A DNA stretch of 64,000 nt from Octopus vulgaris. Taxonomy: Eukaryota. Of the stretch, positions 1 through 64,000 are shown piece after piece. The DNA lies in the NCBI GenBank assembly GCA_951406725.2, contig OX597815.1, positions 45,260,001-45,324,000 on the forward strand. Direction: 5' to 3'. Every line of letters starts with the position of its first letter. The first letter of the stretch is position 1. The notes under the pieces were generated by a model. It worked only from the letters and a program-made list of their open reading frames with translations, was not told the DNA's origin and did not search any database. The translations under genes were made by a program, and so were the position numbers.

Positions 1-138
1 CTTGGACTTATTTTATCGACTCCGAAAGGATGAATGGCAAAGTCGACCTCGGTAAAATTTGAACTCAGCACTTAGAGACGGACGAAATACTGTTACGCAT
101 TTTGCCTAGCACGCTAACGAATCTGCCAGCTCGTTGCC
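1..138 (-). mobile_element. tRNA-derived SINE, family A (GGCGGCGAGCTGGCAGAA head), 5' portion
   Basis: Reverse complement has an A-box-like TGGCAGAxTCGTTAG and a B-box GAGTTCAAAT, followed by GTCGACTTTGCC-TTCATCCTTTCGG; more than 15 copies occur in the window. Confidence 0.85.
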
Positions 139-552
139 TTTCTGCGCGACTAATATCGAGTAGTGTTCAGCAGTAAATTGAACAATATTTATATACTCAT
201 AAAAATTAATTACTCTGTTTCATATACTAATTTTAATTCACACAGCATAACATTTGTGACGGTGGTGGGCTGCAATGTTTTTCAGTGTATTGCTTATATT
301 TATTTAGTTTTTTCTCTTACTTCTTGATGTATCCAACAGATTTTACTGATATACAAGCCGTTCATTTTTTGCACCATATATTTAAGCAATAAATCAGGGA
401 ACGAGACAGTCACTAAGTAAATAGATTGCAGCTCTACTACATAATAATAAAAAAAATCAGAAAATAAGAAGAGCCGTCAAACAAACTCTAGATTTCATTT
501 CTAACAATATGTCACATTTCTTGTATTAAGTTAGATTAATGGTCAACGGATA

Positions 553-963
553 ATAATAGAAATATTGATATTTCTAAATCTCTCTAAAGGAGACTACGGC
601 AGCAGTACTGGATATTAATAATTATCGCCAAGCTAACATGGCAGTCCAGGAAAATGGGACGAATGCTGCCGTTGATTAGCTGCAAGAGGCCATCGCCTCT
701 ATGTGACACACAGACGTGTGTCCATTATAACCTTCGAACAGGGGAGGTCAGCAGCTTCCCCTTGCTGGTCTGGCAACCACAGACTAGTTTCCCCTTATCA
801 ATGTGGAGTAGCCGAACCCAGCAGGCGTCGCTGCTGGCCGTCTGTTCGAAGGATTATTTACCTAAATTCACTGGAAAACATCCACTGGTTTTCAAAAATA
901 GAAATATTAAAATTTCTAAACTCTTTAAAGGAGACTACAGCAGCGGTACTGGATATTAATAGT
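553..963 (-). mobile_element. Retrozyme/PLE-pLTR-like non-coding element, 342-nt unit with ~65-bp terminal direct repeat
   Basis: Direct repeat 556-620 / 898-961 (period 342); homologous on the opposite strand to 59059-59480; internal hammerhead motif. Confidence 0.7.
777..806 (-). ncRNA. Minimal type I hammerhead ribozyme remnant (U3-A8 core, stem II deleted)
   Basis: Minus strand CCACA-TTGATAA-GGG-GAAAC-TA-GTC-TGTGG: stem I CCACA/TGTGG, palindromic ACTAGT stem III, GUC site. Confidence 0.6.
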
Positions 964-1121
964 AATGACTTTTATGTCTCGTCGACATTCTTCTATCTTT
1001 TCCTCCTCTGTTATTTCCACTCCTTTGTTGTTATATATAACGTTCTGTAAATTATCGTTCTTTTCCCCGTTTTTCCAGCATTTCTTTAGGAGGCGTCTCC
1101 CTCCTTCAGCAAACCGTTAAA

Positions 1122-1463
1122 TCTTTATATATAAAAGAAAGGTTGCAGTTTAACCAAAACCGGGTATCTTATAGTCGTGATTCATATCAAGCCCTTCTGG
1201 GTATTAGCGCGCGCCTACGATGAGTCTACGATTTAAAAAATAATTTACCATCATTTTTTTCCATTTTAATGCATATTTTTTTTAATATAAGGGAAGTAAC
1301 TCTCTAAAAATGTCTACGATGAGTCAACGATTTTTAAAAAATTTACCATAATTTTTTTTCCATTTTTAATGCATTTTTTGCTATTTTTTTGCTATAACTC
1401 TCTAAAAATGCTTATATAGTTATTTCCCTTACAAACCCGAGCAACGCCAGGCGATACTGCTAG
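1122..1463 (+). mobile_element. Non-autonomous Helitron
   Basis: A|TCTTTATATATAAAAG 5' end; 3' GC-rich hairpin-like CCCGAGCAACGCCAGGCG then CTAG|T; no TSD; internal ~100-bp duplication. Confidence 0.8.
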
Positions 1464-2559
1464 TTTTTTATAATTCTTCTCTTTTAGTTCTATTTCATGG
1501 ACCTGCAGTACCGCCACTGACTGGCCTTTACCGGTCACCGCAGTGTAACTTCCCGTTGGTTTACCTTCCATGACAGTATTATTCCTAATTTAACCCATAA
1601 ATGGGGAAGAAAAAACTAACAGCCAGTTAACAACAGCAATTGCAACAATTCCATTTAATAACGGTTTTAGCAATTCAGCAAATTAACAATGCAATACAAC
1701 AAAACTTACATGGAGCGAAGTCAGTTTAACTCACGTTTAAAGAAAACATCACCAACACCCAAAAATTGCGTTTTTTATTGATTTTTATGTGATATATTTT
1801 TTCCGTTTTCATACGTTTTAATCAAATTATTTTTCTAGTCTGAGAAATAACAGATTTAAATTATTCTCAAAGACTTTGATGATTAATTTTCACTCGAAAT
1901 TTCTTTGCTGGGGAGGGGCCGTTTTAGATTCATTTCATTTTCATAATATTTTAATTAAATAATTTTCTAATGAAAAATGGAAAACAGAAGCATTGTTATT
2001 CAAAAAATAATAATTTTATTATCATGAATAGAGATTGTGTGAAAATTTTGTTTATAATACATTAATTCTTAGACACCAAACTCAGTCTCTAAACTTAACT
2101 GATGAACGCGAATTTCTAGTTACTGCTTGTTATTTTCAGTGCACTCGAGATAATTATTAAAATTTGATTTATTGCATTTTTTCTGTGGCTAGCAGACCCG
2201 GTGATAATTATGAGGATTAAAACTTGTGATGTTCAATAGCATTCATATGGTTTTAAATTGTTTTAACTGCCCGATACCATAGTGAAAAAAGGAACAAAGT
2301 GAAAAACACATACATGCAAACTCTATAATATGTCACTTAAACTTGCATTAATAAAGAGGGGCAAAAATATTTTCCTGTTTTGTTAGCGGTGCTGTTATTT
2401 GTCAGTTTGAGAACCACTCGTCTAAGGCTCGTAGTGGGCTTTGTTCGTGTATTGTTTTTGTCTTGTCCCTCGCTATCATGTAAGTTTTGTAAAAATTTTA
2501 TAATGGCTTTATCATGACCTGTATGGATTTGGTGTGATGTGATGGAGTGATTATGTTGG

Positions 2560-3830
2560 ACGCGTAAAAAGAAAGATTGGCGATGGAAAGAGGTCTTTTG
2601 ACAACGCTTGATTAGACACATAACTTTCGTAGAAGTCTCAGTTGACTTCTCATTGTAAAATATATATTATAAAAAATTTGCCAATACTTAAAAGGGAGAC
2701 CTAAAACATTTTATTAATAAACAGTCCACTTTTGTTGAAAAGTATCCATTTGGTTGGAGAGCGTAAAAGACAGATTCTCTAACTGCAGAAGAAAGCAGGT
2801 AAGTCGAGGTAATTGTGGAAATTCATAATTGAGTATTCTTGCTATTGTTATTGTAATTATAAATCGGAAAACCTTTTATCAATGCAGAATACATGAAAGA
2901 TAAGTTCTTAAATATTGCTGAGCGTTATTTTTTGACATTAACAACAAAAGTGATGTAATTAGTAAAAATGAAAGCAATTTTTCTCTCTGACAAGGAAAAT
3001 CAAAGATAGAGCTTTGATGCATTATCAAATATCATTGAACTGCAAATCAAGGACATTAATTGCGCACCATGATCTGGGAGATCCTGATTGATTGGAAAAG
3101 ATGTATCTTATGGTAGTTATAATGTCATTTAAACTTGCATAGTAAAATTCTTGAAGAGAAAAGAAACACAATTCTGCAGTTGTTAGATGAGGTTTTGGCA
3201 TTTGTGTGCAAATAAAAAATATTTAAAAGAGTGACATCGTGAATGGTAAACTAACATATTGTTCGTCACTTCAAAACAACAACGAAAGAATATCGCTAAA
3301 ACTCATTTACAGGATAAACATGCAAAATAATTCAGTAAAAGATTTGCTGATTTTCAAAAACAAGAATCTATTTTAGAGTTCTCTACAGCGTTCTTTGACT
3401 CTGAAATATCTCCAAGAAATCCATCTATATTTCCAGGGATAATTCAGCCTGATTTTTAGCAAAAAAGAGCCGATATAACTGCTGAAGAATTCGGGATATT
3501 AAAATTTATAATTATACGGAAAGAACTTACTGTAAGAAGTCAACTGTCAGAAGGCCAGAGTTTCCAAAAGTCATAACATAAATGAAACCAAATTGAAATG
3601 ATTCCAAAGTTAGACAAACTATATATGATGCTTGGAAGTCAATTCGTGATAACCATTAACGCAATCAGCATTTTATTTAGTTCAGATCCCCCTATTTGCG
3701 CGAACAAATCTTTTTGCAAATGAATTTAATGAAATCAAAATATTGAACTAAGTTAGCTGACCAAAGCCTATAATCTTGTAAAACCCATGACTGGTGACCA
3801 GCACTATCAAGCAGTTTTGTTATCCAAAGC
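2560..3830 (+). pseudogene. Degenerate hAT (SPIN/GTF2IRD2-like) transposase remnant
   Basis: 3681-3770 translates FRSPYLREQIFLQMNLMKSKY*TKLADQSL, matching the hAT C-terminal motif FGSTYLCEQxFSxMKxxKSKYRSRLTD; boundaries approximate. Confidence 0.6.
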
Positions 3831-4043
3831 ATAAAATCACATTGGATAACAAAATAAAGTTAATTAAATTCATGTTTTTATCTATTCATATTTATAATAA
3901 ATTTACGCAGGTTTGATAATTTCAATTATTGCTAGCTGGCAGATTCATTAGAGCATCGGAATAAATATTGGGTTAGCCAAAAAGTTCGTCCGTTTTTTCC
4001 CTTTGTGCATGCATACACATATCCTCCGTCTCCGTTAGATCAT

Positions 4044-4285
4044 CCTACCAGGGTTTTACTCTCATTCGGCACAGCAATTGCGAGTTGGAAGAGGTCTCAT
4101 GGCAGGCCCCATACCAGATAGCTAAACGTGATTAAGGAAGATCTCAAGAGGCTCGTCGTTACCTTGGAGGATGCAGAGAGGCTGGTACGGGCTCGCCAGC
4201 AATGGAGAGTACCGGGGACCTGGTAGGCTCTATGCATGATGATGTTTCTGGGACCACTAACCTGGGATAACCCCAGCTACATCAA
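4044..4285 (+). mobile_element. 5'-truncated RTE-like LINE 3' end nested in the mariner
   Basis: 10-bp TSD GTTAGATCAT (4034-4043, 4286-4295); translates WKRSHGRPHTR*LNVIKEDLKRL...QWR, the RTE ORF C-terminal GRPxxRWxDxIxxDL motif. Confidence 0.75.
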
Positions 4286-4411
4286 GTTAGATCATGAATC
4301 AAAGCAAGCATACGGCATGCATACATATTAGATACCTGATGCACTAACGTAGTTAGATGCAAACCTGCAATGCGACAGGTTGTATTTTGCATGTTCTAGA
4401 TCGCCCCGAAT

Positions 4412-5364
4412 ATGGAGAAACAAAATGAATATTGTCGACATATGCTTTTTTTATTTTAAAAAACCAGAAAGAAGCAGTAACCTGAACGAAAATATGTGCT
4501 ATGTACAGAGAGAATGCTGTTACAGAAAATGCGTGTCAGAAGTGGTTTTCAAGATTTTTCAGTTCAAAATGTACCTTGCTCTGGTCGGACAACTCAACAG
4601 CAACAAAATGAACGAGTTAGTCGTGACCAACACCCGTTATACGACCAGGACGTTAGTAGATATTCTCCAAATATCCAAATCGAGTGTTGAAAATCATTTG
4701 CATCAACTTTTTCCGTCAGCAGGCTCTGGGTTTCACATCAGTTGAATGCGAAGAATTTGGCCCAATTAATGTCCAGCTGCGATTTGTTGCAAATGCGTGA
4801 AGACAGGGGATGATTTGTTGCAAATGCATGGTGATAGGGGACGAAAATTGGATCGTCTATAACAATGTGAAGGGCATAAGATCGTGGGAAAGTGCAGCGA
4901 TCCAACAGAAACAACCTCCAAAAAGAGGACTTTATCTAAAGATGGTTGTCTCTTACGAACTTCCTCCTACGAACAAGAGCATTAATTTGGATGTGACCAG
5001 CTGAAGAAATTAAATACAGTGATCCACCAGATGCGTCTAACACTTGCTAATCGTAAGGGTATTGTCTTTTATCGCGACAATGACCCAGACCACACGCATC
5101 TTTGCAGATGTTACTGGGTCTTGACATGAAAGTTTTACCTCACCCTCCTTATTCGCCCAACCTTGTGCTTCCAGATTTCCATCTGTTTTGGCTTCTTCAA
5201 AATTCACTGAATGGCAAACCCTCAGCACTGAAGGGGATGTAAAAATTCAGCTGAAAGAGTTTTTCGCCAGTAACGACAGGAAATTCTATAAGCAGAGAAT
5301 AATGGATTTGCCCACAAGATGACAAAAGGTACTGAAACTAAACGACAATTATATCATTGATTAA
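4412..5364 (+). pseudogene. Mariner transposase pseudogene (frameshifts, stops)
   Basis: Motifs IGDENWIVYNN (TGDEKW), DNDPDH (HDNARPH) and PPYSPNLVLPDFHLF (YSPDLAPSDYHLF). Confidence 0.9.
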
Positions 5365-5782
5365 ATAAATAGTTTTTTGTTTAAAACTTTGTGTTATACT
5401 TTCCCTTAAAAATCCAGCGAAATTTTTGGCCACCCCAATATTCCTAACGACAGTTTCTTATCGTTGGAGTCGTGTAACAAATATATATTTGTTAACTTCT
5501 AGATGTTTATAGTAATGAAAACTGAAGTTGTTAGGCAGGGTTATAATGTAACGAAGACCTTTGTACAATGAAATGGTGTTAGCTATGATTGCATTTTTAA
5601 ACGTCTCCGTGAACGGCTGTACTAAACAAAGATAATTTGAAAATGGGTTAAATAATAAAAGCTAAGACCGTGTCAAATAACTTTGTCAAAGAATTACATC
5701 AGAGACCTTGGAAGTGCTATAATACATATAGGACTGATTGACATCGGGTGTGAAACTGCTGTTAACTATCAGTGCTACATAT

Positions 5783-6210
5783 GGCAGCGAGCTGGCTGAA
5801 TCATTTGCGCGACAGACAACCTGCTTCGCGGTATTTCTTCGAGCTTAAGTTTTGCTGCCAAACCTCGTTAAACTCATGCCAAGGTCAACTTTGCCTTTCA
5901 TCCTTTCGGAGCCGAAAATAAAATGTACAGTCAAGAATTGGGGTCGATGTTTGCGAGTATCCCCTCTCCTCCTTGCCTTGTGCCAAAATTGGAACCTGTA
6001 AAGGCGGCGGAAGGCCTGGCTGAATCGTTCCGCGCCAGACAAAAATGCTTAGCTGCATTTCTTCCGGCTTTACATTCTGAGTTCAAATTCCGCCGCAGTC
6101 GACTTTGCCTTTTATTCTTTCTGGGTCGATAAAATAACTACCAATTAAGTGCTGAAGTTGATGTAATCGAGTAGATACCCCACCTCAAAAGTTCTGCTCT
6201 TGTGCCTATA
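5783..6210 (+). mobile_element. Two tandem SINE family A copies
   Basis: Heads at 5783 and 6003, each followed by the family A core. Confidence 0.8.
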
Positions 6211-7312
6211 GTTCTACCTGTGATGCAGAAGTAGTCTCCGCGATGCAGCGATAGTGTAATATTTTATTAGGTAGCCTGTAAGATTGAAGTTTTGCTGAAA
6301 AAAGTACTCCACGATTTTAGTCCTAAGATGTGGATAAGTGGAAGAATTCGTTTATATGGAGAAGAATGGTGTATGCAGTGTGGTTTTATTTAAGGAGAAC
6401 CCAGCTGACACATCAGTTATTTCAAAATATTAATAAGATTTGATACAATTTTCAACCACTTGTAGCAGCAGTAGCATCTCATTAAAAACACTTCGTAACA
6501 TCATTAGCAAAAGAAACAGCAGTGTTCCTATTATTAACGAGAAAATAATGATGAAGGCGTCCTGTCGTCGTCATCATCAGCAGCAGCAGTAGCAGTAGTA
6601 GCAACTTTAGAACAGGCGTCAAAACAACGACAACCAAAGGAAAAGGGTAGTTTGCTATTAACACCGGGCGATATTAACAAATATATTTCTAAATTTGTCC
6701 TTGCAGAAGTTTCTCAACTTGTGTGCTAAATCGTGCCATGAAGATGACAAAGTAAGATTTAAAAAAAAAAAACCTTGAAACATATGCCTAACAAAGTGAC
6801 ACGGTGTATGCAAATTAATCACTGCTGTCACGTCTTGACACACATGGTAGGCCGGTCCCGTGGTCTACACGCAGTTTTATATAGATGTCTTCGTTAAGTG
6901 CTTACATATGTTGGTCGGCGCCATTTGGTCGTTGACACTAGTTTAGAATGTACGGATTTATTTATTTATTCGTTCATTCATTTCGTTTCTTTCATTATTA
7001 ACACACACATACGTGTGCACTGTATTTGTCCTTGTGTTCAAACCTTTCTTATTTCTGTGTCTCTCTCTGAACGGAGGATATCTCAGCGGTGGCTGTAATT
7101 AGGTATGTTGTAATGGATATTGATTGATGCCTGTTAGATCCTTTTATATCCGCCTGATGTCCCGTAATCTTAAACTATGATGTATACATACAAGCTAACA
7201 CGAGAATATGTTTGTGTACATACGGATTTACCATGTAATATATACTGTATACATATCCATAAATCATGTACTTTTATATGTCCTTTTATATATGTGTATG
7301 TACGTGCTAGTG

Positions 7313-7360
<48 letters not shown>

Positions 7361-7394
7361 CATAAGTATATATATATATATATATATACATAAG

Positions 7395-7426
<32 letters not shown>

Positions 7427-7468
7427 AGTATATATATATATATATATATATAAAAATATATATACATA

Positions 7469-7642
7469 TGCGTAGCCGTATTTCGTCTGCCGTTACGTTC
7501 TGAGTTCAAACTCCGCCGAGGTCGACTTTGCCTTTCATCCTTTCGAGGTCGATAAATTAAATACCAGTTACGCACTGGAGTCGATTTAATCGACTTAATC
7601 CGTTTGTCCCCTCTGTGTTTAGCCCCTTGTGGGTAGTAAAGA

Positions 7643-7646
<4 letters not shown>
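7469..7646 (+). mobile_element. SINE family A, 5'-truncated young copy
   Basis: Near-identical to 49045-49275 copy; ends GTAGTAAAGAAAT. Confidence 0.85.
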
Positions 7647-7681
<35 letters not shown>

Positions 7682-7868
7682 CATACATATACATATGTAT
7701 ATATACATATACATATGTATATATACATATGCATATGTATATATACATATACATATGTATATACACATATACATATGTATATACACATATACATATGTAT
7801 ATACACATATACATATGTATATACACAAATACATATGTATATACACATATACATGTATACACATATAC

Positions 7869-7904
<36 letters not shown>

Positions 7905-8060
7905 GCATATATATATATATATACGCACATACATATATATACACATACATACATATACACACATATATATATATATATATGCACATATATATATACAAAT
8001 ACATATATACATATATATACATATACATATATACACACATATATATATGCCTATATATAT
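7647..8060. repeat. Compound (TA)/(CATA) microsatellite with ~20-bp higher-order units
   Basis: ATATACACATATACATATGT units repeated at 7680-7880. Confidence 0.95.
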
Positions 8061-8074
8061 TATTTCTATGTGGC

Positions 8075-8535
8075 GGCGCAATGGCCCAGTGGTTAGGGCA
8101 GCGGACTCGCGGTTTCGATTCCCAGACCGGGCATTGTGAGCGTTTATTGAGCGAAAACACCTAAAGCTCCATGAGGCTCTGACAGAGGGTGCTTACTCTT
8201 TCACCACAACTTTCTCTCACCCTTTCTTCCTGTTTCTGTTGTACCTGTATTTCAAAGGGCCAGCTTTGTCATACTCTGTGTCACGCTGAATCATCCCGAG
8301 AATTACGTTTAGAGTCCACGTATCTGTGGAGTGCTCAGCCACTTGCTTATTAATAAATGAGCTGCGACGTCACAGGTGCCAAGCTGTATCGGCCTTTGCC
8401 TTTCCCTTGGATAACATCGGTGGCGTAGAGAGGGGAGGCTGGTATGCATGGGCGACTGCTGATCTTCCATAAACAACCTTGTCTCGGAGGGTAACTTTCT
8501 AGGAGCAATCCCATGGGCATTCATGACCGAAGGAG
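8075..8535 (+). mobile_element. tRNA-derived SINE, family B (GGCGCAATGGCCCAGTGGTTAGGGC head)
   Basis: A box TGGCCCAGTGG and B box GGTTTCGATTCC; head shared with 60191 and 10163(-). Confidence 0.85.
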
Positions 8536-9309
8536 GTCACAAAAACAAATATATTTCTATATATATACATATATTATTAGAATATTAGATATGTATGCAT
8601 GTATGTATGTGTATACGTATATATGTATTGTGTATACGTATATATGTATGTATGTATACGTATGTATATGTATGTACGTATCCATACACACACACATAAA
8701 CAGTTGAATTGGATCCTTGAAACCAATCCTATTTCTGATACTATTGAAATATACAAAGTCTTTGAAAATGCAAAAAGTTTTTTGTAAAGGGTTTCCTACT
8801 TTCTCAATTGTATAACAAATAGGTTTGCTTTAAAAGATTCATTTCTGTTTCTTGGGGTCCTCTTAACGCTTTTGTTTTTCTTTCAGGCACCCCCGGTTCA
8901 ATCGTCTCTCTTTCGTTAGTACCGTATTTTCCGGTATACAAGTAGACGTAGCATATAACGTAAACATGTATTGTAAATATTTAAACATCGTCACTATCTT
9001 TTCCAAGTCTATGATCTTATGATGTTGTCTTAGTGTATAAGTCGACCTCGCTTTTTAAATTTTAAGCCGAAGATCTCGACGTGTATGCTGGAAAATTTGT
9101 TAATAATGTCTCCACCTCAATTCCACCACACACCATCACGGCAGTCCTTCTTCGACACATTGCAACCTTTTACTGTTGCTTCATGCCCATGTTTTTCCTA
9201 CAGCTGTCAACATACAAACTGTACAAGAGCAATACTGGCCGCACCAATCTAGCAAGTTTGAACAATAATCGTCGTATTTTGATCATGTAATAATTTTCGC
9301 CAATACATA

Positions 9310-9520
9310 TTGGTTTCAAATTTTGGCACAAGACCAACAAGTTCGTGAGAGGGGATAAGTCGAATACATTCACCCCAGTACTCAACTGGCACTTATTTTA
9401 TAGACCTCCTAAAGGATGAAAGCAAAGTCGACCTCGGTGGAATTTCAACTCAGATCATAAAGACTGACGAAATGTCGCTAAGCATTTTGCCCGGCTTGCT
9501 TGTGATTCTGCCAGCTCGAC
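9310..9520 (-). mobile_element. SINE family A
   Basis: Full reverse-complement match to family A. Confidence 0.8.
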
Positions 9521-9858
9521 ATCTTCTTTCCGAATATTGATAACATTTTAGTTAATATTTTGTTCTGAGGCAGAGGTAGCTTCTCCTTACCTGACATTAA
9601 AAGTGGCGTTTATGTCAGATGTGCCTTTTATTTAAAGAACGATACTTGGTGTTCTCCCTTGGTGAACAACATCCGATAACAAATGTCTGAATTCATAAAA
9701 ACTTTACATAATTGATATTTATTATCACACCATCGTAGTCTAGATACTTTTTTCTGCCGCTCTTGTTTGTGATACATTACGTTGGGTTCTTTTTAATCCA
9801 CTCAAAGTGTAATCTCAATGATGACCCTTCATAAAACTTATACCATCATAATTCGATT

Positions 9859-10164
9859 GTTGTTGTTTGTTCCTTCTCCAGCCATGCCTGGCTCACAGGG
9901 CCGGTTTTCCGGTTTCCTTGGCGAATACGTTCCCCACCTAGACAGGACGGCGATCCGTCGCAGGTGAGCTGCAAGATGCAGTAGGAAAGAGTGAGAGAAA
10001 GTTGTGGCGAGAGAGTCAGCAGAAGTTCACCATTACCTTCTGCCGGAGCTGCGTGGAGCTTAGGTTTTTCGCTCATAAACACACAATCGCCCGGTCTGAG
10101 ATTCGAACTCGCGATTCCTCGACCGTGAGTCCGCTGTTCTAACCACTTGGCCATGTGCCTCCAC
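9859..10164 (-). mobile_element. SINE family B head with V-domain-like body and (CAA)n tail
   Basis: 12-bp TSD CATAATTCGATT (9847-9858, 10165-10176). Confidence 0.85.
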
Positions 10165-10196
10165 CATAATTCGATTACTATTATTAAATCTTACTG

Positions 10197-10412
10197 TTAA
10201 GCAGCGAGCTGGCAGACTCGTTAGCACTCCGGGTAAAATGCTCAGCGACATTTCGCCCGTCTTTACGCTCTGAGTTCAAATACCGCCGGGGTTAATTCTG
10301 CCTTTAACTCTTTTGGGGGTCAATGAAATAAGTATCAGTTGAGCAATGGGGTCGATAAAATCGACTTACCTTCTCCCTCGAAATTGCTGGCCTTGTGCCA
10401 AAACTTGAAACC
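10197..10412 (+). mobile_element. SINE family A
   Basis: Flanked by the ~17-bp repeat ATTATTAAATC(T/C)TACTG. Confidence 0.85.
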
Positions 10413-11003
10413 ATTATTAAATCCTACTGCCATTTTCTGTTGCACGCAGAAGCACGCGTACATACACACATACACACACACTAGCTAGCTAGCTAGATAG
10501 ATAGATGCCGGAGTAGGATGGTTAAAAGTTAAATTTGCTTGAAAATCCAGACGTTCTATTTAGTTCTACTGTATCCCTTCTTGAGCAAGATTATTATACC
10601 ATAATCGAAGGTCGATACATGCATGCGCACATTCCTATATACATAATGGTCGCTTGTCCTTAATTCAATCTTGAAATGAGACACATCAATTATAAACTCT
10701 TCTTTATTTGTCAGGTTCATCTTGGATATATGATAGTACTAAATGGTCAGCTGTATTCGCTAGAAATTAAAAACCACGTTTAGCATGGGTGTTGCGAATC
10801 TGCCTTTAGTAGACGCATGCTCCGAAGGTAAGTGTGTGATATGACAGTATGCTATTTTATTAAGTACGATGAATTAACTGAAGCAGACTAACACCAGAAT
10901 AAGACTTTAACCCAAGCTTTAAGTTTAAATGTCGACGGGTTGAACTTTACTTTTCATTCCATTTAATCCTTACAATAAGTACTCATGCACATAGTATGTG
11001 CAG

Positions 11004-11034
<31 letters not shown>

Positions 11035-11744
11035 TGTGTAAGTGAGTGAGTGAGTGAGTGGATGAAATGAATATTTACAAAAGATTTGTTTGTGGAAATA
11101 AGTATAAAAACATAAAGTATAAAACCTACTTAAATATTCTTTGCAAGCACAACTTTTTGTCTGTGAAGGTAAGTTTCAAATTCGATGCAGAGAGGATGAC
11201 AAAACACTGGTCAAATAAACTATTATAATAACGAGATTAAAAAAAAAATACGGAACCAAACAGAAAACAAACCTATCTAGATAATTTTTAAAAACACTTA
11301 ACAGCGTTCTGAAAGCAGAAGGACAAAAAAATATATAAAAAGAAGACAAACATATAAGGTAAAGGTTGGGGAAAATCTGTGTATAAAAATAACATTTGAG
11401 GGAGACATGTAAATATTTCCCAATGTTTGTGTTTCTAAAATGTCTATCCACTTCAGAGTCGTAGAATGCCAAACCCGTGGTGTCAGTGCATGATGAATAT
11501 CAACTGTTGACAGTCACATAACGGCACCTAGGTGTAAGAGTCTTTGTTTATGCCCATGACATAGGCTTGCCTATCGTATTGTTGGGAAATCTTTGTCTAA
11601 TATATGTATATATAGCCTAAAGCATTGCATAATATATGTGTGTGCGTATATATATATGTATGTATAAAGATATATACGTATAGAGTATTTCAGAAAAGTC
11701 TCTTAAAAGTATCTACTAAAGACTATTAAAAAATGTCTATTAAA

Positions 11745-12080
11745 TTGGGGTGTATTGTTTTCAGTCGTGTTTGTTCGTGGACAAGATGTCTCAACAACCG
11801 CTGGATGAATTCGGATGAAATTTCCAGAGATGTTTGGCCCCGTGACTGGCACGAGTTGATTAGATTTTAAGATCGATCCGGTACTGGACAAGGATTTCGG
11901 ATTATTCATCCTGTTTTTTTTTTTAATTTTTGAGAGCGGTCGGTTTCATTTTTAGTATTCTTGTTTATGAGTGCAGTCGAATTTATTTCAGATATTCTCA
12001 TTTTAAAAATCATCTCCGGCTAATCGTTGAGAGGGCGTTGGTGTTGCCTTGGTGGAAGTTTGCACTCTTTGAGTGCTCGT
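11745..12080 (+). mobile_element. Non-autonomous Crypton-A/HINE-like DNA element
   Basis: Layout GTATTGTTTTCAGTCGTGTTTGTT...ATGAAATTT...GATCCGG...TGCCTTGGTGGAAGTTTGCACTCTTTGAGTGC resembles this metazoan repeat class; classification from memory. Confidence 0.45.
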
Positions 12081-13375
12081 TACAAATATAATACATGCAT
12101 AAAGCAAAAAACACCCAGCAGACCGCAATAGTTAAAAAAGAAATAAAATATTATATTTTAATTTTTACATATATATATGTTAATATAAATCACCTTTACT
12201 AACGACCTTCAATCGACAAAGGAGTCTCTACTTTGTCGCTCGACCTACTGCAGGTAGTAACCAAATTTTCCTTAAATAAAACCCTACCATCTTACACATA
12301 TCAGGTCACATAGATGACACAATACTAAAAATTCCTTTGGGTGTCTTTTGTGAAATTGACTCAGACACGTGGTTGAGGATAATTCGACATTTCGTTACAC
12401 AGCCTATAAATCATGGTTTCTTTCTACCTTTTTGCACTAGTTTGGGAGGCCCTGTAAAAAGATATGGTCGGCTCCTTTTCCTTTATGAAGAAACCCATAA
12501 CTAAAAATCATCTGAACTTCTCAATCACAAGACAAAATAATAATATTAAGTAAATACATCAATGGACTTCAATCCATTTTCGTGCTATGAATTTCATAAC
12601 GAAAATTAGCAAAGTCTCACTCGTATTGTTTGGGATTGGTTACAATATAAAGTCATACCAGAACTTTACAACTTACAAGAAACTTCTACGTGTTTGACCT
12701 ACATGTTTGACCTGCAAGAATTTGTTGCTAAATATCCCTCAGATTACACCCCATCGTCTTTACATAAGAAAGACTCACTAGATACATTGTGCTCGAAATA
12801 AAAAAAACATTGAAAACCGGTCAAATGATGAAATATCAATAAAACAAAAACGAACAGAACGAACAATGTTTTAGTAGTCCGTGCCTAGTCATCGACTGAC
12901 ATCCTACGTGCCATAGATCTGTTTGTTCCACAAAGGCTAGCCTGAACTTAACATCAACAACAATAGAAATAATACTTTTTATTGATTTGAGATATTTCAT
13001 AGAACACATTTTATGTATTTTTTTATTTAAAATTTATTCACACACATATATTGTGTGTGTGTGTGTGTCTTTGTGCAATCTTAGTTTACATCGTTTTTTT
13101 TTAATGATTTTATTTGCTCCATTTGCAACATCCTTATGATTGGACGAATCAGTTGAGCGTCGAACAAACCATCTTGAGGAATTCAATTACGCTCCTTTAT
13201 GTTTTGTGTTCAAATCCCACCAGTTCAGTGTTATCATTTATCCTACAAAGGGTTCCCTGTAATGACTTCGATATTATCGACTAAACCTCTTGAATGTAGC
13301 GCACTCGATCACTAAAACAAGTAGCAGTCTGGTGTTGAATTCTCAGATTTAATTTTTAAAAATATGCAATGATTA

Positions 13376-14220
13376 TCGTATTTTCCGGCGTATAAGACGC
13401 ACCTTCTATTTTACAAGTGGAAAAAAAGAAAAACAAATGTATTATGTTTCACCATACACCTATTGAAAGATACTCTAAAGTGGACTTTTCTTTTGAAAGA
13501 AAATGTATGATTCTGTGTACGTAAATTCAATACTGTGACATGTAAATACAACACAGTGATCGTAAACTGGAATTAAGTATGACATCATAAATTTATTATA
13601 AATAAATACGTTATGGGAGTACCGTATATCAACTTTATCTTCTTTCAGATCAACTGTATAATTGTTTATATTTTCGTCAAGAGAAATACCATACCGGATA
13701 TAAAACTCGTATTTTTGGCTATGATGTTTTGTGGCACCACTATTGTCCATCAGGGTGGCACACCACCTCTCTGGTTTTGTTGTCATTGTAAATAACTGTC
13801 AGGTGAATGAAATTATAATATTCCTTTCATTTTTGTTGGTGAATTTTCATTTAGATAATTAGAAAATGCTTCTTAAAGGTAACATAGTCATTAAATAGTG
13901 TAAAACACATATCAGGTATGGGTTATGTACGCTGAGGAAAAAAGGTATAATAAGATGGTGTTACTTTCCTACACAATTGCCAGAGTACCGTAGGCAATTT
14001 TTTCGCACGTTTGTCCTCACAGGCTGCAATGATTTAGCTTTGTTACCAATATTTTATTATAAGTAACAATTACTGTACCTAGCGAAGTAATACTCACCCA
14101 GCTCCTTAGCCTGTAACTCTCGGTCTCTCATCCGTAGTACGACCGTATTTCGAAGCAGTGTAGCGTTTTAGTACGTTTCAAAATTTAAAAAATTCGTATC
14201 ATATACGCCGGTAAATACGG
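13376..14220. mobile_element. pogo/Tigger-like non-autonomous element
   Basis: TA|TCGTATTTTCCGGCGTATA ... TATACGCCGGTAAATACGG|TA TIRs; related single end at ~8920. Confidence 0.7.
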
Positions 14221-15339
14221 TATATTTTAGAAACTTATAGTAAGCCAGCAGTCGTTAGAAAACAAACTATACAACATAACTACAGTGTTTTGTGGGGCGA
14301 AGTGACGGCTTGAATAAAGAAGAAATGGCAGTGCTCATTATCCTTTTCAGGACTTCTGTAAATAGCAGGAAGAAGCGATTCTTAGCACAGAAACTAAGTT
14401 TGAATGCTTGCAAATAATTGAAAAGTCCCTTACGACAGGCTTCCGAACAATTTCCCTCAGCCAAATTTCACTTACCAGGGTTTGGTCCATTCGAGGATAT
14501 CTTATAAAGCATTCGCCTGAGACACTTAAATTAAAGTTGAATCCGTGACTACGTATTTATGAAGCAAACTTCTTAGCTACATCTTCATTTAATGGCAATC
14601 TAAATGTAGATGGATGTAAAAGGGTATGGTAAAGGTAGAAAATAGCTATAACCTTCAAGCAAGAGCAGGAATGTGTCCACTGCTGAAAGTAACCCTCTTT
14701 CCTAAAGATACACCTTTTACTTGTTTCAGTCATTAGACTGTGGCCACTTTTAGTCGACGCCAGAATTCTTTATTTTTACTTGTTGCAGTTATTACGCTGC
14801 GACCATGCTGAAGCATCACCTTGAAGAATTTTTAGTCGACTGTATCGACGCCAGAATTTTTTAATATTTATACTTGTTGCTGCAGCTATTAGACTGTGGC
14901 CATGCTGGGGCACCACCTTGAAGAATTTTTAGTCGCTGAAAAATCAGCATTTTAAAATTTAAATTTAAAGTCATTTGTTTTCTTCTCTCAAAACTTATAG
15001 AATAATGAGAATGAGCTGACCTTTTGAACTTTCTCCGGCCGTTGAAGGTCTAACAGAATTATGACACCGAAGTCTAGTCATTCAAACGTACTTCTTATCG
15101 TTTTTATGTTTCTTCACATTTCTTGAAGTAGATGCATTCCCTTTCGTTAGAGTTCATACAATATGCACGTCGAGTAGTAAAAAGTCTTGTGTTCTGTTAC
15201 TCTATTCTACTTATCTATTTTCGAATGAATATATTTTGTTTACTTAAAAATTGGAATTTTGGAAAATAAAAGGGTTTTTTTTTACAACCGCGATTTCCGT
15301 TTTTGCTTACATGAAATTATAAAGAAAGACACTTTTTAA

Positions 15340-15790
15340 AGATTTGGCTGTTATTTATAGCATGTGGAGTGACCTTCTAAGCTTAACTTCATGTGCTGGT
15401 TGAAAATCACCTAAAAAAGATTCTGAGGTCGATACATTAGACTAAAAATTCCACAAGGCGGTGCCACAGCATGGCTGAAGTCCAATGACTGAAACAAGTA
15501 AAAAGAGTTTTAGAATTTTTTTTTTTAAATTGAAGAATAACCAAAATAAAAAATATATAACCACCGAGGGGCTTATAAAAATTTTTCAAGTGGTTTGGCT
15601 GTTATTTCTAGCATGTGGAGAGACCTTCTAGGCTTAACTTCATGCGCTGGTTGAAAATCATTAAAAAATAATTTGGGGTCGATACATTCTCAAAAAATGT
15701 CTCAAGGTGATGCCCCAGCATGGCCACAGTCTAATGACTGCAACAAGTAAAAAGAAAAAATAACCGAAAAATATAACCGTGGGGGCTTTT
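15340..15790 (+). repeat. Diverged tandem duplication (~250-bp unit) containing SINE tail
   Basis: TTTGGCTGTTATTT.TAGCATGTGGAG.GACCTTCTA.GCTTAACTTCATG at ~15343 and ~15594. Confidence 0.8.
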
Positions 15791-17402
15791 GTCCATTTTC
15801 TTACTTTAACTATTGGGCTTTTGTCCACTTTCACACTTTAGCTATGGGGCTTTTGTCCGGATCCCTAAAGATACAGTGCATCTCGCAGATCGCGAGTCCG
15901 GTTTTCTATGTCAATGGTTTCCAGATTATTTTATACTTGTGTAACACATTAGAGCAAATAAAAATACCTTGATGTAATTTGCCTGAAGTTAAAAGAAACA
16001 CACACACACATATTTATGAGCTATTATCCTGAGGATTGCGTGAAGGCATCAGACGTGTTGAAGAATGATGTCTGACAAAAAAGTCACAGTAATAAAGTCA
16101 CAATTTTGGCTAGGAAAAAAGTCGCGATTAATTTATGGGATCTGGCCAAAATCCCCCTAGGACAAATTGCCTCGGATGACTCCCTCCCGAAGAAAACCCC
16201 TGTAACTTTTTTCCATGACTTTTTTCCTGTGACTTTTTATTTTTACCAGGATTCGAGCTGTTTTCATAACATGAAACTAATAGCAACTCATAAAAACATA
16301 TATTGTGTTTATTAAATAATATTTATCTCTCACCAGATGGAGTACTTTTATTATTGACCTTACCATCACGGAACAGTACACTATATACATATATATTCCC
16401 TATTTAAACCACGGAAACTTATTGAGTACTTTACTTCATTCACTTTGTAATGAGAAGTTCAGCTTGAATTTTTCACATCGTTTGATATAGCTTAACTATA
16501 TACGGAGTGTACCTAACCATCCCCCACGGCAATAATGAGCCGAACCGTACTGTTACGGAGGCACTAGTGTGTAGTATATTACTTAGTTACAGGTTTACCT
16601 TAATATTTTACACCATATTTCTGTGACATCAACTGAAGTTCATGCGTAATCCTCGGACGACTAAGAATTCTTACCGAAACAATGCAAATCGAATTTTATT
16701 TGTTCGAACAAGGAAGCAACAGATATAAATGCTTCCAACAAGGAAGCAACAGATAAAAATGTCTTGCAAAGACGGAACTTTTGCACCGAAAAAAGTACTT
16801 GATTCAATATTTAAAAACCATTAAATAATAGTATTATCTATACTTTATAAGTATATTGACGCAGTCAGCTATCTTAATATTTATCACATTTATTTATATA
16901 ACACCCAGACGAGTTCTTGAACCAAGATCTATTTATATTTATAGTCATTGTGTACTGAGTAACATTTACATTTTGTATGTCAGCCTTTTTATGTCATTTA
17001 AGAAGAATGAAATTATTTTTAACATATATTTTTTTATCAGTTACTTCCTTGATATAAACTTATTTTTTAGAGCCTCTCTCATTATTTCTTTAACGTCCTC
17101 TTCACACTTTGGAATGTGTCTGTACAAATATAACGAGTGCATGTCTGTTTGTGTTTGAGAGAGATAGACAGATAGATATATAGACAGACAGACAGATAGA
17201 TAGTGAGAGAGAGAGATTGTATGTGTGTGTTTTGTGTGTATGAGAGAGTGTGCGTGTGTGTATATATGCACTTTTATATATGCACGTTTATTTAGTTTTT
17301 CATAACTAAAATGAAATATTACATATACTCCAATGTTTAAATAAGACGTGTGCTATTGAAAAAAATTTAAATATTTATGGTTTTTAATTATTGATTAACC
17401 AT

Positions 17403-18010
17403 AGGTGCAGGTATGATTGTATGGTTAAAAAGTTCGCTTTGCTACCACACGGCTTCGAGTTCAGTCCACTGCGCGGCATCTTGGGTAGGTGCTCGCTGCT
17501 GTAACCCCAAGTCTATCAATGCCTTCTGAATGAATTTGATAGATGGAAACTGGATATTTATGTATATGTATTACATTGACCCCCCCCACCCAGTGTTCAA
17601 CTGCTACTTATTTTATCGATCTCGGAAGGATGATACGCAAAGTCGACCTCGGTGGCATTTGAACTCGTAAGGTAAAACTAGTAGAAATGCCGTTAAGCAG
17701 TTTTTTTCTGCCGTACTAACGCTTCTGCCAACTCACCGCCTTTCAAAGATTTAATATAAAAAAATTGCGTTTACAGAAATATGGATATATGCAGGTTTAC
17801 AAATTTTGTGTTTGTGTTCGCTCTCTACCACTGCTTGTCAACCGCTGAGAGTTTCTTTACAACCTCGTAACATAGTGGTCCAGAAAAAAGAGAACGATAA
17901 AACAATTACCCGACTTAAAAGATTAGTACTAAGGTCGATTTGTTCGTCGAAACCCTTCAAGGCGGTGCCCCAGCATGGCTGCAGTCTAATGACAGACACA
18001 GGTTGAAAAT
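17403..18010 (+). mobile_element. SINE family C (GGCGCAGG...CCACATGGTTCCGGGTTCAGTCC head plus TTGACAACCG...GACTGAAACAAG tail) with nested family A copy (17580-17742, -)
   Basis: Other head copies at 22360, 31676, 38978(-), 29218(-); other tail copies at 22625, 24940, 25995(-), 32740, 38680(-), 50870(-), 52630(-), 59710(-). Confidence 0.7.
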
Positions 18011-18709
18011 AAGAGACGGTTAACATTCTTTCCACTATAGGCCCAAGACGTGAAACAGTCGGGGAGGTGGAATCAATTTCATTGACCCCAGTTCTCAACT
18101 ACAACTTATTTCATGATGAGAGGCAAGTGGATCTCGGCTGCATTTGAACTCAGAAATGCCGCTGAGCGTTCTTTCCGATGAAGTAGTGTTTCTGCTTGCT
18201 CGCTGCCTTTACGAGACGATTAAAATAGTAAAAAAGATTTTCAGAAATATGAATATATGCAGGTTTACAAATTTCAGGCAGTATAAATTAGCAGTGAATT
18301 TAATTTTGACTTTGATTAGGATAACAATACTCAATGTCCAAGTAGGCCAAGATAAGTATTTCTCAGGCATGATTAGGCCAACACCACCGCAATAGCACTA
18401 CTAGCAATAGAAAAGAATCTCTGAAGCTACGTATTTCTCATGCATCATACACTTCCGTACATTCGTTATTTGAACCTATTTATAAATTAAAAATTTACAA
18501 ATAAAGATGAACAGGCGGAAGATAATTCCTGGGATGAGGTAGACAGCATTATTGAAGTTAAATAAGAATATTAAATTTAAGTAAATAATGAACCGTCCAA
18601 AACGATCATGTGTATGTATTTGTGTATTCATGCGACATTACTGAACTTGCAATATCTATCTAACTATATTAGCTAGCAGCAGAGCTTTGCTTAGCATGCT
18701 ACGCCAGTA

Positions 18710-18773
18710 GGTACTTGCTACTGATGAAGCTCAAAAAAGCAGAAATGTGGATTTGGCAATACCACTGCCACAC
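18710..18773 (+). ncRNA. Probable type I hammerhead ribozyme (slightly decayed)
   Basis: GGTA(C)TTGCTA-CTGATGA-AGCT-CAAAA-AGCA-GAAAT-GTGG-ATT-TGGCAATACC: 10-bp stem I, AUU site. Confidence 0.55.
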
Positions 18774-18920
18774 CTGGATGATTTTCCCTTACTGTTGCTG
18801 CTGCTTTATTTCTGTCTTTTAACATTATATGTTTATAATATATGCTTTCTCAAGACTAATGCTGCAGTTCAAAAGGCTTTCAACAGTATATATGCGTTAA
18901 ATATGATATATAAATCACCA

Positions 18921-18955
<35 letters not shown>

Positions 18956-19590
18956 TGTATGTATGTATGTATGTATGTATGTATGTATGTATGTATTCGT
19001 CTGTGTGTGCAGAATAGACACACATCTGCTCCTCTGAGCACATCTTAAGTTATCGAAACAGAAATTTTTGACAGTGAGTGCTCGATAACAAATTATTAAT
19101 TAATTAGAGCTATGTTAAAGGTCTATATATAAGAAATAAGACGAAAGAAAAGCCAGACTATCTCCCAAGCAGTGTGTATTATCTTACAAAGGCAATGGCT
19201 AACGTTTCTTTGCTTTGGGCGTGACACATCAGTTAGCGTTGTGATTCCGTTGACTATATGACACACCTAGAACAATAACTTCAAAAAGCAAGCGGGACAA
19301 ACAGTAGGGACTGAACAAACGAATGTAAATTACCTCATCGGTGCTTGACCGTGAGAAATCTAAAATTTTAAAATATCCAGGTGTGATTTATGTAAAAAAA
19401 AAAAAAAAATAGATGTACATGTTTTTCACAGTTTGAGAATTCAAGTAGTTTTACAATTCCCTCTAGGAATATTTGAACTATTTGATATTAGTACTGTGAA
19501 ATGTTTTTATTGAATGACGGAGTATGATAATAAAGCTGTTAGGAAAATTAATTCGATACCCACGTTTGGTTCACATTATTTGAAGTCTTA

Positions 19591-20058
19591 GATCTTTACC
19601 TTTTGACCGACAGATTTCAAAAATAATTTTTTGTAACTAAACACTTTCAAACTTCGGACACTGGTAGATTGTGTCTTATAAAACATCTTTTACTCTTAGC
19701 ATTTTTGAGAAAAACTTATATTTACGAAGTTATTTCACGTTAAAGTTCTCGTATTTCAGTAATTTCAACCAATCGATGACGTGTATTCAGCTGAATAAAA
19801 TTACTGCCGTTGTTTGTCAACAACAACTATCGGCGGTGTATTTTGTGTTTGTCACTGTTATTCATGACATTCTTCGTGCGTTTGTACTGGTTTTAGCTTT
19901 AAGGTTTTAGGGTTAGCGTTTTAGGGTTAGGGTGTTAGGGTTTGGGTTTTAGGGTTAGGTTAGAGTTTTAGGGTTACGGGGTTAGGGTTAGGATTAGGGT
20001 TAAGGTTTTAGGGTTAGGGTTGTCATAAATAACAGTGACAGACGAAATATATACCGCC
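19591..20058 (+). mobile_element. GATCTTT-terminus foldback MITE (right arm mostly lost) with telomere-like core
   Basis: Left end homologous to the 23149 MITE; inner inverted repeats 19832-19869 / 20021-20058 bracket the TTAGGG tract. Confidence 0.7.
19893..20020 (+). repeat. Interstitial (TTAGGG)/(TTTTAGGG) telomere-like repeat
   Basis: About a dozen perfect or degenerate TTAGGG units. Confidence 0.9.
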
Positions 20059-20092
20059 TCATATAGCACCATATATGAGGTGTTGGTTCAAA

Positions 20093-20678
20093 GGCGGCGA
20101 GCTGGCAGGATCGTTATCACGCCGGGCGAAATGCTTAGTGGCTTTCGTCCATCTTCACGTTCTGAATTCAAATTCCTCCGAGATTAAGTTTACCTTTCAT
20201 CCTTTCGGGATCGATAAAATAAGTACCAGTTGAGTACTAGGGTCGATGGTGGCGAGCTGGCAGGCTCGTTAGCACGCCGGGCGAAATGCTTAGCAACTTT
20301 CTTCCATCTTCACTTTCTGAGTTCAAATTCCTCCGTGATCAAGTTTACCTTTCATCCTTTCGGGATCGATAAAATAAGTACCAGTTGACTACTGGAGTCG
20401 ATGGAATCGACTTACTCCTCTACCGAAATAACTGGCTTTGTGCCAAAATTTGAAATCAGTAAGAGGTTTAGGCAAGCGAGCTGGCAGAATGGTTAGCACG
20501 CCGGGAAAAATGCTTAGCTGCATTTCATCCGTCTTTATATTCTGAGTTCAAATTCCGCTATGGTCGACTTTATCTTTCGGAGGTCGATAAAATAAGTACC
20601 AGTTGAAAACTGGGGTCGATGTAATCGACTTACTCCTCCCCTAAAATTGCTTGTCTTGTGCATAAATTTGAAACCAAT
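20093..20678 (+). mobile_element. Three head-to-tail SINE family A copies
   Basis: Heads at 20093, 20248 and 20471; AGGTGTTGGT flanks the cluster. Confidence 0.85.
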
Positions 20679-21498
20679 ACCAGGTGTTGGTGCTTTTAAA
20701 AATGGAGTGGATTCAACGGCTTGATATGCAAGTATTTGGTTTTTGTGTGTGTTTTCTTTTATTGTTTTTGTGTAACTTTAGACTTTAGCTTATAACACCA
20801 TTTTATGGTGATGTGGCAAGGAATAACTTTCATGTGGTTTAATGAATTATGCTTTCCCTACTTATAAAAGCAAAAGGTACAAACTTCAAGCTAATGGTTT
20901 TGTCACCGTGTTACTAGCAAGAGAAGTATGTCACCATCTAGATAATTTGCCGCCATAATCACAATCTACTTACGTAACTAAATATTACGCAAACTTGATC
21001 CGTATTAAAATTCTGCCGTAAAAGATGCTTAATGTTGTTTTAAAATTCCGCTTTTGATTTGATATTTATATTTATTTATGCTGTGAATAATAAAAGAAAC
21101 AAAAGATTAGCAATAGTTGTCAAGAAGTTAGGTATAAGGTGTCACAGCAGGCGATGAGTCATGAGTAAGTATTAGATATCAGAGATATATTAGGTGTCAT
21201 ACATCAAGGTTTTAAAAATGAACCATAAACTAATTTAGTCAGGTCTGTCGAAACAAACTGTTTGATAAGACAGCTTATCTTTGAAGAGGTCACAATGCAG
21301 ATTTATTCAAATACTGCCTGTAATATATTTTAAGTCACGCAAATATTACATCTTTATTGTATTTCTAATAATTGGATCTCTTGTTTACAATTTCCATATG
21401 ATACATATTCCAATTATGAGAAAGAACTTCAGCAAAAAAGATAGCTCCGGTGAAGGGCTTCTTATGATTTCTAAAGTAAATTAGGTCCTCACATAAAG

Positions 21499-21728
21499 CA
21501 GGCATGAGCAATCTCTTTTCAGATACGAGGCCTCATGAGACATGGCTAGTCATCAGAAGGGCCGCACTGCTAAAAATATTCAAGGTAATTTTTCGTTAGA
21601 CGTGCCTTTAAGAAAGTTCTGCGAGCCGCATACTGTTCTACTAAAAAAAATTTTTTTTCTTTATGCGTGCCATTCAAAAAGTCTCACGAGCCGCATGCGG
21701 CCCGGTGGTCGTAGTTTTCTCATGATTA
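21499..21728. mobile_element. hAT-Charlie-type MITE
   Basis: CAGGCATGAGCAA start; GAGCCGCATGCGGCCC...GTAGTTTTCTCATG end. Confidence 0.55.
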
Positions 21729-21893
21729 ACCTACAGTTTCAAACTGCAAAACAAAAGCACACTTTACATTTCTTTCATTTTATTGTCGTCATTTACCCCC
21801 AGATCAATCCTATGTCCCAGAACAACCAGTGATGACCATCTCGCTTCTTTCTTTCCGTCTTTCTGTCTTTCTTTCTGTCTTTCTTTCTTTCTG

Positions 21894-21929
<36 letters not shown>

Positions 21930-23059
21930 TTCTGACATGGTTTATCGAACACGGCATTAACCTAGTAACCTTTTAAAAGGCGATAAGGTAGTGGACATTT
22001 CATTGCTACTTCTAGCAGGTCAAATGACCATGTCTCAGTTGACATTCTCTTGAATTTGAAAACTATGAGTTGTAATACTTGACTACCTTGTGTCTCGTAA
22101 CACTGTCTTTTATTTGTGTTCTTAGAGCAGCATGCCCAACTAATCTGAATCTATTTATCTAGATCAGTGGTTTTCAACCATTTTTTTAATCTATGGACCC
22201 CTTCGATTACTATGTTACTTTGATGGACCCCTATAGTTATTCGATGCTTAAAAGCTAGTTTTATAGATACTTCTTTTGAAATTCCTATTTTCAAAAACTT
22301 CACACTCGGAATTCATGACAAAACTTTTTACGAAATTGTATAATTCCTTTGTTAATGCATGCAGTTATGGCTTATATAGTTAAGAAGCTCACTTTGCAAC
22401 CACCTGATATTGGGTTCAGTATCACTACGCAGCACTTTGGGCAAAGTGTCTTCTACTATTGTCCCGGGCCGACCAAAGCCTTGTGAATGAATTTGATAGG
22501 TGAAAAGTTTGTGGAAGCGAATATATGTATGTATGCATGCATGCAAGCATGTATGTATGTATGTATGTATGTATGTATGTATGTATGTATGTATGTATGT
22601 ATGTATGTATATATATTTGTTCGTGTCTTTGTGTTTATGTTTATCCTGTCACTGCCTGACAACTGGTGTTGGTTTGTTTACGTCCCCATGCCATAGCGGT
22701 TGGCCAAAAACCAGAGACCGATAGAATAAGTACCAGACTTAGAAGAAAATAATTGAGATTGATTTGCTCGACTGAATAATACTGCAAGCTGGTGCCCCAG
22801 TATGGCTGCAGTGTAATGAGTAAAAGAAGTAACGGGCAGAAGCTATGTGCTACAAAATATATTTACGTGTATTTGTATTCATGAGTTAAGCATATTGTAT
22901 TAATCTATGGTTTTATGTTGTGTATGGGCAGAGGCATGCGAAACTAAACAGAGGAGGTGCTTGAGATTAATGCCATTAATGAGAAAATTAATTTTGAGTA
23001 GACGGCGTACGTTTACTGTTCGGAAAAGAGGCATGTTGTAAAATGGAAGAGAAATACAA

Positions 23060-23910
23060 TAGAACACAACATATCGATTTCCACTGTTGGTCAAGAGGAG
23101 TTTCAGGTCTTATAATATCAGACATTCTCACCCAGGTAACCCATCCGGGGATCTTTTCCTTTTGATGGACGGAATTTTCTAGTTAACTAAACAATTTGAA
23201 ACTTCATATACTGGTAGAATGTGTCAAAAGAAAACATTATTGTAAACAAAATTGAAAACAAAATTGTAATTTGTAAGTTTAACGTAGTTTAATTCTTCGA
23301 ATTTTAACCAATGAAATGCCAGCATTTACGTGTGTACGTGTGTATGTATCTGAATATATGTGTGTGTGTATGCGGCGTGCGTCGGCTATGTTTGTTTATC
23401 AATATCGATAACGCAGCAAATGATTTGAGCTCAAATGCTGGCATTTCATTGGTTAAAATTCGAAGAATTAAACTACGTTAAACTTACAAATTACAATTTT
23501 GTTTACAATAATGTTTTCTTTTGACACATTCTAACAGTATACGAAGTTTCAAATTGTTTAGTTTACTACAAAATTCCGTCCATCAAAAGGAAAAGTTCCC
23601 CATCCGGAATTGATCAAGCCTCAGTTTGTGTCCATTTAGCACTGCCCCTTTTATGGCTCATACCACAGCCACCTTAAAGTAATCTCTGCTGCCTCCACAG
23701 CCAGCTGGTGGCCTTCTGCTACTGTCATGCCAAGTATGTTGTAAGCTCTTTAGAAGGACTGGCCTACTAATCCTCTACAGCCCACCTGGTTGGGAATCAT
23801 ACCTTGCTGCAACCTATTGCTTCGGATCAGCTTCTCTAGCTCAGCATATTTTGATCCCCTTCCTCTTGTTAGCCTCTTCGATACGGTCCTCCCAGAGAAC
23901 AGAGAGTGAA
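23060..23910 (-). mobile_element. Hero-like RLE non-LTR retrotransposon 3' end, interrupted by a MITE
   Basis: Minus-strand translation VLWEDRIEEANKRK/KYAELEK...QVGCRGLVGQSF*RAYNILG...EAAEITLRWLW, the restriction-like endonuclease C-terminus. Confidence 0.8.
23149..23599. mobile_element. Foldback MITE (Mutator-like) with ~170-bp TIRs
   Basis: GGATCTTTTCCTTTTGATGGACGG...CCGTCCATCAAAAGGAAAAGTTCC; TSD CCATCCGG (23141-48, 23600-07). Confidence 0.9.
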
Positions 23911-24554
23911 GTATCGCACAGAAAAAGAAACAGAAACCGAATGAAGGTAAAAACAACAAAACACTGGAAGATCTTAATAATGTTAAAAGAAAAAGTTTGT
24001 TGATCATGCGATCTAGGTTTAGCAATTAATGAAAGTGAGGAGGAGTGTTGTCAATTATTATATATAACAGTACTCCACTGTCGGGTGTATTAGGGAATTG
24101 CAGCATTTAAATTATTCAGGCCTAAATTACTATATGGCCTTGAAGAGGAATGTTTTCAGTATTGCATGCATATCTATGAACTCAGCCAATAAATCATTCC
24201 TTCAGGCAGCTATTTAATCACATGCGTACACACACGTATGTATACATACATACTTCATACATATATACATGTGTGTTTATGTGTGTGTGTGTGTGTGCTT
24301 ACATATACAAGCACCCTTCCTTTTATTTCATGGCTGAAGAGAAAATCATTGACCCTTGTAATGTCAAGATGTCCTTTTCGGAGAATATAATTTAACTTTT
24401 TTTTTTCCTTTTTCTACTTCCCTACTTATTTTTCAGTAAGCAAACCGGAGCATGTAGCAGTATAATTTTCTCAGAAGAAATGTTAATGTGTTGAACAGTG
24501 TCAGCCAGCCGTCAGACGTCTGTGAAGTGAGTATACGTGAGCTGAAAGAATGGC

Positions 24555-24556
<2 letters not shown>

Positions 24557-24610
<54 letters not shown>

Positions 24611-24611
24611 T
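24557..24611. repeat. (TAA)n microsatellite
   Basis: Perfect tract. Confidence 0.95.
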
Positions 24612-26045
24612 TTTGAGCGGGATGGGTTACTCGACTAGAAGAAAATTCTAACTGGGCCCCACCTGCAAGGCCATGTGCTGTTTATCTTGATTGGAGATCA
24701 CCATGCCGCGCACATATGGTTGTGATGCATGTGCCTAGTGTACCCTTATCAGACGGGTAGTCATGATGGGTATACTGGGCTTCGTATTCGAATTTGGTGG
24801 GAAACCCAACGTATGTGTATATGTAGGGGTGGGGGTGAATGTATCTATATGTCGTGTATATGTGCCTTTGCGTTTGTACTTGTCACCAACAACTCACCGC
24901 CTCTTGTATATGTGCGCGCGCGTGTATTTGTTTGTTTACGTTTTTGTCCCACACCGCTAGGCATTTGGTGTTGGTTTGATTATTACGTCACGTAACTTAG
25001 CGGCTAGGTAAAAGATGGCGGTAGACTAAGCATTAATCTTATAAAATAAGTACAAGGACTGATTTGTTTGACTAAAATTCTTCCAGGCGATGCTCTAGTA
25101 TGGCCGTAATCCAACGAACTGAAACAAATACAGCACAAAACAAAATATTTGGACGTTTTCATATAAAAAGCAGAGACGAGAAGAAAAGTAAAGAAAGGTA
25201 CACGGAAATTTTGTTTTTCGTCCTTTTTTCTTTTCTTCACTGCTTTCTCTCGTAAACGGACAGTGTCCTAATCATTGAACTTTCCAAATGTTTTCTTTCT
25301 TCCTTTCAGCGAAAACCCAATAACGATATAATCTGTAGACCAATATTTTGGTATTTCTTTATTTTATTTTATTTTATTCCTGAAGTATCTTTTCATCAGA
25401 TTTTTTTTTACAATCTGACTCAAACTTCTAGATTCTCAGATTATACTCAGTGGGATGGAAGAGAGGAAGTGAAACTGAAAGATATAATAAAATCATCCAT
25501 GCAAAGTTCAAGTAGCAGTAATACGAAAGGCGCACCGGCATAAATAAAACAAAAATTTATGTTGTATGGTATTGGATATACCTGTATTTGATTATTGGCC
25601 AAACCATAAGTTTACTTTATATATCAAACTGACATCAAGTGCAACAATACTAAGAAGAATATTAGGAAAGGAACAATCTCATGCAAAGAACAAATTCACT
25701 ATCTTGCATAATTGCATCTTTGAAAATTTGTCTCCCTTACACTTTCAAATTTGTCTCCCTTACATTTTGTGATAATAATTTTCATTAACGCACTATTATT
25801 ATTTTATCTTTTCCTTGTTTCAGTCATTGGACTGCAGCCTTGTTGGGACACCACCTTGAAGAATTTTAGCCGAACGAATCAATCCCAGAACTTATATTTG
25901 GAAGCTTGATACCTATTCTCTTTACTAAACTGCTAAGTTATAGAGTCGCAAGCCAATTGACACAGGTTGTCAAGCGGTAGTTGGGGACAAACACACACAC
26001 ACACACACACACATACACACACACACATGTATATATATATATATA

Positions 26046-27154
26046 TGGGCCCTCTACCAAGTGAAGAACAGGTGATGACATCTATACAACACATAGCTGA
26101 CTCTATCCACAGCAGTATAAAACTTACCATAGACTACCCCTCTAGACACCCCAGTAAACGATTACCCGTCCTAGATACTGAGCTATGGATGGAAGACGCT
26201 ATGGTTAATGGTACCATTAAACCATGTATACTCCACTCACACTATCAGAAACCGATGGCTAATCCACTAGTAATCCGTAGTGACTCAGCTATGTCGGATA
26301 CTGCCAAACTCAACATCCTAGTGGCAGACTTAGTTAGAGTAATGAGGAATGTATCACCACTATGCCAACCACAAGAACGACAACAACACATCCAGCACTA
26401 CATATTCCGAATGCAACGTTCCGGATACACACAAGACGATAGAGTCAGGGTGTACAAAGGAGCGAAAGCTAGATTCGAACGCATTCTAGGGAACGACGAA
26501 AACGGTATATGCCCCCTGTACCGCAACAAGTTCTGGAATAGGTTAGAGAGGGACACCAACAAAAAGATGAGAAACGTTACTTGGTACGATAACAGGAGAT
26601 TTCACGGAGTGATGTTCGTTGACGCCACACCTATGAACGAGCTAAGTAAGGCATTCAAGAAAGTCCTGCGCACTACGGGCCTAAAAGTTAAAGTTGTAGA
26701 AAAGACAGGTAGGACTATCAAATCGGCATTATGCAGATCATATCCATTTGATAGAATCACCTGTCAGAGTAATTGTGCAGTGTGTTCGACAAATCCACAC
26801 GTAAATTGTAAAACCAAGGGCACTGTATACCAGATTAAGTGCCAGGAGGGAGCTTGCGCGGCTAACCCGGAGTCATACATAGGTGAGACCTCTAGAAGCA
26901 TCAATGATAGGTTCAAAGAACACCTGGACAACTACATTGAAAGGAAGCCAAACTCCATCTTCTACCAACATGCTGTAGACTGCCACAAGGGATCCTTAGG
27001 GGAGCTTAAGTTGAACATCCTATCTACACATCCCACCGATGCAATGTTGAGACAGGTCACAGAAGCTGTTTGTATACAAGAATACAAACCTACTCTCAAC
27101 CGAAAGTCCGAATGGAATAACATCCAGATCCCATTCAGAAGGACTATTCTATAA
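26046..27154 (+). CDS. Penelope-like retroelement ORF, 5'-truncated: RT C-terminus/thumb, Cys-rich linker, GIY-YIG endonuclease
   Basis: LPVLDTEL and HYQKP (RT end), CQSNCAVC..NCKTKG linker, GTVYQIKC...YIGETSRSINDRFKEH...EAVCIQEYKPTLN; no stops over ~370 codons; track residues upstream of 26046 are microsatellite. Confidence 0.92.
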
Positions 27155-28111
27155 CCACCCCTCTCTCTCTCCCCTTTCACCTGTAGTCCTTACATACAGG
27201 TTGCAATGCGTATGTGCAGTTATATACAACGGTATGAGCAGACGTTGTTTGATACGAACAGTCGCACCTAGGCGTTGTACCCATTCACGGTTAGACGACG
27301 ATGAGAGGAACAAACACACACCCACACACATATATATATGTGTGTGTGCGTCTATACAAACATATATGTAAATATGTATACAACCTTCAGCTAAGTAACA
27401 GTCATGTACACAACTTGGACGGACACATGCCAGTACACGGACATACGTTCACATACACATACACATGTACACACTCTCACGGACACATCTGCCCATTCTC
27501 CTAGACACTCACATACATACGTAGCACATGAATACAAACATACATACATACCTACGTATGGGCATACACACGTACATACGCACGTACATGTACACACACA
27601 CATACATGGGCACATGCATACGGGCGCGTATACATACATACGCACATGCGTACGTATGTACATACATACATACATACATACATACATACATACATACATA
27701 CATACATACATACATACATACGCACATACATACATACATACGAACAATAGTAAACATTAGTTCTGTGATATAGAGATAAAAATCTGATAATAGATTTTAG
27801 GGTATAGTTCTTGTGAGCAAGCGTCATAAATTCACTTTCTAGCCTCGGCCGTAGGGAGTTGAAATTTGATAGCGTTGTGATGAGTGGTCACTCTACATCC
27901 ATCCATCGCTACAGGTCTATAACTTTATGTTTTATAGAGTGTATGTGCGTGCTTATACACACACATACATATATACATACATACATACATGCATACACAG
28001 GCGTATGTGCGGACATGAATACGTACATACATACACACATGTATGCATACATACACACATACATACGTACATACATATATATGACGAACTAACTGTTACT
28101 TTCTTAGATGC

Positions 28112-28250
28112 AGCACGGACTTTGTCAGTGAACAGGTCGCGGATTTTAGCGACGAAAATATTTTGACAAATTAAACTTAAATGTTGGAGTGAATCGAACG
28201 GCTTTTGTGTGTTTCTTAAATGGCTTATAAACACCTCCCACGCTGCAATT

Positions 28251-28254
<4 letters not shown>
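28112..28254 (+). mobile_element. Partial copy of the 40540-41094 element
   Basis: One visible mismatch to ~40894-41036. Confidence 0.85.
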
Positions 28255-28300
<46 letters not shown>

Positions 28301-29237
28301 AAAAAAAAAGAATTTCGTTGAGATTTTCCCCACGCGATGAGTTCTATTGAAAAAATATATAATAAAAGAAAGAAAATGCCCACAATTTATAGATATATAT
28401 TAATAAAAGCCAAATTCTGTCTGTCCGTTCCGAGCCCCTTTATTTGATTCACTCTACATAAACATATTATAACTTTTTGGAATCAGGATGATCCCGAGAT
28501 TGAAAATCTGGCTTTCGTTTGGTTCTTCAACATCCAGCATTGAGATCTGATTGAAAAGCATTTGGGTTGCTATTTCTAGCAGGTAAAACTTAGCTGATCC
28601 ACGCAATCTTGGTTGGCGTATGTCAGATGACATCAGAGATCAAGGGGGAGACATATGATATTCGCTTCGTTAATTTTATGTTGTGATAAGAACTTTGGAA
28701 CAAATTAGCCAACAGTTGGAATACGACTTGGGACTGGAACAATAGTATAATGTCATTACAAAATTTATTCTCATTTGTCCTTAAGCTCTGATCAAACACC
28801 ACCGGGACATATAGTCATTATAGACGTATTATAGTCATACTATTTAGTTAGTTCTCTTCAGTTTTGGACCGTGAGCTAGCTTGAAAGTCCGCACGGATTG
28901 CGGTTTTTAAGCTGGTTTTTAATACATTATAAAGGATAGAATATGATAATAGTCGACTGGTTTCGTGTTTCGCTAATCATGACATTTAAATTAGTGAAAA
29001 TATTGCAATTTTGTATTTTGTTAAGAAGTTTTTAGTCCATGTTGCTTGTATGAGAGTTTGTTTGTAAATGATTCAGCATTTTCTGTCTATCAAACCCACT
29101 CATAAGGTTTTGGTCGGCCCAAGGATTACAATAGATGTTACTTTTTCGAGATATCGTGCAGTGCATCTGAACCCAGATGTTGTGGTTGAGCAGCAAACTT
29201 CTTACCACACAGCCAATACATTTTCTCCTCATCAATA

Positions 29238-29810
29238 TCTATAAATCTGAAATGCGAAAAGTTTGTTTCTCTGGTTTTAGCATCGGAACGGGTTAAAGGA
29301 CACTAGATCCCGTCGGATTGACTCCAAAATTTACAGGAACATGTAAAATGAGATGAGGATGTGAGTGGGCTAGGTTAGAAATCCATATCTTAAAAGGTGT
29401 GGTTACCAGGGCAAAAAACGCACACTTTGACAAGTCCTCTCATTCTCTTATCTGCTTGTCTTCCTCCGTCTCTCTCTCTTTCCTCCCATCCTTTCACTTT
29501 CTTTCTATAACGTCGTTTGACAACGTCTACTATCTTTCCCCCGCTGCCTTCACTCTTTCTTCCACATCCACTCTCTCTCTCTCTCTCTCTCTACGTCTGT
29601 CTGCATTCACAGAGAGAATTATTATCGCCACCACCACCAGGTTTTTGTTGTTTATAAATGGGAGAGAGATAGATAGAGAAAGATAGAGAGTAAGAGAAAG
29701 CGAGGGAGAGTCCAAGAGAAAGGAAGTATAAGAGAGTAGGAATGTGAGTCATGAGAACAAATATTATGAATCAGATATTTATTGGGTTAATTGATATATG
29801 TGTGTGTGTG

Positions 29811-29859
<49 letters not shown>

Positions 29860-29960
29860 GTATATATACAAAGTGTATATATCTGTATTTATATATATAT
29901 ATGTATATATATATATAATTTGTATACATTTGTATATATAATGCGTACACACACACACAA

Positions 29961-30013
<53 letters not shown>

Positions 30014-30658
30014 GCGTCTATATGTACATATATATATTTAATGCGTAATGTGTACATTATGTGGTCGGTTGAGCTGAAAATATGCACACCTAAAAGTGCT
30101 GGCGAGTTTGCATGGCAACTATTTTTTTCCTCAAATGAAAGGCGTGACCTCTAGGACAAAATTTGGTGTTTAGGAATTTTCTTTTACATCAAGTTCAAAA
30201 TTTTACGCCAGCCGTTAAACTGCCACTACGTTGCTGTCCGTCGTTAAGAAATGCCAGCCATGGTGACTCTATTATCCTCAGATTCTATCCCTTCAAACTT
30301 TGGTTTCCAATATTTTTTTTTATTCAGCTCGCAAGTTCGTCTGTCCCTTTTGCCTTGAAGCAGACCTTTCCGTTGTCACTGCCTGATATTTATGATTGAT
30401 CTTTCAAAATATTTCTCTCTCAGCTTACTCAAGATTTTTGTTGTTTATAAATGGGAGAGAGATAGAGAGAGAGAGATAGAGAGTAAGAGAAAGCGAGGGA
30501 GAGTCCGAGAGAAAGGAAGAATAAGAGAGTAGGAATGTGAGAGAGAGAAAGGAGAGAGAAACAAAGAGGGAGAATGTGGTGATAAAAAATAGAAAGGAAG
30601 CAGCAGAAAGTAACAACCACACTCTTACCCGCACGTAGAGCGGGTCACCTTAAGCTAG
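29238..30658 (+). mobile_element. Non-autonomous Helitron with internal duplication and insert
   Basis: A|TCTATAAATC 5' end; hairpin ACCCGC-ACGTAGA-GCGGGT then CTAG|T at 30655-59; direct repeat 29640-29748 / 30433-30541. Confidence 0.75.
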
Positions 30659-31816
30659 TTACGAATATAATTGTTATTCATCGAATTTATTTTAGAACAC
30701 GTTATTAAGCGAGATAGACTGCACGTTATATCTGCGTAAGAATTTGTGTATGCATATGTATATGCATGCATGTGTTCATAAGTGTATTCATGTGTATGTA
30801 TGCATATGCGTGTACATTTATACGAGAACTCAGTAAGTCCCATCCATGTGTTGTGCGCGCATACGTCTATGTGTGAGTACGTGTATAGCTCTCGTAGGTA
30901 TATCTGCTAAGGCTATCATGGTGAACCTGTTTAATAGGAATACGCCCGGATTAAGGAACCTTTTAATCGGTGTGGGTATTTATCTATGCAAGAAAACGAT
31001 TTCTGACGAATTAGACGACCCCGATCACTTTTCAGAGTTCTATATTGTCACAAACACTCATTGCCGATTATCATTTTCTCATATATGCTGCATAGAAGCA
31101 CACTGCCAGATATAAATAGGTACCAATATACAATACGTACTGCAATAATGTTGACCGACACTTTTAAGTTGACATGAAATTATGCTTATGGTTTCATTAG
31201 ATGGTATCATGAAACTGAACTTACATTCGGTGATTGTTAGCTTTTGAAATAAATAATGACAGATGTCATGGCGGTAAACTCAACAGAGAAATGTAGGATT
31301 ATTTATTGGTAGATTATTTATTGATTTGTTTCGTTTCAATACTAATACATTTTTTAATACCTAATATCCATTCACATTTTATATTCTACGGAATTAATCA
31401 CTTCTGTCTAAATCGGTTTTTCTTCGGTGATTACAATTTCTGCCCTTGCTTCTAAGAACACACTTAGCGTCATCTAAATTATCTCAGTCCAATTTCCAAT
31501 TCAAAGAGCAAAGTATACTAATGACAAATGTGTTTTAATAAATCATGTGTATGAGTGTGTGTAGGTGGGGGGGGGGACATCTCCACACCGTTAAGCAAGC
31601 TACATTAGATTAACATGTTAATTTCGGATAAGAAATTAATACTCGTCAGTAATGCTTACTCGTTTATATATACATGCGCAAGCGTGGCTGTGTGGCATGG
31701 TGTTTGCTTCCCAATCACATAGTTCCGAATTCAGCACCATTGTTGCACCTAGGGCAAGCCTCGGGTCGACCAATGCTTTATGAACGAATTTGATAGGAAA
31801 CTGAAAGAAGCCCGTC

Positions 31817-31866
<50 letters not shown>

Positions 31867-31915
31867 ATCCTACGTAACCGCGACAACCTTTAGTACTATA
31901 TATATATATAGATAG

Positions 31916-31963
<48 letters not shown>

Positions 31964-31999
31964 CGCGTGTGTATGAGAGAGAGAGAGCAGATACACACA

Positions 32000-32044
<45 letters not shown>

Positions 32045-33523
32045 CAGCCGAAATCTGCGATGAGGGATCAGTTTCTGACTGAAGAATGAAGGCTTTGAAT
32101 GACCCGTTTGTCTTTTTGTTCGTCCCTTCGTGTATTTCACGTTATTTATTTATGTAAAGGTCTATTATATATACATATATATATATATATATTGGGGCAA
32201 AAAGCCTTGCAACGTGTATTTAAATGCTCCTATGCTTCTAGTCGGCTACCACGTGTTATATCCTGGCGTAACTCAACGTACGGGTCTTCATGTGGAACTC
32301 CTTCTTACATAGGATTAAAATAATGATAATAACATGACGGTTGAAGTTGACAATCTTAAATGGTATATCACATCATATGTTTCTGCACCCCCACTGTAGT
32401 GTTGAGTTGCAATTTTCATATTCATATAACATAATTTAAGATTACACTTCTTCAGGTGGAAGCCGAGAAGTTTTTTTTTTTTCCACTCGATGAGGTAACC
32501 ACACAGAGCTGTTGTTAAAAAATCTTCAAATACATAACTATTAAGAGTAATTTTAAATAATGTTATATCAATATGATAATTGCTACTTAACGCTGGTGTC
32601 GTGTGCAGAAACATTTGTTGTGGAATATCATTAACTACTATCAACTTCCATCCTCGTGTTATTATTATATATATGTCATGCATTGATATGGCGGTGCATA
32701 TGTGCACGTATATATATGTATGTATATGTGTGCGTGCTTACTTCTTTGTGTTTATTCCTCCGTTGCTAGACAATTGGTGTTAGCTTGCTTACACCGCTGC
32801 AAACACGTTCGAGAGAATAAGTATAGTACTTAAAAAGAAGTCCTGAAGTCGACTTCTTGGGCTAAACACTTCAAAACGGTATTCCAGTATGACCGCTAAC
32901 AGAAAAAGTAACTGGCAGGAAAGTAACGGGAAACAAGACATACCTTTTCCATTTTTTGCATTCTTATATACGTCTTGGCAGCCGGTTTGCGTTTGTTTAT
33001 TTCCTTGTATCCAAGCGGTTCGGCAAAAAATACCGATAGAATAAGTACCAAGCTTAGAAATAGGTAATAGTGTCGATGCGTTCGAATAAATCTTTCGTGG
33101 CAGTACCCTGGAATGGCCACAGTCCAGTGACAGAAACAAGTAAAAGATAAAAGATAAGAAAGAACACTCACCAAAAAATCGATGGTACTTTCAGATCACA
33201 ACACTTATTTAAACAAAAATTCTCGCTTCATGAATTATTTCAGCAGGAGTTTGGCATTTAAAATCCAGCAATTTATATAAAAGATTCTAGAAATATTAAT
33301 GGAAGTTTGGTAAAGTTTCTCTTACGGTTTGTTAAAGAGTATATAAAAACATTATAAAAATCGTTTTCCAACAGGCTAACAGAGAAACCCGATGAAAGGT
33401 CCATCCACGAGATACCCACGGAAGACAGTTAAATCTCTCTCAAACCATACCCTACCAACAAAATAAATAATGTAGTGTGATATACATGATACCTGAACAT
33501 AAATCGAGATGTTTATAGCAGGA

Positions 33524-33790
33524 AAGCAATTGATCATATGTCTGCTCATTCAGGGCTCACCTAGGGCTAAAAAATAATGACAACAGAGCATCCAATTCGC
33601 TGATCCACCAATTTGCTGGTTCGCCATTTCGTTGATCCACCACTCAAAGCATTTGATCATACATCTGCTCAGTCAGGGCTCACCTAGGGCCAAACAATAA
33701 CAACAACAAGAGCAACCAATTCGCTGATCTACCAATTCGTTAATCCATCAGTTCGTTGATCCATCAATTCCTTGATTCACCACTTAGATA
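33524..33790 (+). repeat. Tandem duplication (~123-bp unit) of SINE tail plus short GATCCACCA repeats
   Basis: AAGCA.TTGATCATA..TCTGCTCA.TCAGGGCTCACCTAGGGC occurs twice. Confidence 0.75.
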
Positions 33791-34486
33791 CGTTCAGCAT
33801 ACGGAAACACCCAACACAAGACAACGCATGGGCAAATGCAAAGTTGACATAAAAAGATATAAAACCGTCAACTATGAAAGCGATATTACTCCAGTATGGC
33901 CTTAGCTTTCTGAGATAACTCGAAAAAAAGACATTAAGAACTAGAGCCAAAACAAACTAATCATACGATCATGGTCCCACCTCGAACATACAAAATGCCT
34001 GGGAGGGGAAAAGCAGGAACATTACAAAACCCGCTTTCTCCTTCCACTGTTATAAATTTGCGGTCTTGTGCCTGTATGTAAGAAATCTATATTATATAGC
34101 TTCTCCAATCTTGGCATACGATCTTTACTACAATGATAAATATTTTGTCAAAAACAATCTCCCTGGCACATTAAACTCACCATACACACATAAACACACA
34201 CATACACGAAGGCATGTATACACTCAGACACACACACACACATGCGTGCGCACACACACATGCGTTCGCATGCACACAGACACACACACATACAACGCAC
34301 ACATACATACACACCCAGTGTCACTGGCCCCTGAAGTGGTGCCCTCAACTTTTAGCAAAGACCAGCTGATAGAGCAATAAACTTGCCAGCTGTGATAGCG
34401 AGTTCTAGATATATTTGCTAACAACGCCGCTCTGTCACTTGTGTTGACTGAAATGTCCAGTGCCGACAGAATGCAGATGTGATGTA

Positions 34487-34493
34487 CATGTGT

Positions 34494-34533
<40 letters not shown>

Positions 34534-34674
34534 GTGTGTGTGCGCGTGTGTGAATATACGCGCATACACATATATGTATATGTGTGTGTGTGTGTATGCA
34601 TGTATGTATGCATGTATGTATGTATGTATGTATGTATGTATATATATATATATATACATACATATATGTGTATA

Positions 34675-34710
<36 letters not shown>

Positions 34711-34785
34711 CACATATATATACATATATATATATATATACACATATATATACATATATATATATATACATACAATATATATATA

Positions 34786-34816
<31 letters not shown>

Positions 34817-34881
34817 GTACATATATATGTGTATATATATATATGTATGTATGTATGTATGTATATATATATACATATATG

Positions 34882-34929
<48 letters not shown>

Positions 34930-34995
34930 TGTATGTATATATATATATATATATATATACATACATATATGTATGTATATATATATATACATATA

Positions 34996-35040
<45 letters not shown>

Positions 35041-35395
35041 GTATTACACATACACACACACACACACATACATACATACACATAAATACGCGGAGAGAGA
35101 GAGAGAAAGAAAGATAGACAGACAGAGCGAAAGAAACAGGAGAAGAAAGACTGTCTTTATGAGATGAGAGTGGTGATAGTCGCGATAGTAATTGGTGGCA
35201 CTGGGGGTTGTTCAGTGTAGATAAGGCATGTCAACTGGAAATCATTTTCAATGTTCACACACACACGCACATACACATACAAACACATACTCATACACAC
35301 ACACACACACACACATTCTCATACGCACACACACATTTACATATACTTATATATGCACGTACACATTTGTGTGTTTGTCTGGATATTTGAATATA

Positions 35396-35447
<52 letters not shown>

Positions 35448-35940
35448 GCACACACACACACACACACATACGTACACACACACACACTTATGTGTATGTG
35501 TGAAGTGTGTGTGTGTGTGTGTGTCCTATATATAAATATATACATACATACATACTCGGATATATATGTGTATGTAATGTATGTGTGTGTATATATATAT
35601 ATGCACATACATACACACGTGAATATATGTATGTATATATATATATACACACACACACGCATATATACATGCACACATACACAGTATATATATGTGTGTG
35701 CTTGTGTGTGTGCGTACATACATATGTTATATATTTATTTATAAGCGGACATATGTATATATATACACATATACACACATACACACACATATATATACAT
35801 ATGTGTGTGTGTGTGTGTGTGTATCTACGTTTATAAACACAAACATGTCTGTAAACGTGTTTGTGTGCGAATGCATTCTCTGCACATGAGTGATACACAC
35901 ATTATTGATACACACGCGTGTGTATCTATAATATTTTATA
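34487..35940. repeat. Compound (TG)/(TATG)/(TA)/(CA) microsatellite field
   Basis: Directly visible. Confidence 0.95.
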
Positions 35941-36662
35941 GGTGCGCATTGGCGAAATACTCCTATGCATAGAGTAACTAGTGCTTGAGATCGTATGTGG
36001 TAAGTCCAAACTTACTATAGGAGGCTTTCCGTTGTTTTCAGTTGTCATTAACCTGCAGTTAGACGTTTAATAGTCTAAACTGATCGATATTGACCTTTAT
36101 AGTTCCCTCAATCAATGGAGAATATAAGATTCGGTAGATTGGTTTCATGTGTACTTGTAGTGGTCAGTTTTATTATGTTATTGTTGTTATTGTTGTTGTC
36201 GTTGTTAATGTAGTTGTTTAACCCCCAGGTTATTACAGCTGAGCTATTATCAAAGGGCTTCCAGCTGGGGCCAAGTCAGTATTTTGAATATCAATGACTA
36301 CATTACCCAAGACGCCTATTTCTTTCTTAGTAAGGAAGTTTCTCTTTTTTTTTTTTAGCAAGTAAAGGGTCCTCCTAGAGGCCCTAAGTTTGCGTTGTGA
36401 TATATAATTGACTTTGCAGAACTATTATATTTGAACACCTGTTCTGTATGTAGTATCTAGTATTTGAACACCGACACTGTAGGTCATAATATTTAAACAC
36501 AGGCTGTGAAGGCACGTGGCCTTGTGGCTAGGGCGTTATAGATCGTGAATACGGTCTCTAGATCTTAAGCAAAACAATCCATTTCACATTGCTCTAGTGT
36601 TGTGTGGAGACTGGCATGCCAAAGAATCGAACCAACGTAAATAAATAAATAAATAAATAAAC

Positions 36663-36847
36663 GGCGAGCTGGCAGAATTGTTAGAACGCCGGGCAAAATG
36701 CTTAACAGTATTTAGTCCGAGTTCAAATTCTGAGTTCAAATTCTGCCGAGATCAGCTTTGCCTTTCATCCTTTCGGGGTGGATAAAATAAGTACCAATTG
36801 AACGCTGGGGTTGATGTAATTGACTCACTCCCAAAATTTGAAACCAG
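36663..36847 (+). mobile_element. SINE family A
   Basis: Head, B box (locally duplicated) and tail. Confidence 0.8.
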
Positions 36848-37709
36848 TATTTAAACACAAGCTTTATAAATACTATTACCTAAGTAGAGGTACTAAGCAC
36901 TCTTATGTCTGGAGAGTTGCAATAAGTGTGTGAATCTGAGAGAGGAATATGTTGAATAGAATCATAATTAACTGTATTTTCTTTTACCCACAACCAGGAA
37001 CTTTTCAGCACCCCTTCGTATAGCCTTAATATCTGAATACTAAACAATATTATTTGGACACCGGTTTTATAAACTCTAATGTCTGATCGACGGCTTTATA
37101 AATTCATCTAAAGGAGTGTCCATGCCAACTCCACTACGTGAATAGTTACATGGACAACTTTAAGAGAACGTAGTACACAAATTATTACGCTTATAATTAC
37201 ACACACACACACAAACAAACCCTCTTCTCTTTCTCTCTCTCTCACACACACACTCTCTGTATGTATCTATCTATCTGCCTGTCTGTCTGTCTGTCTCTCT
37301 GTCTCTCTCTCTCTCCCTCTCACTGTATGTATATGTATGCATAAATATGCATGTATGTTTTACGCATGTATACTCTACCCAGTAAATTAAGCGGTCGACA
37401 AGCTGGCAGAAACGTTAGCACTCCGGAGAAAAATGCATGGCAACATTGATGCATGGCCAAGTCAACTTGGCCATGCATCAATATGAGGTCGATAAAATAA
37501 AGTGCTAATCAAGTGTGTATCTAAATGTATACAATATGCCTCTCATGCCTACACTTATGTGAATATACGTGAATATGTACGATTTGTAATATATATTCGT
37601 ATGAACTTATAAACGTTTAAATCCTTTGTAAAACCTATAAATGATCAGTATACGGATGTTTATACATTCACATGTGAGAAATTCATATAAAGGACCCGAG
37701 ACTGTATTC

Positions 37710-38108
37710 CAGGGACATGCTGCCTAGGTAGGCAAAGTAGGCTGTGCCTACCTTGAATAAAATAGATAGATTGCAACATTTTCCTTTTATGGCAAAATAT
37801 GCACCCTAATTCAATAAAATTATGAAGGTTACTCTAATTACTATGCATAAAATACAAAATATTTTTTTTGTAGATTAGGTAGGTATAATTCTCAGCCTTT
37901 CAATCTTAGCATTTAAGCTACGCATAGTATTGCTGAAGTACACGTGCTGCGTACACTCCTACAACACAGTTTTCGTTACGTGCTGTAAAAGCAGAAGTAA
38001 ACCTGCCTTCAACTCAGTCGCGAGCCTGTGTTTCGCTTATTTTTGTGTGTTTTCTACATAAAGGTCACCAATTGCCTACCCTGAGTAATTACTGACGGCA
38101 CGTGACTG
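37710..38108. mobile_element. hAT-type MITE
   Basis: CAGGGACATGC...GCACGTGACTG termini; 8-bp TSD CTGTATTC / TTGTATTC. Confidence 0.75.
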
Positions 38109-38689
38109 TTGTATTCGTATAACGCGACTAAACTGCTGAATGCATGATCCAAGGATATTTTATGAATTTTACACTAACAATTACACAAAGGAAAAAAAAA
38201 CCAAAGCCAATGCAAGGGAACTAACAGATGAAGTCCCTACATGCGTATCTGATATCCCATCGTGTAATTTCAGGTAGCCCCACCCAATATGGAGCACGAC
38301 ATAGTAGCAGTGTTTTCTACATGAAACCATTGGTAGCATTGTCAATCCACAAATAAAGTATATGTGGGTACGTGCATTACACACACACGCACACATACAC
38401 GCACACACTTACACGCGTGCGCGCGCACCCACAAACACACGCACACCAACACACACATACGCATCTTTAATCTTTTAACTCTTTCAGCCATTCGACTGCA
38501 GCCATGTTGGAGCATTGTCGTGAAGAATTTCAGTCGAACGAATCGACCCTAGTAGTTATTTTTTAAAGCCTGGAATCTATTTTATCGGTATTTTTGGTCG
38601 AACCGCAAAGTTATGGTGATGTAAACGCACAAACACAAATTATCAAGCAGTGCTGGGAGACAAACACAGACACAAACACACATACATAG

Positions 38690-38784
<95 letters not shown>

Positions 38785-38798
38785 CATACATACATACA

Positions 38799-38829
<31 letters not shown>

Positions 38830-39537
38830 GGGCTTGTTTCAGTTTCCGTCACCCAAATGCACTCATAATGTTTTGCTCGGCTCGAGGCTATAGAAGACAC
38901 TCAAGGTACCAAGCAATAGGAATGAATCCGGAACCATGTGGTTGGGAAACAAACTGCTTACCACGCAGCCACACCTATACATACTTAAAAGGACACCGTA
39001 AAGTTCGACACAATAAATTGAGACTACGAGCTGTGAATAGCCTCACCGATCGAAGAATGTATAGCGCTCTGCGTTCCTTTTCCTCATCAGCTACGAACAA
39101 CACCAAGTGCAAGTTTATTTATTTAGTTCTATCCTAATCAATAGGATATTACTCTCATATACATAATATCACAAGCACTATTAACATATAATTTAACGTG
39201 GGATACCGCATACAAAGACTAATAGTCGTTTACATGGAATTCTACGTTGTGAAAATGTATTGAACAATTTCACGAGCCGTTTTTCGCTGTACTTTAGGGT
39301 GTAAATAATCGTTTCAAGTTAGTATTCCTCACAGGTAATTCGTTGTTTATGTAGTCGAGCGAACATTTGCTATTCATAAATACACACGTCTTGACCAATC
39401 TCAAAAGTTTATCGTAGATTCCTACGAAAACACATCTAGAATTTTTTCAAATACATGACACATTTTAGTCATAACTGTTAATACAAGGGAGATAACCATC
39501 CCTTCACAACATGAGAACGTATCACTATATGTTTGTG

Positions 39538-39602
<65 letters not shown>

Positions 39603-39685
39603 GTATGTACACATATTTTAATGTGTACGTATATGTACACACACACATACACACACACACACGCACACATACGCATACATATATA

Positions 39686-39906
39686 CAGCAATCCCCTGCC
39701 ATATCGCGGTTCACCTATCGCGGTTTATTATTTAAGCTTACGTCGATTCCTCCGTGAAGTTGTTTTGCATTTATAATAAAATAATTATATATATAAATTA
39801 TAAAAATAGTATTTAAAAACAGTATAGTACTGTTTCTACTTCGCAGATTTTCACCTATAGTGGGAGGTTTTGGAACGTAACATCCGCGATAGTCGAGGGA
39901 TTACTG
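39686..39906. mobile_element. Tigger/pogo-type MITE
   Basis: TA|CAGCAATCCC...ATCGCGG ... CCGCGATAGTCGAGGGATTACTG|TA. Confidence 0.8.
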
Positions 39907-39917
39907 TATGTATGCAT

Positions 39918-39960
<43 letters not shown>

Positions 39961-40451
39961 CATGCATGCGTGTTAAAGTAGGAGGAATATTCATATACGC
40001 TAAGTACGTACGTCTATGTGGGGATGTAAGTTAGACTAGCCCAGTGTATTCATGAAAATAAATAGTTTTAATTACCTACAAGCTGTCAAATATGAATAAC
40101 AAACTGTATTAGAAATACATCACGTGTTCTGATAACTGATATTTATATTTGTCTCTATTTATAGTTCCCTCTCTCTACACTGATAAGAAATATATCGACG
40201 TTTAGCCACTGTAGTATTTAAATTATTTGACCCATCTATTCACCGCTTGAGGATTTGTTGATGCTTAGACGCAGTCTGAGGGCTGTTTCGTTTGTTATGC
40301 AATCTCACAGGATGTGTTGATGTAATACGTTTTTAAGATACCACTTTATATGACAGATATGTATTGTTAATAAAATTCGTCTTGGGATATATCAAATAAA
40401 CGTAAAATTCATCTCTGCACTCACATATTTATGTGTGTGTGTGCGTACGTT

Positions 40452-40518
<67 letters not shown>

Positions 40519-40539
40519 TTGTAAATTTGTAGTGTAATA

Positions 40540-41094
40540 TATGGATCTATAGAATCATGTGGCTATCACGGAAAATTCCATCCAGCGGACCCAGCTAGCA
40601 GATGAAGATAATCCAATACTGAAGAATAAAATATGGAGTTCTATGCACCTGAAATCCAGGAGATCCGATCGTCCTGTTTATGTTACCAATTTTGACCCTC
40701 AGCAAAATCCCAAATTTTATTTAATTTGCTTTGCGGAAGCAACTGTTTCTTCGAAAGTGTATATTGTTGTTAAATGCTCGAAATACGAGACTAGAGAAAC
40801 AGCCAACAACTTTATGTTGTTTGTTTTGTTTTCCATTTGTGTCTTCCGTTGTTCGAAAGAACAGTTCATGTTCCATGTACTCGTGGTTTGTATTAGCACG
40901 GACTTTGTCAGTGAACAGGTCGCGGATTTTAGCGACGAAAATATTTTGACAAATTAAACTTAAATGTTGGAGTGAATCGAACGGCTTTTGTGTGTTTCTT
41001 AAATGGCTTATAAACACCTTCCACGCTGCAATTGTTTTCGTTTCAGCACACGATCTCAGATCAAATTACTTGCTATGCGAGTACATCTCCGTAA
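40540..41094 (+). mobile_element. Unclassified young ~550-bp interspersed element with THAP-like remnant
   Basis: Near-identical partial copies at 43115-43244 and 28112-28254; termini TATGGA...TCCGTA. Confidence 0.7.
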
Positions 41095-41104
41095 TATATA
41101 TATA

Positions 41105-41388
41105 TATATATAAAACTTGCTCATGTTGTGGACATATATAGGACAGATAAGTATGACAGATAAGTATGAGACAGAGAACCACACTACATAAGAAACAGAC
41201 CCCCCATTCCAGCAATACAAACAGATTTCTTTGAGTGAAAACATAGAGAGATGTGCAGGTAATATCCAACCACACTTCACAGTTTTCCCCATCTACCAGT
41301 GCAAAGAAACAATTTCTATACAAGAACGTTTAAATAAAGAAAATCTGTTCATTGAAAAATACAGAACACATCTAAATATGAACGCATA
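41105..41388 (+). pseudogene. Second Penelope-like GIY-YIG endonuclease remnant
   Basis: CSCCG..YIGQ...RQRTTLHKKQ...SENIERCAGNIQPHFTVFPIYQCKETISIQERLNKENLFIEKYRTHLNMNA*. Confidence 0.8.
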
Positions 41389-41662
41389 ACCAATTTTGAT
41401 CTCAGTATATATTTTAATTCATGATCACTTATCTGTACATATTTCATCTCACTACTTCAACTTTTATGCTTTTGTGTATATTTTATTTATCCTCTCCCCC
41501 GAAAGATGAGCAATTACCTCCCCTGTCCCCAATAATAGCGATCACCGATTACACTCCCTCTTAAATTATTCTACTTGTTAAATCATTCATTCACAAACTT
41601 CTCCATACAAAACATGGACTAAAATCTTCTTAAGAAAATACGAAATAACAATAATTTCAATA

Positions 41663-41691
41663 TCATGATTAGCGAAAGCAAAACCGGTCGA
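41663..41691 (+). ncRNA. Decayed minimal hammerhead in the 3' pLTR of the PLE remnant
   Basis: TC-ATGATTA-GC-GAAA-GC-AAAA-CCGG-TC-GA versus canonical CTGATGA-GCGAAAGC-GAAA-CCGG-TC; palindrome ACCGGT. Confidence 0.6.
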
Positions 41692-42129
41692 CAAACACAA
41701 TATAAAATATACTTAAAAATATATTAAAACTATGTAAAACGTGTGCATTTTCCTTCTTTTATTTTATATATATTTTTTGCATTACAACTCACAACGTAGA
41801 GATAATCGAAATTCCTCCCTTTTTGTTACTACTATATACATAGTTTAAAGTAGTGAGAAAAAGCAAATTTTTAAAGGCAATACAGGGCAAGGACAATTTT
41901 AGACTGAATTGAATGCCTTTTTCCTGCATTGCCTAATTATTTGCCTTCCCTCGCACTCCAACCTATACCTACTGGCTCAAAGGGATGCCACCTATAGCTG
42001 CTTTTAACAAGACAATCACACACACAACCATAACTTCAATGTTTGTTCTAACTATAATTTTTGTGGCACACCTATTTAAGCACTCAAAACGCATACCTAT
42101 TAGTTTGAGTCATCCTGACGAAAACTCAT

Positions 42130-42216
<87 letters not shown>

Positions 42217-42245
42217 ATACATACATTCATTCACACACAGAATTA

Positions 42246-42330
42246 CTCAATACATCTGACGAGAGCGACATTGCCGAAACCTCGAAGTCACTGTCACCCT
42301 TTACCGTCTTAAAGAAGTGTCAGTATTGAG
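42246..42330 (+). ncRNA. Type I hammerhead ribozyme motif
   Basis: CTCAATAC-AT-CTGACGA-GAGCGACATTGCC-GAAAC-CTCGAA-GTC-ACTGT...GTATTGAG; distal pairing CTCAATAC/GTATTGAG. Confidence 0.65.
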
Positions 42331-42840
42331 TGTGTATCTGTGTGCATAGTTTTGTGTGTGTGTGTGCGCGCGCGTGTGCATACACACATACAAATATTCA
42401 GATATACACAGATGTCTTTCGATATGGAACAAATTTTGATCATCGTTGCAACTATTTCCACCCTTCATTTGTAAATTTACGTAAAATCCATCCACCTGCT
42501 GTTTCTAAGCAGACATTTCTATCTAGCGATAAGCCTACTCTAGCCAGGCCACCTCGCCGGCTGGCATTACATGGCCGTTTACTTAGACATATTATTCTTC
42601 ATTTCAAGGTGTTAGCATTTTATAACCTTCGTGAAGGAACCATTTCTAATTACCATATATATTATTTTCTTTTCTTCTTGTAACTTGATCAGAATAAAAA
42701 CACCTTTGTTTGCATTAACAGGTAATGACTTTTAGGTGATATAGTGCTCGTTTAGTTCTTGTTATTTATCATCAAGATCTTTTTATCGTTTGTTTTTTTT
42801 ACTCACTTGCCATTGCAAATCATTGCCAATTGCTAAAGTA

Positions 42841-43116
42841 ATAAATACCTGATTTATATTTTTTCTAGAGAACAAAAAAGAATAATAAATAATTGATCTG
42901 TTTAAATGTGTTCCAACTGACATTTTTACGGGTTTGATTTTTTTTTAATATTTGTTTGTTAATTTTTTTAATTGTATAATTGTGATAAATACCTGATTTA
43001 TATTTCTTCTAGAGAACAAAAAAGAATAATAAATAATTGATCTGTTTAAATGTGTTCCAACTGACATTTTTACGGGTTTGATTTTTTTTAAATATTTGTT
43101 TGTTAATTTTTTTAAT
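42841..43116 (+). repeat. Recent tandem duplication, 144-bp period
   Basis: 42841-42972 and 42985-43116 are nearly identical. Confidence 0.9.
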
Positions 43117-43289
43117 GGATCTATAGAATCATGTGGCTATCACGGAAAAGTCCATCCAGCGGACCCAGCTAGCAGATGAAGATAATCCAATACTGAAGAA
43201 TAAAATATGGAGTTCTATGCACCTGAAATCCAGGAGATCCGATCTTTCGCTATATATATATCATGTATATATATATATTTTTTTTTGTT

Positions 43290-43957
43290 CCACTTTACCA
43301 TGTGCAACAGATTCAATGCAAATTATCAGTACATTTTCCGTGTTTTCATTCCTAATCAAAATATACACATTCAAATTTTGTTTTTTTTACTTTACACATA
43401 AGCTTTACAGCGGTGAGGTGGCAGAATCAGTAGGAATATTGATAATAAAACTATCACATTTTAAATGTAAGAAAAGTCTTGCATATTTTTCAGTTCCACT
43501 TACAGATTGTATTTGTAATATACGATTTCTTTCTTTGAAAACCCTAGCTTATTCATATTATTGTCACTTAGGCATTTATTCACAAAGCCAAAATACACCA
43601 TTTGTTATTGGTATAAATGTGAAATAATAATCTGGATATAGAAGCTGGAGATTTTGAAGCAGCTATCCATAATAATCTTCTTTCTCTTTGATTTTCAGAG
43701 AGATATTCGCGGCAGCAGAACAGCTAATCTCTATGACGGTACATACTTTTTCTTCTCTGATTTAAACAATGTCCAGCATGTTATGTTTACACTTGACAGG
43801 TGTAATGATGAGAATGTTCAGCTAGTATTCCTTGTATTGATGCCTGTGTATGTATTTGATAACAGGGGGATTCTCAATACATTTATTCCAGGACAGTCGA
43901 TTTTCTGAGTGGGATTGTATATTGTTTTTGCGACATCCCAGTGCATAGGAAGGTTAG

Positions 43958-43960
<3 letters not shown>
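43290..43960 (-). mobile_element. R4/Dong-like RLE non-LTR retrotransposon 3' fragment
   Basis: Minus-strand [13 protein letters not shown]...KCKHNMLDIV*IREEKVCTVIEISCSAAANISLKIKEKEDYYG*LLQNLQLLYPDYYFTFIPITNG...LQIQSVSGT. Confidence 0.8.
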
Positions 43961-43989
<29 letters not shown>

Positions 43990-44254
43990 TGTATGTATGT
44001 ATGTATGTATGTATGTATGTATGTATAGCAGAGTGTGAGAGTCAGCCAGTGGACCCATTCGACATTGTCGGCCCCAGCATCTAGCTGGACGGCTTGCTGA
44101 TGCTGGGGTGGAGGTGGAGTGAGTTGTAATCGGCGGGGAATAACTTGCAAGTCCTTTGCAACCCTTAGGAGCCATATTAGACGTCATCAGCGAGGGTGAG
44201 ACCAAACTTGAAATGTTGTTTAGCGTGAAATGTGATCATACGAGTCGACTTCCA

Positions 44255-44326
<72 letters not shown>

Positions 44327-44619
44327 TGTGTATCAGTGGCAACTCCAGCACTCGGACTGTTCGGGCTTAGCTCGAGTATAAACGTAGTAAAGTACACGTG
44401 TATTTGCAGGCTGATTTAATTTCTCTCAACACTGACTTCAAGTATGTAATTGCAGCCAATAACTCGGGCTCGTTTTATTGAACCTGGTAGCAGTTTATTT
44501 ATTTTCATTTAGCGTCTTAGGGGTGCCCTGTGTCAAAAAATATCATTTGAAACAGACGTTCACTCGACATCGTTCACACGCACCTGACTCTGGCTCAATA
44601 GTTACAGCCCGAGTTGCTA

Positions 44620-45786
44620 TCTATAATCGTAAAACTTCAAAGTAATTCGAATTCAATGTTTTCTTCTAATAATAAATTTCTATAGAGATTAGGATTTAAA
44701 TTCCAATCTATGAAAAGTTTCCGTTCTACAAAATTCTTAAAGGAAAGAAAAATTATCCAGCAACTCCTAAGATCAGCAAAGGTATGCTGCAGTACATGCG
44801 ATGGAGTCTTAATACAGAAGTCAGATGAGGTTTTCCCAAGATCAGCAAATACGTGTTGCAGCACGTCAACTGGAGTCTGAAGAGAGAAGGGAGACGAGAC
44901 TTTCCCAAGATCAGCAAAGGCATGCTACAGCACGTCAAATGGAGTCTCAAGAGAAAAGAGAGATGAGATTCCCAAGATCAGCAAACGTATGCTGCAGCAC
45001 TTAATGCTGAATCATTAAAACAACTTTTTAATGATTAGACATCAGTCCAATAGAATAGCTCTCAGAAACAGACTACGTACAAATTCGTTCTTCACAACAC
45101 CTGGAGCTGCTTTCAGATATGATCCATCCCATTCTTATAAAAATGATAATTCTTTCCAAATTGGTGTGCTAAACTCTAATCGTCATTTCTGCAAAGCTTT
45201 AAAATTTCCAAATGAAACTAAAGGCATGCGCTACTCATGCGGTAAGGTAAAATTGCCAGCACTGCCAGCTACTCCTCAGCCTCTTATAGATCTTCTGGAT
45301 GGCACTTCCATCCAGTCAAATGATTTTCTGAGCAATATCAGACAATATAACTCTGCATTCCAAATAACATCGTTTGGTGCATCAAAGGAGATAGTTGAAA
45401 CATGAATTTACCCCGATGTTCAAAGTTAAAGAGCAAGTCTATCCCCTCATTGATTCTGAAGGATGTGTTAAAATTTTAGATGATCGGTCATGATAAATGC
45501 AGTGCCGATGCTGCAAAGGAGAGTATATCCACTGACAGCTTTTAGCTGCGTTCAAAAGTCACATACCCACCCCAACCCACCCTCAATTTTCCATATCTGG
45601 TTAGGGCTTGGAATACTCCAAATGGACGCAAGACGTGTCACTTAGTCGAATTAGCTCATCATTTACACCATAAATGTTTTGTCATCAATGCTGCACTTTC
45701 CCGTATCACCTGTTTCAGCATAACTAATATATATATATATATACAAAGTATGCAATTTTAATCTCCAGCAACGCCGGGTATCTTTA

Positions 45787-45790
<4 letters not shown>
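44620..45790 (+). mobile_element. Internally deleted Helitron retaining the RepHel N-terminus
   Basis: A|TCTATAATC 5' end; ~68-bp coding-type tandem repeats 44765-45000; 3' GCAACGCCGGG...CTAA|T. Confidence 0.85.
45031..45460 (+). pseudogene. Helitron RepHel N-terminal fragment
   Basis: FCKALKFPNETKGMRYSCGKVKLP...FLSNIRQYNSAFQITSFG.../FTPMFKVKEQVY. Confidence 0.85.
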
Positions 45791-45846
<56 letters not shown>

Positions 45847-46985
45847 CATATATATGCACACATAAAAGTATAAGTATATATATTATATACACATAAATGT
45901 ATAAACATATATATATACATAAATGTATACAAATATATATATATATATGTATGTGTGTGTGTTTGCGCGCGCGTGTGTGTGCGTGTATGTGTGAACGTAT
46001 GTATGTATAAATCAGTATATGTTCTGGGCGGGGGCGGGTATATGTGTATGTTTGTGCATATATGTATATGTGTCTTTATTTGTGCATATGTGCGTATCTG
46101 TAATCAATTCCAGCTTTATATATTATAAATTCAATATTTTTAAATGAAGAAAGCGACAACAGTTAGTTTTATTCGAATGAAGAAAATCAATATAACAGTC
46201 TAAAAGTAAATTATTCTGTACAACAGATTAAATTTGATATCGTTGCTGTTTCCTGTTAATATAATGTAATGATATCACACGGAGTGTTACACAAGACGCT
46301 GGCTAAACCATATTACGATCCATTTATAATTTCATTGGCTTACCTTATATTTCAACATTTTCTGCTACGACTGTCAAAAAGTAATGAATAAATGTTACTG
46401 GAATGATTATCGATTTGTGTATGTTTGAAAATGTGTCTAGTCGGGAGCAAATCAACCGCTTAGTAATCGGGAGTTGCTGCGTTCAACCCTAATGTTCGAT
46501 ATTCTCGTTGAAGTGTATTATATCATAGCTCTGTATTCACTCATATCTTATTGAAAAAATTAGGTTAATGTAGCTGTGTAGAAGAAACCCGTCAGATAAA
46601 CTGAACTTTATACTGAGAGCATCCTCCTTTGCCTCACACTTTATCTAAGGATTACTGTTTGTGTGCGTATCTTGGGTGGATTCCTCATATGTGTAAAAGA
46701 TCACTCCAGGATTGTTTCACTTTGTTCAAGATGATCTTCGCCCTCCCAAACCTTTTGTCCTGGAGTAACAAAGTGCCTTACAGGTCTCACGAAGAATTTC
46801 ATTTTCAAGTCTTCTGCCACTGTTTTTTGAACTGCCACAGCTGAAACCCCTCTCTCGATGCCTAGCGTCTTATGGATTGAGTTGGATCTCTTATATTTCT
46901 ACCATATTCCAGCTGTTGATGGGACCACCAGACCGTATGGTTTTGAGTCATTTGTGCTCATACTCAGTGGTGGACAACTGTCCTG

Positions 46986-47027
<42 letters not shown>

Positions 47028-47524
47028 GTGAGAGAGTGAGTGAGAGACCTGCATAGCTCTGATCAACCTTACTATAGAATATAGTTGAGAATAAGCAGCA
47101 GTCTATCCTTGCAAGTCGTAGAACGTTGTGACATCTAAGACTAAATATAGAAGTTTGAGAACCACCAGAAATAGAGGACGTGTTTTTAGGTCTCGACACC
47201 TGGATTACGGTGCTCAATATAAAGAACTTTGGTAGAGGATAGAACAAGAACTTGTGTTAATTAACTGATTCATTTCTCCTTCCCAGATGTATAGCCTTGT
47301 GTCTACCTACCTAAAACTAATCGCAAGCTTGTAAAAGTATTTCGTGCCTTTTGTTTCGGCTCTTTGCATTCTGATTTCGAATTCCACCGAATTTCGTCTC
47401 GTTGCATTCTGAGTCTGAATTCAACCTTTCCTTTCTTTTTTTTATTTTTTCATCCTTCTGAGTTCGATAGCTAAAGTGCCTCTCGATTCTTTCTTTCTCT
47501 CTCTTTCTTTACCCCTATCTATCA

Positions 47525-47575
<51 letters not shown>

Positions 47576-47576
47576 A

Positions 47577-47635
<59 letters not shown>

Positions 47636-47664
47636 ATATATATATATATATATATATATCTATA

Positions 47665-47723
<59 letters not shown>
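47525..47723. repeat. (TATC)n microsatellite
   Basis: Directly visible. Confidence 0.95.
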
Positions 47724-48256
47724 ATGTCACCTAGGTGACATAAATCTTCCCCCACTCTTCACTTTATATCTTGCAGAAAAACCACTTGCAGTGTCCATTA
47801 TCGCCAAGAAATAGAAAGAGATTGAAACAGGGACTAGCAAACCTTTCTTATCAAGCATTCTTAAAAAACATTGTCCAAAAAAAACACAGGGAATATGGCA
47901 GGCGTGAACGGACTAAAGAGCTCTACGACAAAATCAGTTTTAGAAAAAACTGTATAACGCGCGATGTCTGGCGTAATCGACAAAGCGACTGATTAAGCGA
48001 CTTGTAGTATTTAGTTACGTCCCTTTAGGTACTTAGTGTAAATCTCACCACGTCAACTTTGCTTGTGGCCCCCCTCAAGGGTCGATGAAATAAGTGCCAA
48101 CTAAATACTGAGAAGGAGAGGGTGGCTATAAACGACTATAATTCTCTCCTTGTCCCACCCAAATGTGTGACCTTGTGCCTATCTTTGATTAGTTCTTTCT
48201 GCAGACTTAAATGCTTTTTACGTGCATGCGTGTTTGCCAGTGTATGTATGTGTGTC

Positions 48257-48313
<57 letters not shown>

Positions 48314-49044
48314 TGTGAGTGTGTGTGTGGTGTCTGCGTGTCTGTGTGTGTGTATGCATGTGCGTTTCCGTATGTGTTGGTGTGTTAGTGTTTGTGAGCG
48401 TATGCTGGTATTTATATGTGTGTGTGTGTGTTACCGTGCATGTTGGTGTGTTAGTCTTTGTAAGTGTATGCTAGTGTGTGTGTGTGTGTGCGTGCATGTG
48501 CGTGCGTGTGCGTGTGTATATGCGTGTGTGTGTGCATGCGTGTTATTGTGTTTGACCTTGTAAGTGTGTGTATGTGTGTATGTTAGGGTACGTGTGTATG
48601 CTGCGGGGTGTGTGTGTGTGTATGCGTGTATATTAGAATGAAAGAGAGCATGTGTGTGTGCGCGCGTGTGTTTATGCATGTGTGTGTGTGTATGTGTGTT
48701 TGTTTGTGAGTGTGTGTGTGTTGGTGGTGTGTGAAGAGAGATAATGGGAAGTTTGGAGAGGGAGAAAAAGACAGAGACGGATATACATAACGTGTGTTGG
48801 TGTGTGCGTGTATGTATGTGGGGGGGGGTAGTCTATTTTATTTTATTTTATTTTTCACTTAAGATTTACTCATATCATGTGATTTTCAAGATAAGAGCAG
48901 AGTATGTTTGCATTGCTTGCACTCAATGGCAGATGTTAAGAAAGAAAGAAAGAAAAAGAGAGAAAAAGAGAGGGGGGAGAGAGAGTCAGTAAGGGGAAAA
49001 GGAGAGCAAGATAGAGTAAGAAGGAACATAGTCATAGAGAAATA

Positions 49045-49275
49045 TATTTCTTTATTGCCCACAAGGGGCTAAACACAGAGAGGACAAACAAGGACAGACA
49101 AATGGATTAAGTCGATTATATCGCCCCCAGTGCGTAACTGGTGCTTATTTAATCGACCCCGAAAGGATGAAAGGCAAAGTCGACCTCGGCGGAATTTGAA
49201 CTCAGAACGTAGCGGCAGACGAAATACCGCTAAGCATTTCGCCTGGCGCGCTAACGTTTCTGCCATCTCGCCGCC
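49045..49275 (-). mobile_element. Young full-length SINE family A
   Basis: Perfect 16-bp TSD TAGTCATAGAGAAATA (49029-44, 49276-91). Confidence 0.92.
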
Positions 49276-49410
49276 TAGTCATAGAGAAATAGAAAAGGTG
49301 TTGAAAGTGAAGAGAGAGAGGGGAAAGGGAGAGAGTCAGACAGACCGACTGGCAGGACAAGAGACAGGAAGAGAGAGAAACGACAGAGAAATAGGGAGAA
49401 TAAAAAAGAT

Positions 49411-49473
<63 letters not shown>

Positions 49474-49894
49474 TGGGGGAGAGAGAGAGAGAGAAACGGG
49501 CAGAGAACAACAGAAACAGACGACAAGCAGGTAGACAAAACTATAGAAATAGAGACAGAGAGGAAGAGAAACGGACAGACAGAGACAAAAATAGAGGAAG
49601 ACGTATATTGTGGAGAAAAAGAGAGTGGAAGAGAGAGAGAGAGAGAAAGAAAGTCGATGGGAGGAATCGAAAGTAAAAGTGAAAGAGGAAGAGAGAAGGA
49701 GAAAGAAAATGACAAAGGCATAAAGAAAGAACGAAGGAAAGAGAAACGGGAAGAGAGAAGGAAATAGTCAATGAGAAAGAGAGATAAATTCGCACATGCA
49801 AAGTAAGAACATATGAGAAGGAAAAAAATTGTTGTAATGATGAAATCGTGCTTGAAAGGTGTGTTTATGCGAGCATGCGTGTGTCTGTCCGTGT

Positions 49895-49997
<103 letters not shown>

Positions 49998-50476
49998 CGT
50001 GCGTGTGTGTGTGTATGTGTGTGTGTCTGTCCCTTCCCCTCTCTTCTGTGTGTGCATGTATGTACACGATCGCATACGCACACACACAGGAGAGGGAAAG
50101 GTACAGAGAGAGAGATAGGGGGCAAGAGAAAAAGGGATGAAAGTGTCGTTGGCGTAGAGAACAAGGAAAAAATACAAAGGAAATTTAGACAGAAAGTGTA
50201 CGTTTCAGGTATGGAAAAAGTAGAGAATATTGGGTGGGGGGGAAGAAGGACTGAAGGAAGGAAGGAAGGAAAGAAAGGAAGAAGGATGGAAAAAAAGGAA
50301 GGAAAGAAAGAACGAAAGATGGAAAAACAGAGAAATTGTGTGATGGCTGTAGAAAAGAGCATAGGGCTGTTGTTGTTGTTGTGATTGTTATTGCTTATCC
50401 CGAAGTCATTCCTTCCACGACTATCCTGTTTCTTTACCAAGTCGACATCCTCATGCATTTGGAACATATAGTGAGA

Positions 50477-50584
<108 letters not shown>

Positions 50585-50953
50585 ATAAGCGATTTAATAT
50601 TTTCTAAGATAGACACAAACTTACGAATCTGGATATAGAAGAACATTCAATTATATCGATCTCAGTATTGATCCTGTTTCAGTCAATGGACTGCGTCCAA
50701 GTTGGGTCACCGATGTGAAGGGCTTTAGTCGAACAAATTTACACCAGTACTTATTCTTTTTAAAGTCTGGTACTTATTTTATCGGGTTCTTTTGCCGAAC
50801 AGCTAGGTTACGGTAACGTAAACATATCGTCACCAATTATCCAGCAGTCAGGGATGGGTGGACAAGTAAAGGCACACGGACGCACACATGCAGACATATA
50901 TGTGTGTGCGTGTGGCGTATGTGTATGTGTGTACACACACGCACACACACACG

Positions 50954-51006
<53 letters not shown>

Positions 51007-51098
51007 TTCAGTACCCTCATGCGTGCGCACAGGGGTGTGCTGAAAAGTTCCTGGAATTATAAGAAATTCCATTTTCATTCTTAGCTGTATTTCTAAAG

Positions 51099-51306
51099 GC
51101 GGCGAGCTAGTGGAATCGTTAGCCCGCCGGGCAAAATGCTTAGCAGCGTTTCGTCTGTTTTTACGTTCAAATTCCGCCGAGGTCGACTTTGCCTTTCATC
51201 CTTTTGGGGTCAATGAAATAAAGTATGAGCTAAGCACTGAGGTCGATGTAACTGACTGCTCCATCTTCTCAAAAACTGCTGGTTCTGTGCCACAGTTTTG
51301 AAACCA
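51099..51306 (+). mobile_element. SINE family A
   Basis: Head, B box and tail. Confidence 0.8.
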
Positions 51307-51556
51307 TTACTTATTTTATTTACACCCCGTCCCATATGTATAATACAATAGAAACAATTGTCGGCTTTATTCTATAATAAAGAAATAATTTACCGTGTAC
51401 GTATTTGTTTGTTGTCAAGTACTCTGGATTTCTCGAAATTCTTCTGAAGAACATTTGGATCTACTTGTCATACTCGAGAATTTACCTTGCACGTATATTC
51501 TACTTACATTTACAGGTGTCTGATTGTTGGATATTTTTTTAAACCCCCACCATTTT

Positions 51557-51609
<53 letters not shown>

Positions 51610-51633
51610 TACATACATACATACATACATACA

Positions 51634-51666
<33 letters not shown>

Positions 51667-51667
<1 letters not shown>

Positions 51668-51980
51668 CATATATAATAAATACAATATATGGTTTTTTGT
51701 ACTACTATAGGTTTCATGTGCTGAGAATATGCTAAACTGTGTTTTATAATGGCATGGTATACTAGCACAATCATCAGACACTGTCCATATGGTACATCGG
51801 TGTAGTCTCTGATGATTGTGCTGGAACACCAGACATGTTATAAAGCACTGCTTGATATGTTTTTAGCACATGAATCTAATACTAGCGCATAAAAACATAT
51901 ATTGTGTTTATTAAATAATATTTATCTTTCACCAGATGGAGTACTGATTTTTTTGATCTTACCATCACGGAATAGTACTC

Positions 51981-51985
<5 letters not shown>
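51667..51985. mobile_element. Palindromic MITE (right arm also at 16262-16385)
   Basis: AATAAATACAATATATG...TTCATGTGCT inverted to AGCACATGAA...CATATATTGTGTTTATT. Confidence 0.65.
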
Positions 51986-52035
<50 letters not shown>

Positions 52036-52733
52036 GAATGCGCATGGCTTAATGATTAGAGTGTCGGGTTGCAATCATTAAGTAGTGAGTTCGATTCCCA
52101 GACTGGACTGTGTGAGATGTTCTTGAACGAGACGCTTTATTTCACATTCCTCCAGTTCACTCAGCTGTAGAGATGAGCTGCGACGTCACTGGTGCCAAGT
52201 TATATCAGTGGCGTGAAAAGGATGCATAGGCGACTCCTGGCCTTCAGCAAACAACCTTGCTCAGACATGTGCCTCGGAGGGTAACTTTCTTGGTGTAATT
52301 TCAATAAGCTTGTTTTAATTACATTGTTTTATTTGTAAATTTACATGTGATTTTTCACTCCCAACGTACATATATTTCCTATACATACTTACATACATAC
52401 ATACATACATATACGTATATATATATATATTTTATTCTTTATTATTTGTTTCAGTCATTTAATGCAGCCATGCTGGAGCACTGCCTTTAGTCGAACAAAT
52501 CAACCCCAGGACTTATTCTTTGTAAGCCTAGTGCTTATTCTATCGGTCTATTTTACCGAACCGCTAAGTTACGGGGACGTAAACACACCAACATCGGTTG
52601 TCAAGCGATAGTGGGAGGACAAACACTAACACGCAAACACACATACACACACACACATATCTATATTTATATATATACATACATACATATATGTATATAC
52701 ATGTATATACGTATATACATATATGTGTGTGTT

Positions 52734-52797
<64 letters not shown>

Positions 52798-52981
52798 CGT
52801 GTGTGCGTATATTTGTATATGTATGTGTGAGTGTGTATATATATATATATATATATAGATGGGTGTGTGTATGCGTATAAATGCATGTAAGCATGGATGT
52901 ATGGATGTATGTATGTATGTATACGTATGTATGTGTTTGTGTGTATATGTATGTATGTGTGTGTATGTGTGTATATATATA

Positions 52982-53058
<77 letters not shown>

Positions 53059-53462
53059 ACATACACACATATATATGTATGTAGGAGTATATATATATAT
53101 GTGTGTGTGTATGTATATGTGTATATATATATATATGTATATTTATTGGTGTATATGTATAGACTAGCCTCCTAAAGTGTAGACACGAATCTGTAGGTAC
53201 GAGTACGTATGTGTATATACGTGAACGTATGTAGATGTTTGTATGTATGAATATAACGCGTGCGTACGTGTATGTGTATGAGTGTACGAATGGGTGAATG
53301 TACGTGCTAATGAGTGTGCGTGCGGGAATGAGTACTTGCCTTCTAGTAGACAGACAAATGGACATGCTGCCATAGCCAGGATCCTTAGCTCTAGCGATCA
53401 AAGATAACAAAAGTAATAAATGAAGATAATAAAATTAAAATTAGGGAATGGGCCTGTATTGG

Positions 53463-53505
<43 letters not shown>

Positions 53506-53941
53506 GTGTATGTGTAGGTATGTATAGGTACACATGTGTATGTGTATGTGTATGTATATGTGTATGTGTATGTATGTGCACACATGTATATATATGTATG
53601 CGTGTATATGTATATATATATATATATATATGTACATATGTGTATGTGGGTGTATGTATATATAGGTGTAAATATGTGTATATAGGGAACTAGGTGTGTT
53701 GTGTGTGCATGAGTGTATGTGCGTATGAATATATATTTTTCTGTGTATATATGTATGTGTGGTCGTGGGTATATATATACATGTGTGTATGCGTGTATGC
53801 ATGGGAGTGAGTGTATGCATATATACGTGTGTGTATGTGTAGACAGGTATATGCATGTGCATGTGTATAAATTTGTATATGTGGGCGGGTGTATGTATGT
53901 GTGTATGTAGATATGTATGTATATGTGTATGTATGTATATG

Positions 53942-53972
<31 letters not shown>

Positions 53973-54349
53973 GTGTATATATGTGTGTAGATGCGTATAC
54001 ATATGTGTATAGGTATAAGTGAGAATCTCCTTATTTACCTATAACTCTATCCCCCTTTTTTTATATATATATTTTTTTATATATATATTGTTTATATATA
54101 TTTTTTATTTTTTTATTTTTTTATTTTTTTATTTTTTTTTTATTTATTTATTTTTTTTATTTATTTTTATTTATTTATTTATTTTTTTATTTTTTTATTT
54201 ATCTATTCTTTCATCTAACTTACCACTGACTCCTTGACCACTCCCCCAAGTATGATATTTTGCGCTATGCCTACCCCCAAAAAAGTCCCCCACCACCACT
54301 CCTTTAAACCTGCCTAAATGTATAAATGCTAATACAATTCTTGTTAAAT

Positions 54350-54400
54350 AGCTTCCTGAAGATTTCTCTTGAATGAAACAGTACTAGTCCTGTAGAAGCT
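54350..54400 (+). ncRNA. Type I hammerhead ribozyme
   Basis: AGCTTC-CTGAAGA-TTTC-TCTT-GAAT-GAAA-CAG-TACTAGTC-CTG-TA-GAAGCT; 6-bp stem I, GUA site after 54394. Confidence 0.8.
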
Positions 54401-54483
54401 CCTTCTATATAATAAATTAATTTTACTCTGCTATGTATTGAGTACCTTACTTACTGTGGTTAACCCCGAATCAACCCGGGACC

Positions 54484-54527
<44 letters not shown>

Positions 54528-54643
54528 CACCTACATTGCGAGAAATATGAGCTAAGCCGCTCTAATGATGTAGCTAACGCACTTGAATGAAAACTTATAC
54601 ACTAACAGAGACTATTATCGTCCGAAAAGTGCCGATCGAGAAT

Positions 54644-54696
54644 TCTTAATACTGACGCGTCAGTTTCTGCAATTTCCGTTGCGTCATCAGTTAAGA
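54644..54696 (-). ncRNA. Type I hammerhead ribozyme
   Basis: Minus strand TCTTAA-CTGATGA-CGCAA-CGGAAA-TTGCA-GAAA-CTGACGCGTCAG-TA-TTAAGA; 14-nt palindrome ACTGACGCGTCAGT. Confidence 0.85.
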
Positions 54697-54815
54697 CAGC
54701 TCGACTTCGGCTCTCTCCGGACACGCTTCGCCATTATTGGATGATTTAGTGATTCGCTAATGTCCATATATAAAATTAATATAGACACCAGTTTGCAATG
54801 TTTCATCAAATAGGA

Positions 54816-54863
<48 letters not shown>

Positions 54864-55045
54864 GTTCTCTAGCCGGTAACTACTGCTGTAGTTCATTAAC
54901 TGCAGAGTAATTTCCGATCTCAGCGCGCCAAAGTGAAGGCATTTGAAAGATACACATAAATATAATTTGTGGAGCTTTATACATGCTAGATTTCGGTCGA
55001 GCGCCCTGTATCTAGTTCTGGAAATTGTATTTCGTAAACGACAGA

Positions 55046-55120
55046 CTACGCTGACGAACTTGCAGATGTTTACGTATCCATATACGTAAATATTAACAAG
55101 TGAAACTAATTAGTATGTAG
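55046..55120 (+). ncRNA. Type I hammerhead ribozyme with extended stem II
   Basis: CTACG-CTGACGA-ACTTG...CAAGT-GAAA-CTAATTAG-TA-TGTAG; inner 12-bp helix ATGTTTACGTAT/ATACGTAAATAT; palindrome ACTAATTAGT. Confidence 0.88.
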
Positions 55121-56013
55121 GTAATGGTTTTTTTATTTTTGTATATTTTCATTTGTCTGATTTTTAAACTTTGGTTTTTGCTGAATTTTTTTGAGAACAC
55201 ATTCTTCGTGGTAAATGGCGAGTTTGACGTCTATATCTAGCATACAGGCTGTCCGCTATTAGTGGTCAGTCCTCTAAATTTTGTATATATATATATATTT
55301 GTATTACTTTAATTATCTGTCTGGATAATTACTAGTACATGCCTTAAAGTTTTTCTACGCGTACACCTTTGGAACTTCTATTAGGAAATGAAACGCTTGT
55401 AATGAGGAATAAATTGTACCAAATTTCTTCCTGCCTTCTTTTTTGATATCCAGTTACTCTGCAAAAAAGTAGTTTCTAAGATTTTACATTTTTCCTTTAT
55501 TTTTCAGCTCTCATTCGGATCACTGTAATGTGTACACGTGTTTAATTAGGACACAATTCGGTATATAACCCTATCTACATAGTATATATGTTTGTATGTA
55601 TGTATATAAGACAAGCTCCCATGCAATTTCCATCAACCAAATACACTCATAAAACATAGGTAGGCCTAGATCTATAACAGAATACAGGAGCAGCGTAAGA
55701 GATTTGAAAATGGAACGAAAAGGTGCATGACCAGAATTCAGGGGAGATAGAGTAAGACACACGCACGTGCGCGCTCACACACGCGCACACGCATGCATCC
55801 ACATCCCCTGTGTATGTGTATGTGTGTGTGAGCGAGCGAGCACAGGTACGTGCGAGTGTGTATGTGTTTGTGTGTGGTGTGTGCATACGTGCTTGAATGG
55901 GTGAGAGATGTGAAGAAAGTAAAAGAAACTAAGAAACAGGTTCCCAGGGAACTAAAGGTGCGCCGGCAAATATATATATATATACAAATGTATCTATCTA
56001 TCGGTCTATATGT

Positions 56014-56059
<46 letters not shown>

Positions 56060-56414
56060 GTATACAGTGTATATGTCCGTATGAAAAAGTGCATGAGATT
56101 GAGAGATGGGCTGTGCACCTAAGAAAAGTGAAAGGGAAAGAGAGGAAAGAGAAAGAAAGGCTTAAATGATAGTGAAAGATAGGCGGATAGGGTGTATGTC
56201 TATTTTGTGTGGGGGGATGTGTGTGTGAGAGAGAGAGGGTTTGTATGCGTTTGGGTACGCGTGTATTTGTGTGTGTGAAGGATAGAGTGAAAAAGAAAAA
56301 GAGGGAAAAGATCATAGAGAAGAGAGACCAACAGTGAGAGAGAAGGGGAGAGGAGAATGAGATACTGAAGGAGAGAAAGAAAGAATAAAAGAAAGTGAAA
56401 GGGAAAGGGTGAGA

Positions 56415-56563
56415 AGGAAGAAAGAACGAAAGAAAGAAAGAAAGAAAGACAGAAAGGAAGAAAGAAAGACAGAAAGGAAGAAAGAAAGAAAGAACGCAAG
56501 AAAGAAAGAAAGAAAGAAAGAAAGAACGCAAGAAAGAAAGAAAGACAGAAAGGAAGAAAGAAA

Positions 56564-56600
<37 letters not shown>

Positions 56601-56610
56601 GAAGGAAGGA
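56415..56610. repeat. (GAAA)n-derived purine microsatellite
   Basis: Directly visible. Confidence 0.95.
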
Positions 56611-57423
56611 AGAGCGAGAGAGAGAAAGGAAGACAGGAAGGTGTGGTAAAGAAAGAAAGGAAGAAAGATAAAAAGTACGTATAATATATGCAAAGAGAAA
56701 GGGTAGAGAGGGAGAGAGGGAGAGAGAGAGAGATGGAGAAAGAGAACGTGAAGCATCATTTCTTAATGTGGTTAAATTGTATATCGTGACACTAAGAGTA
56801 AAGACTCAGAAGGGAGAGCTCATTGCACTCAAATTAGCCAGCAGTCAATAAGTGCAACCGCTGCCAAGGGACCATGCACTCATAAGTCATCAGCACCAAT
56901 AAACCCTGTTTGTATACATTCGTGTGTGTGTATGTGCGTGAATCTATATCTGTGTATGTGAGGCTATATCTGTGTGTGTGTGCGTGCGTGTGTGTGTGTG
57001 TGTGCGTGTCCTTATTGGTTTCTTAGTTTTCATGCTTTTTGCTGTCAGTTTTTCTTTCCTTTCTCTTTTCTTTTGTTTTTTAATCATTTCCCAAGCACTT
57101 AAAACCTGCAAAACACACACACACACACACACGCACACACACATACAAAACACACACACACAAACATACACATGCACACACGAGTTTTCTATCTAATATT
57201 CTAATTAATATGCAGTCCATACACACACACATATGTAGATATATCCATATGTATATTTTCAATACAAAAGAAATAAGCGCTATATTCATATATATATATA
57301 TACGCACACGTAGACATATGCATATATACACACACACACATATATATATCCATACACACAAATATATATCCATATACATATCCTTATGTATATTTTCAAA
57401 TCAAAAGAAATAAGCACTATATT

Positions 57424-57523
<100 letters not shown>

Positions 57524-57834
57524 AATGAAATGGACAAATGAATTATCTTGTTACGGATTATTCAAATTATAACCGATACATGGGTAGCAAAAATCACAAC
57601 AGAAAAATCACGGTTGAGGTTACGACCATGGGGTATCGCAGCCGTGCCTTAGTGCGGATATAAAACTTCCCTCACTAAATATATATATATATATATACAC
57701 ACATTTATATACACACGCAAACACACACATAGACATATACATATACTCATATACATATATGTAGCCATATACATACACACACATACACACACGCATACAT
57801 ATCCATATACATATCCATAAGTGTATTTTCAATA

Positions 57835-58408
<574 letters not shown>

Positions 58409-58754
58409 CAATACGGAGCAAATAATCAAATAATTCACGATAAATAATTTTCGAAAATATCATTGACTGTTATTATCTAGTGTAACAATTTTAAAATTAT
58501 AATAACGGAATCAATAATATAGGCGATTGCAGGCCCCAAAAATGCATTAAATAGCTAAAGGATTAAAATTAATCAAAGGCCATACTAAATATGTCTACCT
58601 CCTCGGAATAATAGTCAAAACTCCTTTTTAAATCGCCAAAATACACTGATAATAACTACAGAAATCAACCGTCCGAAGGCAAACGGGCCAAAACAATTTC
58701 TCAGCACACATTCAAGTATTTGGACTCACGTCGATCGGTTTCTACCTTTGTCTA

Positions 58755-58836
58755 CCTCTGAAGAGATTCGACTTCCAAATGATTATTAATTCAATTAATT
58801 AATTTTCTGAGAGCCTGAATTGAAACAGCTGTAAGG
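58755..58836 (+). ncRNA. Type I hammerhead ribozyme with long AT-rich stem II
   Basis: CCT-CTGAAGA-GATTC...GAATT-GAAA-CAGCTG-TA-AGG; palindrome ACAGCTGT. Confidence 0.7.
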
Positions 58837-59058
58837 GATGTTTTTCAATTTCTTAAAACAATAATTTATTAATTACCTTTCTATTGTCTCATCTTATTAT
58901 TATAATGAATTAAAAATATATAAACCACGGTTTATATAGTTACCTTGCAGTGGAGTATTAAATAGAATGTTCAATACACTTTGTATAGGTTCATAGGATT
59001 TTGCTATCCCTGAATGAGGTTTGTAGCCTTTAATGGTGCCTATATATATATATATATA

Positions 59059-59480
59059 AACTATTATTTTCCGGGAACGCTGCCGCTGTTCTCTTTTAGA
59101 GAGACTTAGTAATTTTAATATTTCTATTATTGAAAACAAGTGGATGTATTCCACCGAAACTAGGTAAATAAAACCATCGAACAGAGATTGTCGGAAGCGA
59201 CACCTACTGGCTGGCTACGTTGCATTGAAAAGGGGCAATACCCCGAAACGCGTCTGTAGCTGCCGGTCAAGTAGTGTGGAGCGACTGACCTCCCTTGTTC
59301 GAAGGTTATATGGATACAGTTTGTGTATCAAATAGCTAACTTAAGGCGATGGCCTCATGGAGCTAATAAGCGGACAGCTTTATTCTTATTTTTATATGAA
59401 TGCCATATTAGTATGGCGATAACTATTATTTTCCGGGAACGCTGCCGCTGTTCTCTTTTAGAGAGACTTAGTAATTTTTA
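59059..59480 (+). mobile_element. Retrozyme/PLE-pLTR-like non-coding element, 362-nt unit with ~57-bp terminal direct repeat, in (TA)n
   Basis: AACTATTATTTTCCGGGAACGCTGCCGCTG... identical at 59059 and 59421; homolog of 553-963. Confidence 0.75.
59219..59260 (+). ncRNA. Minimal type I hammerhead ribozyme, U3-A8 core variant
   Basis: GTTGCA-TTGAAAA-GGGG-CAATA-CCCC-GAAA-CGC-GTC-TGTAGC; palindrome ACGCGT; GUC site after 59254. Confidence 0.8.
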
Positions 59481-60094
59481 TATATATATGTGTGTATATA
59501 TATATATATCCATATATCTGTTTATCTTTTATTGGGGTTGCTGGGGCACCGCTTTGAAGAATTTTAGACGAATGAACCAACCCCAGTGCCTTTTTTTGTT
59601 TTTATTTCAAGTATTAGTACTTATTCTATCGTTTCTTTAGCCGAACCGCTATGTTACGGGGTCGTAAAACACCGCCATTGATTGTCAAGTGATGTTGGGG
59701 ACAAACACAAAGATTCACACACACACACACGCACACACACACACGCACACACACACACGACATATATTTTTTTTAACTGGCTCTCCATAAGTTACGATGA
59801 CGAGGGTTCCACTTGATCCGATCAGAGGAAAAGCCGTCTCGCGAAATTAACACGCAAGTGGCTGAGCACTCCACAGATACATATCCCCATTACATGCTTC
59901 ACAGGGAGATTCAGCGCGACACAGAGTGTGACAAGTGTGGCTCTTTGAAATACAGGTACTACTTATTTTTGCTAGCTGAGTGGACTGGAGCAACGTGAAA
60001 TAAAGAATCTTGCACAAGGACACAACGCGTCGCCAGGAATTGAACACATGACCTCCACGCTCGCGCGCGCGCGTGCGAATACATGTATATTCAA

Positions 60095-60189
<95 letters not shown>

Positions 60190-60190
60190 A

Positions 60191-60480
60191 GGCGCAATGG
60201 CCTAGTGGTTAGGGCAGCGGACTCACGGTCGCAGGATCGCGGTTTCGATTCCCAGACCGGGCGTTGTGAGTGTTTATTGAGCGAAAACACCTAAAAGCTC
60301 CACGAGGCTCCGGCAGGGGGTGGTGATCCCCGCTGTACTCTCTCTCCCACTCTTTCTTCTGTTGGCCTGCTCGCTTAGCCAGCGGGATGGCATCATTCGA
60401 AGGCTAAAACAATGCGAACGTATTGTGACCAGCGATGTGTAACTACATCTGATGGTCTGGTCGATTACGTGATCACGTGA
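60191..60480 (+). mobile_element. SINE family B with third body type
   Basis: Intact tRNA-like head; ends GATCACGTGATA. Confidence 0.85.
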
Positions 60481-61199
60481 TATATATATAGATGTATATA
60501 CCCACACACATATAAATACACACACACACATATACATACATGAGTATAAAAAAAATTAACATACGGTCGTTATAAATATCTATGCTCATTGGTTAGACTA
60601 ATTTGAATTTGTGTTTATGTGCGAAAGCCTTTCAGGAAAAATATCAAATCATCATGATTTGTTATTTAATGCGTGTGTGCGTTATTGCATGGCAATAAAA
60701 AGTTTACCGTTATATTAATGAGTTCTAAGCATACATGTGCACATATACATACATCGTTTTACAAAAAAACAAATTAGATCACAATATTAATTAGATTATA
60801 CAGTATATATATAGTTGTCCATCTCCACCAGCTTAAGGCTGTCATTTTCTAACTCTGTATATCTTTATGTATACTTCTAACTTCTATATAATCGATCGAT
60901 CTGCTACATATAGCAGCGAAATCGTCCTCAAATTAGACCCTACTGCCATGAGAAATTATGGACACATTGGATAATGGGGACTTGAATAAACCATATTTTA
61001 AAACAAGGTGGGGAAGATCGTGGATGGAATATCTTTGATCATACGTGAGTCCGATCAAATTTGAGTTAGAGTTGAACAACATGCGAATAATATATATGTC
61101 TGTGCTTTCTCTGACTCTATTTATCTTTGTATCTATATATACATCTGCATTGTTCTATCAAATAATCATTTATCCATTGAGATTTGGAAAGAGCTTGTT

Positions 61200-61552
61200 T
61201 GTGCAAGTGCAGTCATTTGAAAACTCCGGATAATGATGTTAATAGGTTTCAGGGAGAGAATGCGTGCCGTTTTGGGACCTTCTTTTCGACAGCTTTTCAG
61301 TGCCACCCCACCAAAAAAGCCGAATGTGAAGCTTCACTATCTTTTCAACTGACGAGTGTTCCGATTTTAAGTTCGTTTTGGGATCTCCAGCACCCTCTCC
61401 AGCCACGTTTCATCACACTTTTTCAACCATATGCAATGGTTGGCCTTCTCAGTTGTTACCTGGATCCCTTTCAAGATGACCATTGCCTGCTGATGTTTGG
61501 AGCCAACCGATAGCAGCCAGCGTCTTAGTCTGGTTCCAATAAAACCTTTCAT
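61200..61552 (-). mobile_element. Second Hero-like RLE retroelement 3' remnant
   Basis: GFIGTRLRRWLLSVG...IQVTTEKANHCIWLKKCDETWLE matches the GCRGF...EKASxWIWLKR C-terminus. Confidence 0.7.
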
Positions 61553-62432
61553 TTTAATTTAATTTATGTGTCTCGAGCTATGATGTGCTGACGATTCAAA
61601 GAAGGATGAAATAGTGCGGTATATGTTTACCAACGACCAGAAACTTTAAGAAATGTACGTATATTGTATAGACAAAAATAAATTAAATATGCATACTCTG
61701 CACATCTTTACTTTTTAATGTAAATTCCAAACTTTCATATCTGCCTCAACTTAGTTTAATCTAAAAGGGAACTCAAATTCTGCCGCGGTTGATTTTGTTT
61801 TTCATCCTTTTGGGGTCGATGAAATAAGTACCAGATGAACACTGAGGTCGATGTAATCGACTTAACCTCCTCTCCAGAATTGTTAGCCTTACGCCAGAAT
61901 TTGAAAACTATATGTATACATATTCTTCTCCCTATCACGCAGTGACCGACAATAGAAAGTTATAGTCGAGTCTGCAGTGTGTCTGACAATATATTCCTAG
62001 GTTGCGAATAAAAGTGTAAGGGATCTGTGGCCGTTCGCGTGGTGATCGCATTTTATTGGTTAATTTTCAATTCAATCAACCAATGAACGATAGTTTGGCA
62101 TGCAGCTGTTTTCCAGAATTTTGTCTTACTCATTTTCGCCTTCTCTTCGTTGCATGGTATGTCGTTTGAGATTTTGCAAATAGTTTTCTAAAAATTAATA
62201 TTATTAATATTTTTTAAAAATACATTTCTTTATAGTACAGCTTATAATATACTAGCTACTGTTCAGTATCTCTCCGTATGATAATAAACAAATACGACAA
62301 TTATTATCGATTTTATCGTAGATTTTTTAATATTGTGTGAGTCACACTTTTTTAATTGGTCGCCGTTTGGGTGTCAGTTAATTTGAGGATGCCACATCAT
62401 TAGGAGAAATACGGTACATATATAAAATATTA

Positions 62433-63183
62433 CAAGCGTTGCCTTAAAAAGTACGAAACTAGAATTGAAAAATGCACACAGTCAAAAGGATTACAGAATG
62501 TCATAATAAACCTTAGAAAGTATAGGACGAGCATTGTTGCTCAAAAACATTAGAATTACTATGTTGTACATTCTGTGGCATCCTTTTATCACAAGAAATT
62601 TGATTAGTTCATCGAAATTAAGTTGTATTAAAAATTTACGAAGTTAAATTGTGTATAAATACTAATGTCATCTTTATGCAATAATTCTATCTATGAATGA
62701 TAATTTTTATAAATTTACAAGTATCAATCAAAAATAATTTAGTAATAATCTGTTTAATTCGCATAACTGTTCCATTAATATGTGTATCACAATGCGAATT
62801 ATCTTTGCTTATAATTATTTCGGTTTCGTAATTTCGCTATTATATAGATTCAACTTCATTATAAATCCAGTTTTGTTTTATTATCATGGCAATTTGCATG
62901 CAGAGTGCAGTATGTTTTTTATATACGTTGGTATGAAGAGCATTATAATGAATTTACTTATTCGAAGTTAAAGATCATATTTTGTACATTTTCAAATCTT
63001 TATATTAAGAACTCGGTTTAATAATTATCGTGACATGAGTCTCTTTTCGTTTTAAGATACCACAGAATGTACAAAATATAGGGATTCCAATATTTTTGAG
63101 CAACAATGCTAGTCCCATACTTTTTAAGGTTTATCATGACATTCTGTAACCCTTCTGAGCGTGCGCATTTTTTCAATTCTAGT
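62433..63183. mobile_element. MITE with ~110-bp inverted repeats
   Basis: ACTAGAATTGAAAAATGC...GCATTGTTGCTCAAAAA inverted at 63095-63183. Confidence 0.75.
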
Positions 63184-63337
63184 ACACACACAAGGTGTAA
63201 CAGCTAAATTAAGACAAATTTCAAATGGATACATTTCTAATTGTATAGATTTTGTTGGAGTCTAAGTTTTATATATTACCAGCTTGAATATTCATTTGTA
63301 CTATTTTGTGTTTCAAATTGAACAAACTACGAATGTG

Positions 63338-63380
<43 letters not shown>

Positions 63381-63381
<1 letters not shown>

Positions 63382-63580
63382 TTTATTTAAAAGCAGCAGA
63401 AATTCAACAAAATCTGTTACTCGGAGTTTCACGTTCCCGTTCGTCGGACAGTTTTGTTCGTGAAACTCCGAGTAACAGGTTTTGATGAATTTCAGCTGCT
63501 TTTAGATAAAGCATATTGCTCTACCTCTGGTATTTGAGTACTCTTTTTTCCAACTTGTTTCACATTTATGTGTTTACTCC

Positions 63581-63583
<3 letters not shown>
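63381..63583. mobile_element. Inverted PLE pLTR pair embedded in (TA)n
   Basis: 53-bp inverted arms 63381-63433 / 63459-63511 (4 mismatches) overlapping a hammerhead. Confidence 0.75.
63414..63451 (-). ncRNA. Minimal type I hammerhead ribozyme (U4C core)
   Basis: Minus strand CTGT-CCGACGA-ACG-GGAA-CGT-GAAA-CTC-C-GAG-TA-ACAG. Confidence 0.75.
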
Positions 63584-63623
<40 letters not shown>

Positions 63624-64000
63624 GTGTGTGTGTGTGTGTGTGTGTGTATGCATGTATGTATGTATGTATGTATGTATCTATGTATCTATGTATCTATGTA
63701 TGTATATATATGTTCTCTCACTCTTTCTTCTATATTATTTTATGAATCCATAGTTCTTATATAATTTCTACATTACATGTACTTGTTTTTACCTTCTCCC
63801 TACAAACTATTTTTCTCTCCTTCAATCATTCCCACCTCTCACTAATCTTTATTTTCTCTCTCTTTTCTCTCTAATCTTCTTTATATTTTACTTTTCTTTT
63901 CTTTTTTCTGTTATGCACGTAGATAAAAATGCGTGCATTTCTTTACTGTACTTGAAATCTTTTCACTGTATTGAAATCGACGAAATAACTTATTATTTAT

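What the first reader, a model, noticed from the sequence alone, without database searches (positions are those of the whole stretch)
59059..59480. Candidate retrozyme family with a compensatory U3-A8 hammerhead core
Seen: a 362-nt non-coding unit plus a ~57-bp terminal direct repeat (about 1.15 units), inserted in (TA)n. It has a structurally complete hammerhead GTTGCA-TTGAAAA-GGGG-CAATA-CCCC-GAAA-CGC-GTC-TGTAGC. The diverged homolog at 777-806 reads TTGATAA, so both copies replace C3-G8 with U3-A8 while stem I differs but still pairs (TGCA/TGTA vs CCACA/TGTGG). Known: 3-8 is a Watson-Crick pair in the active core and U3-A8 can retain activity; metazoan retrozyme monomers are a few hundred nt. 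Inference: this is a family-level functional variant rather than decay, and the greater-than-one-unit structure fits reverse transcription of a circular or multimeric RNA.
Basis: partly seen in the sequence, partly recalled or inferred. Interest (0 to 1): 0.85.

Follow-up and report, generated by a model that had tools for sequence, protein, structure and literature searches.

The report
Ribozyme retroelement targeted by another retrotransposon
This is one copy of a young, more than 1,000-copy family of 362-base non-coding repeats with a variant (U3-A8) hammerhead ribozyme motif, likely spread by Penelope-type retrotransposons from a probably circular RNA, which is a known kind of element; the surprise is that a second retrotransposon has repeatedly inserted at one exact base just upstream of that ribozyme motif.

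Summary
Observation confirmed. The element is a 362-nt unit plus 58 nt of a second turn in (TA)n, with a complete type I hammerhead (C17 = 59254). U3-A8 is the family state: 1,102 exact cores against 2 C3-A8 and 0 C3-G8 genome-wide. Helices I-II covary and helix III stays palindromic. Copies form arrays of up to 9.9 units and inverted two-armed insertions with the Penelope 'tail' (25 of 25). All units and both arms of a locus share one haplotype, which fits repeated copying of one, probably circular, monomer. This is a non-LTR retrozyme, a known kind. Cleavage and circles are untested. New here: a 5.4-kb L1/Tx1-like LINE sits at unit position 151 with a 17-bp duplication at 21 junctions in 16 loci, as largely independent insertions. 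Older relatives lie 25-33 nt upstream of hammerhead cores in other repeat families, and a sister branch lies at U1 snRNA. My searches found no paper describing a LINE that targets hammerhead elements.

The parts
59059..59420 (+). Retrozyme unit, 362 nt (family A); longest ATG frame in a tandem array is 38 aa
59421..59478 (+).
59219..59260 (+). Type I hammerhead: helix I 59219-59224/59255-59260, U3 59225, A8 59230, helix II 59232-59235/59241-59244, palindromic helix III 59248-59253, predicted cleavage after C17 59254
   Evidence: sequence
59195..59285 (+). Long hairpin extending helix I
   Evidence: z -4.1
59193..59209 (+). Empty target site (unit 135-151) of the L1/Tx1-like LINE; duplicated as a 17-bp TSD in occupied copies elsewhere
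59061..59130 (+). Tail interval holding the family's two preferred 3' ends (unit about 6-13 and 69-72)
59041..59058 (.). (TA)n flank, left
59479..59509 (.). (TA)n-rich flank, right
556..963 (-). Older homolog (family B), about 1.2 units; U3-A8 core at 777-806 with an 11-nt deletion in helix II/loop II

Best explanation
The element is a young non-coding retrozyme family with a fixed U3-A8 hammerhead motif, likely transcribed, likely cut by the ribozyme (predicted to work best as a dimer) and probably closed into a 362-nt circle that a Penelope-type reverse transcriptase/GIY-YIG endonuclease likely copies into (TA)n sites. Shown: copy number, core state, covariation, arrays, two fixed 3' ends, inverted arms, (TA)n flanks, haplotype uniformity. 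Inferred: the protein cuts both strands and primes one cDNA at each of two internal start sites about 60 nt apart, giving one tailed and one tail-less arm; each cDNA runs round the same monomer for 0.1-9.9 turns and stops most often at the foot of the long hairpin. Shown separately: an APE-type LINE inserts at unit 151 with a 17-bp duplication that leaves the hammerhead and its long stem intact downstream. Inferred: it exploits the retrozyme as a multicopy transcribed landing site.
For: U3-A8 1,102 vs C3-A8 2 and C3-G8 0 exact cores; 37 of 37 family-B cores U3-A8. Alternative standard pairs recur at 3 helix I and 2 helix II positions, N7 takes all four bases, and the helix III types of the subfamilies are three different palindromes (overlapping loci counted more than once, sequences related). 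Two-armed insertions: 23 of 25 have one end of each class, and the other 2 do too once the LINE inside them is crossed. The same tail rule is in print for Penelope-like elements (PMC8557442, PMC11167929). Markers at unit 53 and 324 are uniform in 32 of 32 and 36 of 36 multi-copy loci; both arms agree in 17 of 17 and 20 of 20 (permutation p 5e-4 and 7e-5). Locus-wide rare variants exist, e.g. 184 C>T in 11 of 11 units of L061. 14 of 87 5' ends fall at unit 230-247, expected 4.3 (window chosen after seeing the data). The circular fold has z -6.9, 0 of 100 shuffles. A young 781-aa RT+GIY-YIG family has (TA)n ends, a 30-nt tail and a U3-A8 hammerhead after its frame.
Against: No activity or expression data. 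No Penelope terminal repeat homologous to the unit was found in 50 fetched loci, out of 6,136 GIY-YIG candidates, so the partner is not identified. L078 has two variants in 2 of 4 units and L079 one in 3 of 4, which a pure single-monomer template does not explain. In print, 8 of 9 Xenopus retrozyme dimers did not cleave in vitro, and hammerhead cleavage was not needed for insertion by an Anolis Penelope element, where unprocessed RNA was the main substrate. 5' ends near the predicted cut are only weakly enriched (5 of 87, nominal P 0.027; 19 of 362 windows do as well).
Confidence: 0.72

Rival explanations
1. Penelope-mobilised as above, but the template is a linear, uncut multimeric transcript and the hammerhead is weak or dispensable.
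For: Unprocessed RNA was the dominant substrate for the Anolis element; most Xenopus retrozymes tested were inactive; L078 shows a two-unit pattern; the partner candidate's own hammerhead mostly has U17 and a weak helix I.
Against: A variant can become fixed in all units and both arms only through a monomer bottleneck; helices I-II covary and helix III keeps a palindrome across subfamilies.
Confidence: 0.2
2. A DNA-level satellite expanded by unequal exchange, with a fossil hammerhead.
For: Head-to-tail arrays exist.
Against: Copies are dispersed over many contigs, with inverted arms, two fixed 3' ends, variable 5' ends and (TA)n flanks.
Confidence: 0.03
3. For the LINE: one old insertion that has since hitchhiked as a retrozyme-LINE composite, with no target specificity of its own.
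For: 16 young copies have a complete, identical 5' junction; L148 looks like a Penelope-type copy that ran from the tail into the LINE and stopped; L152 and the C2 array share a host variant.
Against: The LINE occupies one unit while other units and inverted arms of the same locus are empty; hosts belong to at least 4 subfamilies, with the unit-135 allele matching on both sides of each LINE; a 2-kb 5'-truncated copy (L147) has both flanks and the duplication; LINE-TSD-LINE tandems occur; older relatives sit at the same relative place in unrelated hammerhead families.
Confidence: 0.1

Closest known systems
Metazoan non-LTR retrozymes (Cervera and De la Pena 2020, PMC7229834; Li et al. bioRxiv 10.64898/2026.07.22.740005)
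   Same: Non-coding tandem unit of 150-450 bp with a type I hammerhead, GC under 50%, self-paired predicted circle, short palindromic helix III as in the amphibian type; mussel units are 350-390 bp.
   Different: U3-A8 core fixed in a young, high-copy family; Penelope-type tail and inverted arms documented on the retrozyme itself; circles not shown here.
U3-A8 minimal hammerheads of Schistosoma mansoni Cercyon Penelope-like elements (PMC4209133) and natural U3-A8 variants (PMC3088659)
   Same: Same 3-8 covariation; about 1,300 hits in Schistosoma.
   Different: Those are heterogeneous, mostly single minimal motifs; here the motif has a 6-bp helix I and 4-bp helix II in 98-99% identical tandem units.
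EN+ Penelope-like elements and their non-autonomous forms (PMC8557442; PAc, PMC11167929)
   Same: Partial tandems, inverted 5'-truncated arm, tail at one end only, AT-rich/microsatellite targets, two internal start sites.
   Different: Tail about 60 nt rather than 30-40; no frame; no homologous autonomous partner found.
Target-specific Tx1-clade LINEs: Tx1L in Tx1D, Keno in U2 snRNA, Tx1-Mar in Mariner-N4 (as summarised in PMC4494074)
   Same: APE+RT LINE at a fixed site in another repeat or an snRNA gene, with tandem insertion into its own duplication.
   Different: Targets are hammerhead-bearing retroelements of several unrelated sequences, at a fixed distance from the ribozyme core; clade membership was not tested by a tree.

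Membership tests
Non-LTR retrozyme | Tandem unit of 150-450 bp with a type I hammerhead in each unit | tested here: met
   362-nt units, arrays to 9.87 units
Non-LTR retrozyme | No protein coded; GC under 50% | tested here: met
   38-aa longest ATG frame; GC 0.414
Non-LTR retrozyme | No fixed long terminal repeats | tested here: met
   5' ends spread over the unit in 38+ loci; PBS/PPT not searched
Non-LTR retrozyme | Self-cleavage and accumulation as linear and circular RNA | not testable with these tools
   needs experiments; only indirect support
Type I hammerhead ribozyme | Core 3-9 and 12-17 with a Watson-Crick 3-8 pair and three helices | tested here: met
Type I hammerhead ribozyme | Match to an Rfam hammerhead model | tested here: not met
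   no hit at E <= 10; among 16 loci, mostly C3-G8 relatives, one weak HH9 hit, E 2.2, so the models also miss canonical cores here
Non-autonomous Penelope-like element | Inverted 5' arm, tail at one end, microsatellite target | tested here: met
   25 of 25 two-armed loci
Non-autonomous Penelope-like element | Homology to the terminal repeat of an autonomous partner | tested here: inconclusive
   none in 50 loci of 6,136 candidates; shared only U3-A8 core, one helix III palindrome and a 7-nt end motif
Tx1-clade target-specific LINE (the inserting element) | ORF1 with zinc knuckle; ORF2 with APE, RT and C-terminal zinc domain | tested here: met
Tx1-clade target-specific LINE (the inserting element) | More than 20% of copies in one target type (criterion of PMC4494074) | tested here: met
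   20 of 21 young 3' ends; 9-12 of 30 older ends
Tx1-clade target-specific LINE (the inserting element) | RT phylogeny within the Tx1 clade | not tested
   no named Tx1 references among the hits; the label rests on architecture and recalled knowledge

The most novel reading that the evidence does not exclude
A LINE lineage has specialised on hammerhead retroelements. It inserts at the foot of the ribozyme hairpin so that the host element supplies transcription and the ribozyme trims the read-through RNA, leaving a roughly 60-nt target-matching tail that pairs with the nicked DNA. Such RNA-assisted homing would let it track or switch between targets of unrelated sequence (several retrozyme families, U1 snRNA) with only 3-4 changes in its endonuclease.
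Probability: 0.3. Interest if true: 0.8.

Novelty: new variant of a known kind. Interest (0 to 1): 0.55.

Why it matters
The retrozyme itself adds a young, abundant, testable case: a natural U3-A8 core under apparent selection, and insertion structures that tie retrozymes directly to Penelope-type priming and to a monomer template, steps that the cited papers propose but do not show. The nested LINE matters more. A three-tier system (Penelope element, retrozyme, target-specific LINE) with a near-identical endonuclease on dissimilar targets makes it possible to test how LINE target choice shifts, and whether a genomic hammerhead can be co-opted by an unrelated retrotransposon.

Tried and rejected
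Rfam over the window returned only microsatellite-driven miRNA matches among the 150 shown of 308 and no hammerhead on the element. Sequencing runs: no RNA holder listed; no read data could be laid, so expression is open. Search for a homologous autonomous terminal repeat: none in 50 loci. 5' ends at the predicted cleavage site: too weak to count. 3' ends of 11 older LINE copies were fetched at a guessed distance; a duplication was found for only 2 of 11. Naming the LINE clade through homologs failed. Earlier scan findings: none. Rejected: the LINE as the mobiliser of the retrozyme (ends are Penelope-type and (TA)n-bound); the 57-bp repeat as an LTR; the 777-806 copy as a working ribozyme. Literature searches for a LINE targeting hammerhead elements showed nothing on it; the library lacks most subscription papers and Repbase, and supplements were not read, so a database entry may exist.

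Full report
Observation. The window holds a 362-nt unit at 59059-59420 and 58 nt of a second turn, between (TA)n tracts. Its hammerhead has U3 at 59225, A8 at 59230 and C17 at 59254, inside a 91-nt hairpin with z -4.1. A 73% identical copy lies at 556-963 on the minus strand; it has U3-A8 but lacks 11 nt of helix II/loop II relative to its subfamily. The genome is 2.8 Gb in 227 contigs. A LINE homolog at 62% identity is labelled Argonauta hians, so the host is probably an octopod; this is inference.

Family and core. The unit gave 1,116 first-look candidates; the 40 scored loci are mostly 98-100% identical and include arrays. The older copy gave 2,378 candidates with best matches at 82-88%. 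An exact 32-nt core pattern with U3-A8 matches 1,102 times; the same pattern with C3 matches twice, both C3-A8, never C3-G8. All 37 family-B hammerheads aligned have U3 and A8. Among 125 cores from 93 of 100 loci (overlapping loci counted more than once), helix I pair 4 is U-A 108 or C-G 14, pair 6 G-C 90 or U-A 24, helix II pairs 1 and 2 are G-C or A-U (8 and 9), N7 takes all four bases, and helix III occurs as three different palindromes (82, 25, 5) beside 13 single-change forms. The sequences are related, so these are few events, but they recur by subfamily, as expected from selection on source elements. A short palindromic helix III is the feature described for hammerheads that work as dimers (PMC4209133 and PMC7229834).

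Ends and mechanism. In 38 loci (0.48% mean divergence) 3' ends fall at unit about 6-13 or 69-72 and run into (TA)n, while 5' ends vary. Of 25 two-armed inverted insertions, 23 have one end of each class (one complex locus, L066, left out); the other two are interrupted by a LINE and obey the rule beyond it. This is the Penelope tail at one end of an inverted structure (PMC8557442, passages), explained by two internal reverse-transcription start sites and cutting of both strands (PMC11167929, parts 1-2 of 4). Lineage markers at unit 53 and 324 are uniform in 32 of 32 and 36 of 36 multi-copy loci, and both arms agree in 17 of 17 and 20 of 20. Rare variants are fixed across a locus, such as 184 C>T in 11 of 11 units of the 9.87-unit array. 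Fixing a variant in all units needs a monomer that is copied repeatedly, which a circle provides; homogeneous multimeric transcripts could also serve in some rounds. Against a pure monomer: L078 (two variants in 2 of 4 units), L079 (3 of 4). 5' ends cluster at unit 230-247, the 3' foot of the long hairpin (14 of 87, expected 4.3), and only weakly at the predicted cut (5 of 87); both windows were chosen after seeing the data, and a few of the 87 are internal alignment breaks.

Partner. The genome has 6,136 GIY-YIG candidates and many intact 781-residue frames with RT and GIY-YIG domains, 95-99% identical to each other. In 13 of 13 loci of that group a U3-A8 hammerhead motif follows the frame, ends are in TA-rich sequence, a 30-nt tail occurs, and two inverted loci have one end of each kind; 18 of 37 loci in a second scan show the motif. 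None of 50 loci has a terminal repeat homologous to the unit. It is a plausible but unproven partner, and its own hammerhead mostly has U17 and a weak helix I.

The nested LINE. Two of the 38 loci broke off at unit 151 into the same sequence, a 5,369-nt element with a zinc-knuckle ORF1 and an APE-RT-zinc ORF2. Of 30 loci fetched from 40 matches to its 5' end, 16 are complete and at least 95% identical: 13 follow retrozyme position 151, and 3 follow a previous LINE plus the same duplication. Of 30 loci from 42 matches to its 3' end, 21 are at least 97% identical: 17 continue into retrozyme position 135, 3 into duplication plus LINE, 1 into unrelated DNA; none of the 9 older ones continues into this retrozyme. 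Genome-wide there are 21 exact 3' junctions in 16 loci and 1,097 empty sites. Independence is shown by empty neighbouring units and arms, at least four host subfamilies, matching alleles in both duplication copies, and a truncated copy with both flanks. L148 may be a hitchhiked composite. Copies at 91-95% are tied to U1 snRNA: two have the first 17 nt of U1 at the 5' junction and one is followed by a full U1 (125 bits). They branch outside the young cluster under a midpoint root only. Two U1-type copies share three endonuclease differences from the retrozyme type and both differ at a fourth position.

Older relatives. Two copies about 70% identical have 17-bp-class duplications followed by hammerheads of other repeat families. 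I took the first 40 not-yet-seen places among the 100 listed of 111 matches to a 16-nt LINE end motif (28 control matches). Thirty scored as LINE ends; my relaxed descriptor found a hammerhead within 5-40 nt in 12, nine of them at offset 25-27, against 1 and 0 of 30 in two controls and 102 of 3,000 in background. Three more are visible by eye. Most of these cores are C3-G8. The other roughly 18 ends lie elsewhere, and most targets begin with A plus pyrimidines, so the old lineage has a short sequence preference plus a strong bias to hammerhead elements. The family-A site begins with purines and breaks that preference.

What is known. Non-LTR retrozymes and their circles: PMC7229834 (parts 2-3 of 6 and passages). 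Their derivation from Penelope elements, and 8 of 9 inactive in vitro: bioRxiv 2026.07.22.740005 (parts 1-3 of 5). U3-A8 in about 1,300 Schistosoma motifs: PMC4209133 (parts 1-2 of 4). Natural U3-A8 covariation, with earlier in vitro activity cited: PMC3088659 (passages). Tx1 elements targeting transposons and snRNA genes: PMC4494074 (passages). An Octopus vulgaris repeat annotation lists active L1-Tx1 and Penelope families and has no occurrence of 'ribozyme' or 'retrozyme' in its main text (PMC13282606, passages). PMC3884650 and PMC7151607 (passages) gave background only. Five searches showed no report of a LINE targeting hammerhead elements; supplements and Repbase were not seen.

Verdict. 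The finding as given is real and correctly read, but is a new member of a known kind (interest about 0.35-0.4 alone). The site-specific LINE inside it is a new variant of a known behaviour with an untested, possibly ribozyme-dependent mechanism. Overall interest 0.55.

Noticed in passing
G000:C2:73044600-73069000 (L157-L159): Five LINE copies in tandem, separated by the 17-bp duplication or by one retrozyme unit; the four full-length copies differ by 0.07-0.19%.
   Followed up: partly
G000:C18:48969167-49051960 (L099, L140, L141, L162, L226): Cluster of U1 5' ends and nested LINE copies, possibly a U1 gene split by a pile of insertions; 21 matches to this U1 5' motif genome-wide.
   Followed up: partly
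L135 2249-2442 (G000:C15, about 400 nt from a LINE 3' end): A full U2 snRNA gene (182 bits) on the opposite strand next to a LINE copy that carries a 17-nt U1 leader.
   Followed up: no
L228, L230, L235, L236, L239, L245, L250, L254, L255, L258, L260, L261, L266, L216, L221: Several further hammerhead repeat families, mostly C3-G8, none reaching an Rfam gathering score; two show inverted arms like family A.
   Followed up: partly
L240, L259, L264 and L233, L247: Older LINE ends followed by two other shared sequences, suggesting further preferred targets.
   Followed up: no
L193-L201 downstream of the 781-aa frame: The young Penelope family has a 3' region with variable tandem copies of a repeat containing CCAAT-like and TGACGTC motifs (labels recalled), upstream of its U3-A8 hammerhead.
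   Followed up: no
L143 839-908: A 70-nt LINE 3' fragment at the same target site in the inverted arm of a locus that also has a full LINE in the other arm.
   Followed up: partly
window 2-140, 6000-6206, 7468-7646, 9302-9521, 10198-10417, 17589-17746, 20085-20685, 36658-36831, 49045-49277, 51094-51315, 61769-61912: A dispersed repeat of about 130-220 nt with more than ten copies at 70-85% identity in the window, probably a SINE.
   Followed up: no
window 32323-32668; 28112-28254 vs 40895-41037; 40541-40670 vs 43115-43244: A 346-nt self-complementary stretch (70%), and two pairs of 99% identical direct repeats of 130-143 nt.
   Followed up: no
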